Assembly: GCA_040390065.1 (NCBI GenBank)
Contig: JAZJZE010000009.1
Coordinates: 346,930 to 410,929 of the forward strand
DNA: 64,000 nucleotides
Direction of reading: 5' to 3'
Source of the DNA: a bacterium
Lineage (GTDB): Archaea > Thermoplasmatota > E2 > JACPAO01 > JAHFTW01
This document shows, piece after piece, positions 1 to 64,000 of the stretch. The number at the start of each line of letters is the position of its first letter. The stretch's first letter is position 1. The position numbers and the translations under genes are program-made. The notes beneath the pieces are model-generated. The model was given only the letters and a program-made list of their open reading frames with translations. It did not search any database and had not been told where the DNA came from.

Positions 1-77
1 ATATTTCAACCTGATTTTAGCGTCGCAAGGCGGGGGGCGACCGAAAAGCCCATCACGGGCGCCTCCGACTCGGCGGC

Positions 78-185
78 GTGGACAAGGAAGCCCGGCGCAC
101 CCTGCGCAACCGCATCATCCTCCTGGCCATCGTCGCCATCTTCGTCATCTCCGGCCTCGCCGTCGTCCTGACTTCGCAGAAGTGA
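78..185 (+). CDS. Small single-TM membrane protein (35 aa)
   Basis: GTG..TGA, MDKEARRTLRNRIILLAIVAIFVISGLAVVLTSQK; basic N-terminus plus hydrophobic helix; host-like codons. Confidence 0.55.
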   Translation: MDKEARRTLRNRIILLAIVAIFVISGLAVVLTSQK

Positions 186-186
186 T

Positions 187-582
187 TCAGGCGAAGACCG
201 ATTGCAGGGTGCCGGTCCAGACGGGGCCGATCTGGTGGTGGAACACGGGGTACCTCTCTTCGACGCGGCGCTCGAGTTCCTTGGCGGCGCGGTACAACGC
301 CTCCACGAATGGCCCGGGGTCCTCGACGGCCTCGACCACGAAGGCGCGCGGCAGGAAACCAATCTGCAGACCCTCGTAAGGGCCCAAGGCGTCCTCCAGC
401 ATGCCGGAGAGCGCGCGGCCCAGGTCACCCTGGAGCCACGCGGAGTACCGCACAGGCATGACGACTTTGGACGTCGCCGAGCGCGGAAGGCGCCGCGAGG
501 CGAGGCGGGCGTTGACGGTCGCGGAGGTCGAGGGGACAGAGGGCTGCGGTTGCAGGGGTTCGAGTTGTAGGGTCAAGCCCAT
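187..582 (-). CDS. Hypothetical protein (131 aa)
   Basis: 3' part of ORF 187..1026 from ATG 582; protein-like composition. Confidence 0.5.
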   Translation of the reverse strand: MGLTLQLEPLQPQPSVPSTSATVNARLASRRLPRSATSKVVMPVRYSAWLQGDLGRALSGMLEDALGPYEGLQIGFLPRAFVVEAVEDPGPFVEALYRAAKELERRVEERYPVFHHQIGPVWTGTLQSVFA

Positions 583-695
583 GCGACGACCATGGGCATG
601 CCAGGGACTTGACCATGCCCGGGGGCCGCGCGAAATCGGACAGACGCGGGTGTCGTGGCGGGATGGTCGGGTCGCCCGGCGACGGGGCCCGACGA

Positions 696-1562
696 CTACG
701 GATACGGGTCGATTGGAGCCTTGCATTGGTCGTCGTTGAAGCGGTACAGGTGGCCTTCGACTTCGGTGTCGTCGGTGAAGCCGTCGAACCCGCCGCGGCC
801 CCCAATGTAAGGGTCTCCCATTTTCGACTGGAGCATAGGGGGGCGCATATGGCCGGTGGCGGGTACTACGCCAGGCTGGGCGGTTTGACTTGCCGCCGTC
901 CAATCCAGGAGAGAAACGTGTCCGTGGGTTTCCCAGGCGACCCGCCGGATGATGCTTTCGGGGGAGTCGTAGGCGTGCAGTCGCTGATCTTGGACCTCGG
1001 AAACCTCTCCGCCTTCGGGTCTCCAACTGGCTGCCATCTTGTCGCCCTGGAAGGTCACGTTGATGGCCGTGTTCAAGGCGGGGAAGCCCAGTTCATCGCG
1101 CAGGAATCGGGTGACGTTCGCGTCGTCGACATAGATTGCATTCAGGATGTAGAAATTGTCGAACTGACCTCGGCGGCAGGCGGCAGGCGTGGTCATGTTG
1201 GTGTGCAACTCAAGGATGAACTGCAGCGGTCGCTCGTAGGGGCCCCACTGCACGCGCGCGCAATCGAAGAGTGCGACCCCGAGTTCGCTGCCAGGGCCCG
1301 AGGTTCCACTCCAGTTCGCAGGCGGTCCGCCCGGGTTTGTGGAGCCCGGCCAGGTCTCCGATGTCTCGAACATGCGGCAAGCGTTCCAAGTCGTGAAGAG
1401 AGGATCGGTGGCGTTTTCGAAACCGATCGGCACGGAGGGTGGCGTCGCGGTCGTCGCATCTGTCGATGGTGAAGAGGAAGACAGGATTGTTTTGGAAGTC
1501 GTCATGCACCCGGACGCAAGGAGCAGTAGAGTGAAACCAAGCGCCCGCAACGGTGGTTGCAT
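696..1562 (-). CDS. Lipoprotein, paralog family A (copy 1)
   Basis: Lipobox LLASGC; clear paralog of 7408..8295 (shared GP(Y/F)ERPLxFxLELHTN, RPPML, EGHLYRFNDDQCKxPIDPYP). Confidence 0.85.
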   Translation of the reverse strand: MQPPLRALGFTLLLLASGCMTTSKTILSSSSPSTDATTATPPSVPIGFENATDPLFTTWNACRMFETSETWPGSTNPGGPPANWSGTSGPGSELGVALFDCARVQWGPYERPLQFILELHTNMTTPAACRRGQFDNFYILNAIYVDDANVTRFLRDELGFPALNTAINVTFQGDKMAASWRPEGGEVSEVQDQRLHAYDSPESIIRRVAWETHGHVSLLDWTAASQTAQPGVVPATGHMRPPMLQSKMGDPYIGGRGGFDGFTDDTEVEGHLYRFNDDQCKAPIDPYP

Positions 1563-1564
1563 GG

Positions 1565-2092
1565 TCAACACTCCGTGCTATCGGGAGACGTGCCGAGGCC
1601 GAGCCGGTATTGGCCGGGGGTCGGCAACTTCGTAAGCGAGGGGGGTTCATCGTTCGGGCCTGCCGGAAAATGAACTAGGAACGGGTTGCCCTTCATCTGA
1701 CCGCCAGTGTGAATGGAAACAGGGAAGAAAGGGGAAAGACCCGGCAGGACGCCGCCCGTGTTGGCTTTGAATTGGAGGCACAACACGCCGACGCGTGGTG
1801 TGCACTTGGTCAGGTCGCCGACCGGATTGGCTGGCGTTGCGGGCAGGATTTCGGCCCAATTGCGGACCACGTCGCGCAGGCAGTCCCACGTCGCCGCCGC
1901 GTCGGCCGTCAAGCCGCACGCGTCGCCGGGTGGCGGGGCCGGCGGATTGCATGCGGTCGCGTTGATTGCGTTGATGGCAGCCGTGACGACGTCCACGACG
2001 GCCTGGTCAAGGGTCTCGGGGTCGTCCGCGACGGCGGCGGGCAGGACGAAGAGCATGATGGTGGCGGTTGCGGCGAGTCGGCTGGCATTCAT
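1565..2092 (-). CDS. Secreted Cys-containing protein, paralog family B (copy 1)
   Basis: Signal peptide ending AVA-D; similar Cys spacing and TGGxMxG, GxYRL, TxC-stop motifs shared with 6917..7414. Confidence 0.75.
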   Translation of the reverse strand: MNASRLAATATIMLFVLPAAVADDPETLDQAVVDVVTAAINAINATACNPPAPPPGDACGLTADAAATWDCLRDVVRNWAEILPATPANPVGDLTKCTPRVGVLCLQFKANTGGVLPGLSPFFPVSIHTGGQMKGNPFLVHFPAGPNDEPPSLTKLPTPGQYRLGLGTSPDSTEC

Positions 2093-2124
2093 GGCGGGCC
2101 CGGAGGTGAGATTGCTGCACCGTA

Positions 2125-2150
2125 CTTAGATGGCGTCGGACAACCATTGG
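2125..2150 (-). promoter_or_regulatory. Conserved promoter block upstream of family B copy 1
   Basis: Minus strand CCAATGGTTGTCCGACGCCATCTAAG; 21/26 identical to 6859..6884; CTAAG begins 37 nt before ATG in both. Confidence 0.7.
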
Positions 2151-2236
2151 TGTCGACTCCGCCAACAGGAGGCGCAGGCGGGGACCGACTTGCCTTGCAA
2201 CTACATGAAACCGATGGAAGGTTTCCGTCCCGCTGA

Positions 2237-2259
2237 TAGCGATTTTCCGGAAATCGCTA
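2237..2259. promoter_or_regulatory. Palindromic operator-like site TAGCGATTT-N5-AAATCGCTA
   Basis: Perfect 9-bp inverted arms; 19/23 match to 6751..6773 at the same distance from the paralog start. Confidence 0.6.
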
Positions 2260-2301
2260 GGCATGGCTCCCGGCGCTGGCCAAAGAGGGGTCAGCGAGGC
2301 T

Positions 2302-3795
2302 TCAACCCGCCACGGGCGTCCGGCGCAACATCGTTCCGCCCATCTGCACGCCGACCGCGCCGCGGCTCGTGATCGTGTCCTTCGCCGTGCCGGTCGGCGT
2401 GGCGCAGGTGTCGTTGCACAGGTCGACGAGGGACACCCACACTTGGCCCGTCTTGGGGTGGATCTGGATGTCGAAGAAGTCGAACATGCCGCTGCAACGG
2501 CCGGCACACGCGCCGCGCTTCAACGGATCCACGACGGGGTTGGCAGTGACCGAAGCGAAGACGGGGTCCGGCTTGTCGGCGTCGAGGCTGAAGCCCAGGT
2601 AGCCGTTCCACGTCGCATTGGCCAGCGCCGCGTCCTTGGCGGTGAATCCGCCCGGCACGGTGCTGCCGACGTAAAGGAAGGCGATGCGGCCGCCGTCGCC
2701 CGCCGTCACGGCCGGGAACTTGGCCGCCGTGACGCCGGGGGCGGTGACGTTCATGCTGGCCTCGAACGTCTGGCCGTCGTCGTGGCTCACGGCGAGGCGA
2801 GGGAAGCCTTGGCCGTCGAGCCAGAAGTAATAGACCGTGCCGTTGGCGTCCGCGGCGACGGAGCCGTCGTGGCCGGAAATGCCGGCCGTACCGTCGACCA
2901 CGACCTGCGTCCACGTCGTGCCCATGTCGGTGCTGCGCGCGACTTCGGGGAAGCCGCACTGGCCCTTGGGAAGGAACACGGTGCCCGTCTTCTGCGAAGC
3001 GTAGACGTGCCCCGACAGGCCGCCGCAGAAGTCGGGTTGGCCGCCTTCGCCCTGGCCGGAGGTCGCGCCGGGGTACGGCGGCGCGCCGGCAACCCAGTCG
3101 AGGCCGCCGTCGAGACTGCGCGAGCAACTCGTGGCCGCGATCTGGTTGACGCAGTAGTACAGGACACGAGGGTAGACCGGGTTGGGAACGGCGGGTGCCA
3201 CGACGGGACCGGCCGCGATGCTCTGGTGGTCGTCGACGGGGATGCCGCAGGCGATCGGGTTGGTGGTCCACGTGACACCGTCGTCGTCGGTGTAGCTGAG
3301 GTCTGCGCAGCCGACGTACAGGTCGATGGTGAACAGGCGGCCCGTTGCCGGGTCGGCGTAGACGAACGGGTCGAGGCTGACCGGGTTCCCGGCCACGGCG
3401 CCGGCGTTGCCGATGGTCGGCGTGCGGTCGGTCCAGGTCGTGCCGTTGTCGGTGGAGATGTAGATGAGCGTCCGAGGTGCTGCGCCGGGCATGGCGGCCA
3501 CGGCGTCGAACTCGATGCTGGGGTAGATGGCGGCGCCGCGTGCGTTGACGCCGATGGTCGGCTCGCCCGAACCGCGCTTGGCGACGTAGTGCTCGGCCAT
3601 GACCGGGATGTCGCCGGGGTATTGGCTGGCATCCACGATGACGCCATCGGCGCGGTGCACGACGGGGACCTGGCCCGGCGCAGGCAGCGGGGGCGTCGTG
3701 TCCGTGCTGGAAGTCGAGGTGTTGCCGTTGTTGCCGGAACAGCCGGCGACGACGAGGGCGGCGATGGAGAGGGCCGCAAACAGGATGGCGCGCAT
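2302..3795 (-). CDS. BNR/Asp-box sialidase-like beta-propeller lipoprotein
   Basis: Lipobox VAGC; repeated SxDxGxTW motifs (STDNGTTW, TDDDGVTW, SLDGGLDW, STDMGTTW, SHDDGQTF). Confidence 0.85.
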   Translation of the reverse strand: MRAILFAALSIAALVVAGCSGNNGNTSTSSTDTTPPLPAPGQVPVVHRADGVIVDASQYPGDIPVMAEHYVAKRGSGEPTIGVNARGAAIYPSIEFDAVAAMPGAAPRTLIYISTDNGTTWTDRTPTIGNAGAVAGNPVSLDPFVYADPATGRLFTIDLYVGCADLSYTDDDGVTWTTNPIACGIPVDDHQSIAAGPVVAPAVPNPVYPRVLYYCVNQIAATSCSRSLDGGLDWVAGAPPYPGATSGQGEGGQPDFCGGLSGHVYASQKTGTVFLPKGQCGFPEVARSTDMGTTWTQVVVDGTAGISGHDGSVAADANGTVYYFWLDGQGFPRLAVSHDDGQTFEASMNVTAPGVTAAKFPAVTAGDGGRIAFLYVGSTVPGGFTAKDAALANATWNGYLGFSLDADKPDPVFASVTANPVVDPLKRGACAGRCSGMFDFFDIQIHPKTGQVWVSLVDLCNDTCATPTGTAKDTITSRGAVGVQMGGTMLRRTPVAG

Positions 3796-3821
3796 CACAC
3801 GGCGACGAGGGGTGGGGGATT

Positions 3822-4511
3822 TCACGTTTGTTGCAGCCGCCGCTCCGTCGGCCTGTGCGGGTGCAACGCCACGGGGCGCTCCAGGACGGGCTCAGGCTCG
3901 GCGTAGTCGAGGAGTGTCGTGCGGTGGGCAAGCATCGGGTCGAGGGCCACGCCGATCTCGGGCGTGACGCGCCAGCGCCCTGCCGTCGCGGCGACGCTCC
4001 AGCGCACGTCGGCGGCGTCGTACGTAAGCTGTGCGAGGACGGGGTGCGACTTCCACCAGCGCGCCATGTCGAGGCCGAGCATGATGGGGATGCGGTGGCG
4101 GCGCGCAACGTTCCGGAGGTGCCGCACGGCGTAGCGCGTGTAGTCCTCGGCTTCCCAGTCGGCCAGTTCGTCCGTGGAGAACAGGCGGTCGAAGGGCACG
4201 ACGAGGGCGAGGCTGGCCTCCGTCTGGGCGAGTTTTTCCGGCAAGTGTTTCGTGAGCACGGTGTCCCATTGGAACGGCGTCATGCAGCGTTTGATGAGCA
4301 TGCGTTGGGCGCCGTCGTCGGCGGCAAGGCCTCGCGTCAGGTTCAGTTCGGCAAAATCGTAGGGGTCGAAGCCGTGGTCGCCGTCGCACCAGAGCACGTG
4401 GCCCGGATGCGTCCGCAGCGCGAAGTGGGCAAGTTCCTGGCTGAAGCCGCGCACGTCGCGGCCGGAGCCGTGCAGCAAGGCAAGGCCGGGCTGCAGGAGA
4501 GGGGCCCACAC
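3822..4511 (-). CDS. Inactive RecA/RadA-like protein (ImuA-like, PolB2-associated type)
   Basis: LxxLHG (degenerate Walker A), VLWCDGDHGFDPYDF, IKRCMTPFQ motifs typical of inactivated RecA-fold proteins; start uncertain. Confidence 0.65.
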   Translation of the reverse strand: MWAPLLQPGLALLHGSGRDVRGFSQELAHFALRTHPGHVLWCDGDHGFDPYDFAELNLTRGLAADDGAQRMLIKRCMTPFQWDTVLTKHLPEKLAQTEASLALVVPFDRLFSTDELADWEAEDYTRYAVRHLRNVARRHRIPIMLGLDMARWWKSHPVLAQLTYDAADVRWSVAATAGRWRVTPEIGVALDPMLAHRTTLLDYAEPEPVLERPVALHPHRPTERRLQQT

Positions 4512-4687
4512 ATGTCCAGGTACGAGGGCAACGAACGAAGGCTTGGTGATGAGGTAAGTGAAAGCCGCGCGCCCCTTGACAGGCCCAAACCCTTGTTGCA
4601 CATATCGGCCGGAAACTCTTTACGGACTCCAAGGGGATGGCCTGCCGTTCCAGCATGCGACGGGGCTCAGGCAGGTCGGCTCGCACC

Positions 4688-6676
4688 ATGGCGGCGTTCT
4701 CCGCATTGTGCGCCATGGCCATCCTGCTGCAGGCCGTGCCCGCCTCGGCGACCATCACGACATACTCCAGCAGCGTGGCCGGGGGCGCCCTCGCCGTCGC
4801 CACGGCCATGACGCGTGGCGAAGGCGCCAATGCCTTGGTCACAAGCGCCTCGTGGACAGTCTACCCGGCCCCTGGCGGCGTGCCGGCCGTCGGCTGCACC
4901 GCCGTCGCCGCCAACCCGACCCCGGCCGGCACCTCGGACGCCGCCATCACGACGGGCTTCGGGGTGCCAGACGGGGCCGCCTTCGGCCTGCTCACGACGG
5001 GCGACGCGGCCGACGCCAACACTCCCTCCGCCGGCGCCAACACTTGCAGCGGCACCACCGAGCGCGGCGCCAACGACGTGGTCGTGCAGCGCATCAACGT
5101 GCAGGTGCCCCCGGGCGACAACTGCCTGACGTTCACCTTCCAGTTCCTGAGCGAAGAGTTCCCAGAATACGTCAATTCGTAGTTCAACGACGCCTTCCTG
5201 GCGGAGGTCGACGCGGACACGTGGATCGTCTCGGGCGGCAGCATCAATGCCCCCGACAACTTCGCCTACGTCTCTCCCGGCGTGGCCGTCACGATCAACT
5301 CGCTGGGCTTCACGTACATGAGCGCCAGCAAGGCTGCCGGGACGCCGTACGGTGGCGGCTCCGACACCTTCTCCGCCAGCAAGGCCGTGACGCCGGGGCC
5401 GCATGCGCTCTTCCTCTCGATCTTCGACGCGAGCGACATGAAGCTGGACTCCGCCGTCTTCGTTGACGACATCCACACCCACGCCGTCGTGGACCCGGCC
5501 TCCAACTGCGCCTCCGGCATCCAGCCGAACCCGACGCAGCCGCCCAAGCCGCAGTACTCGTTCTCCGCCTCGCTCGTCGACAAGTCGTGCAACTCGGCGA
5601 CGTACCAATTCAGCGACACGAGCACACCGGCCAGCCCGTTCGTTTCCTGGGCCTGGGACTTCGGCGACGGGGGCACCGCCTCCGGATCGTCCGTCAGCCA
5701 CACCTACACGACGGAGGGTGCCAAGGTCGTGACCCTGGTGGCCAGCGACGGCAGCGGCGGGAGCTTCACGGTGACACAGCAGGTCATCGTGTCGTTCGTC
5801 TCCTGCCCGCCTACCATCGATGCCATCGCCCCTGGAACGGTGCTCCCCGGCGACGACGTCGAGGTGTGCGCCGTCGGCCACCCAGGCCTCGGCGGTGCGT
5901 TGTCGTACACCGTCGAGCGTCTCCCCGAGGGCGCCAGCTTCACGGGCCCTTGCTTCTCCTGGATCCCGACGGACTCGCAGCGCGGCACCTATCCGTGCAT
6001 CTCCATCACGGTGCACGAGGCGGGATCGACGCTGACGGCGACGACGTGCCTCAGCATCCGGGTGGCTGCGCCCTCGACCGAGCCTGCCCCCGACGCGGAC
6101 CTCGACGGCATCCCCGACTCGGCCGACAACTGCAGCGCCACGTCCAACCACGACCAAGCGGACACCGACCGGGACGGTGTCGGCGACGCGTGCGACCCAG
6201 AGTGCGGGCCTGACCCCGCCTGCCCGGCTACGCGCATCGCCGACGGTGCTCGCGGCCGCCGCACCTTCGCTCCCGACGGCGACCAGGACGGCACGCCTGA
6301 CACGACCGACGATTGCCCGACCGTCGCCAATCCGGACCAGTCGGACCGCGATCGCGACCAGATCGGTGACGCCTGCGACGCGGACATCGACGGCGACGGC
6401 ATCGCGGACGTCGGCGACGCGGGGGCGTTCCTGGACAACTGCCCGCTCAAGCCCAACGCGGACCAGAAGGACGCAGACGGCGACGGCGTCGGCGACGCCT
6501 GCCAGCCTGCGGCCGCAGGCCCGGCGTCGGCGACCACTGGAAGGATGGCCAGCCAAGCGCCTGTGCGCTCGACGTTCGAGGACCTTGGCATGACCCTCGT
6601 CATCGCGGCTGGTGTGGCGGCGGCCCTGACGGCAGGCCTCATCGCCATGGCGCTGCGCCGCGGCCGCCACGGTTAG
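4688..6676 (+). pseudogene. Surface protein (choice-of-anchor-L-like + PKD + Ig-like + TSP3 Ca-binding repeats + C-terminal TM) with in-frame TAG at 5180..5182
   Basis: ORFs 4637..5182 and 5282..6676 are in the same frame; FLSEEFPEYVNS*FNDAF; WAWDFGDG PKD motif; DxDGDGxGDACD repeats. Confidence 0.8.
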
Positions 6677-6750
6677 TTTCGCGCGAGGCGGCGTCGCGTC
6701 TGTTTGTAGCCGAGGCGCAAAGGATGCGCGAGGAGCGGGTGAAGCCAGTC

Positions 6751-6773
6751 TAGCGATTTCCCGCAAATCGGCA
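6751..6773. promoter_or_regulatory. Second copy of palindromic operator-like site
   Basis: TAGCGATTTCCCGCAAATCGGCA, 166 nt before ATG 6917 (167 nt in copy 1). Confidence 0.55.
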
Positions 6774-6858
6774 TCGGCAGACACGCCATGCCGCGCTAGC
6801 CTCAAGTACCGGCACGCCAAGCCGGATTCGCCCTTTCCTCCCGTTGCACGGGCCAAGG

Positions 6859-6884
6859 CCAACGCTTGTCCGACGCAGGCTAAG
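6859..6884 (+). promoter_or_regulatory. Conserved promoter block upstream of family B copy 2
   Basis: CCAACGCTTGTCCGACGCAGGCTAAG; matches reverse complement of 2125..2150. Confidence 0.7.
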
Positions 6885-6916
6885 AAGGAGCGCCAACTCG
6901 ACCATTACGTGAACCC

Positions 6917-7414
6917 ATGCGTTCCCTCGCCCTCCCCATCACCGCCTTCCTGCTCACCTTCGTGCCCATCGGGCCCGCCCACGCCGACCCCATCGCGACA
7001 CCAGCGGCTGATGACTTCGTCGACGCCATCATCACGATCACGGAACTCCTCGACGACGCCCCATGCCTCGCCCCGACCGTGCCGCAAGTCGGCGACTGCC
7101 CAGGGCAGACGGGCAACACGACGGTTGGCTGGCTTCTCGGAGTCGTCGACAAATGGGCCAGCCGCACACCAGGACCGGACGAGGCCCGCGAGGACGTGGC
7201 GAATTGTCTTGATGGGGTCTACTGCGTGGAGTTTTGGCTTGGGTCCAATGAACCCATCCAAGCCTGGGCCAGCCCGCTGATTGTTTCGACGGGCGGCGGG
7301 ATGCTCGGCAAGGACTTCATGGTAAGCAGTGACGGCCGTCACCGCCTCCCCGGGCTGGCGGGACTTGGCGCGTATCGGCTTCTGGAAGATTCCGGGGGCG
7401 GCACACATTGCTGA
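6917..7414 (+). CDS. Secreted Cys-containing protein, paralog family B (copy 2)
   Basis: Signal peptide AHA-D; homologous to 1565..2092. Confidence 0.75.
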   Translation: MRSLALPITAFLLTFVPIGPAHADPIATPAADDFVDAIITITELLDDAPCLAPTVPQVGDCPGQTGNTTVGWLLGVVDKWASRTPGPDEAREDVANCLDGVYCVEFWLGSNEPIQAWASPLIVSTGGGMLGKDFMVSSDGRHRLPGLAGLGAYRLLEDSGGGTHC

Positions 7415-8295
7415 CCCGCGCGGCCCGGCAGCTGACTGCCCTCTGTGTTGTGCTTGCAGCCGTCGTTGCCGGTTGTAGCCAACCGCATCCCACTTCATCA
7501 CAGTCTGAATCCGCCCCCCGTCCCGAACCCGAACCCGCGCCAGCGCCATCCCCGAACGCGACCTCGCCTACCTGGGACGACCTCAACTTCACGACGTGGA
7601 ACGGATGCCACCAACTGACCTCCGGCGTCACGTGGCCGGCGGATACGAACCCCGGGCGCCCACCCGCGAATTGGTCCAGTGCATCCAGCGGCCTCGGAAG
7701 TGACGTCCGAATGTCCTTCTTCTCGTGCCAGCGGTTCCACCTCGGACCTTTCGAACGCCCGCTCAACTTCGTCCTCGAACTGCATACCAACGCCACGCTG
7801 CCGGTCACTTGCAAAAAGGGAAGTTGGGAACTTTTCCAGTACGTGAACGGCCTATGGACCGATGATGCCGACGTCGTGACGTTCTTGGCTACCCAACTCG
7901 GGCTGCCTGCTCACATGGCGACCGTCGCTGTCGAAACTGGGGGCGTGGCAGGCGTGTCCTTCAACGCCACATGGACCTGGACGCCGGAAAGCGGTCAGAC
8001 GTCCGACGTCTCGACGGGCCAGATTCTCGCGAAGCAGGCCGGAAGCACGGACACGGAGCGGCTTGCATGGGTCACAGCAGGAAAGGTTTCGCTCCTCGAC
8101 CTCAAGATTACTCGAGCCAACTACCTGCCCCAGGAAATCGCGACCCCGGGCCACATTCGACCCCCCATGCTGGCATCGGCCCTGGGAGACCCATATCCGG
8201 GAATTGGGGGCATCGCGGGCTCCGGTGACGTCGAGGGCCACCTGTACCGTTTCAACGACGACCAATGCAAGCAGCCCATCGACCCTTACCCGTAG
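7408..8295 (+). CDS. Lipoprotein, paralog family A (copy 2)
   Basis: Lipobox VAGC; paralog of 696..1562; overlaps stop of upstream gene. Confidence 0.85.
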   Translation: MLTRAARQLTALCVVLAAVVAGCSQPHPTSSQSESAPRPEPEPAPAPSPNATSPTWDDLNFTTWNGCHQLTSGVTWPADTNPGRPPANWSSASSGLGSDVRMSFFSCQRFHLGPFERPLNFVLELHTNATLPVTCKKGSWELFQYVNGLWTDDADVVTFLATQLGLPAHMATVAVETGGVAGVSFNATWTWTPESGQTSDVSTGQILAKQAGSTDTERLAWVTAGKVSLLDLKITRANYLPQEIATPGHIRPPMLASALGDPYPGIGGIAGSGDVEGHLYRFNDDQCKQPIDPYP

Positions 8296-8304
8296 TCGCG
8301 TCTC

Positions 8305-9153
8305 TCAAGGGTTTGGCGCGTTGCCCATCCGTTTCCTCGTCTGGTCATAGCCAAGAGCGTACAGGCGTCGCGCATCCTCGGGGTCGAAGCGCAGGATGAG
8401 GCTCGACAGCGGCGGCTCCGGCGCGTGCACTTGCAACTCGAACGGTTCGATGTGCATCGGGTCTTCCGGGACGAGGCGGGTGCGTATCTGCAGGGCCTCC
8501 ATGGCGTGGGCCTGTTGGCTGTGCCACGTGACGTCGCTGGCCCGGCGGAGAAGGTCCACAAGGCCATGGGGGGCCGGCTCCGGATGGGGTTGCCACGGGT
8601 CGTGCAGGAGCGCGACGATGTGCCGGTGGCCGCGTTCGACGGCGTGGCGAAGCGGGAAAGCGTTCCAGTGCCCGCCGTCGGCATGGAGGCGGCCGGCAAC
8701 GCGTACCGGCGGCAGGCCCGGCATGAGTGCTGCGCTCGCAAGAAGGTGGTCCGGCGTGAGTTCGGTGTGCTTGAACTCGACTTCAGCGCCGGCTTCGACG
8801 TCGGTGGCCGTGACCAGGAGGGGAGTTGGCGCCTTGCGCAAGGCGGCGAAGTCGATGTTGCCCTCCAGCAGGCGCCGCAGCCGCGCCGCGTCGTGGAAGC
8901 CGAGCCATCCCCGCCACCGCCAGACATCGCGCCGTACGCGCATCAAGTCCTTGGTGCGCAGCTTCGTCCACCAGCGCTCCATCTCGGCGGGCGGCGTCTC
9001 GAGCACGATCATTGCAGCGTTGATGGCGCCAGCGCTCGTGCCCACGACGAGGCCCGGCTTGACTCCCGCTTCGTGCAACGCCTTCCAACAGCCGGCTTGG
9101 TATGCGCCCCGCGAACCGGCGCCGGAGAGGACCAGGGCGGGTTCGTTGGGCAC
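8305..9153 (-). CDS. Patatin-like phospholipase
   Basis: ALVLSGAGSRGAYQAG, GTSAG nucleophile elbow, DGG motif. Confidence 0.9.
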   Translation of the reverse strand: MPNEPALVLSGAGSRGAYQAGCWKALHEAGVKPGLVVGTSAGAINAAMIVLETPPAEMERWWTKLRTKDLMRVRRDVWRWRGWLGFHDAARLRRLLEGNIDFAALRKAPTPLLVTATDVEAGAEVEFKHTELTPDHLLASAALMPGLPPVRVAGRLHADGGHWNAFPLRHAVERGHRHIVALLHDPWQPHPEPAPHGLVDLLRRASDVTWHSQQAHAMEALQIRTRLVPEDPMHIEPFELQVHAPEPPLSSLILRFDPEDARRLYALGYDQTRKRMGNAPNP

Positions 9154-9202
9154 GCGGCGGCGAGGGGGTGGTCCTTCATTGCCTTGCGCTGCCCGCCGAC
9201 GG

Positions 9203-9269
9203 GTCAACAGACACCACAGATGCAACCGATGAATGACCTCTATCTGTTTCATCTGTTCCATCTGTTGAC
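9203..9269. repeat. 9-mer palindromic element (intergenic copy A)
   Basis: GTCAACAGAC-ACCACAGAT-GCAACCGAT-loop-ATCTGTTTC-ATCTGTTCC-ATCTGTTGAC. Confidence 0.85.
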
Positions 9270-9322
9270 AAGCGGCCGCAGTCGGGTCATTCGGCTCACG
9301 ACGACCGCAGACTCGGACACTC

Positions 9323-10846
9323 CTACGGCCCGGTGTACTGCAGGATGTAGAGGCCCGTCGCTTCGTCGCTCACGTACAGCAATCCCTGGTTCTGCACGAC
9401 GCCCCAGACATCCGGCTGCATGGTCGGCGACGCGGCCCGCGGCTTCGCGGTCATGTAGAAGCCGACCTCGACGGGATCCTTCATGTGTTCGGGGCTGGAC
9501 GCATCGATGACCCATACGCCGGCGTGGTAGTGCCCGAGGGCGACCTTGCCGTCCCACAAGTCGAAGTTGTGCGGGCTGAAGTTCAGGCCCGAGACGCCAA
9601 GCGGCGGGTTCTGCGGCGGCAGCGTCCAGTGCCCAACGGCGGACGGGTGGCTCGGGTCGGACGTGTCGATGAAGGTGATCTGGCCGGTCTCGTCGGGCGC
9701 CGAGATGATCTCCGGCTCGGCAACCGTGACTTGCGCCGTGTGCAAGCGGCCGTCGGGACTGGCGACTTGCATCGGCGTCGCAAACGCCTTGGCGAAGTGG
9801 ATGTTGTTGAAGGCGCTCGGCGCGAAGTCCGTGAAGGCGCCGACCTCGGCCAGCATGGGCAGCGCGTCGGGCGCGGCGGCGCTTGGTGGCGGCGGGTTGG
9901 AGAAGTCCAGGATGCGCAGCCCCTCGTCCCAGTACGCTAGGTCGATGAGCGTCCGGCCTTCCTGGAAGGGGTGGACCTGCACCGACGTGTCGTGCGGGAA
10001 ATACAGTTTGCCGGCCGGAGGCGACTGGACGATCTGGAACTGGGCCACGGGGAACAGGCCGACCTTGGGGACCGGGGCGCCTGGCACCGGCGACGGCGGA
10101 CTCGACTGGATGAGGTACACGATGAGGCGTTGCGTCACGGGGACGGCGCTCGCGATGCCGCCGGTCACGGGATCTGCAACCAGGTCGTATGTGCAGACGA
10201 GGAGGTAGTCGTTGCCGTTGGCGTGGCGGAAGAACGTGATGGTGTGCGGGCCGTTGTACGGCAGGGGAACGAACGAGTCGAGTTTCGGGGCGCCCTTGTC
10301 CGCGATGTCGACGACGTAGATGCCGCGACCGACGCCGGCCGCGGGCGTGCCTTGCGCGGCGAGGCCTCCGGCGAGTTGCTGCACGCTATTGCGCTGCGTG
10401 GACAGGAACGCGAGCGTCTCTTCGGGGTTGACCTCGACGTCGGCGCCGCCCTGCGCGGAGAAGTGCGACACGACGTGGGGCTGGCTCGGGTCCGTGTGGT
10501 CGATGATGCTGAAGCCGCCGTACGAGCCGTCCGACGATTGCGCCACGAGGTACGCGTACTGCTGCGTCACGGCAATCTCCGTGTACGTGGCGTGCGGCGG
10601 GATGCGATCGGGGTCGCCGGAGTCGTCGATGGCGTTCGAGTAGCCGACGAGGGCCATGTTGGCCGAGCCTTGATGCAGGTGCGCGTTTGTGTGGCCGGCG
10701 GGGTCGTCGTGGTCGACGCGCAGCACCGGCGCTGCGCTGGCATCGACGAAGCCCTTCACCGCAGTGTAGTCTGGACCGTTTTCGTCCTGCTGCAGGCAAC
10801 CAGCGGCAGCCAGCACCACAAACAATGTCGCCGCGACGGTCTTCAT
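9323..10846 (-). CDS. LVIVD-repeat beta-propeller lipoprotein
   Basis: Lipobox AAGC; GFSIIDHTDP, GIYVVDIAD, GLRILDFSNP, YHAGVWVID, GLYILQY repeats. Confidence 0.85.
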   Translation of the reverse strand: MKTVAATLFVVLAAAGCLQQDENGPDYTAVKGFVDASAAPVLRVDHDDPAGHTNAHLHQGSANMALVGYSNAIDDSGDPDRIPPHATYTEIAVTQQYAYLVAQSSDGSYGGFSIIDHTDPSQPHVVSHFSAQGGADVEVNPEETLAFLSTQRNSVQQLAGGLAAQGTPAAGVGRGIYVVDIADKGAPKLDSFVPLPYNGPHTITFFRHANGNDYLLVCTYDLVADPVTGGIASAVPVTQRLIVYLIQSSPPSPVPGAPVPKVGLFPVAQFQIVQSPPAGKLYFPHDTSVQVHPFQEGRTLIDLAYWDEGLRILDFSNPPPPSAAAPDALPMLAEVGAFTDFAPSAFNNIHFAKAFATPMQVASPDGRLHTAQVTVAEPEIISAPDETGQITFIDTSDPSHPSAVGHWTLPPQNPPLGVSGLNFSPHNFDLWDGKVALGHYHAGVWVIDASSPEHMKDPVEVGFYMTAKPRAASPTMQPDVWGVVQNQGLLYVSDEATGLYILQYTGP

Positions 10847-11484
10847 CGGTTGGGCGACCCGGACGGAGACTCAAAGGGGTTGTGGTCCCGCAGCCACGCC
10901 TCGTCGGGTGGGTCGCGCGTCGTGATGCCGTTGCGGCGCAGCAGGTCACGCGTGGCCGCGAGGGGGAGGCCGACGACGTTGCTCCACGGGCCAGCCTGGA
11001 TGCGGACGTAGGGCTGAAGCATCGTGTCCTGGATGCCGTAGCCGCCGGCCTTGCCCTGCCACAACCCGGAGTCGGCGTACGCGTCCACGACGGCGGCGGG
11101 CATGCGCTCCATCAAGACGGCTGTGACCGCATGCGATGCGTCGACGGCACGGCCATCCCACGCCAGAGCGAGTCCGGTCCACACTTGATGCGTCGTGCCC
11201 GAAAGGAACGCGAGCTTCTGCCGCATCTCCTCGGGCGTCACGGCCTTGTCCACGAGTTCATCGCGGCAGGCAACGACGGTGTCGGCGGCGAGCACGAAGG
11301 CGCCGCGGTCCTTCTCACTCGTCGCAAGCGCCTTCTTGCGCGCGATGACTGACACCGCTTCCGCGATGGAAAGCGCCCGCGGCGCGACCTCTTCGACCGG
11401 TGTGGGCGCCACCGCGAAGTCGTCGACCAGGAACTTGAGCAGGATGGAACGACGAGGCGACTGCGAAGCGAGGACGAGACGCAT
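10843..11484 (-). CDS. maf: Maf family nucleoside triphosphate pyrophosphatase
   Basis: LVLASQSPRR, AADTVV, GKAGGYGIQ, NVVGLP. Confidence 0.95.
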   Translation of the reverse strand: MRLVLASQSPRRSILLKFLVDDFAVAPTPVEEVAPRALSIAEAVSVIARKKALATSEKDRGAFVLAADTVVACRDELVDKAVTPEEMRQKLAFLSGTTHQVWTGLALAWDGRAVDASHAVTAVLMERMPAAVVDAYADSGLWQGKAGGYGIQDTMLQPYVRIQAGPWSNVVGLPLAATRDLLRRNGITTRDPPDEAWLRDHNPFESPSGSPNR

Positions 11485-11529
11485 CGGGGAAACAGCCGAA
11501 GGGGGACGGCGTCTTAGCCGTTGGCCGCG

Positions 11530-13053
11530 CTACTCCGCAGCGACGTACGCCACCGAGCGCCCCTGGCGTTCGCCGTGGACGAGGCCGCCCTTGGCCAAAC
11601 GGTTGAGGCGATGCTGCGCCGTCGTGCGCTTCCAGCCATGCTGCTCCACCATGACTTCGAGGATGTCCTTCTGGGTCAGCCCGGGGGAAGCGGCGACGAC
11701 GGAGTGCAGCAGGCTGAGTTCTGGCTCGCGAAGGTAGACCGTTCGCTCCCAACCCTGCTTCGCCGCCGCCTTGGGGAAGAACCTGCGGGTGGAACCGTGC
11801 AAGTGCTCCACGGCCATGCCGTTGCGCACCAGGATGCCGAGGTGGTGATTGGCTTGGCTCGGCGACGACTTCGTGATGCGCGCCACTTCGCGCAGCGTCG
11901 CCCCCGGATTCGCCGCCAGCACGGCCCAGATGGCATTGCGCACGGGATGGGAAAGTGGGTCGCGCAGGCGACGCGTGAAGAACCCAGCTAGGAGTCCCTT
12001 CACGACGAGGACGCCTGCGACGACGGCGCCCACGACGGCGACCGAGACAGAGGCGCCAAGAAGCAGCCCGGGGGCAATCGCGGCTTCATCGTACTTGGCG
12101 GTCCGAACGGTGCCCGAGAAGCCGGCGCTGGCCCGGCCAGACCCGGCTTGATGGATCCCGTCCAGACGCAGGGTGCCCGTCGCTTGCAGCGTTTGGTTCT
12201 CTGGCAACTCGCAGGTGTCGCAGTCGGTCGAACCCTTTGCGAGCGGGAGCCGGACCCAGCCGTCGACGTCCAGCGTCAGAGACGGGCCGCCGAGCAGGGC
12301 GAGGCCGACGACGCCGGCAGCGTGAAGCGAACCGCCGGTCGTTGCCAGTTCCTCGTAGTTGTACGAAAGAAGTTGCACCAGTTGGTCGGGTGGCAGCCGC
12401 ACGTCCTGCCTCTGCAGGCCGCCGCCATCGGGACAAGGCGACGCGTCGCAGGCAACGGTGGCGTTGAACCATTCCACGGTCCGGACTCCGGTCGCCTGCA
12501 CCTCATAGGCGAATCCCGTAGCTCCAAAGAAGTCGTAGCGGCCGACCACGTCACCGTCCTGCCCGGCGCGGCCACGGAAAAGGCGGTCGTAAGGGCCGCT
12601 TTCTGGTACAAGTTGCGAAAACGGCCGTCCCTTTGCCTTCGCGGCGAGTTCGGCGGCGCCGCCGGCCACGTGAATCGATATGGATTTCGCCTCCACGTAC
12701 AACGAGGACCGACCGCCGAGACGCAGAGTTTCGCCGGTGCCCGCCACCGTCAGGTTCGTGTCGCCACCCTGGCCCGGCAGGTCGACACCGCCCGATGTCG
12801 GACTGTAATACGAATTGATCTGGACGGTGTGGTTTGTCACGACGGCGCCGGCTGCTTGGTGGACGTCCACAACGGACGGCGCAGCCGCCGCGTCCGTGAA
12901 CAGCAGCAGGCGCGCACCGCCGGAAAGCGTCGCGTTGCCCGAAAAGGCCGCGGGAAGCGCGAAGTCAAGCGAGGCCTGCGGCTCCCCGGCGGCAAGAAGC
13001 GGCGCGGTGGCCAAGAGAATGGCGAGGACTACGGCGCAATGGGGTGCTTGCAT
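11530..13053 (-). CDS. Membrane-anchored transcription regulator: extracellular N-terminal domain + TM + tandem winged-HTH
   Basis: Signal peptide, TM near aa 335-360, FFTR..PLSHPVRNAI..NPGATLRE..HHLGIL, SPGLTQKDI (COG3398-like double wHTH). Confidence 0.8.
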   Translation of the reverse strand: MQAPHCAVVLAILLATAPLLAAGEPQASLDFALPAAFSGNATLSGGARLLLFTDAAAAPSVVDVHQAAGAVVTNHTVQINSYYSPTSGGVDLPGQGGDTNLTVAGTGETLRLGGRSSLYVEAKSISIHVAGGAAELAAKAKGRPFSQLVPESGPYDRLFRGRAGQDGDVVGRYDFFGATGFAYEVQATGVRTVEWFNATVACDASPCPDGGGLQRQDVRLPPDQLVQLLSYNYEELATTGGSLHAAGVVGLALLGGPSLTLDVDGWVRLPLAKGSTDCDTCELPENQTLQATGTLRLDGIHQAGSGRASAGFSGTVRTAKYDEAAIAPGLLLGASVSVAVVGAVVAGVLVVKGLLAGFFTRRLRDPLSHPVRNAIWAVLAANPGATLREVARITKSSPSQANHHLGILVRNGMAVEHLHGSTRRFFPKAAAKQGWERTVYLREPELSLLHSVVAASPGLTQKDILEVMVEQHGWKRTTAQHRLNRLAKGGLVHGERQGRSVAYVAAE

Positions 13054-13511
13054 TCGAGGTCACTGAATCTGTGGAACGTGCCGGTCAGGCGGTAGCTTGG
13101 CTGCACGAGTCCACGCCCTTCGTACGCGGTCTGGCCGAGCCGGCTGTACAGCATGGGCGGGTTCATTGTGCCCGTCACGACATAGGGTTGGAGCCCGAAG
13201 GTCGATTCTTCCCGAAGGTCGAGCAGCGTGACGTTCGTTCCGGCGATCCACACGACGCGGATGATGTCGTGGCTTGGCTTGGGGTTCAACTCCGGGTCGT
13301 CCGCACTCATGGAGGACTGCATGCCCGCCGGGGTCCGCCACGTGGCTGCCATGCGGGGGACCGGGGAGGCGGGAGTCCAGTCAAAACCGATGTCCGCCGG
13401 TCGGGCCGGGAACGCGTACGCGGTCGAGACCATCGCGGAGACGTTGCCATCGCTGACGTGCCACACTCCGGGATCCGGCAGGCCGTGATCAACCACAAGG
13501 CGACTGCTCAT
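13029..13511 (-). pseudogene. N-terminally truncated third copy of lipoprotein family A
   Basis: IIRVVW..VTLLDL..GTMNPPML..GTFHRFSDLECKHPIAP aligns to the family A C-terminal half; no signal peptide or lipobox. Confidence 0.65.
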
Positions 13512-13835
13512 ACCTGGGGCCGCCCAGCAACACCTGCGATACCCAGCTGCCCGCTCAACAGAAGCCAATTACCGCCGGAATCAGCGGACACGGCTACGAG
13601 GACCTGACCGATGGGGACGAAAATACAGCCCCCGAAACCGTCACCGCTCACCTCATCGATGGCTGGGCCTCGTGGGGGTTCAATGATCCTCTGACTGTCA
13701 TCGGGTCGCCTGCCGCGCGCCAAGGAGCCGACTATCCAGGTTCATCTGGAATCTCATGGAAGACCATCGACCCGCAGGGAGCGGTGTGCGCGGCGCCGGG
13801 CCTCGGCCTTGCCTGCGCCCTCTAGGAGCCGCCTC

Positions 13836-15293
13836 ATGGATGCCCTTTTCCCCTCTCTCCAACCTGCTGCGGCTGTGGCGAGGCCGGCACTAGCGCAGAT
13901 TGCGGTGCTCGTCTTCTGCGTGGTCGCCGGCTGCGCCGGCCCCGGGGGCTACGGAGGCGAGGACCATGGCTGCACCGCTTTCCCCGGAATCCCGTGCGAG
14001 GAAGGACTGGGACGAATCCGCCTCCATGACTTCGAGATCCACGGCCAGCCCGCCGATTCCGGTTTGACGCTCGGCCCCCAAGCGGCTATGATTGTCGTGG
14101 AGAACGCGTCGATTGTTGGTCTTCGCTGGGGAATTTGGATTCACATGACGGATTGCGACGCCTGCCATGTCGTGCTGCGAAACGTCAAAGTGGACACGGT
14201 CCTCCAAGGTATTGGCATCGATGCTGACTCCGGAACCATCGTTTTGGCGAATGTGACTGTTACGACGGCCGGCGGAAATCCGGAGATATTGGAACCTGAG
14301 GGGGACAGGTCAATTCATTTCGGCGGGACGGATGGCGTCCGCCTCTATTCGCCTCATGATTCGCCATTTGTCAGCGACGCCGACAAACCTAATCCATGCG
14401 CGACGGGCCCTGGGCTCGGCTTGCCTTCCTGTTGCCATGCCAACCCAAGGGCGACTATTGAAATTGCAAACCTTCGAATAACGAGCCACACGGCCAGCGA
14501 TGGAACGGGGCTAGGCGGAGGCATATGCCCCGAGTTGAAGCGCCTTGACCTGTCCGCCGTGTCAATCTCTTCCTACGCTTATGGAATTGAGGCCTGGCCC
14601 GAAAGCGGGACAATCGACCGCGTCAGCATCGATTGCCTCCGCGCCGGCATCATCCTGTGGGCTGGTCGCGGAGAATCGGCCCTAACCGCCAGCGGGACCA
14701 GGATATCGGGGTGCCGCGGGGACCGGCCAGGTGAAGGAATTGGATTTCTTGTCGGGCTTCCAGCCCGCATTTCGGACCTGGCGATTTCCGATTGCCGCAT
14801 CGGAATCCAAGACGATAGCCTGGACCTCGACCTCGACGATTTCTCCCTGTTGGACAACGGCATCGGCCTGAACTCCAGCCTGGTGGGAAGTGGGCGAAAG
14901 TCATTTTCGAACGGCGAGGTCATCAATTCCTCGTATGCCGGCCTTCGGGCTACCGGCCCCGTGGTCCGTATCAATCGTGTTGCCTTCATGCACAATGGTT
15001 TCATGGCGTCAAATCCCGCGACCCCCCCATCAACGGTTCCGGCCGTCGGAGGGCTAGTGTTTGGAGCCACCGGCGCCCTTGACCCGAACGCGGGGATTTC
15101 CCTTCGAAGCGTCCGTAACGCGTCCTTCGAAGGGAACGAACCGTTTGCAATAAGCGCCTCCGACCCGGTAGACGCGTCCTTGAATTGGTGGGGCAGTCCG
15201 CTCGGGCCTTCGCCTCTGGGTCGCGTTCCCGGGTTTGGCGACGTAGTCGCAGGGCCGGTACTGACCGAGCCACCACTGACGGCGCCGCCCTAG
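13836..15293 (+). CDS. Right-handed parallel beta-helix (NosD/pectin-lyase-like) lipoprotein
   Basis: VAGC lipobox, repeated GIxI/ISxCxxGI turns, C-terminal DASLNWWGSPLGP; atypical codon usage. Confidence 0.7.
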   Translation: MDALFPSLQPAAAVARPALAQIAVLVFCVVAGCAGPGGYGGEDHGCTAFPGIPCEEGLGRIRLHDFEIHGQPADSGLTLGPQAAMIVVENASIVGLRWGIWIHMTDCDACHVVLRNVKVDTVLQGIGIDADSGTIVLANVTVTTAGGNPEILEPEGDRSIHFGGTDGVRLYSPHDSPFVSDADKPNPCATGPGLGLPSCCHANPRATIEIANLRITSHTASDGTGLGGGICPELKRLDLSAVSISSYAYGIEAWPESGTIDRVSIDCLRAGIILWAGRGESALTASGTRISGCRGDRPGEGIGFLVGLPARISDLAISDCRIGIQDDSLDLDLDDFSLLDNGIGLNSSLVGSGRKSFSNGEVINSSYAGLRATGPVVRINRVAFMHNGFMASNPATPPSTVPAVGGLVFGATGALDPNAGISLRSVRNASFEGNEPFAISASDPVDASLNWWGSPLGPSPLGRVPGFGDVVAGPVLTEPPLTAPP

Positions 15294-15317
15294 CCGCGCC
15301 GTGGTCTCCGCTTCGGG

Positions 15318-17243
15318 CTAGTGCGCCACCTTCTCCAGCGCCGCCTTCAACCTCGCGGAGATCAACTGCCCGTCCGCCTTGCCGCGCAACTCGGCCATGA
15401 CGGGGCCCATGAGCGGACCGATGGCGGCCATTCCCTTTGCCTTCACGAAGTCGACGCGCTCGGCGATCACTTTGGCGATGACGGCGTCCACGGCGGCCGC
15501 GTCGAGCGATCCTGCTCCAGCCTTGGCCATGGCGGCATCGAGGCTCTTCTCCCCGGCGTCGAGGGCCTTGAGGATGTCCGGGATGGCTTCCTTGGCGAAC
15601 TTGCCTGCGCGAAGGGCGGCAAACATCCCCGGCAGATGCGCGAGCACCGCGTCGGGCGTCTTGAGTTCCGGAAGGTACTGCAGCAGGACGCGCGCCGCCA
15701 GAGGGCCCTCGGCTCCGGCTTGCACGAGTTCCTGGAATTCCGCCTCCATGCCGTCGGCCACGAGTTGCTGCGCGATGTCCTTGCTGACGCCGTTTGCCTT
15801 GACGAACAGGGCGACCTTTTCCTCGGGCTTCGGCGGGAGGCGGCCCTTCACGTCCTTCCACGTCGCCGCGGAGACGAGAATTGGTGGCACGTCCGTCTCC
15901 GGATACATGCGGGCCGCTCCCGGCATGGGCCGCATGAAGCGCGTCGAATCGTCCGGCTGCACCGCGCGGACTTCCTGCTGGAATGCACTCGCCGCCTGAA
16001 CGTACCTTGCGGCTGCGGCGGCCACTGCCATCCTGGCGATGGCAGGCTTCTCGACGCACAACGCGAACGCGTCGGCGGCACCGCACCCGAGAAGCTGGCG
16101 CACGGCGTCGACTTCGGCCTGGGTGATGCCGTAGCCTGGCAACTCGTCACTGTGGAAGATACCCTTGACGCCGGCCGAGACCTTGGCGTGGTCGGCCAGT
16201 TCGCGGCCGAGGCGGGGCCCGTCCTTCGTCGCCCCCTTGAGGAGTCCCGCGCCGTGCTGGAGGCGTACTCCCATGACCACGGCGCCGCGCTGCAACGACT
16301 CCCGCACGACCTTCGCCGTCGTCGCCGCCAGCGCGGCCGTGACATCGTGAGGCACGTCGGCCTTCGCGCCGCCGAGCCGCTTCAACTCCTCCCGCACGTG
16401 GTGCATCCACAATTGCCGACGGCACTCCGCCTCGATGATGCGGGGAATCGCGCGCAGGTCCTGGCAGCCCTTGATCTCGACGCGGGCACCGACGCCGACG
16501 GAGACGTTGAGGTCCTGCCGGATGGTGCCGAGGCCACGCTTGACGCGCCCCGTCGCCCGAAGCAGGGCACCGATGCGGGCCGCGGCCCGTTGCGCGTGCT
16601 GCGGGTCCACGATGTCCGGCGCCGTCGCCACTTCCAGAAGAGGAATGCCGAGGCGGTCGAGAGTGTACGTCACGACGTCGGCTTCGCCTTCCAGCTTGCG
16701 CGCCGAATCCTCCTCCAACGCCATCGTCCAGATGCCCACGTCACCACCCTCCACGTCGAGCTTGCCACCGGTCGCGATGAGGGCCGTGCGTTGGAAGCCC
16801 GACGTGTTGGAGCCGTCGATGACGGTCTTGCGCATGACGTGCACTTCGTCGACGGGTCGGCCGGCTACGAGGCCCGCGAAGGTGAGTGCCACGTCGAGAG
16901 CATCGGTCGACATTGGGTGAGGCGGCTCTTCGTCCAATTCGACAAGGCTCGACAGGCCGTCCATCACGAGGTAACGGAAGCGACGGTTGCGCCTCGCCTC
17001 GGCCGCTGCCGCTGCGTCGACTTCGCCCAGCTCGGAGCCGGTCGCGCGAAGCACCCGCTCCACGGTCGCAACGGTGCGCCTGGCAACGTCGTCGGGTTCG
17101 ACCACGTCACTGGGGCAGGGGCTGAACAGCTTGCGCGTCGCCAGCTGCTGATGGATCTCCAGGCCACATCGGAAGCCGATGGCCTTGTAATCGAGCTTCG
17201 CCGCCTGGCTCGCGCGTGCCGCGTCGTCTCCTAACGTCGTCAT
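15318..17243 (-). CDS. gatE: Glu-tRNA(Gln) amidotransferase subunit E
   Basis: LDYKAIGFRCGLEIHQQL, IDGSNTSGFQRT, RPMPGAARMYPETD, GPLMGPVMAELRGKADG. Confidence 0.98.
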   Translation of the reverse strand: MTTLGDDAARASQAAKLDYKAIGFRCGLEIHQQLATRKLFSPCPSDVVEPDDVARRTVATVERVLRATGSELGEVDAAAAAEARRNRRFRYLVMDGLSSLVELDEEPPHPMSTDALDVALTFAGLVAGRPVDEVHVMRKTVIDGSNTSGFQRTALIATGGKLDVEGGDVGIWTMALEEDSARKLEGEADVVTYTLDRLGIPLLEVATAPDIVDPQHAQRAAARIGALLRATGRVKRGLGTIRQDLNVSVGVGARVEIKGCQDLRAIPRIIEAECRRQLWMHHVREELKRLGGAKADVPHDVTAALAATTAKVVRESLQRGAVVMGVRLQHGAGLLKGATKDGPRLGRELADHAKVSAGVKGIFHSDELPGYGITQAEVDAVRQLLGCGAADAFALCVEKPAIARMAVAAAAARYVQAASAFQQEVRAVQPDDSTRFMRPMPGAARMYPETDVPPILVSAATWKDVKGRLPPKPEEKVALFVKANGVSKDIAQQLVADGMEAEFQELVQAGAEGPLAARVLLQYLPELKTPDAVLAHLPGMFAALRAGKFAKEAIPDILKALDAGEKSLDAAMAKAGAGSLDAAAVDAVIAKVIAERVDFVKAKGMAAIGPLMGPVMAELRGKADGQLISARLKAALEKVAH

Positions 17244-18538
17244 GCCTTGGCCCCTGGCGCCGCGTGCGCTTCACCGAAGGCCCGCACGTCGATAGGCGCA
17301 TCCATCTCGCCAGCAACTGGGGACAAGAAGCGACGCCGCACCTCGTCGCGCGACTTGGCCCACTCGGGGTGGCCGAGGATCCACATCATCTTGATGTACG
17401 CCACCTCGGGCAACATGTCCTGTGCCGGGATGACACCCATCTGCAACAGGTCACGGCCAGTCGAGTAGACGTTCATGTTCACGGCGCCGCTCACGCATTG
17501 ACTCGCCATGACGACGTGTGCCCCCCTGTCGATGACCGCCTTGATGCCGGGGAGGCAGCGCCGCGCGATGTGCCCAAGCCCCGTGCCGACGATGACGGTG
17601 GCGTCGATCACGACGTCCTCGATGTGCTGCGGCCACAACCCCGGATAACTCAGGATCATGCTCACCTTCTCGTCGAAGCGCGCATCGCATGACGTCGACC
17701 CCTTCCCTGCCTTGACGTAGGGCCGATCCAGCCGCACGGCGCCCGCCTCGACGCGGCCGATCGGGGGCACGTTGATGGATTGGAAAGCGTCGCGCCGACT
17801 CGTATGCATCTTGCGCACGCGCGTCGCCCGGTGGACGAGGCAGACATCGTCCGACGACGAACCGTGCAGCACCGCCACGACTTCGCCAAGGTCCGTGGTC
17901 GCTGCCACCCGCGCCGCAGCCAGGAGATTCATGGAGGCATCCGACGACGGCCGGTCGCTGGAACGCTGCGAGCCCACGAGGACCACGGGACCGGACAAAT
18001 CGCGCAAAGCGAAGGCCAGGGCTGCCGCCGTGTAGGCAAGCGTGTCGGTGCCATGCGGAATCACGACGCCACGCGCCCCGTGATTGAGGTGCCACGCCGC
18101 CCGCTCCGCAATCTTCGCCCAATGCTCCGGCTGCATGTCCTCCGAGAACATGTTGAAGACCACCTCGGCGCGGATGTTGCAGAAGCCGAACAACTCCGGC
18201 GCCGCAGCCGCCAACTCCTCCGGCCGCGTCGCCGGGTGAACACCGCCCGTCCGGTAGTCGATGAAAGACGCAATCGTGCCGCCCGTACCCAGGATTGCAA
18301 TCGTCGGCTTCGACGGGTCATCCACGACCGGCTTGCTCTCGACCTGCCGCGGCTTGCCCTTCTCCACCAACTCGACCTTTGCACCCGCACGCGCCAAGCC
18401 GACGTTGTAACCATTATCCAACTTGAGCGTCAAGATGCCCTCCCCACTGAACGAATGCCGCGGCATGAGAAGACCATCGAACGTCGCCCCATCCGCCGTC
18501 GTGATGCGAATGCGGTCCCCCGGCTGCGGCTCGGACAC
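17240..18538 (-). CDS. gatD: Glu-tRNA(Gln) amidotransferase subunit D
   Basis: KLDNGYNVG, GTGGTIAS, HGTDT, GSQRSSDRPSSD, RKMHTSRRDAF. Confidence 0.98.
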   Translation of the reverse strand: MSEPQPGDRIRITTADGATFDGLLMPRHSFSGEGILTLKLDNGYNVGLARAGAKVELVEKGKPRQVESKPVVDDPSKPTIAILGTGGTIASFIDYRTGGVHPATRPEELAAAAPELFGFCNIRAEVVFNMFSEDMQPEHWAKIAERAAWHLNHGARGVVIPHGTDTLAYTAAALAFALRDLSGPVVLVGSQRSSDRPSSDASMNLLAAARVAATTDLGEVVAVLHGSSSDDVCLVHRATRVRKMHTSRRDAFQSINVPPIGRVEAGAVRLDRPYVKAGKGSTSCDARFDEKVSMILSYPGLWPQHIEDVVIDATVIVGTGLGHIARRCLPGIKAVIDRGAHVVMASQCVSGAVNMNVYSTGRDLLQMGVIPAQDMLPEVAYIKMMWILGHPEWAKSRDEVRRRFLSPVAGEMDAPIDVRAFGEAHAAPGAKA

Positions 18539-18618
18539 GATGGGGCGACGGTGCGAGGGGTTATGGGTTGTGCTGGTGGCGTTTCACTTGCCCCTTCGAC
18601 GCGGACTTGGCCTTTCGC

Positions 18619-18660
18619 GGACGTCCATGGCCGGCCAAGCACGTCCACGGACGTCCAGGC
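18619..18660. repeat. Helically phased direct repeats ACGTCCA (18621, 18641, 18651; degenerate at 18631)
   Basis: Read directly; GGACGTCC palindromes at 18619 and 18649; immediately upstream of RHH gene. Confidence 0.65.
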
Positions 18661-18669
18661 GGAGCCCGC

Positions 18670-18843
18670 ATGCCCAACCGAATCGACTACGCCTCCATCG
18701 AAATCCCCCGCATCCTGCACGACCGCCTGCGCATGGCGAAGGAGCATCATCGGCAATCGTATTGGGAACTGGTCGAGGCGATGCTGGATTATTGGGAGGA
18801 TATGGGCGGGTGGGACTACGGGAGGAGGCCGCCCGTGCCATGA
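18670..18843 (+). CDS. Small ribbon-helix-helix-like protein (57 aa), paralog of 40981..41163
   Basis: SIEIPRILHDRL..HHRQSYWELVE..WEDMGGW; beta-strand-helix-helix pattern. Confidence 0.7.
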   Translation: MPNRIDYASIEIPRILHDRLRMAKEHHRQSYWELVEAMLDYWEDMGGWDYGRRPPVP

Positions 18844-18856
18844 TGCGGCCGGGCCG

Positions 18857-19543
18857 TCAAATGGCCGGCCCGCTGGCTTCGGTGGCGAGGCGTTCGAATT
18901 CCGTTCGGATTCCCGGGCCGAAATCGTGCCGGCCTGCGATGGCGGCGGCGACGACGTAGGCCGCCAGACTGGCTCCGACGACGAGGGCGACGCGCCCCCA
19001 TGCATGCATCATGTCAGCGACATCCCCCCACGCGTCGCACATCACCGGGCGCACGGCCGCGTTGGGACAGGCCTTCCCGTTGGAGCTCATGTTGAAGCCG
19101 CCGATGACGAGCAAGAACGCTGCGGCGCTGCCGAGGCTCCATGCGCCGATTGCCCGGGGCGAGGGGGCGCCTGGCAGCGCCTGCTTGAAGGCCATCCAGC
19201 GGGACTTCGTGATGCGCCCGTTTGCAAGCCAACCTGTCGCGGCGCGTTCCATGCCACGGCAGGTCCAGGCCCGTCGAAGGCGCCATGCGAGAAGGCCGAC
19301 GAGGCCTCCCAGCCATCCTGCAGCAAGCGTGGCCGGGATGGCCTTGACCAGGTTTAGCCAGCCTTCCCACCGTTCGCGTACCGCCCATTCGGTGTCGGTC
19401 TGACCGCCGGGTGCGAAGCGCTCCGCGAAGGTGTCGAGCGAGATGACGACGGCGACCGCGATGGCGGCGGCGACGACGACCAGACGCAGGCGCGGCCGGA
19501 CAAGCCGCCCGCCAACCCAGTCGACCGGGGCCGCCCAGTTCAC
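18857..19543 (-). CDS. Multi-pass membrane protein
   Basis: GTG overlapping upstream TGA; about four hydrophobic segments. Confidence 0.6.
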   Translation of the reverse strand: MNWAAPVDWVGGRLVRPRLRLVVVAAAIAVAVVISLDTFAERFAPGGQTDTEWAVRERWEGWLNLVKAIPATLAAGWLGGLVGLLAWRLRRAWTCRGMERAATGWLANGRITKSRWMAFKQALPGAPSPRAIGAWSLGSAAAFLLVIGGFNMSSNGKACPNAAVRPVMCDAWGDVADMMHAWGRVALVVGASLAAYVVAAAIAGRHDFGPGIRTEFERLATEASGPAI

Positions 19544-19941
19544 GGTTTCAGCCCCTTCACCAACTCCAGCAGCTTGCCTTCGAGCATGTCGGATTTCTCC
19601 AACTTGTAGTCGTAGGCGACTTGCACGGTCTTGCCAGTGGCGTAGATGATGGAGGTTTTCTTGTCTTTGATCTCGTAGTCGAAGTCCCAGCTCTTGCCGC
19701 CAATGCGGCTGGTCCACATCTTGACTTGGGGTTGGGCGTTCATCTTCATGGGGTTCTTGTAGTCCAGGGCGGCGTGGGCGAGGATGAAGGGGAAGTCGCG
19801 TTCCGAGGTGGAGCCGGCGATTTCGGTGAAGAAGCGCATGCGGCAGTGTTCGAGGTAGGTGAGGAAGAGGGCGTTGTTGACGTGGCCCATGCCGTCGACG
19901 TCGTTGAAGCGCACGTCGACCGTGCAGCTGAAGGCGGCCAT
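19540..19941 (-). CDS. Acyl-CoA thioesterase (4HBT/YbgC family)
   Basis: VRFNDVDGMGHVNNALFLTYLE. Confidence 0.9.
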   Translation of the reverse strand: MAAFSCTVDVRFNDVDGMGHVNNALFLTYLEHCRMRFFTEIAGSTSERDFPFILAHAALDYKNPMKMNAQPQVKMWTSRIGGKSWDFDYEIKDKKTSIIYATGKTVQVAYDYKLEKSDMLEGKLLELVKGLKP

Positions 19942-20372
19942 CAGTTGCCTCCGACGATGCGTTGGACTTTGATGGCGAGGTCGTGCAGGTCTTCGGAGGC
20001 GGCGGTGGTGGTGCCCTTGAATGCGGCGTGGATGGGGCCGCCGCCGTCGCCCTTCGTGCGCGGGACGATGTGCATGTGCAGGTGCTGGACTTCTTGGCCG
20101 GCGGCGGGGCCGTTGTGGATGGCGAGTGTCGCGTCGGTGGCTCCAGTCGCTTTGCCCAGGGCTTTGGTGAGTCTGCGTGCGGCTGCAATCAGTGCGGCTG
20201 CGTCCTCGGGGCTGGCGTCTTCGAGTTTGGCGGTGTGCCGCTTGGGGACGAGGAGGGTGTGACCTGGCCGTAGCGGGTGGATGTCGAGGAAGGCGAAGAC
20301 GCGTTCGTCTTGGTAGAGTTCGGCGCTGGGGAGGTTGCCGGCGGCGATGCGGCAGAAGAGGCAGTCATCCAT
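19941..20372 (-). CDS. HIT family hydrolase
   Basis: CLFCRI, FLDIHP..GHTLLVPK, GQEVQHLHMHIVPR. Confidence 0.95.
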   Translation of the reverse strand: MDDCLFCRIAAGNLPSAELYQDERVFAFLDIHPLRPGHTLLVPKRHTAKLEDASPEDAAALIAAARRLTKALGKATGATDATLAIHNGPAAGQEVQHLHMHIVPRTKGDGGGPIHAAFKGTTTAASEDLHDLAIKVQRIVGGN

Positions 20373-20421
20373 CTTGCGTCGCGCAGGCTGGTGTCGGGCT
20401 TTAGCGATGCCGCCAGGGGGG

Positions 20422-20949
20422 TTACGCCTTGGCGGGCAGCGGCTCGAGGCTGCGCACGGTCACGGACTTGACGCCGCGTACGCGCTGCAGGGTCGGGATG
20501 AGGGTGCCGGGAATTGCCGTCGCGGTGACGACGAAGAGGACGGGCTCGTCGGTGAAGTCGGGGTCCTCGACGATGGCTTGCTTGATGCTGAGGCCGGCTT
20601 CGGCGATGGCGTGGCTGACGGCGGCGAGGATGCCGGGTTGGTTGGCGTCGGAGGCGACAATCTGCAGCACGCCGGCTCCCATGATTGGCCCGACGTCCTT
20701 GAGGTGGAGTGTGGGGGCGAAGCGGCTGAAGACGCGTGACAACTGCGGGTTGGCTGCGATGGTCTCGACGGTGGAGCGCACGATGCGGCGGTCGACGCCG
20801 GCTGCGCGGGCGAGCGCGGTGTCGGTGACTTCGATGGTGCCTGCAAGGACGCGGTCGCCGTCGATGCGCAGGCCGTTTTGGATCATGAGCCGGACGACTT
20901 TTTCCTGGGCTGGGAAGCGCCGGAAATGGTCGATGAGGACTTGCCACAT
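20422..20949 (-). CDS. Archaeal ACT-domain regulator of amino acid metabolism (COG2150-like)
   Basis: MW..F.RFPAQEKV, ALARAAGVDRRIV, PGILA..I...SIKQAI; divergent from aro operon. Confidence 0.85.
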   Translation of the reverse strand: MWQVLIDHFRRFPAQEKVVRLMIQNGLRIDGDRVLAGTIEVTDTALARAAGVDRRIVRSTVETIAANPQLSRVFSRFAPTLHLKDVGPIMGAGVLQIVASDANQPGILAAVSHAIAEAGLSIKQAIVEDPDFTDEPVLFVVTATAIPGTLIPTLQRVRGVKSVTVRSLEPLPAKA

Positions 20950-21081
20950 GTGGTGACCATTGCTCAAAAATGCACTTAACCGTTTGTTCGCGAGCATCTT
21001 GTGCCGAGTCGGGCACCCAGGCCCGGTGGCCCGGCGGAGGCGCGGCAAATCCAGATATAAGATGCCCCGCTGGGCGGCCGC

Positions 21082-21816
21082 GTGGCGGGACGTACGCTTC
21101 GCATGGGCCGCTTGACGACGCCGTCGGGCGCCTGGCTCATGGTGGCCCTCGACCACGGCGTCTCCATGGGCCCCATCGCGGGCCTCGTGAATCCCGGCAA
21201 GGCGGTCGCGGCCGCCGCAAAGGGAGGCGCTTCGTGCGCGACGATGCACAAGGGCCTCATCCCGCTCGCCGAACCCTTTGCCGACCGCCTTGGCATCCTC
21301 CTGCACCTCTCGGCGAGCACGGCATGGGCGCCTGACCCCGACGACAAACGCCTCGTGGCACGTGTCGAGGAGGCGGTGCGCCTCGGCTGCGACGGTGTGT
21401 CGATCCACGTCAACGTCGGCAGCGCCACGGAGGCGAGGCAGTTGCAGGATGCCGGGTCGGTGAGCGGCGCCTGCGCGGAGTGGGGCATGCCGCTCGTCGC
21501 GATGATGTACCCGCGCGGCCCAAATGTCCAGCAGCCACCGTCGCCCGCGCTGGTCGCCCACGCGGCGCGCCTTGGCGCGGAGCTTGGGGCCGACGCCGTG
21601 AAGGTGCCCCTCTGCCCGGATTTCGCCGACGTCGTGGCGGGCTGCCCCGTGCCCGTCCTCGTGGCCGGCGGCGCGCAACGCCCCATGCCGGGCCTCCTGT
21701 CCGACCTGCGCGCGGCGCGCAAGGCCGGGGCCCGCGGCGTATCCATCGGGCGCAACGCCTTCCAGCAGAAGGACCCGGCGGCTGCGGTGGCCGCCATCGC
21801 GAAGGTGTTCGCCTGA
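21082..21816 (+). CDS. aroA': 2-amino-3,7-dideoxy-D-threo-hept-6-ulosonate synthase (AroA', class I aldolase)
   Basis: VALDHGVSMGP, MHKG, HLSAST, AMMYPRG, AELGADAVK, IGRNAFQ; first gene of aro operon. Confidence 0.9.
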   Translation: MAGRTLRMGRLTTPSGAWLMVALDHGVSMGPIAGLVNPGKAVAAAAKGGASCATMHKGLIPLAEPFADRLGILLHLSASTAWAPDPDDKRLVARVEEAVRLGCDGVSIHVNVGSATEARQLQDAGSVSGACAEWGMPLVAMMYPRGPNVQQPPSPALVAHAARLGAELGADAVKVPLCPDFADVVAGCPVPVLVAGGAQRPMPGLLSDLRAARKAGARGVSIGRNAFQQKDPAAAVAAIAKVFA

Positions 21817-22931
21817 GTCGCATCCCCCTCTGGATCGACCTGCGCGACGTGCCCCTCAACAAGCGGCTGCCGTACTTGCACGCCATCCGCGACGTCGGCG
21901 CCGAACGCGTCCTGTTGGCCAAGGACGATGCGCACCACGAACGCGCAGGCCTGGCAACGTTCGCCGTGGACGGCAAGAACCGGCTCCTCGACGGCAAGCG
22001 GCAGGTCGGCCGCATTGCCAACGTGAGCGACGCAAAGACGCAGGCGAAGGCGGCCACGGCTCCCGGCGTCATCGTCGTCGACGAAGGGCCCGACCGCATC
22101 ATCCCACTCGAGAACCTGATCGCGGCGCGCCAGGACCGGCCCGGGACGCTGTTTGCCCGCACCCGGTCGGCGCGAGACGCCGCGTTGTGCGCCGTCGTGC
22201 TGGAGCGCGGCGTGCACGGCATCGTCCTCGTCCCGTCCTCGCCGCAGGAAGTGCTCGCGACGGACCTTCTGCTGCGCGAAGCGCGGGCCAGCCAAGCACC
22301 GACCCCCGCCCCGCAACCCCGCGAACGCGAACCATCTCCTGCAAGCCCTGCCTCCGCACCTGCCCCCCAGGGCTCACCCACCCTGACGTCAGGACTCGCG
22401 GCGGCGCGCATCTCCAAGGTCGACGATGGCGGCGTCGGCGACCGGGTCTGCGTCGATACGACGAGCCTCCTGCAGGAAGGCGAAGGGCTCCTTGTCGGGT
22501 CGACCGCGCGCAGCTTCGCCTTGGTGCATGCCGAGACCGCCACCAACGGCCTCATCGCCGCCCGGCCGTTTCGGGTCAACGCCGGCGCCGTGCATAGCTA
22601 CCTCCTCGGCCCTGACGGCACCACACGCTACCTGTCGGAACTCGCCGCCGGCCAGACCGTTCTCGCCGTGCACCGCAACGGCACGAGCCGCCAGGTCACC
22701 GTGGGCCGCGTCAAGATCGAGCGCCGCCCGCACCTCATCGTGCACTGGGACACGCCCGGCGGCCCCGCAAGTGTCGCCCTGCAGAATGCTGAGACCGTGT
22801 GCCTGGTTCGCCCGGACGGAACGACCTTGCCGGTCACGCGCGTCCAGCCAGGCGATGCAATCCTCGTGCAAGCCGGTGCCCCCGCCCGCCACGCCGGAAT
22901 CGCCGTCGACGAGAACGTGGAGGAGCGTTGA
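21813..22931 (+). CDS. aroB': 3-dehydroquinate synthase II (archaeal)
   Basis: IIPLENLIA, GDRVCVDT, RPFRVNAGAVHSY, GRVKIERRP, LQNAETV; probable CTG start. Confidence 0.93.
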   Translation: MSRIPLWIDLRDVPLNKRLPYLHAIRDVGAERVLLAKDDAHHERAGLATFAVDGKNRLLDGKRQVGRIANVSDAKTQAKAATAPGVIVVDEGPDRIIPLENLIAARQDRPGTLFARTRSARDAALCAVVLERGVHGIVLVPSSPQEVLATDLLLREARASQAPTPAPQPREREPSPASPASAPAPQGSPTLTSGLAAARISKVDDGGVGDRVCVDTTSLLQEGEGLLVGSTARSFALVHAETATNGLIAARPFRVNAGAVHSYLLGPDGTTRYLSELAAGQTVLAVHRNGTSRQVTVGRVKIERRPHLIVHWDTPGGPASVALQNAETVCLVRPDGTTLPVTRVQPGDAILVQAGAPARHAGIAVDENVEER

Positions 22932-24469
22932 TGCACCGCCTCGTGGCCTCGATCGCGACCCCACTCCTGGACGACGCCGTGCGGGCCCTGCGACGCCTAC
23001 CGGCTTGCGTCGACGCGGCCGAGATCCGGCTCGACGCCCTCTGGCCTGGGCCTCCCGATGCCGACGCGGCCACCGACGCCCTCCTCGCCTTGACCGAGGC
23101 CGCGACAGTCCCCCTCGTTGCGACCCTCCGACCCCTGCGCCAAGGCGGCGCGTTCTCGGGCGACGAACAAGTGCGCGTGGGACTGCTCGCCTCGGCGTTG
23201 GCTGCCGGCTTTGCGCATGCCGACATCGAGGCGGACGTGGCAACGCCGCCGCTGTCTGCCGAACTCGCGCGGACCGGGGGCTCCATCATCGTGAGTTCGC
23301 ACGTGGTCGGCCCAACGCCCTGCCGGGACGACGGCCTCAAGGCACTCACTGCAGCCCAGGACGCAGGCGGCATCCTCGACAAGTTCGCCTTCGCGGGCCA
23401 CAGCTACACCGACACGCTGCGCGCCCTCGAACTGGCAAGCGGCCACGCGGCCCGCGGCGGTCACCCGATCGTCTCGACCACGGGCCACGGCGGCGCACCG
23501 CTGCGAGCCCTTCTCGCCATCGTCGGCAACCAGGCAACGTACGGCCACGCTCCAGACAGCCCGCCCGCGGCACAGGGCCAACCCGACGTCCGCGATGTTG
23601 CGGCCCTCTGGGACGACTGGGGCCTCACGAAGCCGGACCTGGACCCGACGGGCGGGCCGCGCTCCTGGCTTGCCGTCCTCGGCCACCCCATCGACGGCAG
23701 CCTCAGCCCGCGCATCCACAACGCCGCGCTGCGCGCCGCGGGGCGCCCGGAGCGGTTCGGCGCCCTGGATGTCCCAGCAAGCCCCGGCGCCTTGCTGCTG
23801 ACGCTGCACGCCGCTACCCGCATCGGCCTGTGCGCCGCGTCGATCACGATGCCGCACAAGGCGGATGCTGCGCGGGCCGCGGCGCCCGACTCCGTAGCGC
23901 AAGCCGTCGGCGCCGCGAACTGCGTCCGCATGACGCCGCAGGGGGCGCAGTCGACGAACAGCGATGCAACGGCGCTGCGGCGCCTCCTCGAGCCGCACGT
24001 CGACGCGGGTGCGCCGGCCGTCGTGTTGGGTGCCGGCGGTTTTGCGAGCGCGGCGGCGTGGGCCCTGCGCGACCTCGGCGCGGCCGTCCGGTTTGCCAGC
24101 CGCGATGCGACGCGGGCCGCCGCCATGGCGAAGCGGTACGGCGCAAAGTGGACCGCCTGGGAGCAGCGCCATGAGCTGCGTGCGCCCGTGTGGATCCAGG
24201 CCACTCCCATCGGCCGCGTCGTGCGCGAGGAGAGCCCGGTTCCGGCGGCGCAACTCCGGGGCGCCACTTTGGCCATTGAGGCGAACTACACCGCCGGCCC
24301 GACGGCGTTCCAACGCCATGCCGCCGCCGCGGGCGCCACCGTCGTCGATGGGCGCACCGTCCTCCTGGAACAGGGCGTCGACGCCTTCCGCTTCTGGTTC
24401 GGCAAGGAGCCGGACCGCGCTGCCATGGCGGAGGCTCTGCGTCCGCGCACGCTGGAGGCCGTGGCGTGA
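22931..24469 (+). CDS. aroDE: Fused type I 3-dehydroquinate dehydratase / shikimate dehydrogenase
   Basis: AEIRLD, ATLR..QGG.F, VSSH, AQGQP; then GHPIDGSLSPRIHN, SITMPHK, NSD, LGAGG. Confidence 0.9.
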   Translation: MHRLVASIATPLLDDAVRALRRLPACVDAAEIRLDALWPGPPDADAATDALLALTEAATVPLVATLRPLRQGGAFSGDEQVRVGLLASALAAGFAHADIEADVATPPLSAELARTGGSIIVSSHVVGPTPCRDDGLKALTAAQDAGGILDKFAFAGHSYTDTLRALELASGHAARGGHPIVSTTGHGGAPLRALLAIVGNQATYGHAPDSPPAAQGQPDVRDVAALWDDWGLTKPDLDPTGGPRSWLAVLGHPIDGSLSPRIHNAALRAAGRPERFGALDVPASPGALLLTLHAATRIGLCAASITMPHKADAARAAAPDSVAQAVGAANCVRMTPQGAQSTNSDATALRRLLEPHVDAGAPAVVLGAGGFASAAAWALRDLGAAVRFASRDATRAAAMAKRYGAKWTAWEQRHELRAPVWIQATPIGRVVREESPVPAAQLRGATLAIEANYTAGPTAFQRHAAAAGATVVDGRTVLLEQGVDAFRFWFGKEPDRAAMAEALRPRTLEAVA

Positions 24470-25302
24470 ACCTGGCCGTGCACCGCTTGGGCCATGCGCG
24501 CGTCTTCGGCGCCGTCTCGGTCCTGAACGCGACCGCGACGGGCATCGGTTGCTCGCTGGGCATCGATGCCATGACCGAGGCCGAGTGGGCCGCCGGCCCG
24601 TCCCCCCCGCTTGGCATCGACGCGCGCCTCGTGCAGGCCGTCGAGGCCCAAATGAACCGCGTGCCGGGATGGCCCACGGGCCTCGCCCCGCGCATCCGGG
24701 CGGCGTTTCCTCCGGCGCGGGGACTCAAGACCTCGTCCAGCGTTGCCGCGGCGTTGCTGCAATCGGCACACGAGGCGCTCGGCCAGCCCTTGCCAGACGG
24801 CGAGCTCGAGCACGCCGCGGTGGATGCATGCCTGGCCGCCGGCGTGACCATCACGGGTGCGTACGATGACCAGGTCGCAGTCGTGCGCGGCGGCGCCCAC
24901 ATCACGGACAATGCCCGGCGCTTGGTCCTGCGCAGCCTGAGCATCCGCCCCTGGCACGTCGCCGTCTGGGTACCCGACGCCGCGTTGCCGAAGGCGGCAC
25001 TGGCAGGCGCCGCCGCCACCACGCTCGCCTCGCAATTGCAGGACGCCGTCGCCTTGGCCGCGGCAGGGGACATCCCCGGCGCGATGACGGAGAACGGCAA
25101 CGTCTTCACTGCCTTCTACCAGCGCCTCGGCCTCCCCGTGGACCGCCGACCCGCGCAGGCGGCGCTACGCCATGGCGCTCTCGGCGCCGGGCTGTCCGGC
25201 ACTGGTCCCGCGGTCGCAGCCCTGTTCGACGCGCCGACCAGCCTCCCCGAGGTGCCGGGCGGAACCTGGCGTTGGGCGCGCGCGGTGGAGGCCGACGCGT
25301 GA
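24466..25302 (+). CDS. aroK: Archaeal shikimate kinase (GHMP family)
   Basis: GAVSVLNATATGIG, PPARGLKTSSS, TITGAYDD, GLSGTGPA. Confidence 0.93.
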   Translation: MNLAVHRLGHARVFGAVSVLNATATGIGCSLGIDAMTEAEWAAGPSPPLGIDARLVQAVEAQMNRVPGWPTGLAPRIRAAFPPARGLKTSSSVAAALLQSAHEALGQPLPDGELEHAAVDACLAAGVTITGAYDDQVAVVRGGAHITDNARRLVLRSLSIRPWHVAVWVPDAALPKAALAGAAATTLASQLQDAVALAAAGDIPGAMTENGNVFTAFYQRLGLPVDRRPAQAALRHGALGAGLSGTGPAVAALFDAPTSLPEVPGGTWRWARAVEADA

Positions 25303-26600
25303 ACCCTCCGACGGACGCCGTGCAAGTCCTGCCAGGCCGTGTCGATGGCCGGCTGCCCGCCCCGCCCAGCAAGTCGGTGACCCACCGTGCCTTCCTCTTG
25401 GCGGCGCAGGCCCGCGATGGTTGCACGGTGACGACGCCTCTTCTGTCGCACGACACGATGGCCACCCTGCACGGCCTGGAAGCCCTGGGACTCCGGCCGT
25501 CCTTCGAGGGCAGCGTGGTGCGCTTCTTGCCCGCGACGCTGCGGCCTTCCCGAGCCGCAATCGACTGCGGCAATTCCGGCACGACCCTGCGCCTGCTTGC
25601 TGCGACGGCGGCGCGCCTGCCTTTCGCGACGACGCTGACTGGGGACACGTCACTGCGCCGCCGACCTAACGACGCCCTCGTCGACGCCTTGCACCAAGCA
25701 GGCGCCACCTGTCGAAGCGACGCCGGCCGCGCGCCCCTCGTGGTGACCGGACCTCTGCGGCCCGGGCCGCTGCGCATCGACGGCGCGGCAGGCTCCCAGG
25801 CCGTCTCGGCGATGCTCCTTGCCACGCCCTTCCTGCAAGGGCCGTCGCGCATCGCTGTGACGGCGCCGGTGGCGTCGCGGCCGTACCTCGACCTGACCAT
25901 CGACGTCGCGCGCCAAGCGGGCCTGGCCTTCCGGCAAGACGCGGCGGGCCTACCGACGTACGACGTCCCCGGCGGGCAGGAGGTTCGCGCCACGAACCTG
26001 AAGGTTCCAGGCGACTGGTCGAGCGCTGCCTTTGTCCTCGCCGCCGCGGCCATCACCGGCGGGACCGTGACGGTGCACGGACTCGACGCGCAGAGCCGGC
26101 AAGGCGACCGGCGCATCGTCGACCATCTGCGGTCCTTTGGGGCCCACGTGACGACGGCGGCGGATGCCACGACGTGCCATGGGGGGCCGCTTTCCAGCCC
26201 GGGCGCCATGGACGTGCGCGAGACGCCGGACCTGTTCCCCGTCCTGGCGGTGCTTGCGGCGTGCGCGCGGGGGACCACGACGCTGGCTGGCGCCGCCCAT
26301 CTGCGGGGCAAGGAATCCGACCGCATCGAGGCGATGACCTTGGGTCTTCGAGCAATGGGCGCAAGGGCAACCGCGCAGCCGGACGGCCTCGTCGTCACCG
26401 GCGGCGCGCTGCACGGCGCCGTCGTCGACGCCGCGGGCGACCACCGCATCCACATGGCCTTCGCGATCGCAGCCTTGGCCGCCAATGGCGCGAGCTGGAT
26501 TGGCGGCGCCGCGACGGCGGCAGTCAGTTTCCCCGCATTCCACGACGCCCTACGCGCCCTGGGGGCCCGCGTCGCCGCGGGCGTCGAGGTGCCGGCATGA
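25299..26600 (+). CDS. aroA: 3-phosphoshikimate 1-carboxyvinyltransferase
   Basis: PPSKSVTHR, CGNSGTTLR, PGDWSSA, LRGKESDRI, DHRIHM. Confidence 0.96.
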   Translation: MNPPTDAVQVLPGRVDGRLPAPPSKSVTHRAFLLAAQARDGCTVTTPLLSHDTMATLHGLEALGLRPSFEGSVVRFLPATLRPSRAAIDCGNSGTTLRLLAATAARLPFATTLTGDTSLRRRPNDALVDALHQAGATCRSDAGRAPLVVTGPLRPGPLRIDGAAGSQAVSAMLLATPFLQGPSRIAVTAPVASRPYLDLTIDVARQAGLAFRQDAAGLPTYDVPGGQEVRATNLKVPGDWSSAAFVLAAAAITGGTVTVHGLDAQSRQGDRRIVDHLRSFGAHVTTAADATTCHGGPLSSPGAMDVRETPDLFPVLAVLAACARGTTTLAGAAHLRGKESDRIEAMTLGLRAMGARATAQPDGLVVTGGALHGAVVDAAGDHRIHMAFAIAALAANGASWIGGAATAAVSFPAFHDALRALGARVAAGVEVPA

Positions 26601-27721
26601 ACTCCTTCGGCAAACGCCTGCGCCTCACGATCTTCGGGGAATCGCACGGCCCAGGCGTCGGCGTCGTGCTGGACGGCGTCCCCCCCGGCCTCGCCATCGA
26701 TGCCCCAGCCCTGCAGCGCGACCTCGACCTGCGCCGCCCAGGCAAGCCCTTGACCAGTGCCCGGCGTGAACGCGACATCCCGGAGATCTTGTCGGGAACG
26801 TTCAACGGGCACACGACTGGCGCCCCGCTTTGCATCTTCATCCGCAACGAGGACGCCGACTCGCGGCCGTACGAGGCGACGGCGCGGATGCCCCGCCCAG
26901 GCCACGCCGACTATACGGCGCACGTGGCGGCGCGCGGCCATAACGATCCACGCGGCGGCGGCCACACCTCGGGACGACTGACGGCGCCCTTGGTCGCTGC
27001 AGGGACGATTGCTTCCCAGATCCTGGCCCCGCATGGCATCCGCTGCGCCGCCCACCTGCAGCAAGTGCATGACCTTGCAGGACCGGCCGGAACAACGAAC
27101 GTCACGACCATGCTGAAGCGGGTCCCGCGCTCGACCGTCATGACGGCGCACACGGACCTGGAGGACGCGTTCGCCGCGCGCATCCGGGAGGCCCGCAAGG
27201 CAGGCGATTCACTGGGCGGCGCCGTCGAGTTCGCAGCCGACGACCTGCCAGCGGGGCTTGGGGAGCCGTTCTTCGACTCCATCGAGTCCCACCTGGCCCA
27301 TCTCCTCTTTGCCGTTCCAGCCGTCAAGGGCGTGGAGTTCGGCGCCGGATTTGCGGCTGCGGCCATGCGTGGCAGTGAGCACAACGACCCCTTCCTCGCC
27401 GTGGCGGGAAAGGTCGCGACCGCGACGAACCACGCAGGCGGCATCCTCGGCGGCCGCAGTTCAGGGATGCCAATCTGGGGCCGCGTCGCCATCAAGCCCA
27501 CCAGCACCCTGCCCGGCCGCGACCAGGCGACGGTCGACCTCGAGACCATGGAAGGCGCGACGTTGCGTGCAACCGGGCGGCACGATCCCTGCATCGCCGT
27601 GCGAGCCGTGCCGGTCGTGCAAGCGTGTCTGCGCATCGCGCTGGCGGAGTTCGCCCTGGGAGCCGAAGAAGCAGGCCTTCTCCCCCGGCGACCGCAAGCC
27701 ACCTCTAGGCCTTCCCGCTAA
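26597..27721 (+). CDS. aroC: Chorismate synthase
   Basis: FGESHG, PRPGHADY, GGGHTSGRLT, NHAGGILGG, GRHDPCI. Confidence 0.97.
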   Translation: MNSFGKRLRLTIFGESHGPGVGVVLDGVPPGLAIDAPALQRDLDLRRPGKPLTSARRERDIPEILSGTFNGHTTGAPLCIFIRNEDADSRPYEATARMPRPGHADYTAHVAARGHNDPRGGGHTSGRLTAPLVAAGTIASQILAPHGIRCAAHLQQVHDLAGPAGTTNVTTMLKRVPRSTVMTAHTDLEDAFAARIREARKAGDSLGGAVEFAADDLPAGLGEPFFDSIESHLAHLLFAVPAVKGVEFGAGFAAAAMRGSEHNDPFLAVAGKVATATNHAGGILGGRSSGMPIWGRVAIKPTSTLPGRDQATVDLETMEGATLRATGRHDPCIAVRAVPVVQACLRIALAEFALGAEEAGLLPRRPQATSRPSR

Positions 27722-27729
27722 CCAGGTCC

Positions 27730-28524
27730 GTGAGCGGCAAGATGGTTCTGTACCCGGCCATCGACCTGCGGCACGGCCACGTCGTGCAACTGGAGGGCGG
27801 CGACCCGCACCGCGTCGCCCTGGAGCGCCCAAGCCCCGAGGCGCAGGCACGTGCCTTCGAGGAGGCAGGGTCGCGTTGGCTGCACGTCGTCGACCTCGAC
27901 GCGGCCCTTGGTGAACGCAACCAGTGGGGCCACCTCGGCAAGCTCTTGTCGGACCGCCGCAGTCGCGTGCAGTTCGGGGGCGGCATCCGGCACATGACCG
28001 ACGTCCAGCAGCTCCTCGACCTCGGCGTCGAGCGCGTCATCGTCGGCACGCAGGCGGTGCGCAACCCGCTGTGGCTGCGCGAACTTGCCCGCATCTTCCC
28101 CAAGCGCATCGTCCTCGCCCTCGACGCGCGGGCCGGCCACCTCGTCGTCGACGGTTGGACGACGGATACCGGAATCGAGGCCGTCACCTTCGCCGCGGGG
28201 CTCGACGACGCCGGACTGGCGGCCGTCATCTTCACGCCGGTCGGCGGCAAGGCCGACGACGGCATCCTGGCTGGCCTGCGCAGCGCCCTCAAAGTGACGC
28301 CGCTCGTCGTGGCCGCCCCTGACGCCTCGCTGGCTGACCTAGACATGATGGCTGCCGCCGGCATCGATGGCGCCGTCCTCGGCCTCAGCGTCTACGAGGG
28401 CCGCCTCGATCTGGAGGAGGCGCTGGCCCGTTACCCGTCACCTCCGCGTTGGCCCGTCCTTCTGGCCGCGGCCGCAGACGAGGGTCTGCCCGAGCCAGGC
28501 TTCGGAGCCGACCCGGACGAGTGA
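27730..28524 (+). CDS. hisA: HisA/HisF-family TIM barrel (HisA-like, C-terminal motifs degenerate)
   Basis: YPAIDLRHGHVVQL, LHVVDLDAA, QFGGGIR, LALDAR. Confidence 0.75.
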   Translation: MSGKMVLYPAIDLRHGHVVQLEGGDPHRVALERPSPEAQARAFEEAGSRWLHVVDLDAALGERNQWGHLGKLLSDRRSRVQFGGGIRHMTDVQQLLDLGVERVIVGTQAVRNPLWLRELARIFPKRIVLALDARAGHLVVDGWTTDTGIEAVTFAAGLDDAGLAAVIFTPVGGKADDGILAGLRSALKVTPLVVAAPDASLADLDMMAAAGIDGAVLGLSVYEGRLDLEEALARYPSPPRWPVLLAAAADEGLPEPGFGADPDE

Positions 28525-28581
28525 ATCGAAGGGGAACCCTCTAAGACCGAGCACGGCTCATCCAGGCGCCGGGGTGAAGAT

Positions 28582-29739
28582 GTGACGAAGCGGCGGGTGA
28601 AGGCGAAAGCGAAGGGCCGCAGCCCCAAGGCCCCCGCCATCCACAAGTTCGCAGGCAAGCGCAAGCTGCGACCGGAACCCCGCGAAGAGCCGCTCGAGCC
28701 CAGGCGCGCGGCCGTCCACAAGTTCGCCGGGCGGAAAGCCGACGGCGCACCGGCGGCAAGCGCGCCGCCCGATGCCAAGCCCATGAACGCGCGACTCGCC
28801 GCCATGGCCGCAGCGAGCGCCGAAGTATCCGACGAGCCGGAGGTCAAGTCCAAGACGTCCCCGTCGGCCGCAAAGGGCGGCGTCGACTGGAAGGACCTGG
28901 AGGACGATGCCCCGGCCGCCAAGCCGCTGCAGAAGACGCTGCCGGTGGACGATGGCGAGCCCGTTCTCGTCAAGCCCAAGGCGGTGCAGACGGCGGAGGT
29001 CGACCCAGGCGTCCAGGTCGTGGCCAAGGGCGCAAGCAAGTTCAGCGCCGCCGACCTCGAGATGCTGCGCGCCAGCATCAAGGTGAAGGGCTCCGGGGCC
29101 GTCATCGAGGGCGTCAACCTCGACGAACTGAAATGGGATGGCGAAGGCCTGCTGCCCGTCGTCGCCCAGGACCGCCGCACGGGTGCCGTGCTGACGCTGG
29201 GCCACACGAACCGCGAGACGCTCGAGGCGACACTGCGCTCCAAGCAGATGACGTACTGGAACCGCAACACGGGCAAGCCCGTGACGCAAGGCCAGGAGTC
29301 GGGCCATCCCCAGCGCCTCGTCAAGCTCATGGTCGACTGCGACAAGGATTCCGTCCTGGCCCTCGTCGAACAGGACGGCCCCGCATGCCACCGCGACACG
29401 GGGACCTGCTGGACCGACGACCGCGCCGTGCCTCCCGCTGGCTTCCTCGGCGAGCTCGACCGCATCGTGAAGGAGCGTGCCAAGACGCCCGAAAAGGGCA
29501 GCAAGACGTCGGCGCTCCTGGCCGAACCCATCGAGGCGTTGCGGGCCTTCGTCGAGCAGGCAAACGAGCTCACGAAGATCGTGCAAGGCAAGTCCAAGGG
29601 CAGCATCGAGACCGGCGCGGCCGACCTCCTCTACAACCTGCTCGTGACGCTGCGCACGAAGGGCGTCGGCCTCGGCGAGGTGCTGACGGAACTGCAGGCG
29701 CAGCACATGGCATTGGAACTCAAGAAGCAGAAGGAATAG
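28582..29739 (+). CDS. hisIE: HisI phosphoribosyl-AMP cyclohydrolase + degenerate HisE domain, with ~175-aa low-complexity N-terminal extension
   Basis: GLLPVVAQD, GQESGHPQ, DCDKDS, GPACHRDTGTCW; AADLLYNLLV. Confidence 0.8.
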   Translation: MTKRRVKAKAKGRSPKAPAIHKFAGKRKLRPEPREEPLEPRRAAVHKFAGRKADGAPAASAPPDAKPMNARLAAMAAASAEVSDEPEVKSKTSPSAAKGGVDWKDLEDDAPAAKPLQKTLPVDDGEPVLVKPKAVQTAEVDPGVQVVAKGASKFSAADLEMLRASIKVKGSGAVIEGVNLDELKWDGEGLLPVVAQDRRTGAVLTLGHTNRETLEATLRSKQMTYWNRNTGKPVTQGQESGHPQRLVKLMVDCDKDSVLALVEQDGPACHRDTGTCWTDDRAVPPAGFLGELDRIVKERAKTPEKGSKTSALLAEPIEALRAFVEQANELTKIVQGKSKGSIETGAADLLYNLLVTLRTKGVGLGEVLTELQAQHMALELKKQKE

Positions 29740-29811
29740 GCGGGCGCAACGCAGGCGAGAACCTTCACCCCGCAAGGGCCGTTTCATAAGAGAGGGCGGA
29801 CTCGCCGACGC

Positions 29812-31941
29812 GTGGCTGCGTACTGCCCTCGCTGCAAAGGCCTCATGCGGCCACAGCAGGGCGCTCTCGTCTGCATCCGCTGCAGCGCGCAGGCACGCGC
29901 GCAGGCGGGTGGTCAGTCCACGCTCGCAGAAGGCGCTGGACTCGGCGGCCAGGCGCAGCGTGCCAGCCGCTTCGACCCGCCGATGACGCCGCAGGCAAGT
30001 TCGTGGACGCCGCACACCACCGGCCAGATGCATCCCCAGCTCGGCTTGTTCCCGCACGACGCCATCCGCGACTCGCAGTTGCGCCTGACGCGTGACGTCG
30101 CCTTGGCCGTGCAAGGGGGGCGTCACTTGGTCGCACAGGCGCCGACGGGGATCGGCAAGACCGCCGCCAGCCTCGCCCCCGCAATCCAGGAAGCCATCGC
30201 GGCCAAGAAGACGGTGCTTTTCCTGACAAGCCGGCAGAGCCAACACCGCATCGCCGTTGAGACGGTTCGCCTGATTCGCGACCGGCGCGGCGCAGCACTC
30301 AGCCTCGTCGACCTCGTCGCCAAACGCGACATGTGCCTGCGCCCTGAAGCCCGCGACATGCATCCCGGACGGTTCCCCGACTTCTGCGGCGCGGAGACGC
30401 GCAACAAGTCGTGCTCGTACCTCGGCGAGGTCGGCGATGACGTGCTGCGGCGTGTGCGCGACGGCGTCCTGCATGTCGAGGAACTCATGCACGTCTCCAA
30501 GCAGGCGCACCTCTGCCCCCACCTCGTCGCCCTGGAAGCCGCCAAGACCGCCCACGTCGTCGTCGCCGACTACAACCATTTGTTCTCCGACATCCGCGAA
30601 CAGTCCCTGCAGCGCCTTGGCTTGAAGCTGTCCGATTGCGTCGTCATCGTCGACGAGGCGCACAACCTCCCCGACCGCATCCGCCAAGGCCATAGCCACC
30701 GCGTGTCGCCGTTCCTGCTCGACCAGGTCGCTTCCGAGGCGCGCGACCAGAAAGCCCGCGACGTGGAGCGCGACATCGACGCCCTGCGGGAAGGACTCGC
30801 CGACCTTGCCGCACGAGCCGTGGCCGCCGGCACTGACGAGGCCGCCAAGCTCGGCTCCGACGAGCGCCGCGTCGCCCGCCTCGAGGTGGCGCAGTTGGGT
30901 GCGGCCTTCGAGGCGGCGCGCGGTCGCGGCCTACTCTCGACGCAGCGCGCCCTTGCCGACATGGCCACGGACCTTGGGCGGCTAGCGGCGAAGGTGCGCA
31001 AGGGAACCGATTCCGTGGTGCACGCCGAGGAATTGCAGGAGGCCCTAGAGGACTGGGCTCGCTTTGGCGGCGGCGCGTTGCGCTTCGTCGAATGGGATGG
31101 GGGCGGGCCGCCCACGCTGCAGCTGCGTCTGCTGGATCCAGGCATCCCCGCCCGCATGGTCTTCCAAGGCGTGCACTCGGCGATCCTGATGAGCGGCACG
31201 CTACGGCCACCAGAGATGGTGCGCGACCTGTTGGGCCTCGACGCGGCCCGCACGACCGTGCGTTCGTATGCAAGCCCGTTCCCGCCAGAGCACCGCCTCG
31301 TCGTCGTGGCGCAGGGCGTCACCACACGCTTTGCCGACCGCGGGCCGGACCTGTGGCGGCGCATCGGCGACATGATCGCGCAAACGGCGCAGGCCGCGCG
31401 CGGCAACCTTGCGGTCTTCTGCCCGAGCTACGCGGTGCTGCGCGACGTGCGTGACGCCGTGGATGCCGTCGGCACCGACAAGGAGGCAGTCGTGGAGGAC
31501 CCCGACTGGGGCAAGGGCGACCGCGACCGCGTCCTCGATACGCTAGAGGGGGCCCGGCGCCGCAAGGGCGCCATCCTCTTCGGCGTGCTTGGCGGTTCAC
31601 TTGCCGAGGGCATCGACTTCCGCGACAACCTGCTGTCCGCCGTCGTCGTGGTGGGGCTGCCCCTGGCACCGCCCGACCTCGAGGTCGATGCTACAATCCG
31701 GTACTTGGAGGGCCGCTTCCCGGGCCGCGGCCGAGCCTACGGCTACACCTATCCGGCCGTGAACAAGGTCCTGCAGGCGATGGGGCGCCCCATCCGCAGC
31801 GCCACGGACAAGTGCGCCGTCCTGCTGCTCGACGAGCGCTTCCTCGGGCCGCCCTACCGCGACTTGTTGCCCGACGGCATCGTTGCGACGGCCAATCCGG
31901 CGGGGACCGTCAAACCGTTCCTTGCGGCCCACGGCCTCTGA
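29812..31941 (+). CDS. xpd: XPD/Rad3-family Fe-S DNA helicase with N-terminal Zn ribbon
   Basis: QAPTGIGKT, four Fe-S Cys, DYNH, DEAHN, MSGTL, EGIDF, QAMGRPIRS. Confidence 0.93.
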   Translation: MAAYCPRCKGLMRPQQGALVCIRCSAQARAQAGGQSTLAEGAGLGGQAQRASRFDPPMTPQASSWTPHTTGQMHPQLGLFPHDAIRDSQLRLTRDVALAVQGGRHLVAQAPTGIGKTAASLAPAIQEAIAAKKTVLFLTSRQSQHRIAVETVRLIRDRRGAALSLVDLVAKRDMCLRPEARDMHPGRFPDFCGAETRNKSCSYLGEVGDDVLRRVRDGVLHVEELMHVSKQAHLCPHLVALEAAKTAHVVVADYNHLFSDIREQSLQRLGLKLSDCVVIVDEAHNLPDRIRQGHSHRVSPFLLDQVASEARDQKARDVERDIDALREGLADLAARAVAAGTDEAAKLGSDERRVARLEVAQLGAAFEAARGRGLLSTQRALADMATDLGRLAAKVRKGTDSVVHAEELQEALEDWARFGGGALRFVEWDGGGPPTLQLRLLDPGIPARMVFQGVHSAILMSGTLRPPEMVRDLLGLDAARTTVRSYASPFPPEHRLVVVAQGVTTRFADRGPDLWRRIGDMIAQTAQAARGNLAVFCPSYAVLRDVRDAVDAVGTDKEAVVEDPDWGKGDRDRVLDTLEGARRRKGAILFGVLGGSLAEGIDFRDNLLSAVVVVGLPLAPPDLEVDATIRYLEGRFPGRGRAYGYTYPAVNKVLQAMGRPIRSATDKCAVLLLDERFLGPPYRDLLPDGIVATANPAGTVKPFLAAHGL

Positions 31942-32611
31942 GCGGACGGCACAGGACAAGCCAGGCCACGGCGGCAACGAGCATGAGCGCGACGGACTCG
32001 ACCTTCAGCAAGGCGTCGCCGCCCCAATGCACGACGTCGTCCGCGCGGGCATCGACGAATGGTGCCGGATGCCAGTGCGGGCCCCAGTAGTCGATGGCGA
32101 CGAAGAGCGCAAGCAGCGCCAGCACGCCCGCGACACCGGCGGGGCTCCACTTGTCGCGCCGCATGTCTTGCGTCAGGATCAGTGACTGCAACGGCATGCC
32201 CATGTGCGTGACGAACAGCAACGTGTTGGCGCCGCCGGCATACGTGCCCATGGTCGACGAGTACGACAAGAAGAGCGCGGTCGTCCACAAGCCGACGTAG
32301 ATGTTGAGCGTGAAGGCGGCGGCGTCCAGGGCCTTGCTGCGCCACCCGGCGAAGCGGTACAGAAGCAGGGCTGCGAAGATGACCAGGACCGCATTCGGCG
32401 AGTCGGCCACGAGGGGCCACGCCCAGAACGGCGTGCAGTACTGCTCGGCACCGGCGCCGCACAGCGGATGCGCCAAGTCGAACTGGCCGACGTCCGCGTA
32501 GTAGTACCAGCCGCCCACGATGCCGGCGACGTCCGCCAAGGCGATGAGCAGCAGGAGCCGGCCGTCGAGCTTGAAGCGGTTGGCCCACGCGAAGAAGGAT
32601 TCGAGGCCCAT
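31910..32611 (-). CDS. DUF1405-family membrane protein
   Basis: GWYYY, WPLVADSPNA, GLWT, DYW. Confidence 0.75.
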   Translation of the reverse strand: MGLESFFAWANRFKLDGRLLLLIALADVAGIVGGWYYYADVGQFDLAHPLCGAGAEQYCTPFWAWPLVADSPNAVLVIFAALLLYRFAGWRSKALDAAAFTLNIYVGLWTTALFLSYSSTMGTYAGGANTLLFVTHMGMPLQSLILTQDMRRDKWSPAGVAGVLALLALFVAIDYWGPHWHPAPFVDARADDVVHWGGDALLKVESVALMLVAAVAWLVLCRPLRGRGPQGTV

Positions 32612-32651
32612 GGTCGGGCCACGACGGCGCCGAGGAAAACCGTTGGGGCAA

Positions 32652-32966
32652 TCAGACGCTGTACGGATGGCTGCCCGTGCATTCGACCTTGGTCAGGTCG
32701 CACGTGTCGTACCAGCCAGAAGGCGGCAGGCACGGCGCCATGGGGCAGAGCGGGACTTCCTGGCAGACCGCCTGCGAGGGATCGCCTGCGAAGACGCACT
32801 CCTGGTGCGTCGTGGTCCCGTCCGAGCATGTGGCGCTCGGGGCGACACAGTAGCCGACGCAAGTGTCGGTGGACAGGCAGTCGGATGCCGATGCAACGGG
32901 TGCGACGGCGGCGGCGAGACTCGCGGCGGCGAGGGCCAGGGGCAAGAGGTGGCGTGTGAGGCGCAT
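32652..32966 (-). CDS. Small secreted Cys-rich protein (10 Cys)
   Basis: Signal peptide MRLTRHLLPLALAAASLAAAVAPVASA then ~77-aa mature region with 10 Cys. Confidence 0.7.
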   Translation of the reverse strand: MRLTRHLLPLALAAASLAAAVAPVASASDCLSTDTCVGYCVAPSATCSDGTTTHQECVFAGDPSQAVCQEVPLCPMAPCLPPSGWYDTCDLTKVECTGSHPYSV

Positions 32967-33139
32967 GGATGCACTGACTCCGCGGCATGATCGGCCTGGA
33001 CGCCTAAGCCCTTGTGGGCCGATTCCTACGCGCCGCCACCCGTGGGCCGCCCCGCGTCGCCGTGCGAAACCGTTTAGACCCCGTGCGCCCGCTAGCCGCC
33101 GTGGACGGACCCTCCCCGGAACGCACTGCGCTGACGCCG

Positions 33140-33406
33140 ATGCTGGAGGAGCTTCGCCTGAGCCGCAACCGGCTCTGGTTGGCCTTTGCCGCCATGGTGG
33201 CCGTCTGCGTGGCCTCCTTCGTCGTCGCCAGCGCCGTCTTCCACTGCGAGTACCACTTGCCGTGCACGACGGCGCAGGACGCCTGGGATGGTGGCCTGTC
33301 ACTGGTCGCTCTGATCACGTTGGCACTTGCACCCATCCTCCTGGTCTTTGCCGTTCGCGCCCAGGCGCGTTTCCAGAAGATCTTCAACGAGCAGGCGGCG
33401 CGCTGA
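33140..33406 (+). CDS. Small two-TM membrane protein
   Basis: Two hydrophobic helices with CEYHLPC loop. Confidence 0.6.
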   Translation: MLEELRLSRNRLWLAFAAMVAVCVASFVVASAVFHCEYHLPCTTAQDAWDGGLSLVALITLALAPILLVFAVRAQARFQKIFNEQAAR

Positions 33407-33435
33407 GCCAACCGACAGCAGACGCCGGGGCAAAG

Positions 33436-33519
33436 TGCGGGGGCCCGGATTTGAACCGAGGAATCACGAAGAGCCCGATCTTAAGTCGGGTGCCGTTGGC
33501 CGAGCTTGGCTACCCCCGC
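33436..33519 (-). tRNA. tRNA-Leu (TAA)
   Basis: GCGGGGGTAGCCAAGC..CCCGA-CTTAAGA-TCGGG..long variable arm..GGTTCAAATCC..CCCCCGCA. Confidence 0.93.
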
Positions 33520-33677
33520 AGGACGCCTATGCAAAGGCCGGTAAGCGGGGGGAAGGCACACGTGGCCATGGGGTTCGGCCATCCAAAAGGGTTGCCATCG
33601 CGTTTCGGCCCGTTCGCAGGGTTTATCCGAGAGGCCTAAGTCGGCCGCGCCTGGGCCCCTTCGGGGTTCCGCATCAT

Positions 33678-33750
33678 GCCGCCTTAGCTTAGCTGGTGGA
33701 GCATCAGACTGTTAATCTGAGGGTCGTTGGTTCGAATCCGACAGGCGGCG
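33678..33750 (+). tRNA. tRNA-Asn (GTT)
   Basis: GCCGCCTTAGCTTAGCTGG..TCAGA-CTGTTAA-TCTGA..GGTTCGAATCC..AGGCGGCG; no encoded CCA. Confidence 0.96.
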
Positions 33751-33767
33751 TCGACACGGATGGGGGC

Positions 33768-34079
33768 TTACGCCTCGACCGCGAAGTGTTCGAGCACGGG
33801 GAAGACCGGCCGGATGGATCCGAGCTGATCGCGTTCGGCCAGGAAGTCTGCGAGGAACTGGGCTGCAGCGCGCAGTCCGGCCCCGTCGTCGTCCCATGAG
33901 GCAAGCGCGGCGGCGAGCACGGCCTCGGGCCCGCTTCTCGCATGCGCTCCGAGACGAGCCGCCGTGTCCTCGGCGTGGGCGAGGAAGCGGGGGCTTGCCC
34001 GCAGCGCCATGCCGCCGCGGCCGCGGCCGTATTCGAGCACGCCGGCGTGGGCGAGGCCAGAGAGAAGGTGGGAGCGCAT
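33768..34079 (-). CDS. Hypothetical protein
   Basis: Fills intergenic gap; CCTTAAGG TATA-like box ~25 nt upstream. Confidence 0.55.
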   Translation of the reverse strand: MRSHLLSGLAHAGVLEYGRGRGGMALRASPRFLAHAEDTAARLGAHARSGPEAVLAAALASWDDDGAGLRAAAQFLADFLAERDQLGSIRPVFPVLEHFAVEA

Positions 34080-34203
34080 GCTTGCATCAAACCCTGGGCA
34101 ACCTTAAGGAGCGTCGGCCAGAGGTTGGTGAAAGGACTCTCTGGCCTGCTCCTGATTCGCCCCCGCCGCCCCCCTTTTATCGCCCCCGGCTCTCGACGGT
34201 CCC

Positions 34204-35343
34204 GTGCAGGCCGAGGGCTGGAGCAAGTCGAAGGTCATGCGCGAGCTCAGACGCGCACGAAAAGAGGACGCGACCTTCGCCGACGGCAGCATCATGGGCT
34301 CGATGTGCACGGCGCCCCACGAGGTCGCTGGCGCCGCCCACGCCTTGTATTCCGAGGTCAACCTGGGCGACCCCGCGCACTTCCCCGGCTCGGCCCGGCT
34401 GGAACGCGAAGCCCTCGCGGACATGCTGCAGCTCTTCAACGCGCCGCGTGGGGCAGAAGCCCGCTTCACGTCAGGCGGAACCGAGGCCAACATCCTAGCC
34501 TGCTGGATTGCCCGCGAGAAGACCAAGCGGCGCCAAGTCATCGTGCCGGCATCGGCGCACTTCAGCTTCGAGAAAGCGGCCCGCCTCCTCGAGATGCAAC
34601 TCGTCACCGTCCCGACGGATGCCGCCGGCCACGCCGACCCCGCCGCCATGGCGAAGGCCGTCGGCCCCGACACGGCCCTCATGCTGGTCATCGCGGGCAC
34701 GACGGAACTCGGCCTCGTCGACCCGGTCGAGGAGATTGCCAAATGGTGCGCCCGCAACGAGGTCCTGCTGCATGTCGATGCGGCCTACGGTGGCTACCTC
34801 CTGCCCTTCATGGAGGAGGCCGGCCGCAAACCCGCGCGCTTCGACCTGGGACTCGCGGGCGTCTGGAGCCTCGCGGTCGACCCGCACAAGGGCGCCATGG
34901 CCACGATTCCGGCTGGCGTCCTGATGCTGCGCGACGGCCGCGACTGGGCGCGGACGGCCGTCAAGTCGCCGTACGTCTCCACGGACACCCAGTCGACGCT
35001 CTCTGGCACGCGCCCCGGCTCCGCGGCGGCGGCGACCTGGGCCGTCCACCGCCACCTGGGCCGCGCGGGCTTGGCCGGCCTTGCCGAAACCTGCCTGGAC
35101 AACGCCGCATACCTGGCTGCGCGGCTACCCGAACTCGGCTGCGAGTTGGTGGCCTCCCCCGAATTGGCCGTCGTCACCTTCCGCGCTGCTGACCCCGCGG
35201 GTCTCGCCGCCGAACTTGCAACCCGGGGCTTCCGCCTCAACGTGATTCCCCGCTTCTCCGCGCTGCGCATCGTCGTGCAGCCCCACGTGACGCGCAAGAC
35301 CATCGACGCGTTCCTGGTCGAGTTGGAGGCGTGCCTGCCGTGA
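34204..35343 (+). CDS. mfnA: PLP-dependent tyrosine/aspartate decarboxylase
   Basis: IMGSMCTAPH, NLGDP..FPG, TSGGTEAN, HVDAAYGG, DPHK, GTRPG. Confidence 0.92.
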   Translation: MQAEGWSKSKVMRELRRARKEDATFADGSIMGSMCTAPHEVAGAAHALYSEVNLGDPAHFPGSARLEREALADMLQLFNAPRGAEARFTSGGTEANILACWIAREKTKRRQVIVPASAHFSFEKAARLLEMQLVTVPTDAAGHADPAAMAKAVGPDTALMLVIAGTTELGLVDPVEEIAKWCARNEVLLHVDAAYGGYLLPFMEEAGRKPARFDLGLAGVWSLAVDPHKGAMATIPAGVLMLRDGRDWARTAVKSPYVSTDTQSTLSGTRPGSAAAATWAVHRHLGRAGLAGLAETCLDNAAYLAARLPELGCELVASPELAVVTFRAADPAGLAAELATRGFRLNVIPRFSALRIVVQPHVTRKTIDAFLVELEACLP

Positions 35344-35996
35344 AGGCCCGCCGCCCGGCGCGCACGAAATCCAAGCCCCAGGCCAAGGCCAAGCCACGTT
35401 CCAAGCCGGCCTCGCCTGCAAAGCGGACGGCCCGCCCGTCGGACGTCGTCGACCGCAGCCTCCTCGAGGCCGAAGTCATGAAGCGCAAGGGCTACCCCTA
35501 CGTCATCCACCCGCTGATGGACGGCGTGCCGCGCGTCCAGCCGGAACTCCTGCGGACATGGGTGACATGGGCCGCCCAGCAACGCGACATCCTGGCCGGC
35601 GCGACCCTCCTTCTTGCCCCCGAAGCGATGGGATTGCCGTTGGCTGCCGGCCTCTCCCTCGAGACCGGCATCCCGTACGCCGTCATCCGCAAGCGGCGCT
35701 ACGACCTTCCAGGCGAGGAAGTCGCCTTCGCGGAGACGGGCTACGGCGAAGCCGCCCTGCACATCAACGACGCCTGGCCCGACGACCGCGTCGTCATCGT
35801 CGACGACGTGGTCAGCACCGGCGGAACCCTCCGCGGCATCCTCACGACGCTCGAAGCCATGGGCATCAAGGCGCTGGGCGTCCTCGTCTTCGTGGACAAA
35901 ACAGGCAAGGCGGCCTCCGTCGCCAAGCAGCACGCGCTCCCGGTCCGGGCGATGCGGGCCATCCGCGTCGACGGCGACAAAGTGGCCCTGCGCTAA
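35340..35996 (+). CDS. hpt: Archaeal hypoxanthine/guanine phosphoribosyltransferase
   Basis: YPYVIHPLMDGVP, EAMGLP, IRKRRYDLPGE, TGYG, VDDVVSTGGT. Confidence 0.9.
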   Translation: MKARRPARTKSKPQAKAKPRSKPASPAKRTARPSDVVDRSLLEAEVMKRKGYPYVIHPLMDGVPRVQPELLRTWVTWAAQQRDILAGATLLLAPEAMGLPLAAGLSLETGIPYAVIRKRRYDLPGEEVAFAETGYGEAALHINDAWPDDRVVIVDDVVSTGGTLRGILTTLEAMGIKALGVLVFVDKTGKAASVAKQHALPVRAMRAIRVDGDKVALR

Positions 35997-36373
35997 CGCG
36001 TCGACTGCACGAGGCCGAGCGTGTTGCCCTCGGGGTCTCGGAAGTACGCCGTGAAGCCAACGCCAGGCACGGACTCCTTGCCGCGCACGACCTTTCCGCC
36101 ATTCGCTTCCACCTCGCGCAGTGACTTGCCGATGTCGGCGACCTGGATGGTCACAATCGGCGCTTGCACGAAGGCCTGCCGCTGCATCATCCCGCCGTTG
36201 ATGTTCCCCGGCGTGCCGACCATGCCCTGCGCGTCAGTCGGCGTCGTGTGAAAGAGGGTGTAGGCCATGCCGGGCACGGAGTTGACCTTCCAGCCGAAGG
36301 CCTTGCTGTAGAAGCGCTGGGCGCGCTCGACGTTGTCGGCGGGCAACTCGAAGTGGACGACTGGGTCAGCCAT
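35993..36373 (-). CDS. VOC/glyoxalase family protein
   Basis: VVHFELPADNVERAQRFY, INGG, YFRDPEGN. Confidence 0.92.
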   Translation of the reverse strand: MADPVVHFELPADNVERAQRFYSKAFGWKVNSVPGMAYTLFHTTPTDAQGMVGTPGNINGGMMQRQAFVQAPIVTIQVADIGKSLREVEANGGKVVRGKESVPGVGFTAYFRDPEGNTLGLVQSTR

Positions 36374-36478
36374 AGGACACCATGGCGGTCAAGGGCTTGG
36401 GGTTCGTAAACGCGCGGGCCGGTACGGCCGTCGCCGCGATGCGCACGTAGAAAAACCGGCCAACACGACACACAAGCG

Positions 36479-36853
36479 ATGCTTCGCACATTCGCACCCA
36501 CCTTGGCCCTCGTGGCCCTTGCCGGCTGCGTTTTCGGGGGCGGTGACTCCGGCGGCGCCGCAGACGTCTCCTACGACGGCACTGACAACGGCACGCACTC
36601 GGAAACCGCGCGCTGCAACTCGGACGGCACGCTCACCGGCTCAGGCAAGATCGACAACGGCCAGGTGCGCATCACCGTGACCGACGGCAGCGGCAACCAG
36701 ATGTTCAGCAACACCTACTCGTCCTCCTTCGACGCCGGCGCCGAGTCGATGCACGGCGCCTCCGGCGGCTGGACCGTGCAAGCGGTGCGCAGCGGCTCCG
36801 GCCTCGTCGGAACCCCCTTCAGCGGAAACTACCACTTCCACCTCGCCTGCTAG
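36479..36853 (+). CDS. Small lipoprotein
   Basis: LAGC lipobox; beta-rich domain. Confidence 0.75.
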   Translation: MLRTFAPTLALVALAGCVFGGGDSGGAADVSYDGTDNGTHSETARCNSDGTLTGSGKIDNGQVRITVTDGSGNQMFSNTYSSSFDAGAESMHGASGGWTVQAVRSGSGLVGTPFSGNYHFHLAC

Positions 36854-36921
36854 ACCCCCTCACCGCGGACACGACCTCCAAATAGTTCTCCGGGTTCCGT
36901 AGGACGCGGATAGGTGACCCG

Positions 36922-37389
36922 TTGAGCCCCAAGACGAGCAAAGGCAGCGCCGCCTTCGCGGCCGAGATGGCGGCGATCAAGGCCGAGAAGCGGGCCGCCT
37001 GGGACCTCGGCCGCCTCGAACGCGTCCGCCGCATCTGCATGGAGTACCCCGGCGTCGTCGAGGTCGAACAATTCGGCGAACCCTGGTGGAAGGTCGGCAA
37101 GAAGCCCTTCGCCTCGTACGGCGCGGAGAACGTGCGCGACGGCATGGCCTTCAACGTCACCCTCATGGACCAGAGCCAACTCCTCGAGGATCCGCGCTTC
37201 GAGCGCACGCACTACATCGGCCAACACGGCTGGACGACCATGGTCTTCGGCAAGAAGGTCGACTGGGCCGAAGTCGAAGAACTGGTCGACATCGCGTACC
37301 GCAAGGTGGCGCCCAAGCGGCTGACAGCGACCTTGGATCTCCGGCCACCCGAGGAACGCGCCACTGTGGACACCGTTGCGCGCCGCTGA
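36922..37389 (+). CDS. MmcQ/YjbR family DNA-binding protein
   Basis: FGEPWWKVGKKPFA, HYIGQHGW, VDWAEVEELVDIAYRKVAPK. Confidence 0.88.
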   Translation: MSPKTSKGSAAFAAEMAAIKAEKRAAWDLGRLERVRRICMEYPGVVEVEQFGEPWWKVGKKPFASYGAENVRDGMAFNVTLMDQSQLLEDPRFERTHYIGQHGWTTMVFGKKVDWAEVEELVDIAYRKVAPKRLTATLDLRPPEERATVDTVARR

Positions 37390-37401
37390 CGGTCGGCCGC
37401 G

Positions 37402-38820
37402 TCACCAGGCGTTGCCGCGAACGACGGACTCGTCCATCTCAGCAACGTGGAACGCGCCGAGAAGGTCCGTGTAGTACACGTATTTCCCCCTCGGGATGGC
37501 ATCGTACACGACCGGGTCCGTCGTGTAGCCCAGGTAGGGGATTGCCGTCCGGCCGTGCGGTTGCACGAAGCCCAACATGACAGGCTGCTGTGCCTTCGCC
37601 AAGGTCGACACATCGAGAACGATGAGGCCGGCGTGCATGTGCGGCACGAAGAGTGTGCCATTGCGGATCTCGGTGCGGTCCGTGGAGAACATGTACGTGC
37701 CCCCCTCCGCCGGGTGTAATCCCGGAAGCTGCCACGTCCCGATGAGCTTGGGCGCCACGAAATCGGTTGCATCGACGATCCACAGGATGCCCTGCCGCGG
37801 ATAGCTCGTCGGATATTCGGGGGCAACCACGGCGATGCGGTGGCCTTCGATGGCCGTGAACTCCACGTTGTGCACGTTGCCCGGCATGACGACGGTGAAG
37901 GCGTCCCATTTGCCGAGGAACTTGGGGTTGGCTGGGTCGGAGACATCGACGAAGTGCGCGCCTCCCCGCCAATGGGCGACGGCCATGAGGGGCTTGCCGC
38001 TGAGCGGGTCCGGGTCGACGGTGACGTCGTGGATGTTGTAGGAGGAGAAGCCGTCCTGGCGATTGAGGGCGGCCTGCATGCCTTCCGGACTCTGGTACGT
38101 CGCGACAGGCGTCACGTGCGGCGCGGGCGTCGCGTCGAACCGCACGATGTCAATCTGCGCAAGCGCATTGTTCGTGCCAAAAATGTACGTTGCACCCCCG
38201 ATGACCTCGATATCGAGACGATGCCAACCGTTTCCACCTGGCACACCCTGCACCGTGGAGCCAGGCGAGCGCCAGAACGTCGCCAGCGTCGGGTGGGACA
38301 AGTCCGCCAAGTCGACGACCTGGAGGCCGCCGTCGCCGATGTACGGCAAGCCGCCGCCGGCCGCGTCGTTCTCCGCCGTGACGAGAGGCATCGTCGGCAC
38401 GAAGGCCCAGCGACCGTCGGCACTGACCTCCACGTCATTCGTGTCCGCCGTGCCCGCATCGAAACGGCCGACCTCGCGAGGCAGCGCCGCATCGGCGATG
38501 TCCAAGATGACGAAGCCCGCCGACGGGTGGAACAACGACACGAATGCATAGTGGCTCCAGATCGTGAACTCCGACGGCGGCGACGTCGACCCCGAGCCGT
38601 TCATGGGGAGCGTGGACTCGAAGACGTCATGCATGTGCCACGACGCGCCAGGATGCGCGGCCGGGTCCGAGTGGTCGTGGTCGTTGACGAGGTTGGCCTC
38701 GAGGAACGCCAGGCCGGCGGCTTCGTCGTCGGCAGGGGGGGACGGCGGGGCTGGTGTCGTGCAGCCGGCAAGGACACAGAGCAGGAGCAGGATGGCGGCG
38801 ACGACGTGTTGGATGCCCAC
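37402..38820 (-). CDS. LVIVD-repeat beta-propeller lipoprotein
   Basis: LAGC lipobox; GFVILDIAD, GLQVVDLAD, FVDVSDPANP, HAGLIVLDVS; distant paralog of 9323..10846. Confidence 0.85.
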   Translation of the reverse strand: MGIQHVVAAILLLLCVLAGCTTPAPPSPPADDEAAGLAFLEANLVNDHDHSDPAAHPGASWHMHDVFESTLPMNGSGSTSPPSEFTIWSHYAFVSLFHPSAGFVILDIADAALPREVGRFDAGTADTNDVEVSADGRWAFVPTMPLVTAENDAAGGGLPYIGDGGLQVVDLADLSHPTLATFWRSPGSTVQGVPGGNGWHRLDIEVIGGATYIFGTNNALAQIDIVRFDATPAPHVTPVATYQSPEGMQAALNRQDGFSSYNIHDVTVDPDPLSGKPLMAVAHWRGGAHFVDVSDPANPKFLGKWDAFTVVMPGNVHNVEFTAIEGHRIAVVAPEYPTSYPRQGILWIVDATDFVAPKLIGTWQLPGLHPAEGGTYMFSTDRTEIRNGTLFVPHMHAGLIVLDVSTLAKAQQPVMLGFVQPHGRTAIPYLGYTTDPVVYDAIPRGKYVYYTDLLGAFHVAEMDESVVRGNAW

Positions 38821-38863
38821 GGCCGCCGGAGGCGAGGCGGGTGTCTTGAAGGAATCGCGCGCC

Positions 38864-39739
38864 CTAATTCCCCTTGAAGTTCGCGACCCTCTTCTCGACG
38901 TACGCGGCGATGCCTTCCTTGGCATCCTTGGATCCAAAGAGTTCAGCCTGCAATTCGCGCTCCAAGGCCAAGCCGTACTCCAACGGAATCTCGGCACCGG
39001 ACTGCACGGCGCGCTTGATGCGGCCGGCCGCCATGGCCGCCTTGTTCGGGGTACTGAACTGGCCCGCGTAGTCGAGGATTGCCTGGCGGAAATCCGCAGC
39101 ACTTCCCGGGTAGATGTCCGTCACGATGCCGAGGTTCTTCGCATCCTCGAAACTGATGTTGTTGCCCGTCACCATGAGCTCGATGGCCTTGGGCTTGCCA
39201 ACGAGGCGAGCCAGGCGCTGCGTGCCCCCGGTACCGGCCAGCACACCCAAGTTGATCTCCGGCAGCCCGACCTTGCCCGCATCCTTGCGCGCGATTCGCA
39301 AATCCGCCGCCATGGCAATCTCCAAACCACCGCCGACTGCGTGGCCATTCAAGGCCGCGATGACCAACTTCGGCGTCTGCTCGAGGCGGCTCAACGTCTC
39401 GTTCGCATGCAAACAGAAGAAATACTTGTAGCCAGGAGTGACCTTGTTCAACATCTGGATGCTGGCCCCCGCCGAGAAGAACTTCTCGCCGTGCCCAATG
39501 AGGACGATGACGTGCACATTGTCATCGAAGCGCGCCTTCAGCACAGCCTCGTCGATGTCCCGCATCATCTCATGCGTGTACGTGTTCGGCCCCGACGCGC
39601 CCTCCTTGAGCGGCGCACCAGCCGAGTCGCTTGCCAACTCGATGACCGCGATGCCATTCGGCGTCACGCCATAGTTCACCAAACGGTTCGCCATCGGCGA
39701 GAGCTTCAAGGCAGTCTGGGCGGGCGCATTCTGGGCCAT
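38864..39739 (-). CDS. Enoyl-CoA hydratase/crotonase family
   Basis: FFSAGA, ALNGHAVGGGLEIAMAADLR, GLPEINLGVLAGTGGTQRL. Confidence 0.93.
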   Translation of the reverse strand: MAQNAPAQTALKLSPMANRLVNYGVTPNGIAVIELASDSAGAPLKEGASGPNTYTHEMMRDIDEAVLKARFDDNVHVIVLIGHGEKFFSAGASIQMLNKVTPGYKYFFCLHANETLSRLEQTPKLVIAALNGHAVGGGLEIAMAADLRIARKDAGKVGLPEINLGVLAGTGGTQRLARLVGKPKAIELMVTGNNISFEDAKNLGIVTDIYPGSAADFRQAILDYAGQFSTPNKAAMAAGRIKRAVQSGAEIPLEYGLALERELQAELFGSKDAKEGIAAYVEKRVANFKGN

Positions 39740-39839
39740 ACCACGCCCAGGAACGCCCCGTTCTTCAAGCCTTGGCCATGAGCCCCACTCCCACGAACAA
39801 GCCGGCGCACCCTTTATACGCCAAGGCAAGTCGGCCACA

Positions 39840-40169
39840 ATGACCGGCAACGGCTGGCACGCAGCCCTCCCCCTGACGGACGTGCCCAACGGCCGACCGC
39901 ACGAAGCCACCATCGCCGGCGTCAGCGTCCTCATCATCCGCCAAGGCAACGACGTCTACGCGACCACCCTCCACTGCCCCCACAAATTCGGCAACCTCGC
40001 CGAAGGCACCCTCGCCGGCCGTCTGCTGACCTGCCCCCAACACACGGCCACCTTCGACCTCGCCACCGGCCGACCCCGCCCGGGCGAAGAATGGGCCGGC
40101 AACCTCACCACATACGCATGCCGCGTCCGCGAAGGCCTCGTCGAAGTCCAACTCCCAGCCCTCGCCTGA
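39840..40169 (+). CDS. Rieske [2Fe-2S] ferredoxin
   Basis: CPH...CPQH..FDLATG. Confidence 0.92.
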   Translation: MTGNGWHAALPLTDVPNGRPHEATIAGVSVLIIRQGNDVYATTLHCPHKFGNLAEGTLAGRLLTCPQHTATFDLATGRPRPGEEWAGNLTTYACRVREGLVEVQLPALA

Positions 40170-40175
40170 ACCAGC

Positions 40176-40958
40176 CTAAATCGAATTCAGACGCCCGCCA
40201 TCCACCGGCATCACGATACCACGTACGAACGACGCAGCCGGCGAACAAAGGAACGCTACCGCGGCACCAATCTCCTCCGGGCGCCCCAACCGACCCTCGG
40301 GCTGCGCATCGATCCAACCCTGCCGCACCTGCGCCACCGACTTCCCCGTCCGCTTCGACGTCGCGTCACTCAGCTCGCTCAAACGCTCCGTGTCGGTGTA
40401 CCCCGGCAGAATGCAATTCACCGTGATCCCCGGCGGCAACTCCTTACTGAGCGTCTTCGACCAAGACGCCATGCTCGCCCGCATCGCATTGCCAATGCCA
40501 AGACCGACAATCGGCTCCCGCACCGACGTCGACAAAATGCTCACGATACGACCATACCCCGCCGCCTTCATCCCCGGCACACAAATCTGCGCCAACAGAT
40601 GACTCGCCAACTGGATACGCCCATACGCCTTCAACAAATCCGCCTCCGACACCTCCAACAACGGCAACGACGGCGGCCCCCCCTGATTGTTCACGAGGAT
40701 GTGCACCGGATGCTGCCGCACATGCGCCTCCACCTTGACACGCAACCCCACCCGGTCCTCCAAATCACAGGGCAAGACATGCACATGGCTGGCCCCAGCA
40801 GCCAACACCTCCTTCGCCGCATCGCGCAACTCGCCCTCGCGCCGCGCCAGCAACGTCACAATCGCACCGAGACGCCCCAGCTCGACCGCCGCGGCACGCC
40901 CAAGCCCCGCCGACGCCCCGCAAACAAGCGCATGCCGACCCTTCAAAGAAAGATCCAC
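40176..40958 (-). CDS. SDR oxidoreductase (atypical FabG-like)
   Basis: CGASAGLG, ILVNNQGGPP, TVNCILPGYTDTER, GRLGRPEE, VDGG. Confidence 0.92.
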   Translation of the reverse strand: MDLSLKGRHALVCGASAGLGRAAAVELGRLGAIVTLLARREGELRDAAKEVLAAGASHVHVLPCDLEDRVGLRVKVEAHVRQHPVHILVNNQGGPPSLPLLEVSEADLLKAYGRIQLASHLLAQICVPGMKAAGYGRIVSILSTSVREPIVGLGIGNAMRASMASWSKTLSKELPPGITVNCILPGYTDTERLSELSDATSKRTGKSVAQVRQGWIDAQPEGRLGRPEEIGAAVAFLCSPAASFVRGIVMPVDGGRLNSI

Positions 40959-40980
40959 GCCGCCCCCACGCCGCGGCCAC

Positions 40981-41163
40981 CTAAGACGCTTGGCCCGACC
41001 AAGGACCCGGCAAACCCACCCACCCCCCACGCTCCTCCCAGAACAAGAACGCCTCCTCGACCACCTCATGCAACGCCTGACGCGGATGCAAACGATGGCG
41101 CGCGATGAGATCACGAAGATAGGCGGGAATTTCGATGGTGGTGGAATCCGTGGTGCGGACCAT
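40981..41163 (-). CDS. Small ribbon-helix-helix-like protein (60 aa), paralog of 18670..18843
   Basis: TTIEIPAYLRDLI..LHPRQALHEVVE..FWEERGGW. Confidence 0.7.
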   Translation of the reverse strand: MVRTTDSTTIEIPAYLRDLIARHRLHPRQALHEVVEEAFLFWEERGGWVGLPGPWSGQAS

Positions 41164-41179
41164 GGCATAGGCACCGCGC

Positions 41180-41195
41180 GGTTCCTATAGGAGCC
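41180..41195. promoter_or_regulatory. Near-palindrome GGTTCCTATAGGAGCC over the probable TATA box of the RHH gene
   Basis: Perfect core TCCTATAGGA ~20-28 nt upstream of ATG 41163. Confidence 0.45.
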
Positions 41196-41249
41196 TCGCG
41201 GCGGGGGAACCGAAATCGCACAGCGGTTGGTGGCGCGGCCAGGCGCCGG

Positions 41250-41975
41250 CTATGGGATAAGCACGGCCCGCACCGGGCTGGCGTCGGCGCCTTCCAGCCG
41301 TAGGGGCAAGGCGATCAGGGTGTATGTTCCGGGCTTGACGTGGGCCAGGACGAGGCCTTCGAGGTTGACCATGCCGCGGGCGAAGAGGCGTTTGTGGGCT
41401 TCGAGGCCCTTGGAGGCGAAGAGGTCGGTGGAGGGTGTGTCCAACCCTACCAGGATGCAGCCGGCGTCGGCGAGGTGGTCGATGAGTTTTGGGTCGGGGG
41501 CGGCGAAGTCTTCGTTCCATTCGGTGGGGTCGGGGAATGTGCCGGTTTTGAGGAGGACGCGTGGCGTCGTGATGGGGGATGTGAGGTGAGCCGGGAGGAT
41601 GCGCTTGCCCCTTGCAGTCGTGGTCTCGATGACTTGGCAGGGTCCATAGTATGCCGTCAGGGGCATGGTGGCTGCGTCCGGGCCGTCGGTGGCGTAGTGG
41701 CGGTGGGCGTCGGTGTGGGCTCCGACGTGGAAGGAGGTGTGCATGCTGCCGATGTCGATGCCGTCTTTGTGCACGTCGGATGACTTCTCCATCTTGTAGG
41801 GGATGTCGCCGGGCCAGTTCTTGATTGCGTCGTTGATGGGGGGGGAGATGTCGATGAAGCGGACGAGCTCCTCTTTGGGCATGCCTGGCAGTCCCTTGTC
41901 GGCGGCGGCGCGGTCGGCGGCTCGGTCCGCGGCGCGGGCGGCGCTTTGGACGTCGCGCCAGGAGCCGGACTTCAT
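41250..41975 (-). CDS. kynB: Cyclase family / kynurenine formamidase
   Basis: IDISPP..WPGD, HVGAHTDAHRH, GLDTPSTD, NLEGL, GADASPVRAVL. Confidence 0.85.
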   Translation of the reverse strand: MKSGSWRDVQSAARAADRAADRAAADKGLPGMPKEELVRFIDISPPINDAIKNWPGDIPYKMEKSSDVHKDGIDIGSMHTSFHVGAHTDAHRHYATDGPDAATMPLTAYYGPCQVIETTTARGKRILPAHLTSPITTPRVLLKTGTFPDPTEWNEDFAAPDPKLIDHLADAGCILVGLDTPSTDLFASKGLEAHKRLFARGMVNLEGLVLAHVKPGTYTLIALPLRLEGADASPVRAVLIP

Positions 41976-43684
41976 GGGTGCGCCTTGGTTGGCATCTTGG
42001 CGACGACTTTGAGTTCCACGGCGATGGGGCCAGGGAGGGCTTGCACTTCAACTGTCGTGCGCGCTGGCTGGATGTTGCCGAAGTACTCATTGTAGACGGT
42101 GTTGAAGTCGGCGAAGTCGCGTTTCATGTCGATGAGGAAGGCGCTGACGTCGAAGACGTCTTCGAGGCTGGCTCCGGATTCTTGGAGGATGGTCTTGATG
42201 TTCTCGATGCATTGGCGGGTCTGCGCCTTGACGTCGTAGGCGAGGCGTTTGCCGTGTGCGTCGTGGACGGGGCCGCCGGTCGTCGCATTGGTTTTCGGGT
42301 GGCGGGGACCGATGCCGGCCAGGTACAGGAGGTCGCCGACGCGGCGGGCGTGGGCGTAGGCGGCGTAGGGTTTGGGGGCTTTGCTCGTCGCCACGACGCC
42401 TGACTTGTCAACAGATGGAACAGATGCACTAGATGACGAAATCTGTTTCTTCTCTTTCATCTGTTGACCCGTAGGGCGGGCAGCGGCCGTTTCCTGCAGC
42501 AAGGGCGAGCCGCCCCGCGGCCCTTCCGTCTTCGATGGCATGCGGCCTTCCCACTTGTCGCCCTCCTCCATGGTGAGGACGTTGAGTTGCGTTGCGCCGC
42601 CCGCGGAGCCGGAGGAGAGGACGTTGCGGTCGCCGCCGAAGTATTCGGCGTCGTCTTCGTCGAACTCCTTGTCGGCCGTGGCCTTCAAAGTCGGAGTGAG
42701 ACCGACGACGGCTGCGCCCGTCCCGTAGATGGGCTCGTAGGCGAACACGTTGCCGTCGTAGTGGTTGCTGGCGCCCATCACGGCGGACAGCCACCAGATG
42801 GCCTTCATCTTCTGGTCGCCGTTGGCTTGACCGGAGAATTCGCGGGCGAGTTGGCTCGCGTCCTCGAGGCGACCCTTGCCGAGGAATTCCAGGTACTTGC
42901 GGTTCCACTCGTCGTCCTTGAGGCTATGGATGCGGTCCTTCGCGAAGGGAATGATATCCGTGTGCATGCGGTTGCTGAGGGCCGTTACCGCAATTGCCAC
43001 GACGCGCTTGCCGGATGCTTGGACGGCGTCGCGGGCGGCCTTGCCGAGGACAATTGTCTCGGCGCGGTCGGCGTACATGTTGCACGACACGATCGAGGCC
43101 GCAATTTCATTCTTTGGCGACAATAGTTTGAGGGCCACGACGGAGCCGGTGTCGATGGGAAAACCGTGGTAGTCCACGGTGCGCATCTCCAGGCCGCGCT
43201 TCTCGCCGTGCTCGACGTACGACTTGCCAAAGGCTGGGTCCATGCGGAGCTTGTACGGAATGGAGCCGAGTTCATGCCATTCGGGGTCGACGTGGTTCCA
43301 CTCCGGCGCCGGCCGCGCTTGGACTTGGTGGCCGATGACCGAGAGCCACTGCGTCGAGTACAGCAAGAGGAGGTCGGGCTTGAGGCGCTTGATCTCGGCG
43401 CGCACGGACTCATAGGCGTCGCGGACGCGTTGGTACGCCGGATTCGCTTCGGGGATGAGGTAGGGGTGCGGAAGGCCAGGGACGATGAAGGCGGCGATGA
43501 GGCCTGGGCGCCCGTTCACCGACTGCGCCGCGGATGGCGCTGAGACCGCGGCGGCGTTCGGTTTCATCTGTTTCACGGGTTGACTCGACGAGCCACGGGC
43601 CGAACGAACCAAGGAACGCACAGACCCCGCTGAACGCGTGTTCTGTGGTTTCTGTAAAGTCTGCGGTTTGGTTTTGCGGGTCAT
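41972..43684 (-). CDS. amnA-amnD: 2-aminophenol 1,6-dioxygenase alpha subunit fused to RidA-family 2-aminomuconate deaminase
   Basis: AFIVPGLP, LYSTQWL, HVDPEW, GFPIDTG, DDEWNR, YGTGAAV (AmnA-like); YAHARRVGDLLYLAGIGPR..PARTTVEV..LPGPIAVELK (RidA). Confidence 0.85.
   Translation of the reverse strand: MTRKTKPQTLQKPQNTRSAGSVRSLVRSARGSSSQPVKQMKPNAAAVSAPSAAQSVNGRPGLIAAFIVPGLPHPYLIPEANPAYQRVRDAYESVRAEIKRLKPDLLLLYSTQWLSVIGHQVQARPAPEWNHVDPEWHELGSIPYKLRMDPAFGKSYVEHGEKRGLEMRTVDYHGFPIDTGSVVALKLLSPKNEIAASIVSCNMYADRAETIVLGKAARDAVQASGKRVVAIAVTALSNRMHTDIIPFAKDRIHSLKDDEWNRKYLEFLGKGRLEDASQLAREFSGQANGDQKMKAIWWLSAVMGASNHYDGNVFAYEPIYGTGAAVVGLTPTLKATADKEFDEDDAEYFGGDRNVLSSGSAGGATQLNVLTMEEGDKWEGRMPSKTEGPRGGSPLLQETAAARPTGQQMKEKKQISSSSASVPSVDKSGVVATSKAPKPYAAYAHARRVGDLLYLAGIGPRHPKTNATTGGPVHDAHGKRLAYDVKAQTRQCIENIKTILQESGASLEDVFDVSAFLIDMKRDFADFNTVYNEYFGNIQPARTTVEVQALPGPIAVELKVVAKMPTKAHP
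42407..42468. repeat. 9-mer palindromic element (copy B) in the AmnA-RidA linker
   Basis: GTCAACAGAT-GGAACAGAT-GCACTAGAT-GACGAA-ATCTGTTTC-TTCTCTTTC-ATCTGTTGAC. Confidence 0.88.
43514..43584. repeat. Degenerate 9-mer palindromic element (copy E)
   Basis: Right arm TTCGGTTTC-ATCTGTTTC-ACGGGTTGAC; left arm eroded. Confidence 0.5.
43599..43684 (-). repeat. N-terminal hairpin cassette (copy F)
   Basis: Homologous to 50987..51069; includes the start codon of amnA. Confidence 0.8.
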
Positions 43685-43939
43685 TTACGCTTCCCCCCGG
43701 CGAGGTGAGCGCGCAGCGATGGCAACCAGGCAACCCGCGGCCGCGCCCGCCACGAGTGCCGTGAGTACGGCCAGCAACGTCCCGCCACCGCCCTCGTACC
43801 AGCCTGCGGAGCGGCCACTGACTTCGCGTGCCACCGACCAAGCGAAGAGAGCCCCGTAGCTTGCGACGCCAACCACGATTCCAGCCACGATTGCACGTCT
43901 TGCAGCCCGGTTCGTTCGCGAGGCGGCTGGGACGCCCAT
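43685..43939 (-). CDS. Small two-TM membrane protein inside operon
   Basis: Abuts both neighbours with 0-nt gaps; two hydrophobic helices. Confidence 0.6.
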   Translation of the reverse strand: MGVPAASRTNRAARRAIVAGIVVGVASYGALFAWSVAREVSGRSAGWYEGGGGTLLAVLTALVAGAAAGCLVAIAARSPRRGEA

Positions 43940-44914
43940 CTACGTCCGCCCCCTCGGCGTGACTCGCCGCGTCTCCGGATTAGGGTCCCACTCCACGACG
44001 GCGTTGCCGGTGCCGATGACGGTGCCGTAGCCGTGCAGTTCCGCCGGGTACTTTGGGTACGAAAGTGCGGAAAGTAACCAGGACAGGCAACCGGCGTCGG
44101 CCTCGCTCGTCGCGTCGTCGATGAGGTCCGGCATCTCGTCGAACAGCTGCGCCGCGCGTCCTTCGCGCATGAGGCGGATGGCGTGCATGTCCCACAGGTA
44201 TTGTCCGTGGTGGTAGATGCGTTCCTGGCTCATGTCTTCGGGGAGGGCGCCTTCGCGCGTGAAGTGCCGATGGCTGATGGAATTGCTCGCGAGGAGGAGG
44301 GCGCGGCGTCCCGACTTCTCCACGGCGCGGCGCGTCGCTTCGCCGAGGGCCTTCTGCTGGGCTTGTCCGACGTCGTTGCTGTAATATTTATACGAACCAT
44401 TGGATGAAATGCCGACGATGGGTTTGTCCCACTTGGGATTCACCATGTGGCACGCCGCGATGGTGCCGTAGTCGACGCGGTATGCCGGGTTGCGCATCAT
44501 CTTCGTGACGAGGCCGGCGCCGCGGGCTTCCTTCTCGATGACCTCGGCGAGCTCGACGTCGACGTCGATGTCGCACTTGAAGCGGAAGAGGTTCGGGAAG
44601 ATCGGGTCGACGCTCAGGTTCGAGAAGTGCTTCACGCCGAGGAAGTGGTGGCCGACTTGGGTTCTCCAATGCGGCGAGTGCACGATGATGACATCGTATT
44701 CGCGCATCTTGCGGTCGAGGCTTGCCCGCAGCCGTTCGTAGCCCCACCGAACCGGCTCCCAGCCGCACTCGGCCGTCGCCTCGTTCTCTGGCGGGTTGTC
44801 GGCGTAGACGAGGTGGGGCGGATGCGGCGAGAGGCAACCGGCCACGATGCGGCCTTGCTGCGCCGTCGGCTGGGGGCGATTTTGGGCTTTGCCACGCGGG
44901 GCTTGCCGTGCCAT
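43940..44914 (-). CDS. amnB: 2-aminophenol 1,6-dioxygenase beta (catalytic) subunit
   Basis: SPHPPHLVYADNPPENE, VHSPHW, SVDPIFPNLFR, MMRNPAYRVDYGT, GYGTVIGTGNAVVEW, close to the recalled AmnB sequence. Confidence 0.9.
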   Translation of the reverse strand: MARQAPRGKAQNRPQPTAQQGRIVAGCLSPHPPHLVYADNPPENEATAECGWEPVRWGYERLRASLDRKMREYDVIIVHSPHWRTQVGHHFLGVKHFSNLSVDPIFPNLFRFKCDIDVDVELAEVIEKEARGAGLVTKMMRNPAYRVDYGTIAACHMVNPKWDKPIVGISSNGSYKYYSNDVGQAQQKALGEATRRAVEKSGRRALLLASNSISHRHFTREGALPEDMSQERIYHHGQYLWDMHAIRLMREGRAAQLFDEMPDLIDDATSEADAGCLSWLLSALSYPKYPAELHGYGTVIGTGNAVVEWDPNPETRRVTPRGRT

Positions 44915-44990
44915 CGCCGAAGACGACCGCCGCTTGCCGTATCACTGTTTTGGACCCGGCCTGGCCCACGCTTACGTGGCCGGCTGGCGC

Positions 44991-45203
44991 CTACACGACG
45001 TGCAGGGCTTCGTTGGCATCCGCTTGACCGATGGCGCCCATCGACGGGGCATGCCGGCAGCGCGGGCACGGCACGCCGACGCTCTGCGTCTTCGCCCAAG
45101 CGACGAACACGCCGGTCCCGTGGCACGTTGGACACCCATGCGGTGGCTCGAAGATGATGCCAAGGGCGGTATCCCCGATACGCCAACTCCTTTGGGGTTC
45201 CAT
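44991..45203 (-). CDS. Small DnaJ-type Zn-finger protein
   Basis: CPTCHGTGVF..CPRC; paralog of 55042..55233. Confidence 0.6.
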   Translation of the reverse strand: MEPQRSWRIGDTALGIIFEPPHGCPTCHGTGVFVAWAKTQSVGVPCPRCRHAPSMGAIGQADANEALHVV

Positions 45204-45304
45204 GGCCCCACCTTCCGAGGCGCGCGCCCATAAGGCGTGGGTTTGCCAACGCCGCCCACACCCGCCAGGTCCCAGGAGGCAACCTTGAAGGGGGAGCCCC
45301 ATGC

Positions 45305-45613
45305 GTGGCCGTGGACGAAGCCGGGTTGGCGGAGGCCCAAGCCGACTTGGTGGCCTGGGGTCTCCTCGACGACGGCGTCCCCGTCCAGGTGTCACGCCGT
45401 GGCCGAGCCGCCCTGGCACGTGCCGCCGCCTTTCTTCGCGAAGAAGAAGTCCAGGGCCGACCGCGCGAAGGGCATCCGCTCTTGCTGACCGCCGAGATCG
45501 CAATCGCGGCGGCCTTGCCCGAGGGGGCATCCGCGACCGTGGAGCACCACCGCCTGCTGGCCGCCGTGGAGCTCGCGTCCCTTCCAGAGGGTGTGCGCGG
45601 GATGTTCACCTAG
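45305..45613 (+). CDS. Hypothetical protein
   Basis: Fills gap; convergent stop overlap with AhpD gene. Confidence 0.5.
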   Translation: MAVDEAGLAEAQADLVAWGLLDDGVPVQVSRRGRAALARAAAFLREEEVQGRPREGHPLLLTAEIAIAAALPEGASATVEHHRLLAAVELASLPEGVRGMFT

Positions 45614-46104
45614 CGGCTCTTGGCCGTGACGACGGGGCGCCCCGCCGTCGGCGTCGGGGGCGCCTGAGCCTTCAGGTAGGCGACGATCTGGTTCAGTTCC
45701 TTGTCGAATGTCGCCTGCGGCATTGCCGTCCCGTTGAGGATGGTCGAGCCTTGACGCGTCAGGCTGGCCATGAAGACGGCTTCCTGGATCTCCTGCTCGG
45801 TTGCGCCGTTGAGGCGAGCCGCTTCGGTGTGGAAGAGCACGCAGTAGTGGCACGGGATCTGGGCGGAGACGCCGAGGCCGATTAGTTCCTTGACCTTCCC
45901 GGAGAGCGCCGTCTTGTCCGACAGCTGGAAGTCGCGCAGGCCGGCCCACCAGAGCCGGAATTCGTTGGGCTGCAGGACGTTGGCAAAGGATGGCACCATG
46001 CCGAAGGTCTTCGTCAGTTCCGTCTTGAGGTCATTGGGCAGGCTTGTCGGAGGGTTGGATGTGGGCATGTTGGGCACCCGACCAGGGGCATTCCCGTCAC
46101 CCAT
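45610..46104 (-). CDS. Carboxymuconolactone decarboxylase/AhpD family
   Basis: KELIGLGVSAQIPCHYCVLFHTEAARLNGATEQEI. Confidence 0.9.
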   Translation of the reverse strand: MGDGNAPGRVPNMPTSNPPTSLPNDLKTELTKTFGMVPSFANVLQPNEFRLWWAGLRDFQLSDKTALSGKVKELIGLGVSAQIPCHYCVLFHTEAARLNGATEQEIQEAVFMASLTRQGSTILNGTAMPQATFDKELNQIVAYLKAQAPPTPTAGRPVVTAKSR

Positions 46105-46227
46105 ATGAGGGGGAGGGCCGAGGCAGGCACCGCCGACCCGGTTGCTTGCTCCTGGACCAGGATCATCGCCGGTTCCTTGCAGCTCACGCGTGGCCCGCGC
46201 CTGGAATCGCCCGCCAGCTCTCGCCGG

Positions 46228-47430
46228 TCACGCCTCTTCTGCCTTCGAGCGGCGCGCTCTTGCGCCCAGGCCTGCCAAGAGCACGGCTGCGACGGCCGCG
46301 GGGATTGGCAACGCGGGCGTCCCATTCGAAGCGGCCGGCGCCACCTGCGCTGCTGCCGTGCCGTCCGGGGCCCACGTCAGGTTGTGCAACAGCAACGTCG
46401 TCGCCCCGCCGATGGCCACGGGTTGGCCGTGCGCGTCGGCGTCGATGTCGAGGAACATCCTGTCGTGCCATTTCATGGCGCCCGCCGGACCGGACAGGTG
46501 CACCGCGCACGACGCGGGCAACGTGGAGTACGCGCACGTGGCGTCGCCTGGGATGCCGCGCCCACTCACGTACAAGGTGACGCGCAGGTCGACTGAACCC
46601 GCGGTCGGCTGCGTCGCATTGCCGACACTTGCCAGGCCGATGACGAGGTCTGCCGTTCCGCCGACATGCAAGTCACGCGGCGCATCCCAGTAGTCGCTCA
46701 GGACCTTGCTGGCAAACACTGGAGCCGGCCCGACGGGACACGAAGCGGAGGGCAGCGCAGTGAGGGCGATGGCCAGGCAGCGCTGGGAGCCCTGTCCGAC
46801 GTGGAATTCGATGTCCCCCGATGGGGGCAAAAGCGAGAGCGCGGAGGCCGTCACGTTGGCGCGCACGACAGGGAGCCCCCAGGTGCCGGCCAGTTCGATG
46901 CGCGATGGGTCTGAGCCGCCAAACACCATGGAAGGCGTGAACACGGCGGCGATCGTGGGGAACCGAACGGCGACCGAGGTCTCGAGGAAGGGCACCGCAG
47001 CGCCCGGACCGGCCAAGGCGACGTCGCAGATGTCCGCGACATCGCACAACCGTTTCCCCGTCGCGACGAGGGTCTGGCCATGCGTGACGTCGACCTGGAC
47101 CTCGAAGACGCCGGGATGAAGGAGCGGGGAGAAGCGCAGGAACGCCGTCCCTTGGCCGGTGGCGTTCAGGATGAGGTCCGTGCCGTTGCCATTGAACATG
47201 TGGGGGGGCGCCCCTCCCTGCCCGGCGGCTGCCACGGCGAATCCCTGGCCGCACGAGCCGGAGTCCGCCGCCGGCTCCGCGATAAGGTTGTAGGGGCCGC
47301 AGGCGAAGTTCGCTTGGTCGCCCCGGTCCATGTAGAGCACCAGTTTGTCGCCTTGGGTGACGGCGCCGGCCTGCGGCGTCACGGTTGCCCCGAGAACCAG
47401 GAAGGCCATGACGACCGCCAGCCGCATCAT
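46228..47430 (-). CDS. Secreted surface protein with PGF-CTERM-like anchor
   Basis: Signal peptide AGA; C-terminal TPALPIPAAVAAVLLAGLGARARR. Confidence 0.7.
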   Translation of the reverse strand: MMRLAVVMAFLVLGATVTPQAGAVTQGDKLVLYMDRGDQANFACGPYNLIAEPAADSGSCGQGFAVAAAGQGGAPPHMFNGNGTDLILNATGQGTAFLRFSPLLHPGVFEVQVDVTHGQTLVATGKRLCDVADICDVALAGPGAAVPFLETSVAVRFPTIAAVFTPSMVFGGSDPSRIELAGTWGLPVVRANVTASALSLLPPSGDIEFHVGQGSQRCLAIALTALPSASCPVGPAPVFASKVLSDYWDAPRDLHVGGTADLVIGLASVGNATQPTAGSVDLRVTLYVSGRGIPGDATCAYSTLPASCAVHLSGPAGAMKWHDRMFLDIDADAHGQPVAIGGATTLLLHNLTWAPDGTAAAQVAPAASNGTPALPIPAAVAAVLLAGLGARARRSKAEEA

Positions 47431-49046
47431 GGCGCACCGCCCTTCACGCAGATGTTGCGCGGTTCCGAGAAGAAGTCCAGTGAGTGGCGGCCGCCTTCGC
47501 GCCCGACGCCCGATTCCTTCATGCCCCCAAAGGGCACCCGCAAGTCGCGCACAAGCCAACAGTTGACCCAGACCATGCCGGTGTCGAGAGCCTCGGCAAC
47601 TCGTTTGGCTTTTGCGGCGTCGGTCGTCCAGACGCTGGCGGCTAGACCATACCGCACGTCGTTGGCGAGCCGGACGGCCTCGGCCTCGTCCGCGAAGGCC
47701 TGGATCGTGACGACGGGTCCGAAGATTTCCTCCTGCACGCAGCGCGACGACTGCGCCAGACCGGTCACGATCGTCGGTTCCAGAAACGCCCCGTCCGAGA
47801 ACGGCGTCGGCAACTTGGGGCGGGATCCACCGAGCGGGATTCGTCCGCCGTCTGCCTTTGCGATCGTGATGTAGGCCTCGACCTTGGCGCGGTGCTCCTT
47901 GCTCACAAGGCTGCCGAGGTCCGTCGCCGGGTCCGCCGGGTCGCCGACCTTCATCTGCTGGGTTCGGGCGACGAGGCGCTTCGTGAACTCCTTCTCGGCC
48001 TTCGCCTCGACGAGGATACGCGAGCCGCACAAGCAGATTTGCCCGGTGTTCGTAAACGCGGAACGCACGACGCCTTCGACGGTTGCGTCCATGTCGCAGT
48101 CGGCAAAGACGATGGTCGGATTCTTGCCGCCGAGTTCGAGGCTGACCTTCTTGAGGTGGGGCGCCGCCGATTGCGCGACGCGGCGACCCGTCGCCGTTCC
48201 ACCGGTGAAGGAGATGGCCCGCACCTCAGGATGCTCGACAAGCGCTTGGCCGGCTTCGGGGCCGAGACCGTGGACGACGTTGAAGACGCCGGGCGGCAGA
48301 CCGGCTTCCAGCAGGACCTTGCCGAGAGCGTCGGCCGACAGCGGCGTCAATTCCGAGGGCTTGGCCACGACCGTGTTGCCCATGGCAAGGGCCGGTGCCG
48401 CCTTCCAGGACAGGAGATAGATGGGCAGGTTCCACGGCGTGATGAGCCCAACGACGCCGACGGGGGCGCGCACCGTGTAGTTGAGATGGCCCGGCATCGG
48501 ATGCTCGATGCGGCCTTCAGCGACCGCGAACTCGGCGAAGAAACGCAGATTCGAAATGGCACGCGGAACGTCGAGGCTGCGCGCGAGCTTGACGGGCTTG
48601 CCGGTGTCCCGCGATTCGAGCGACGCGAACTCGTCCATGCGCGACTCGATGAGGTCGGCGGCCTTCGTCAAAATGGCGCAGCGCTTGGCGAGTGGCGTCG
48701 CGGACCAAGCGGGGAGTGCGGTTTTCGCGGCAGCAACGGCTGCGGCGACGTCGGACGTGCCACTGCGAGGGATGGTGGCGATTTCCTTGCTCGTGGCGGG
48801 ATTGATGACGGAGATTGTGCGGCCGTCGGCTGCGGGTCTTGATGTGCCGGCGATGAGGTTGCCGACGTCGACGACCGCCCCATCAACAGATGCAGCAGGT
48901 GCCGACCGGAACGAAGCGGTGGAATCGGTTGTATCCGTTGCATCGGTTGACCGTTGGGCGTCGCGCCTGGCGAACCCGTACGCGCGCGCCAAGTCCCTCT
49001 GGGCGACCTTGCGGTCCTTCTCGAGCCAATCGAAGCCGTCGGTCAT
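47427..49046 (-). CDS. amnC: Aldehyde dehydrogenase (2-aminomuconate 6-semialdehyde dehydrogenase-like)
   Basis: ITPWNLPIYLLSWK, FTGGTATG, LELGGKNP, GQICLCGSR, EEIFGPV, WVNCWLVRDLRVPFGG. Confidence 0.88.
   Translation of the reverse strand: MTDGFDWLEKDRKVAQRDLARAYGFARRDAQRSTDATDTTDSTASFRSAPAASVDGAVVDVGNLIAGTSRPAADGRTISVINPATSKEIATIPRSGTSDVAAAVAAAKTALPAWSATPLAKRCAILTKAADLIESRMDEFASLESRDTGKPVKLARSLDVPRAISNLRFFAEFAVAEGRIEHPMPGHLNYTVRAPVGVVGLITPWNLPIYLLSWKAAPALAMGNTVVAKPSELTPLSADALGKVLLEAGLPPGVFNVVHGLGPEAGQALVEHPEVRAISFTGGTATGRRVAQSAAPHLKKVSLELGGKNPTIVFADCDMDATVEGVVRSAFTNTGQICLCGSRILVEAKAEKEFTKRLVARTQQMKVGDPADPATDLGSLVSKEHRAKVEAYITIAKADGGRIPLGGSRPKLPTPFSDGAFLEPTIVTGLAQSSRCVQEEIFGPVVTIQAFADEAEAVRLANDVRYGLAASVWTTDAAKAKRVAEALDTGMVWVNCWLVRDLRVPFGGMKESGVGREGGRHSLDFFSEPRNICVKGGAP
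48883..48951. repeat. 9-mer palindromic element (copy D) in ALDH N-terminal extension
   Basis: TCAACAGAT-GCAGCAGGT-..-ATCGGTTGT-ATCCGTTGC-ATCGGTTGAC. Confidence 0.75.
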
Positions 49047-49819
49047 GTGGGGCCTGCCGCAGGAGCCGAGCCAGCAGGGAAACTGAGGAAGAACTCGGCG
49101 AAGAAAATGAGGACGGCAAGACCGCCGGCGACGAGAGCAATCCAGTTTCGCGCGTGGTAGGAACCACCCTGCAGGCGCATTGTTGCCTCGGCGACGCCCC
49201 ACACGCCGCCGAAGGCCGACAGGAGCCAGGCGATGGCAACCGGTACGACCAACCAGGTGGGCGGGGCGTTTGGCAAGGCCGGCGCAAGAGCCGCCAGCAC
49301 GGTGGTGGCAAGGGCCGCAAAGGCAACGCCCACAAGCCACGCTGCCACGGGCTCCGGCACGGGCGCCGTCACGGATGGGGCTGGCCTCCGCCGGCGGGCG
49401 CGACCTCCCGACCACCAAAGTACCGCGGCCCCTGCGCCGAACCCCAGGCCGAAGGCGACGGGGAATTCCACGGCGTCCGCCCTGGGCCGGCCACGTGCGG
49501 CAACGACGATGAGGACCGTGAAGAGCAGGCCGACGCAAGCGACGACGATGGCCGCAATCTGTAGGCCATGAAGGGGGCCGGTGCCCTTGGGCAGTGGGGG
49601 CGACCGCTCGACCATTACGCGGTTGACGACGGGCCGAGGTTTGGCCGTTGCCGCAAGACGCCAACACACTGCGGCGAGGCCGAGGAAAATGACCTCCATG
49701 GCGAGGGCGTCGAGCCAACGGTTCGTGGCGGTCGGGCGGACAAGAGCCTCATACGCGGCCAGTTGAGCCAGGGCGACGAAGGCGACGGCCACGATTCTCC
49801 AGGTTCTTGCCGGCGACAT
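49043..49819 (-). CDS. Multi-pass membrane protein inside operon
   Basis: About seven hydrophobic segments; coupled start/stop with both neighbours. Confidence 0.65.
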   Translation of the reverse strand: MSPARTWRIVAVAFVALAQLAAYEALVRPTATNRWLDALAMEVIFLGLAAVCWRLAATAKPRPVVNRVMVERSPPLPKGTGPLHGLQIAAIVVACVGLLFTVLIVVAARGRPRADAVEFPVAFGLGFGAGAAVLWWSGGRARRRRPAPSVTAPVPEPVAAWLVGVAFAALATTVLAALAPALPNAPPTWLVVPVAIAWLLSAFGGVWGVAEATMRLQGGSYHARNWIALVAGGLAVLIFFAEFFLSFPAGSAPAAGPT

Positions 49820-51069
49820 CACGGCCCCCACCCCGGCGCCGGCCATTCGGGTGCCCACTCGTTCCAGTCGTAGTACCAGCGGTCGTCGTTGGGGTCCCAG
49901 TCGTCCCACGTCGGAATCGCTTCCAACTTCTTGGCGTACTTGGTCGGCACGATGCCGGGGACGAGGAACGCCTTCTGCCGGTTCAATTTATAGGGATTCC
50001 TCAATTCAAATCCGAGGACGCCGAGGATGGCCCGTGCGACGTACCAAGTGGCCCTCGGGTTCCAGCCGTGCGCGATCTTGACGACGACGCCGAGGCCGTC
50101 GGGGTAATCGGGGTGCACGATGGACAATCCGAGGAGGCCGTCCGCGCCTTCCTTCGCGATGACCTTGCCCTTGCAGGCCTTCAGAATCGTGGAGTCGAGG
50201 CGGTTGAAGCCGCCGACGAGGTCGGGATTCTTCGTCATGGCCTCCCAGATCCAGTCCTCGTCGCGTTCCTGGGCGAGGCGGGCATAGAGGAGGGCGAGTT
50301 CGTTGACCGTGTTCGACGCGGTCGGCAATCCGCAGCCGTCGCGGGCGACGCGGGCTGGCTGCCAATCCTTGCCGAGGAAGCGGCGCACTTCGTCGAGGTA
50401 GGCCTGGAACCACGGGTGCTGCGGCAGGAGGTAGCCGATGCGCGGCCAGCCCTTCTCTTTGCAACCCCGAATCAATGCGGCGTGCTCGCCGGAACACGTG
50501 TGATACCAACGCCGGGGCCGGCGAACCTGTCGTCCGAACTGGACGAGCGGGACATCCAGGGGGGCTTGCATGAGGCCCCACTCCGTCGGCATGAGGATGC
50601 TCTGCGCCGCCGCGACGTGCTCGGTGTCGCCGTTGTGGCTGCTGCACGAGATGGCCTTCTGCTCCCACGACAGCCCCGCGAGTTCCTTGGCGAAGACCTT
50701 CATGACGAGCGGCTTCATCATCGAGCGCCCATAGCACAGGACGTTGCCGCCGAAGGAATGGATGATTTTTCCCGGTTTTCCGTCCTTGCCCCCAACGGCC
50801 CACGCCACGGCGCCGTGGATTGTTGTTTCCGACACGCCGTATCTTCGGTAGTCGACGAGCGGCTCCCATTCCACGTCTCTGCCGGTTGGGATGCCTTTGA
50901 CTTGTTCTCCCAGCGGCGACGTCGGATACATTTCGCGGCCGGGGCCGGTTTGGAGATGGGACTTTTGGGGCTGGCCGTTTTTCGGCGCCGAACGAACCAC
51001 TGAACGCACTGAACGTCGCGTCTGGTTCAGTGAGCTCAGTGGCTTCAGTGGCTTGGTTTGGCGGGTCAT
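49819..51069 (-). CDS. L-asparaginase II (Rhizobium AnsA-type) family amidohydrolase, variant
   Basis: RSMMKP, SSHNG, TCSGEH, DGCGLP, AKEGADG. Confidence 0.8.
   Translation of the reverse strand: MTRQTKPLKPLSSLNQTRRSVRSVVRSAPKNGQPQKSHLQTGPGREMYPTSPLGEQVKGIPTGRDVEWEPLVDYRRYGVSETTIHGAVAWAVGGKDGKPGKIIHSFGGNVLCYGRSMMKPLVMKVFAKELAGLSWEQKAISCSSHNGDTEHVAAAQSILMPTEWGLMQAPLDVPLVQFGRQVRRPRRWYHTCSGEHAALIRGCKEKGWPRIGYLLPQHPWFQAYLDEVRRFLGKDWQPARVARDGCGLPTASNTVNELALLYARLAQERDEDWIWEAMTKNPDLVGGFNRLDSTILKACKGKVIAKEGADGLLGLSIVHPDYPDGLGVVVKIAHGWNPRATWYVARAILGVLGFELRNPYKLNRQKAFLVPGIVPTKYAKKLEAIPTWDDWDPNDDRWYYDWNEWAPEWPAPGWGP
50987..51069 (-). repeat. N-terminal hairpin cassette (copy G)
   Basis: Tandem CACTGA 9-mers versus TTCAGTG 9-mers; includes the start codon. 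Confidence 0.8.
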
Positions 51070-52382
51070 GCCGGCTCCGTCCTTGCTGCCACTGTCGGCC
51101 GCACCTTCTCCATGAACGCCTCCATGTTCCGTACAACCCGCGCGGAATCATGGTTGAAGAAATCGAACCACAGCATCAACCGGTCCTCAGGATGATACCG
51201 TGCGCGAATCTGCTCGGCGACCTGCGCCGCCGTCCCAATCACGGCGTTGTCGGCAGCCGTCTCCGTCTTCTTCGGGTCCAGCGTTCCCTCCAAAGCGGTC
51301 CAGTACGCATGCAGCGCCTTCTTCGCCTCCGTCTGCGCCGCCGCTGTCCGCCGCGCCGGAGTCAAGCCGGGCTCCTCGTTGATGAAAACGAGCACCGTGC
51401 GCGGCATGTAGCTGCGCTTCCATTTGCCGCCATCCTTGTGGAACGCCTTGGCCATGCGTTCGTGCGTCGCGTCGATGACGGGTGTTGGCGTGATGCTCAG
51501 GTTCGCGACGTGCGCGGGCAGGAAACGGTTCACGAGTTCGTGCACGGCGGGGTCGTGGCTGCCGACGACGAGCTGCAGAAGGTCGCGGCGGAATTCCTGG
51601 GGGACAATCTTGAGGTGCTCGAAGACGAAGCGCTTCGGCAGAGTGATTTCGGGGTTCGCCGACGCTGGCTTTTCAACAGATGAAACAGAAACAACAGATG
51701 AAGTGCCTGACATCTGTTCCATCTGTTCAATCTGTTGACCCGTCGTCTGGGCGGCGGCCAGGGCCTTCTGCCAATCCTCCTCGGACCGGAAATCCTTCCG
51801 CGTCACCTTGCGAAGGGGAATGTCCGCGCCGCAAATCGTTTCGCCCGCAAGCAGTCGAGCGAAGATCTCGGCCGCTTCGTCGAAGACCTTGCCTTTCCAC
51901 AGCCCAAACGGCAACGCCTTCTCGAGTGGCGTTTGCGGGTCGATGCCGTAGGCGCGGTTCTGGAAGTCGAAGCGGCCTGCGCTGAAGCCGACGTGCAGAC
52001 GGCGGCGTTCGTTCGGGTCCAACCCGTGCAGGCTGAGGAAGTAGGCAATGCGCTCGGCGTGGGCGACGGGGCCACCAGACTGCAGGAGGTTGAGGACCGC
52101 GGAGCCGACGTCGATGCGTTTGGTGCGCCGAAAGACTTCGTGCGCGGTCTGCATGATGTCGACGTTGAGCCCGACTTCGCCCTGCCAATGCGGCACGACG
52201 GGCTTGCGGTTGCGCTTCTGCACTTCCGTGGAAAGGTGCGCCTCGGCGACCCAGGCGACGCCGAAGCCCAAGCGGTCGGCGGCCTCGACTTGTTGGAAGA
52301 AGTGCGCAAGCATGGTGCGCTCGTCCGGCGTCACGCCGTCGACGGGCGTTTGCGAGATGGAGAAGAAGACGTCGAACTCCAT
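51066..52382 (-). CDS. LLM-class flavin-dependent oxidoreductase
   Basis: EAADRLGFGVAWVAEAHLS, IDVGSAV, ERIA, RLHVGFSAG, FMEKVRP. Confidence 0.9.
   Translation of the reverse strand: MEFDVFFSISQTPVDGVTPDERTMLAHFFQQVEAADRLGFGVAWVAEAHLSTEVQKRNRKPVVPHWQGEVGLNVDIMQTAHEVFRRTKRIDVGSAVLNLLQSGGPVAHAERIAYFLSLHGLDPNERRRLHVGFSAGRFDFQNRAYGIDPQTPLEKALPFGLWKGKVFDEAAEIFARLLAGETICGADIPLRKVTRKDFRSEEDWQKALAAAQTTGQQIEQMEQMSGTSSVVSVSSVEKPASANPEITLPKRFVFEHLKIVPQEFRRDLLQLVVGSHDPAVHELVNRFLPAHVANLSITPTPVIDATHERMAKAFHKDGGKWKRSYMPRTVLVFINEEPGLTPARRTAAAQTEAKKALHAYWTALEGTLDPKKTETAADNAVIGTAAQVAEQIRARYHPEDRLMLWFDFFNHDSARVVRNMEAFMEKVRPTVAARTEPA
51673..51739. repeat. 9-mer palindromic element (copy C) inside LLM gene
   Basis: TCAACAGAT-GAAACAGAA-ACAACAGAT-12 nt-ATCTGTTCC-ATCTGTTCA-ATCTGTTGAC. 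Confidence 0.9.
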
Positions 52383-52482
52383 GGCGCGGCGCCTTCCCAT
52401 TCCGGCCGTTATCTCAAGGTTTCCCCCCGGGCCTTGCCGCGACGGGGCCCCTTGAGTAGGGCAACGGCGCAGAGATGGACCC

Positions 52483-53196
52483 ATGACGCTTGAGGATGCC
52501 CAGGCCACGGAAGCCAAGGCCAACCAGCCGACCTCGGGCAAGCCAGCGCCCGCCAAGCCCGCCGCTCCGGCAGGCAGCCAACCTACTGCCGCTCCCGCGC
52601 CAGACACACCGGCCGAACAGCCCGCCACCGCCGTTCGGCCGACGCCGCCGACAGCGCCAGCCGCAGCGCCGCCAGCCGCCTCGGCTCGACCACCCCGACC
52701 CCCCGCAGCAGGCCGTAGCCGACCGCCCGGCGAGGTGGGAGGCCACACAGTGCAGCCGTGGGAGCAAGGGGACGCCAACCCCGCCCCGGCAAGCGGCACA
52801 AGCCGCGCGACCCCGCCCCCGAGCCCAGGCGCGCCCGAAGCGGCCGCCACCCAACCACAACCGACGCCCGCCACGCCCGCCGCACCTGCAGTCAAACCGG
52901 TCGCCAAGGCATCGACGACGCCGAAGCCGGCCCCTAACGCCTCACCAGCAACGGTAACTCCTGACAAGGCCCAACTCATCGAGGCCCTGACAAAGACGTT
53001 GGCCGACATGCTCGCGCGGGCGCTGCGCCAAAGCATCAGCGACGCCGTCGATGCCGCAGCGGCCGCGCCGGCCGCCCCTGCCAGGTCTACCGCCGCGGCG
53101 CCCGCCCCCGCAAAACCTGCGCCCGTCGCCGCGCCGAAGCCAACCCCGCCCGCAGACGAAGGACAAGGCGCTCCATCGCCCCCTCCAGCCGCTTGA
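52483..53196 (+). CDS. Pro/Ala-rich low-complexity protein
   Basis: Disordered P/A/T-rich sequence with one amphipathic helix (QLIEALTKTLADMLARALRQSI). Confidence 0.6.
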   Translation: MTLEDAQATEAKANQPTSGKPAPAKPAAPAGSQPTAAPAPDTPAEQPATAVRPTPPTAPAAAPPAASARPPRPPAAGRSRPPGEVGGHTVQPWEQGDANPAPASGTSRATPPPSPGAPEAAATQPQPTPATPAAPAVKPVAKASTTPKPAPNASPATVTPDKAQLIEALTKTLADMLARALRQSISDAVDAAAAAPAAPARSTAAAPAPAKPAPVAAPKPTPPADEGQGAPSPPPAA

Positions 53197-53240
53197 CCCG
53201 GTCGTAAAACCCCTTAAGCGGGCCCCCCGTCGCCAGCAGC

Positions 53241-54560
53241 ATGACCGGGATGACGCTCCCGCAGAAGATCCTGGCCCTCAAGTCCGGCAACATGGCCGTG
53301 ACGGTCGGCGAGGTCGTCGACTGCAAGGTCGACGTCGCCATGGCGCACGAGGCCCTCGCACAACTCGTGAAGCCGTTCAAGGAGATGGGCGCCACCAAGG
53401 TCTGGGACCCGAACCGCATCGTCGTCCCCATCGACCACTGGATCCCCGCCTCCTCCGAATCGTCGGCGAAGATGCACCAGAGCATCCGCAAGTTCGTCGA
53501 CGAGTACAAGCTGCCGCACCTGTATGACATCGGCCGCCAGGGCATCTGTCACCAGATCCTCGCCGAGGAGGGCTTCTGCCTGCCGGGCGACCTCGTCGTC
53601 GGGACCGACTCGCACACGAACATGGCCGGCGCCCTCGGCTGCTTCGCCAGCGGCATCGGGCCGACCGAGATGGCCGCCGTCTTCGCCACGGGCGAACTCT
53701 GGATGCGCGTGCCGCCCACCATCAAGATCGAACTCACCGGCGAACTCACCGAGCCCGTCGCAAGCAAGGACGTCGTGCTCAGCCTCATCGGCAAGATGGG
53801 CGACGACGGCGCCCGCTACCAAGCGGTACAGTTCCAGGGCCCCGCCATCGACGCGATGCCCATGTACCAGCGCCTCACACTCACCAACATGACGACGGAG
53901 ATGGGCGCCAAGGCCGGCGTCATCGCCTGCGACGACGAGACGCTCGACTACCTGGACGCGACGCCCATGGCCAGCGGCCGCCGCAGAGAAATCCGCAACC
54001 ACTCCGGCCTACGCGCCGACAAGGACGCCACGTACGCCAAGACCTACACCTTGGATTGCGGCACGCTCGAACCCGTCGTCGCCTGCCCGCAAAGCCCGGA
54101 GAACGTCAAGCCCGTCCGCGACGTCAACGTCCCCAAGGTGGACCAAGTCTTCATCGGCTCCTGCACCAACGCCCGCTACGAAGACCTCGAAACGGTCGCC
54201 GCCATCCTCAAGGGCAACCACGTCAAACGCGGAACACGCCTCGTCGTCTTCCCCGCCAGCACCAGCATCTACCTCCGAGCCCTTGAATCCGGAATCATCA
54301 AGACCATCACGGAAGCCGGCGGCATCTTCAACCCCAGCTCCTGCGGCGCCTGCTTCGGCGGCATGGGCGGCGTCCTGGCCGAGAAAGAAGTCTGCGTCTC
54401 CACCTCGAACAGAAATTACAAGGGACGCATGGGACACCCCGAATCCATGTCGTACCTCGTGAGCCCCGCGACGGCCGCAGTGACCGCGCTCGAAGGCAAA
54501 CTCACAGACCCGCGCGAGTACTATTCCGACGGAGAATTGAGGAAGAAGGTCGCAGCGTGA
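53241..54560 (+). CDS. leuC: 3-isopropylmalate dehydratase/homoaconitase large subunit
   Basis: DHW, GICHQ, GTDSHT, FIGSCTNAR, CGACFG, STSNRNYKGRMG. Confidence 0.93.
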   Translation: MTGMTLPQKILALKSGNMAVTVGEVVDCKVDVAMAHEALAQLVKPFKEMGATKVWDPNRIVVPIDHWIPASSESSAKMHQSIRKFVDEYKLPHLYDIGRQGICHQILAEEGFCLPGDLVVGTDSHTNMAGALGCFASGIGPTEMAAVFATGELWMRVPPTIKIELTGELTEPVASKDVVLSLIGKMGDDGARYQAVQFQGPAIDAMPMYQRLTLTNMTTEMGAKAGVIACDDETLDYLDATPMASGRRREIRNHSGLRADKDATYAKTYTLDCGTLEPVVACPQSPENVKPVRDVNVPKVDQVFIGSCTNARYEDLETVAAILKGNHVKRGTRLVVFPASTSIYLRALESGIIKTITEAGGIFNPSSCGACFGGMGGVLAEKEVCVSTSNRNYKGRMGHPESMSYLVSPATAAVTALEGKLTDPREYYSDGELRKKVAA

Positions 54561-55048
54561 AACGCCAGGACCCGGGCGAAGCCCGCGCGCCGGCCACCAG
54601 GGGACCCGCCGAGAAACACCTGCGCAAGACCACATCCGCGCTTGCCCTTGGAGCGATCTTGACCGCCCTTGGGACCTTTCTTGGCGTGTTCATCGCCCAC
54701 AATGCGTACACCTATTCCCTTGAGACTCACGAACTTGAAGGCATCGCCGCCGTGATACTCTTCACCGCAATCGGCGCCATCGCGGCCTTCCTGCTGCTGG
54801 CCGGCGTTCTCATGCTGGCCTTTGCGGGGGCTCGCCAAAGGTCGCGCCCCGAACGCCGCACCGCTGAAGCACTCGTGGCGGCCTCGGGTTGCACCTGGAC
54901 GTGGTGCGGGGCCACGCCCTGGCCCTACCACATCCCATCGACCATCGGCCTGGCGGTGGGCGTCGCACTGATGGTCGCGGCGGCCGCGATGTTCGTCGTT
55001 GCGGAACCGGCCGTTTTGACGGCACGGCTGGGAACACGCCCTCAATAA
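54557..55048 (+). CDS. Membrane protein
   Basis: Three hydrophobic helices; GTGA-coupled to leuC. Confidence 0.6.
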   Translation: MKRQDPGEARAPATRGPAEKHLRKTTSALALGAILTALGTFLGVFIAHNAYTYSLETHELEGIAAVILFTAIGAIAAFLLLAGVLMLAFAGARQRSRPERRTAEALVAASGCTWTWCGATPWPYHIPSTIGLAVGVALMVAAAAMFVVAEPAVLTARLGTRPQ

Positions 55049-55233
55049 TCCAACTTGACCACGTGCACACTCTGCGAACCCTGGCACCGCGGACAACGCA
55101 ACGGCACAACCACCGCCTTCCCCGCCGGCAAGAACACGCCAGTCCCACGACACGTCGAGCAGCGCGGATTAGGCGACCGCACCCGCGTCGGCCGAGGCGG
55201 ACGACCGTTGACGCGCATCTCGGCCAAAGGCAT
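55042..55233 (-). CDS. Small DnaJ-type Zn-finger protein
   Basis: CSTCRGTGVF..CPRCQGS; paralog of 44991..45203. Confidence 0.6.
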   Translation of the reverse strand: MPLAEMRVNGRPPRPTRVRSPNPRCSTCRGTGVFLPAGKAVVVPLRCPRCQGSQSVHVVKLDY

Positions 55234-55290
55234 GGCGTTGGGTTCAACGCCGGAGGGCTAAAGTCAGGCCAGATAGCGGCGGGTTTCCTT

Positions 55291-55322
55291 CCTGAAGGCA
55301 AGGTTCCTTCAGGCGCCTGAAG
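55291..55322. promoter_or_regulatory. Three alternating CCTGAAG(G) sites forming overlapping inverted repeats
   Basis: CCTGAAGG-N7-CCTTCAGG plus perfect palindrome CTTCAGGCGCCTGAAG (55307..55322) in a divergent promoter region. Confidence 0.5.
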
Positions 55323-55391
55323 TATCGTCCAGGAAAGGTTTCGCGCCCCCCTGGAAAGCCTCCATGGACCTTTGCTACGTGTCAGCGAACC

Positions 55392-56408
55392 ATGGTGACG
55401 ATTCCCGGCTACCGAAACGACGAGGTGCATCCGACGCTGTCGCGGGCGCGCCCGTTGTCGCAGTTGCGTCTCGGCCAGGACGTCCTCGACCGACCGGCCT
55501 ACGGCGCCTGCGATGTCCTCGAGTCCGCGGGTGCCGGCGGTTTGAACGATTTCACGTTTGGTGGGTCGACGACGGGGGAGGCGTGGTCTGTGAATCCCTA
55601 TTCGGGGTGCATGCATGCGTGTACGTACTGCTACGTGCCGGACACGATCAAGGCGGAGCGGCGGCGTTGGGGCTCGTACGCAATCGTGAAGCGTGACTTG
55701 CCGACGCGGCTTGCCCGGGCGATGCAGGGCGCGAAGAAGATGACAGTGTACCTGTCGACGGCAACGGATCCGTACCAGCCGTTGGAGGCGGGGCACGAGA
55801 TCACGCGGCGGTGCCTCGAGGTACTCGTCCGCAGGGATTGGCCGGTTGAGGTGTTGACGCGCAGCCCTCTCGTCCTGCGCGATTTGGACCTCCTTTCGCA
55901 GTTGAGCCAGGTTCGCGTCGGCATGAGTGTGCCGACGTTGGATGACGCGGTACGGCGGGCCATCGAGCCGAAGGCGCCCGCCATTGCATCCCGGATGCGG
56001 ACGCTGAAGCGCCTGTCGGACGCAGGGATTGTGACGTTTGCGAACTACACGCCGGCGTGTCCGCCCACGACGCATGACGCGCAGGCCGTGGCGAAGGCAT
56101 TCCTCGATGCGGGCGTGCATTGGGTGAACTCGCGGGGATTCCAGCGCAAGGAGACCGCCTTGGTTCCCTTGTTCGACCGGCTCGTCGGGACGCCGTGGGA
56201 GGACCTGACGCGGTTCTTTGCCAGTGTGTTACGGCAGGACGAGTGGCAGCAGGCGTTGGGCCAGGCGTTTCGGCAGCTTGGCCTTCCCCTGTCGACGCCG
56301 TTCTTCAATCCGCCTTTCGAACATCTCGTTGCGCCGTTGCCATCGAGCTTCGGCCAATCGCGGCTCGACCAGATCTTGCTGCCCGCCCTGGCGTCGGCGC
56401 GCCGCTAG
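55392..56408 (+). CDS. Radical SAM protein, spore-photoproduct-lyase-like (Rv2578c type)
   Basis: VNPYSGCMHACTYCY, STATDPYQPLE, LTRSPLVLRDLDLL, IEPKAP. Confidence 0.9.
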   Translation: MVTIPGYRNDEVHPTLSRARPLSQLRLGQDVLDRPAYGACDVLESAGAGGLNDFTFGGSTTGEAWSVNPYSGCMHACTYCYVPDTIKAERRRWGSYAIVKRDLPTRLARAMQGAKKMTVYLSTATDPYQPLEAGHEITRRCLEVLVRRDWPVEVLTRSPLVLRDLDLLSQLSQVRVGMSVPTLDDAVRRAIEPKAPAIASRMRTLKRLSDAGIVTFANYTPACPPTTHDAQAVAKAFLDAGVHWVNSRGFQRKETALVPLFDRLVGTPWEDLTRFFASVLRQDEWQQALGQAFRQLGLPLSTPFFNPPFEHLVAPLPSSFGQSRLDQILLPALASARR

Positions 56409-56749
56409 CGGGCCTTGCGCTGGTGGCCGGGCGCTGGGGCCTTCCTGCGGCGGGTAGGCCGTTGGCGCTTGGCTGCCGAGGCGGGGCGGACGAGGGGGCC
56501 GAACCGTTCGTCGGCTTCGGCCACGGCGGCCGCACGGTCCAAGCCCGCCGCCAGGCGTCTTTGGATGAAGAGGGCCCTCTCCAAGGCGGGGTTGGCCCCA
56601 AGGTTGGGGAACCTCGACGGATCGAAGACTTCGGAGCGCCCCCGGTACGGCCGCTTCGCTTTGTCGGCGGCCAGCGGCGTGAGACGCGGCAGGGGCGCAA
56701 CGGGGGGCGGGGCCTTGCCGCGTTGCGTCATGGTTGCCCTCTTTGCCAT
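56405..56749 (-). CDS. Basic hypothetical protein
   Basis: Fills gap; Arg/Lys-rich. Confidence 0.45.
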   Translation of the reverse strand: MAKRATMTQRGKAPPPVAPLPRLTPLAADKAKRPYRGRSEVFDPSRFPNLGANPALERALFIQRRLAAGLDRAAAVAEADERFGPLVRPASAAKRQRPTRRRKAPAPGHQRKAR

Positions 56750-56851
56750 CCTGTCAACCTCGGTGTTCCAGGAGATAACCAGAAGGGGCAACATTCGTAT
56801 AGGGGAGGCCGACCGCACAACCCATATCCCGCATCCGGGTGGGCCCGCCTG

Positions 56852-57430
56852 ATGAGCCAGATGCATTTCAAGACCCAGTTCTCCGGGCGGGCCTGGGCGT
56901 TGCCCGATTCCGTCGACACGGACATGATCACGCCCGGAAAGTACCTCACCATCATCGACCCGAAGGGTCTGTCGGAGCACATCCTCGAGGGCTGGCGACA
57001 GGATTTCCCCAAGCAGGTCAAGGCTGGCGACATCCTCGTCGCGGGCGACAACCTTGGCTGCGGGAGTTCACGCGAGCACGCGCCCCTGTCGATGCTCGGC
57101 GCAGGCATTCCCGTCGTCATCGCCCGCAGTTTCGCGCGCATCTTCTATCGCAACGCCATCAACGTGGGCTTGCCGGTCATGGAGTGCCCCGACATGCCGA
57201 AGGACTTCGTGAAGGACGGGGACTCCGTCGCGGTCGACCTCCAGCTCGGCGTCGTGCGCAACGAGACGAGCGGCAAGCAGACGAAGGGCATCCCGCTCTC
57301 GGCGAAGGCCATCGAGATCCTGGACGCGGGGGGCCTCGTCAACATCGTGCGCCACAAGCTCGCCAAACGCGGCGACGTGGTTCACAAGGCGGCAGGCAAC
57401 CCGCCCGAGGCGGACTTCAAGCAGGACTAG
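56852..57430 (+). CDS. leuD: 3-isopropylmalate dehydratase/homoaconitase small subunit
   Basis: VDTDMITPGKYL, NLGCGSSREHAP, SFARIFYRNAINVGLP. Confidence 0.93.
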   Translation: MSQMHFKTQFSGRAWALPDSVDTDMITPGKYLTIIDPKGLSEHILEGWRQDFPKQVKAGDILVAGDNLGCGSSREHAPLSMLGAGIPVVIARSFARIFYRNAINVGLPVMECPDMPKDFVKDGDSVAVDLQLGVVRNETSGKQTKGIPLSAKAIEILDAGGLVNIVRHKLAKRGDVVHKAAGNPPEADFKQD

Positions 57431-57702
57431 AGGCTGTTTCATAACTTCCAGGAGGCCTGCGCGCGCCGGTTTGCAAGGAGCGCTAGGAGGATTCGCCGAC
57501 TGCGTGGCAGCGCCACGCCGAGGCGGATCCGACGACGCGGTCCGCCGCAAAGCGGCGCGCCCTTGCGGGTCGTTTTCCGGCCACACATTCTTGGCGGCGC
57601 CGGCCGTGGCGGGCTGCCGGCCCGCCGGTGGCCAGCGCCGCCACGACTGCGAAGGCCGGAAAACGACGCAGGCCACCCTGGCAGTTATGAAACAGCCTCT
57701 AG
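57427..57702. mobile_element. MITE (non-autonomous), ~276 bp
   Basis: Perfect 20-bp terminal inverted repeat CTAGAGGCTGTTTCATAACT / AGTTATGAAACAGCCTCTAG; internal IR GTCGTTTTCCGGCC / GGCCGGAAAACGAC; no ORF. Confidence 0.85.
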
Positions 57703-57709
57703 AGGTCGC

Positions 57710-57979
57710 TCACGCTGGCGGCGCAGCAGGCGCTGGGTCCGGCGCCGCGGGCGTGACGAGGTCGTCGGCCTTGAGCGTGCTGCGTTTGGCGCCAGCGGCA
57801 TTGCGGGCTGCCGTTTCGCCGAGCTTGCGCAGGTACTCTTCCGTCATTGTCTTGGCGGCAGCGATGGCTTCGGGGGCCACTCGCCAATCGGCGCCGCTGG
57901 GGGGCGTGCCGGTCCGGTCGGTTCCTTCCTTGAGCAGGGCCTTGACGTGCGAGTCGGCAAGCGTCATGCCACCCGCCAT
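57710..57979 (-). CDS. Archaeal histone-fold protein with loop insertion and Pro/Ala C-terminal tail
   Basis: LADSHVKALLK..RVAPEAI..EEYL..AA..A.GAKRSTLKADD (RV and RxT.xxxD histone signatures). Confidence 0.8.
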   Translation of the reverse strand: MAGGMTLADSHVKALLKEGTDRTGTPPSGADWRVAPEAIAAAKTMTEEYLRKLGETAARNAAGAKRSTLKADDLVTPAAPDPAPAAPPA

Positions 57980-58056
57980 GCCGTGGCCCCTTATTGCTGC
58001 CACGGGCGCCGAAGGTGGCCGCAAACCTGAGAAGACGCGAGGGTCTCTTGGCGGCC

Positions 58057-58455
58057 GTGCCCCACGTGCAGTCCATGGCCATCCGGTTCCGCGACATCGA
58101 TGCGCTGGACCACGTCAACCACGCCGTCATCCTCACCTACGCCGAGACCGTGCGCTGCGACTGGTTCGCCGCGAAGGGCTGGACGAGCATGGCCAACCTC
58201 CCGTTCATCATCGCCTCGGCGCACGTCGACTACAAGGCGCCCATCCCGAAGACGGCGGACCTGGAAGTGCGCATGTGGGTGAGTCGGTTCGGCAGCAAGT
58301 CCTGGGATTTCGACTACGAGGTGCGCGACCGGGCGTCGGGCACGCTGTTTGCGTTGGTCAAGACGGTCCAGGTCGGCTACGATTACGCGGCGCGGGCCTC
58401 GATGACAATCCCACCCAAGTTGCGGACCCTGCTTGAAGAGCTTGGCTCTGCGTGA
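58057..58455 (+). CDS. Acyl-CoA thioesterase
   Basis: IRFRDIDALDHVNHAV; paralog of 19540..19941 (SWDFDYE, TVQVxYDY). Confidence 0.9.
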   Translation: MPHVQSMAIRFRDIDALDHVNHAVILTYAETVRCDWFAAKGWTSMANLPFIIASAHVDYKAPIPKTADLEVRMWVSRFGSKSWDFDYEVRDRASGTLFALVKTVQVGYDYAARASMTIPPKLRTLLEELGSA

Positions 58456-58510
58456 TTCCACCAACAGTCGATTTTAACTCCAGGCCCTACAAATGCGGTA
58501 CTCGAAGCCC

Positions 58511-59065
58511 ATGGCACTCGAATGGCTCTGGATCGGACTCGTCGTCCTCGTCGTCATCCTCATTCTGTACTTCTTCAGCGCCGTCAACCGCTTCACGCGG
58601 TACGGAAACGCCATCGACAACGCCTGGGCGCAAATCGACGTGCAGCTGCAGCGCAGGGGCGACTTGATCCCCAACCTCATCGAGACCGTGAAGGGTTACG
58701 CTGCCCACGAGAAGGGCGTCTTCACCGCCGTCTCCAACGCACGCGCCGCAATGATCGGGGCCAAGAGTCCGCAAGAGAAGATGGCCGCCTCCGGCATCCT
58801 CGACCAGGCCCTCGGCAAACTGTTCGCCATCAGTGAGGCCTACCCGGAACTGAAGGCCAACACGAACTTCCTGCAACTGCAGGACGAACTGTCGCACACG
58901 GAGAACACCATCGCGTTCTCGCGCCAGAACTACAACGACTCGGTGCTGCGCTACAACAACGCCATCCAGACGTACCCGGGCAAGTGGTTCGCAGGCTCGC
59001 GCACGACGCGCCAGATGCTGGCCGTCCCCGAGGCGTCCAAGGCCGTCCCCAAGGTCGCGTTCTGA
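58511..59065 (+). CDS. lemA: LemA family protein
   Basis: NAWAQIDVQLQRRGDLIPNLIETVKGYAAHE, EAYPELKANTNF. Confidence 0.96.
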   Translation: MALEWLWIGLVVLVVILILYFFSAVNRFTRYGNAIDNAWAQIDVQLQRRGDLIPNLIETVKGYAAHEKGVFTAVSNARAAMIGAKSPQEKMAASGILDQALGKLFAISEAYPELKANTNFLQLQDELSHTENTIAFSRQNYNDSVLRYNNAIQTYPGKWFAGSRTTRQMLAVPEASKAVPKVAF

Positions 59066-59071
59066 GTCCGC

Positions 59072-59980
59072 ATGGCCATGATGCTCGATGAGCAGATCCG
59101 CCACAACAAGGTGGCGACGGTCAGGCTCTTTGTCTTGGTCTTCCTGATTCTGGCCGGCATGGTCTTCGCCGTCGGCATCCTGCTGCACACGCCGCCCATC
59201 ATCACGGGCATCTTCGCCCTCGTCTTCGGCCTGCTGTACCTGGCGATCGCAAGCGCATCGTCCGTGCCCGCCATCCTGGCCGCTGCCAGGGCGCGGCCGG
59301 CAAATCCCGCCGTCCGGGAAGAGAAACTCCTCATCTACGCCGTGGAGGAGATGAGCATCGCGGCCGGCATCCGACCGGTCCCCAAGGTGTACGTGCAGGA
59401 GGATGACGACATCAACGCGTTTGCCACCGGCCGCAACCCGAAAGAGGCCATCGTCTGCGCCACGACCGGAGCCCTCAAGCGGCTCAACCAGGAGGAGCTG
59501 CAGGGCGTCATCGGGCACGAGCTGTCGCACATCCGCAACCAGGACATCAAGGTCACGACGTACGCCATCGCGCTCATCGGCCTCATCGCCATGATTGGCG
59601 AGATCGCGGTGCGCTCCCTGTTCTTCGGCGGCGGGCGGCGGGGCGGTCGCGAAGGCGGTGGCGGCGCGCAGATTCTCATCTTCCTCGCGGCCATCGCCTT
59701 CGTCATCCTCGGCGTCGTGCTGTCGCGCATGGTGTACTTCGCCATCAGCCGCCGCCGCGAGTACCTGGCCGACGCGTCGGGCGCGGAACTCACGCGCAAC
59801 CCCGAAGGCCTCGCGTCGGCGCTGGAGAAGATCGCTGCCAGCCAGCCGACGCCCAACCGCGGCGACCGCACCGTGGCCAGCCTCTATCTGGACAACCCAT
59901 TCCGCCGCCTGAATGCGAATTCCGTCTGGTCCACGCACCCGCCAATCGACCAGCGCATTGCCCGCCTGCGTGGCCGCTAG
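59072..59980 (+). CDS. htpX: M48 zinc metalloprotease HtpX
   Basis: INAFATGRNP, GVIGHELSH, SRRREYLADA, LASALEKI, STHPP. Confidence 0.95.
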   Translation: MAMMLDEQIRHNKVATVRLFVLVFLILAGMVFAVGILLHTPPIITGIFALVFGLLYLAIASASSVPAILAAARARPANPAVREEKLLIYAVEEMSIAAGIRPVPKVYVQEDDDINAFATGRNPKEAIVCATTGALKRLNQEELQGVIGHELSHIRNQDIKVTTYAIALIGLIAMIGEIAVRSLFFGGGRRGGREGGGGAQILIFLAAIAFVILGVVLSRMVYFAISRRREYLADASGAELTRNPEGLASALEKIAASQPTPNRGDRTVASLYLDNPFRRLNANSVWSTHPPIDQRIARLRGR

Positions 59981-60043
59981 CCTGCCCGGGCGGCAAGCCG
60001 GCCATCCACAACCCTTTTTCACGTCCACGTCTGGCCTTTGGTC

Positions 60044-61711
60044 ATGAAGATGGCGCTCGCCCTTGCGGCCCTGTTCGCCCTCACGGCGTTCGCGGGCTGC
60101 TCCGGCACGGACTCGACCGATTCGACCCCCACCGCCAAGGTGGTCCCGGACCTGTCCATCCTGTCCAAGGCGCAGTACGCCGTGAAGGCGCCGCAGGAGG
60201 TCTGGGTCTCCTCGTCCGTGGACGGCAAGCGCCTGGATAATGCCGTGTACCTCCCCGACGTCGCGGACGGAACCAAGGTCCCCGTCTTCATCAACTTCAG
60301 CCCCTACTGGGGCGACTCGGCGATGAACAAGGGTGACCACTTCGCGCAATACATGATCAGCGAATACGTGCCGCGTGGCTACGCCGTCGTCTTGTCCGCG
60401 GTCCGCGGCACCGGCCACAGCGAGGGCTGCTTCCAGATCGGCGGTGACCAGGAATTGAAGGACGCCTACGACGTCGTCGACTACTTTTCCAAGCAGCCGT
60501 GGTCCAACGGCAACGTCGGCGCAGGCGGAAAGTCCTACGACTCCACGACGCAGAATGGCCTCATCGCAAAGTTCCCGCACCCGGCCCTGAAGACGTTGTT
60601 CCACGTGTCCGGCATCACGGACATGTACCGCTACAACGCCAAGGCCGGCGTCGTGTACAACAATGGCCTCACCTTCAACACGATGTACGGCGCAGGCCAG
60701 GGGCTGGACGAGTACGGTCTGCCCGGTCTTGGCACACACTCGGACGGCACGAGCAACGCCGACGAGGACCAGGACAGCTTGGCCCGCGTCATCGACGACG
60801 CGGCGTGTGTCGAATTGCCAAAGGAGAACGCCTCCGGCGCCGGCACCGCGGCCGACGGCATGAAGGACGCCTACTGGCAGGAACGCGACTGGGTCAAGTT
60901 CCTGCCCCAAAGCACGTGGAACGGCTCCATCTTCTTCGTGCACGGTCTGCAGGACTGGAACGTCAAGCCGGACAACATCGACCCGTGGGTCGAGGAATTG
61001 CAGGCCAAGCACATCCAAGTGAAGGGCTGGCTTCACCAGGAGACCGACAACCTCGGCCACCTGTACCCGATGCGCACGGACTGGAACATCACGATGCTGC
61101 GCTGGCTCGACTGGTACCTCAAGGGCATCGACACGGGCATCCAGAACGAACTCGGCTTCGACGTGATGGGGAGCGACAAGGTTTGGCGGCATGACGATAC
61201 GTGGCCGCCGGCGGGGCGAGACTTGTCCATCCCCTCCATCTCGCCGGTCCCGGCCGACGGATACACGATTGCGGGGCTGGGAAACGGTACCCGCATCGCC
61301 GGGGTCCCCTACGTGAGTATTGGTGCATCGACCACCGGCCCGGACCCAGTCCTCCTCGCGGCGCTCTACGACGTAGGTGAAGGCAAGACGACCTGGCTCA
61401 ACGACGCCGTTGGACGGCCGGCTCTCAGGGCCGACCTGTCCGGCCCGAGCGGCTACGTTCCCGGCCCGGTGGCCGTGTTCAACCTGACGTTCTACCCGAT
61501 GGACTACGAGTTGAAGGCAGGCCATTCGCTCAAGCTGGTCGTTGGGCTAGATCCGACGCGGCAGGAGACGCAAGACATGGCGGATTTCGAGTACACGCCA
61601 TCGCAGGCGGCCGGCACGACGTACAGCATGGCAGTCCTGCACTTGCCCATCATCTCTAGCGGCGCGGTCCTTTCGCCCCAGCCCATCCACATGAAGTGCT
61701 TCGCCTGCTAG
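60044..61711 (+). CDS. CocE/NonD (S15) hydrolase lipoprotein
   Basis: FAGC lipobox, SPYW, VRGTGHSEGC, WSNGNVGAGGKSY, HGLQDWNVKP. Confidence 0.9.
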   Translation: MKMALALAALFALTAFAGCSGTDSTDSTPTAKVVPDLSILSKAQYAVKAPQEVWVSSSVDGKRLDNAVYLPDVADGTKVPVFINFSPYWGDSAMNKGDHFAQYMISEYVPRGYAVVLSAVRGTGHSEGCFQIGGDQELKDAYDVVDYFSKQPWSNGNVGAGGKSYDSTTQNGLIAKFPHPALKTLFHVSGITDMYRYNAKAGVVYNNGLTFNTMYGAGQGLDEYGLPGLGTHSDGTSNADEDQDSLARVIDDAACVELPKENASGAGTAADGMKDAYWQERDWVKFLPQSTWNGSIFFVHGLQDWNVKPDNIDPWVEELQAKHIQVKGWLHQETDNLGHLYPMRTDWNITMLRWLDWYLKGIDTGIQNELGFDVMGSDKVWRHDDTWPPAGRDLSIPSISPVPADGYTIAGLGNGTRIAGVPYVSIGASTTGPDPVLLAALYDVGEGKTTWLNDAVGRPALRADLSGPSGYVPGPVAVFNLTFYPMDYELKAGHSLKLVVGLDPTRQETQDMADFEYTPSQAAGTTYSMAVLHLPIISSGAVLSPQPIHMKCFAC

Positions 61712-62628
61712 CAGTAGTCGCTTTGCTTGCCGCTCTCTTGCGAGCCGCCAGGGAGGTCCCGCGCCTTGGCGGAATCCGTCGGGCCGAACCAATCGAGCCA
61801 GCAGACGGCATGCGTGTCGAAGCCGTCGCTGTACTGTGACCACTCTGGCCGCAGGGTCTTGCCGTTCGTGTGGCGCAGGTCGAGCACGCCGAAATCGACG
61901 AAGACGTTGAGGTTGGCCTCGAAGCCGACCGCGGTGGCAAGAAGGTCGCCTGCGTGGACATGGACGGGCGGATCGACATCGTAGTACTGGGTCTTGTTGA
62001 AGCCGATGATGAGCGGCAGGGCGTCCGCAATGGCGCGGAATTCCGGAGACAAGCGACGCAGGTGGCCGAACGTGTACATGATGCCGCATGGGGCGATGAA
62101 CTCGAATCCGTCCTGCTCTTCGAGGCCATAGGGGGCGCCGATGTCGGTGCCGTTGCGCATGGCGTGCGTGCCCCGGACGACGTAGGCGTCGAACGGCAAA
62201 CGGACGGTCACGTTGTTGTCCGTGTTGTTGTCGAAGCGGAAGCCGCCGTGCAGCTTGAAGGCGTTGCCGCGCACCTGGCCAGGATACAGGATGGCCGTCG
62301 CCACGCCGAGGTCAACTGGTGTGGCCAGCACGAGCGGGTCTGGGCACGGCGGCGGTGTGCCACTCGGGATCCAGTCCCCGCTTGCGCCAAGGTGCCAAGT
62401 GACCTCCCGACCCGGACCGGGGGTCGTGGCGTTCGCAGCGGGCGGTGGCATCAAGGGATCCACGGGAGGCGCCGTCGTTTGTGCTAGCGACGTGGAGGGC
62501 TGCGTGCTCGTCCCTGAGGTTGCGACGTTGGCTGGCGCCGTGCAGCCCGCCAGGACAAGAATGGCAATGGCCATCACGACGCGGGGCACCGGCCTGGATG
62601 GCCGTTCGGGGGCCATAAGCAGGAGCAT
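61708..62628 (-). CDS. Lipoprotein with M23-like fold motifs
   Basis: LAGC lipobox; KLHGGFRF, YTFGHL, VHAGDLLAT, DFGVLD. Confidence 0.65.
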   Translation of the reverse strand: MLLLMAPERPSRPVPRVVMAIAILVLAGCTAPANVATSGTSTQPSTSLAQTTAPPVDPLMPPPAANATTPGPGREVTWHLGASGDWIPSGTPPPCPDPLVLATPVDLGVATAILYPGQVRGNAFKLHGGFRFDNNTDNNVTVRLPFDAYVVRGTHAMRNGTDIGAPYGLEEQDGFEFIAPCGIMYTFGHLRRLSPEFRAIADALPLIIGFNKTQYYDVDPPVHVHAGDLLATAVGFEANLNVFVDFGVLDLRHTNGKTLRPEWSQYSDGFDTHAVCWLDWFGPTDSAKARDLPGGSQESGKQSDYC

Positions 62629-62671
62629 TCGGGGGCCGCCAGGTTAAAGGTCGCCCTTCGGTCCCGCAACC

Positions 62672-63823
62672 GTGGCCAACGCCAAGATCGTCTCCGCCCC
62701 CGGCGACGGCGTCGGGAAGGAAGTCATCGCGGCGGCACACGACGTGCTTGCGGCCGTGCAGGAAAAGCACGGTTTCCACCTCGACATCCAACACGTGGAA
62801 TGCGGCGCTCAGTACTACTCCAAGACCGGCCACGAATGGCAGGAAGGCGGACTTGCGGCCTGCGGTGAGGCGGACGCGGTCCTGCTCGGCGCCGTGGGTT
62901 GGCCCGGCGTGTCGCTGCCGGATGGCAACATCGCGGGTTGGAACGTCATCTTCGGCCTCCGTCTCGGCCTGGACCTCTACGCCAACGTCCGGCCGTGCAA
63001 ACTGTTCCCCGGCGTGCCGCACAAGGTCTCGGAGAAGTTCATGCAGGTCTGGGAGCCCAAGAACGTCGAGATGATCCTGTTCCGCGAGAACACCGAGGGT
63101 TCGTACACGCCGACGCGAGGCGCCTTGAAACGCGCGGGAATCGAGGAGGTCGCCGTCGACGCCCGCGTCATCACGCGCAAGGGCGCAACGCGCATCGCAG
63201 AGCGAGCCTTCGAAGCCGCCCAAGCACGCCGCGCCGAACGCAAGGCCGCTGGATTGTCCCACCCGTCCACACCGGGCAACACGGATGCGGCCAAGGTGAC
63301 GTGCGTCGACAAGTCGAACGTGCGCGCCGGCTGCCGCCTGTTCCGCGCCTGCTACGACGAGGTCGGCGTCAAGCATCCGGCAATCACGCGGGACTACGCG
63401 TACGTCGACGCATTCACGCAGAGCCTCGTCCGCAATCCGGAGTGGTACGACGTCGTCGTGGCGCCAAACATGCTGGGTGACATCGTGACCGACCTCGCCG
63501 CCGTCTTGCAGGGCGGCATGGGAATGGCTGCGTCGGGCAACATTGGGGACCACCACGCCATGTTCGAGCCCGTGCACGGCAGCGCGCCCAAGCACGCCGG
63601 CAAGGACCAGATCAACCCATACGCTTCCATCCTGACGGCCGGCATGATGCTGCAGCACGTCGGCACAAAGAAGGGCGACAAGCGCATGTTGGCGGGAGCG
63701 GCCGCGGTCGAAGCAGCCGTGGCCTCCTGCCTGAAGCGCGGCGTCTTCACGTACGACCTCGGCGGCGCGTACAAGTGCTCGGCCGTCGGCAAGGAAGTCG
63801 CGACGACCATCAAGGGGTCGTAG
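62672..63823 (+). CDS. leuB: Isocitrate/isopropylmalate dehydrogenase family
   Basis: PGDGVGKEV, LDLYANVRP, RENTEG, VDKSNV, NMLGDIVTD, FEPVHGSAP. Confidence 0.88.
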   Translation: MANAKIVSAPGDGVGKEVIAAAHDVLAAVQEKHGFHLDIQHVECGAQYYSKTGHEWQEGGLAACGEADAVLLGAVGWPGVSLPDGNIAGWNVIFGLRLGLDLYANVRPCKLFPGVPHKVSEKFMQVWEPKNVEMILFRENTEGSYTPTRGALKRAGIEEVAVDARVITRKGATRIAERAFEAAQARRAERKAAGLSHPSTPGNTDAAKVTCVDKSNVRAGCRLFRACYDEVGVKHPAITRDYAYVDAFTQSLVRNPEWYDVVVAPNMLGDIVTDLAAVLQGGMGMAASGNIGDHHAMFEPVHGSAPKHAGKDQINPYASILTAGMMLQHVGTKKGDKRMLAGAAAVEAAVASCLKRGVFTYDLGGAYKCSAVGKEVATTIKGS

Positions 63824-64000
63824 CCGAAGCCAACGGGAGCCGGATCCAGAACACCGATCCTTTGCCGGGCCCGTCGCTGCGGCAGCCAATGGCTCCGCCC
63901 TGGTGCTCGACGATGCCCTTGCTGATGTACAGTCCAAGCCCGCTGCCGCCGACGGTGGTCGCGCCCAAGTCATGCACCTGAACGAACGGGGAGAACAAGC
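63810..64000 (-). CDS. Sensor histidine kinase, C-terminal HATPase (partial)
   Basis: LFSPFVQ..GGSGLGLYISKGIVEHQGG..G.GSVFWIRLP. Confidence 0.9.
   Translation of the reverse strand, partial: LFSPFVQVHDLGATTVGGSGLGLYISKGIVEHQGGAIGCRSDGPGKGSVFWIRLPLASATTP

Follow-up and report, generated by a model that had tools for sequence, protein, structure and literature searches.

A dispersed palindromic repeat is the likely source of the shared N-termini of two neighbouring enzyme genes in an uncultured Thermoplasmatota archaeon

Two enzyme genes in the genome of an uncultured Thermoplasmatota archaeon (67 % GC; genome G000) begin with closely similar cassettes, and we consider it likely that both are copies of a dispersed, lineage-specific palindromic repeat that persists at tolerant sites and is read through into N-terminal protein tails. 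The window analysed, a stretch of 64,000 nt, contains on its minus strand the LigB-RidA gene P0001 (41972-43684; 570 aa; Pfam LigB at residues 80-326 and Ribonuc_L-PSP/RidA at 434-563), which starts with MTRKTKPQTLQKPQNTRSAGSVRSLVRSA, and the asparaginase gene P0002 (49819-51069; 416 aa; Pfam Asparaginase_II), which starts with MTRQTKPLKPLSSLNQTRRSVRSVVRSA. The common start first noticed in a sequence-only reading is real: the cassettes, of 86 nt (43599-43684, minus) and 83 nt (50987-51069, minus) respectively, both lie directly at the stop of the upstream gene and align with 58 of 86 columns identical and one 3-nt gap. For the asparaginase, the start overlaps the TGA of a luciferase-like monooxygenase ORF (51066-53036, minus; ATGA), whilst the LigB-RidA ATG is abutted by the TAA of an 84-codon ORF, a putative small membrane protein gene (43685-43939, minus). 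Within the 2.68-Mb assembly, a 20-nt head, ATGACCCGCMAAACCAARCC, is confined to these sites, even with up to two mismatches allowed.

The claim that both cassettes have inverted arms with a 9-nt period survived in part. In the asparaginase cassette the host ATG is followed by a hairpin with a CACTGAA/TTCAGTG core, which folds with a minimum free energy of -42.4 kcal/mol (z -2.9; matched by 2 of 200 shuffles). The LigB-RidA cassette, with its mixed CGCAGA/CACAGA units behind the ATG, does not stand out by folding (z +0.93; 163 of 200 shuffles as good) and is a decayed hairpin; despite this decay, it is recognized by R1, a covariance model built only from 10 hairpins of relatives (43607-43668, 28.7 bits, E 1.5e-5). 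The same model matches the asparaginase cassette at 50995-51044 (38 bits, E 4e-8), and the suspected kinship of the cassettes with a family of 9-mer repeats is supported.

Each arm of the repeat consists of two or three tandem 9-nt units (nCRCNGAwn / nwTCNGYGn), and around the arms runs an outer stem, CGnCGAmsAAACC ... GGTTyCGTCGnCG, which translates as T-K-P and V-R-S. The element is roughly 65-110 nt long, with an arm of ~27 nt that forms three 7-bp helices, between which lie spacer columns that do not pair. For both genes, orthologues from the same genus have a hairpin at the same spot, built on other 9-mer cores, and its arms co-vary. In alignment A1, 86.5 % of 267 cells pair, compared with 28.6-42.5 % when the arms are slid; the base-pair covariation that had been proposed as a check is evident in 36 double-sided changes, a number equalled in 0 of 500 shuffles, and AU, GC, CG and UA are all seen at the central base of every unit. 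When the whole window was searched against Rfam 15 at the gathering score only a tRNA was found, with no match to the hairpins. Selection for function could, against a repeat reading, also account for retention at the same start throughout the genus, for the near-perfect stems and for the covariation.

The repeat is found throughout the genome. An exact-seed scan of G000 detected at least 22 nonamer-armed hairpins, a motif regular expression returned 30 loci compared with 0-4 in three Markov shuffles, and a hand-compiled set pooling several scans holds about 36 hairpins. In addition to both cassettes, R1 matches three further sites in the window: one in frame in the LigB-RidA interdomain linker (42407-42468, minus; core CAACAGATG/CATCTGTTG, reading PTGQQMKEKKQISSSSASVPSVDK; 21.5 bits, E 1.6e-3), one in frame in the monooxygenase ORF (51672-51739, minus; reading TTGQQIEQMEQMSGTSSVVSVSSVEK; 33.9 bits on the plus and 31.3 bits on the minus strand), and one in a spacer between tandem genes (9203-9269, no strand assigned; 31.3 bits) that has a different reading phase. 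Matches were present in 14 of the 41 genomes searched, namely the organism's own, 12 of 12 from the same genus and one from another genus (G019). The cassette is thus repeated elsewhere and kept, with copies genome-wide and hairpins retained by relatives where the same genes begin. In literature open without subscription, supplements aside, we found no paper on this archaeal palindromic family.

Using a crude home-made coding-potential score to assign gene contexts, we placed the G000 copies (n=36) between tandem (about 15), convergent (7) or divergent (5) genes or inside genes (2), with 7 not classed. Because the element also turns up between convergent or divergent gene pairs and within ORFs, the proposal of a portable translational-coupling or leader module had to be abandoned. 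A broader alternative is that selection maintains the hairpins as RNA (or DNA) modules of gene junctions, where they would govern 3'-end stability of the upstream mRNA or make the downstream gene dependent on re-initiation, with the in-frame peptide being the price of sitting at a start/stop overlap. The hairpin does occur at the same start in 10 of 12 asparaginase and 10 of 14 LigB-RidA loci, the start of an AmnB-like paralogue also carries one, with covarying arms, in 6 relatives, and in 16 of the 36 G000 copies the core lies 11-39 nt past a facing stop codon. Moreover, one core type is common to sister genomes, suggesting long vertical retention. Such proximity to stops, however, is expected of any spacer-filling element in a compact genome, the copies occupy every gene context, and those in seryl-tRNA synthetase (SerRS), the monooxygenase loop and the domain linker have no junction to serve. 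Furthermore, relative G007 lacks both N-terminal hairpins despite 80 model matches, the G000 copy in LigB-RidA has decayed, and the comparison of G·U with A·C, by which an RNA hairpin could be told from a DNA hairpin, gives no strand signal (6 vs 3, few cases). Taken together, we judge a junction module unlikely, if still the strongest competitor to a tolerated repeat.

It had also been supposed that the cassette supplies the start codon of both enzymes, and this is not so. Hairpin-less orthologues have the same stop-overlapping start, both for the asparaginase (G007, MKHHLESGPG..; G015, MQPSMVASGPG..) and for LigB-RidA (G013, MPVVAGFVVP..), and therefore the start codon belongs to the host and not to the hairpin. 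The only part of the cassette outside the palindrome is ATGAcc, in which ATGA is forced by the stop overlap. A Shine-Dalgarno-like motif precedes the start in these three hairpin-less orthologues as well, and GGAGGT followed by 6 nt stands ahead of it in 7 of 12 asparaginase loci. Translation of both genes most likely begins at the ATG that meets the upstream stop.

Were the true starts further downstream, at ATG-40 or GTG-37 in LigB-RidA and at Met-47 (MYPTSP) in the asparaginase, the G000 cassettes would be untranslated spacer within ORFs left open by chance in a GC-rich genome. Candidate starts of this kind do exist in G000 (for the asparaginase, in-frame GTGs in the 3' arm in addition to Met-47), many loci have ORFs open far upstream, and, according to Di Nocera et al. 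2013 (PMC3733652), many of the REPs that coincide with the N-termini of predicted ORFs may lie outside genes. Nevertheless, we find this explanation improbable. Gln replaces Met-47 in G008, G003 and G011, whilst a block ahead of Met-47, SH[LI]Q[ST]GPG, is conserved as protein, stands right at the stop-overlapping ATG in hairpin-less G007, and in G000 is separated from the hairpin by no canonical start. The Shine-Dalgarno-like motif, too, is found before the junction start and not before the downstream candidates. For LigB-RidA we listed all in-frame starts against the hairpin, having dropped a first-start-after-stop rule as frames open into the upstream gene: in four orthologues (G005, G011, G012 and G010) every canonical in-frame start is upstream of the hairpin, and in G001 and G002 the sole start past the hairpin's beginning is in the 5' arm or loop. 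As four orthologues have no start past the hairpin, it is probably read by the ribosome. No RNA run was listed as covering window positions 49800-51800; the single run that does so is of DNA and may be the source of the sequence itself.

Copies within conserved genes bear on the same question. The copy in seryl-tRNA synthetase, of which G000 has a single match, is in frame and absent from 22 of 22 relatives in which both flanks were found; an affine-gap pairwise alignment with G004 shows that a roughly 30-nt loop segment has been replaced by about 138 nt, and at this one site no direct repeat indicative of a target-site duplication was seen. In the monooxygenase loop, inserts are present in 5 of the 11 loci for which both flanks were located, and in the LigB-RidA linker in 9 of 14, with all 14 linkers being multiples of 3. 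A role for the linker copy in creating the LigB-RidA fusion was rejected, since hairpin-less G005, G006, G007, G013 and G016 are already fused. Among 50 model matches (168 kb), 43 have an open frame that continues into the coding sequence downstream, and in 40 of these 43 the 3' arm is translated as S-[VAPE], although both counts overstate the number of events because orthologues are not independent.

Archaea splice bulge-helix-bulge introns, and given that the elements form strong hairpins, copies within ORFs could conceivably be cut from the mRNA and never translated. Excision of this kind would not require an element free of stops, divisible by three in length or confined to one phase, yet the linkers and open-frame copies are so constrained, and the N-terminal copies sit past the only available start codon; we therefore give intron-like excision very little credence. 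The idea of a common N-terminal peptide that targets or co-localizes pathway enzymes fares just as poorly. It is true that two neighbouring enzymes of the cluster (three in relatives) have similar basic tails, but orthologues keep the nucleotide palindrome and its pairing, not the peptide, with tails differing freely (PLKPLSSLN..SVRSVV, TDSTDFTD..SVQSVKSV and PRIARMTRM..KSAASAKSAV). In addition, SerRS, intergenic DNA and the gaps between convergent genes contain the same element, and the tails possess neither a hydrophobic core nor an amphipathic signature, such that we do not uphold the proposal.

Returning to a tolerated repeat, we suggest that the element survives where it does little harm, in short spacers just after stops and, within ORFs, in one phase only, at N-termini, linkers and surface loops. 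At both genes the stop-overlapping or abutting start and its Shine-Dalgarno-like motif would predate the element, which, inserted a few codons past the start, would be read through by ribosomes, giving each enzyme a basic, Ser/Val-rich N-terminal tail of roughly 25-30 residues. The two tails would then be alike because both belong to one repeat family. The element presumably spread through the genome, and the complementarity of its arms may be kept up by slippage among tandem units together with arm-to-arm conversion, or by selection. A bolder version, which we put forward tentatively and hold somewhat less probable than not, is that the family has adapted to residence within genes: a mobile hairpin compatible with coding, it would repeatedly give rise to disordered tails, linkers and loop insertions, even in essential genes and in the opening codons of operon members. 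As each unit is exactly three codons, gain or loss of units would never shift the frame; copies in ORFs would keep one phase, with the 3' arm read as Ser-Val/Ala and the 5' arm as Pro/Thr-Leu/Gln/Arg-x or Thr-Asp/Glu-x, and the palindrome would be maintained by concerted arm-to-arm evolution.

Judged by behaviour, the closest analogue, and the system of which this bolder version would make the family an archaeal counterpart, appears to be the Rickettsia palindromic element (RPE); with an archaeal host, the likeness to the ten known RPE families is drawn as an analogy only. According to a review (PMC10969869, citing Ogata et al. 2000), RPEs are dispersed palindromic repeats lying in frame inside unrelated functional genes, including housekeeping genes, to which they add a peptide segment. 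Likewise, the archaeal repeat is a multicopy palindromic family of one lineage (the whole genus and G019), has stop-free in-frame copies in conserved genes (SerRS, monooxygenase, LigB-RidA linker) and, as in that account of RPEs, differs in copy number between close relatives. In contrast to the bacterial elements of about 150 bp, it spans roughly 65-110 nt, its arms are tandem three-codon units with periodic mismatches, its cores change concertedly from one orthologous site to the next, and many copies sit just past starts that overlap an upstream stop.

Other systems are less alike. REPs, including CGTC- and GTAG-tagged palindromic repeats, as Di Nocera et al. 2013 (PMC3733652) describe them, are short hairpins, mostly extragenic beside gene ends with some in ORFs, where copies at N-termini outnumber those at ends; our repeat resembles them in these respects, but a REP stem has 8-9 bp and a loop of 4-5 nt. 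A GACG/CGTC tag is found no more than 16 nt from the match ends, at variable position, in 30 of 49 copies (61 %, compared with 26 % at random), and both tags in 8 of 49 (1.9 % at random positions). The RAYT gene (an IS200/IS605 Y1 transposase, Y1_Tnp, PF01797) that accompanies REPIN-RAYT systems, on which Bertels and Rainey reportedly worked in 2011 (PMC3116915), was not found in G000 (89 % complete; 0 matches, with a control matching in 6 of 14 genomes). No transposase or other mobilizing gene was identified for the repeat. With archaeal and bacterial MITEs, described in the same review (PMC10969869) as small, non-coding, multicopy inverted-repeat elements that sometimes make in-frame fusions, the repeat shares these features and lineage specificity; however, it is one hairpin throughout instead of terminal repeats around a core, with no target-site duplication at the one datable insertion (SerRS) and no parent IS identified. 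Finally, translational coupling at overlapping stop and start codons in archaea, as reported by Huber et al. 2023 (PMC10666635), is brought to mind by the ATGA, GTGA and TGATG overlaps and upstream Shine-Dalgarno-like motifs of both genes and their orthologues, but the overlap is a host feature that also occurs without the hairpin, which is added downstream of the start.

For annotation, odd shared N-termini, similar tails, linkers and loop inserts in this genus are thus better read as repeat-derived than as functional motifs. Putatively translated in-frame palindromic repeats, best known from Rickettsia, would also exist in Archaea, here with an unusual three-codon periodicity and a fixed reading phase. 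The six units of orthologous hairpins change together, offering a natural system for concerted palindrome evolution, and copies right past stop-overlapping starts provide a test case for the tuning of translational coupling by hairpins in uncultured archaea. Solo arms also exist, followed by larger composite repeats, and an ORF beside one of them shows, by eye, a Cys/His-rich pattern.

The LigB-RidA fusion gene (P0001, amnA-amnD of the sequence-only reading; window 41972-43684, minus strand) encodes 570 aa with a LigB domain at residues 80-326 and a RidA/L-PSP domain at 434-563, and the asparaginase-II-like gene (P0002; 49819-51069, minus strand) encodes a 416 aa Asparaginase_II family protein. 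Aligning their first 86 and 83 nt gave 58 identical columns of 86 with a single 3-nt gap, and the 20-nt head motif, with ≤ 2 mismatches allowed, occurred only at these two sites in the whole assembly (2.68 Mb, 50 contigs, 66.8 % GC, 89 % complete). The shared starts are real and beyond chance. At the asparaginase gene, the ATG shares bases with the TGA that ends the luciferase-like monooxygenase ORF upstream (ATGA), and the ATG of LigB-RidA lies directly 3' of the TAA of an 84-codon ORF. The earlier proposal that both enzymes begin with the same hairpin therefore stood as far as similar starts at an upstream stop are concerned, but in folding against shuffled sequences only the asparaginase cassette (50987-51069) was a strong hairpin (z -2.9), whilst that of LigB-RidA (43599-43684) was decayed (z +0.93). 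In both, the palindrome extends to the CGC after ATGACC, leaving ATGAcc as the sole part outside; it is because the palindrome reaches so far, and because the stop overlap forces ATGA, that the two look like one cassette. The 84-codon ORF (43685-43939, minus strand; two predicted hydrophobic stretches) separates the LigB-RidA gene from an AmnB-like gene in this genome, whereas in most relatives these two genes adjoin directly with a TGATG overlap.

The suspected kinship with a 9-mer family was borne out, as both cassettes are copies of a dispersed hairpin repeat. Exact-seed scans of the source genome returned at least 22 hairpins with arms of tandem 9-nt units and cores including CACTGAA, AACAGAT, CAACCGA and GGAATCCAC, and hand compilation from looser scans raised the number of family copies to ∼36; a family regular expression matched 30 loci compared with 0-4 in three Markov shuffles. 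An outer stem (..CGAACGAACC / GGTTCGTTCG..) is common to the class-A copies and reads T-K-P and V-R-S in those that are coding. By a crude home-made coding-potential score, the 36 copies lay between tandem (∼15), convergent (seven) or divergent (five) genes or within genes (two), with seven lacking a context call, and in 16 of them the core was 11-39 nt past a facing stop codon. Copies between convergent and divergent genes and within genes speak against a dedicated coupling or leader module. A covariance model built from ten relatives' hairpins only (R1) found matches in 14 of 41 genomes, namely the source archaeon, all 12 of the same genus and G019, and none in the remaining 27. Among the matches listed, with both strands counted, at least 39 were in the source genome, at least eight in the relative G006 and at least 80 in the relative G007; the last therefore carries many family copies, yet lacks both N-terminal hairpins.

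Same-genus orthologues of both genes were fetched and the sequence upstream of a conserved anchor was compared. The asparaginase genes of G007 (MKHHLESGPGSEMYPTSP) and G015, as well as the LigB-RidA gene of G013 (MPVVAGFVVP), have no hairpin and begin at the same stop-overlapping codon, contradicting the claim that the cassette supplies the start codon; LigB-RidA in G007 and G016 is also hairpin-less, with a different upstream context. Moreover, GGAGGT plus 6 nt precedes the junction start at 7 of 12 asparaginase loci, hairpin-less G007 included, with GGAG or GGCGGTG at the others, and GAGGTTGAT or GGGGGCGGA precedes it at LigB-RidA loci. Judged from these orthologues, the start codon of both genes is a host feature and not donated by the element. 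A different palindrome, with 14-nt arms and an 11-nt loop, was seen in G006 (locus L023:1405-1443) and, as the same motif, in G008 (locus L024), where it embraces the stop-overlapping LigB-RidA ATG, placing the start codon within the stem.

Several observations bear on translation through the element. All canonical in-frame LigB-RidA starts lie upstream of the hairpin in G005, G011, G012 and G010, and in G001 and G002 the only other in-frame starts are within the 5' arm or loop. On the asparaginase side, three orthologues (G008, G003 and G011) have Gln in place of Met-47 (MYPTSP), and a block upstream of this residue, SH[LI]Q[ST]GPG, shows conservation at the protein level. The list of in-frame starts for the source gene contained no canonical start between hairpin and block. 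Additional in-frame copies were found inside genes. One, reading ..GPPTDGQQMKQNKQIAGSPSASSAASVPSVDKFG.., occupies a surface-loop position in the only seryl-tRNA synthetase (SerRS) match of the source genome (contig C17:43680-43750; locus L107:2140-2216), between the N-terminal domain (Seryl_tRNA_N, 1-107) and the class II core (267-444; Pfam), and is missing from all 22 relatives in which both flanks were found, the closest, G004, among them. A hairpin copy in G007 (L113:2124-2185) lies ∼18 nt past the SerRS stop codon; the family has thus met this housekeeping gene at sites that differ from genome to genome. Loop inserts in the luciferase-like monooxygenase are present in the source genome, G004, G002, G008 and G003, and no insert was seen in this loop in G007, G009, G012, G001 or G011. 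The LigB-RidA interdomain linker also holds an in-frame copy (window 42407-42468); such inserts occur at 9 of 14 loci (two in G008), and linker length is a multiple of 3 in all 14.

Across 168 kb of studied loci, R1 gave 50 distinct matches, of which seven were intergenic and 43 had a frame open into downstream coding sequence; the 3' arm was read as S-[VAPE] in 40 of these 43, the other three comprising a weak case, a copy with the CACGAA core and a false positive, although such counts overstate the number of events because orthologues are not independent. The open-frame copies span at least nine distinct gene positions, one of which, occupied in six relatives, is the AmnB-like paralogue's start. 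Reading in either of the other phases would yield Ile/Phe-Cys/Ser or x-Cys/Trp/stop, and we infer that the fixed phase reflects selection for small, flexible residues. That AmnB-like LigB paralogue, upstream of LigB-RidA, opens with a nonamer hairpin that is in frame and followed by 308-313 codons (L016:3249-3316, L021:3936-4000, L024:435-499, L019:4020-4084, L018:248-312 and L020:420-493 in G002, G005, G008, G009, G001 and G011, respectively), and in these genomes several consecutive cluster genes start in this way.

A nonamer hairpin sits at the same place in 10 of 12 asparaginase and 10 of 14 LigB-RidA loci, with cores that vary (CACTGA, CACGAA, CACAGA, CACCGA, CACGGA, CGCGGA, CGCAGA and GGGGAT) and a core type common to sister genomes at orthologous sites. 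In an alignment of ten orthologous hairpins (A1), counted on a 27-pair structure, 86.5 % of 267 cells pair, compared with 28.6-42.5 % when the partner is slid, and 36 cells have changed on both sides, a number reached by none of 500 shuffles. The unit's central base is AU in four, GC in three, CG in two and UA in one, identical across all units of a hairpin. Spacer columns 14/62, 22/54 and 23/53 pair in only 0, 1 and 3 of the ten sequences, though cores co-vary, so that the stem consists of three 7-bp helices with small internal loops between them; possible reasons for the periodic mismatch are recognition by a protein, a constraint from coding, or a need to avoid palindromes that are both long and perfect. 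G·U and A·C counts (6 vs 3) are too few to tell RNA from DNA pairing. The retention of hairpins at orthologous starts, their near-perfect stems and their covarying arms are striking, and would also suit selection for a function at junctions, whether in mRNA stability or in re-initiation dependence, which we consider unlikely.

Taken as sequence, the cassettes are mechanistically in-frame repeat insertions and not a leader cassette, and the best reading of the family is a lineage-specific palindromic repeat that is probably selfish. Such a repeat would persist in the spacers that follow stop codons and, within ORFs, in tolerant parts where it is read in one phase only; because ATGA junctions have no spacer, the element would there be placed in the downstream gene's first codons and read by the ribosome. 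A shared targeting peptide, also suggested earlier, was not supported. Closest in behaviour are the Rickettsia palindromic elements (RPEs; PMC10969869) and, likewise, REPs that lie inside ORFs or at their N-termini (PMC3733652). Unlike either, the present family has an archaeal host, three-codon-periodic arms, concerted core turnover at orthologous sites and a fixed reading phase, and no description of it was found in the openly accessible literature. No Y1 transposase was found in the 89 % complete source assembly, nor a target-site duplication at the single SerRS site. GACG or CGTC lies near the ends of 30 of 49 copies, at varying positions, compared with 26 % at random positions, an enrichment that may point to a resemblance to the CGTC-tagged repeats, which include RPEs (PMC3733652).

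Two further repeat types were observed in the source genome. A second palindromic family of ∼85-100 nt, with conserved GC-rich termini and at least ten copies, of which some have inner units with a 9-nt period, occurs outside the window, for example at C9:329657-329744, C9:217820-217907, C9:83297-83372, C11:201341-201424, C17:93698-93783 and C1:390904-390987. Furthermore, solo 9-mer arms run into a common repeat segment of ∼100-150 nt (76-83 % identity), forming composite or nested repeats at C2:21016-21320, C9:269964-270400, C17:38600-38786 and C8:17780-18340.
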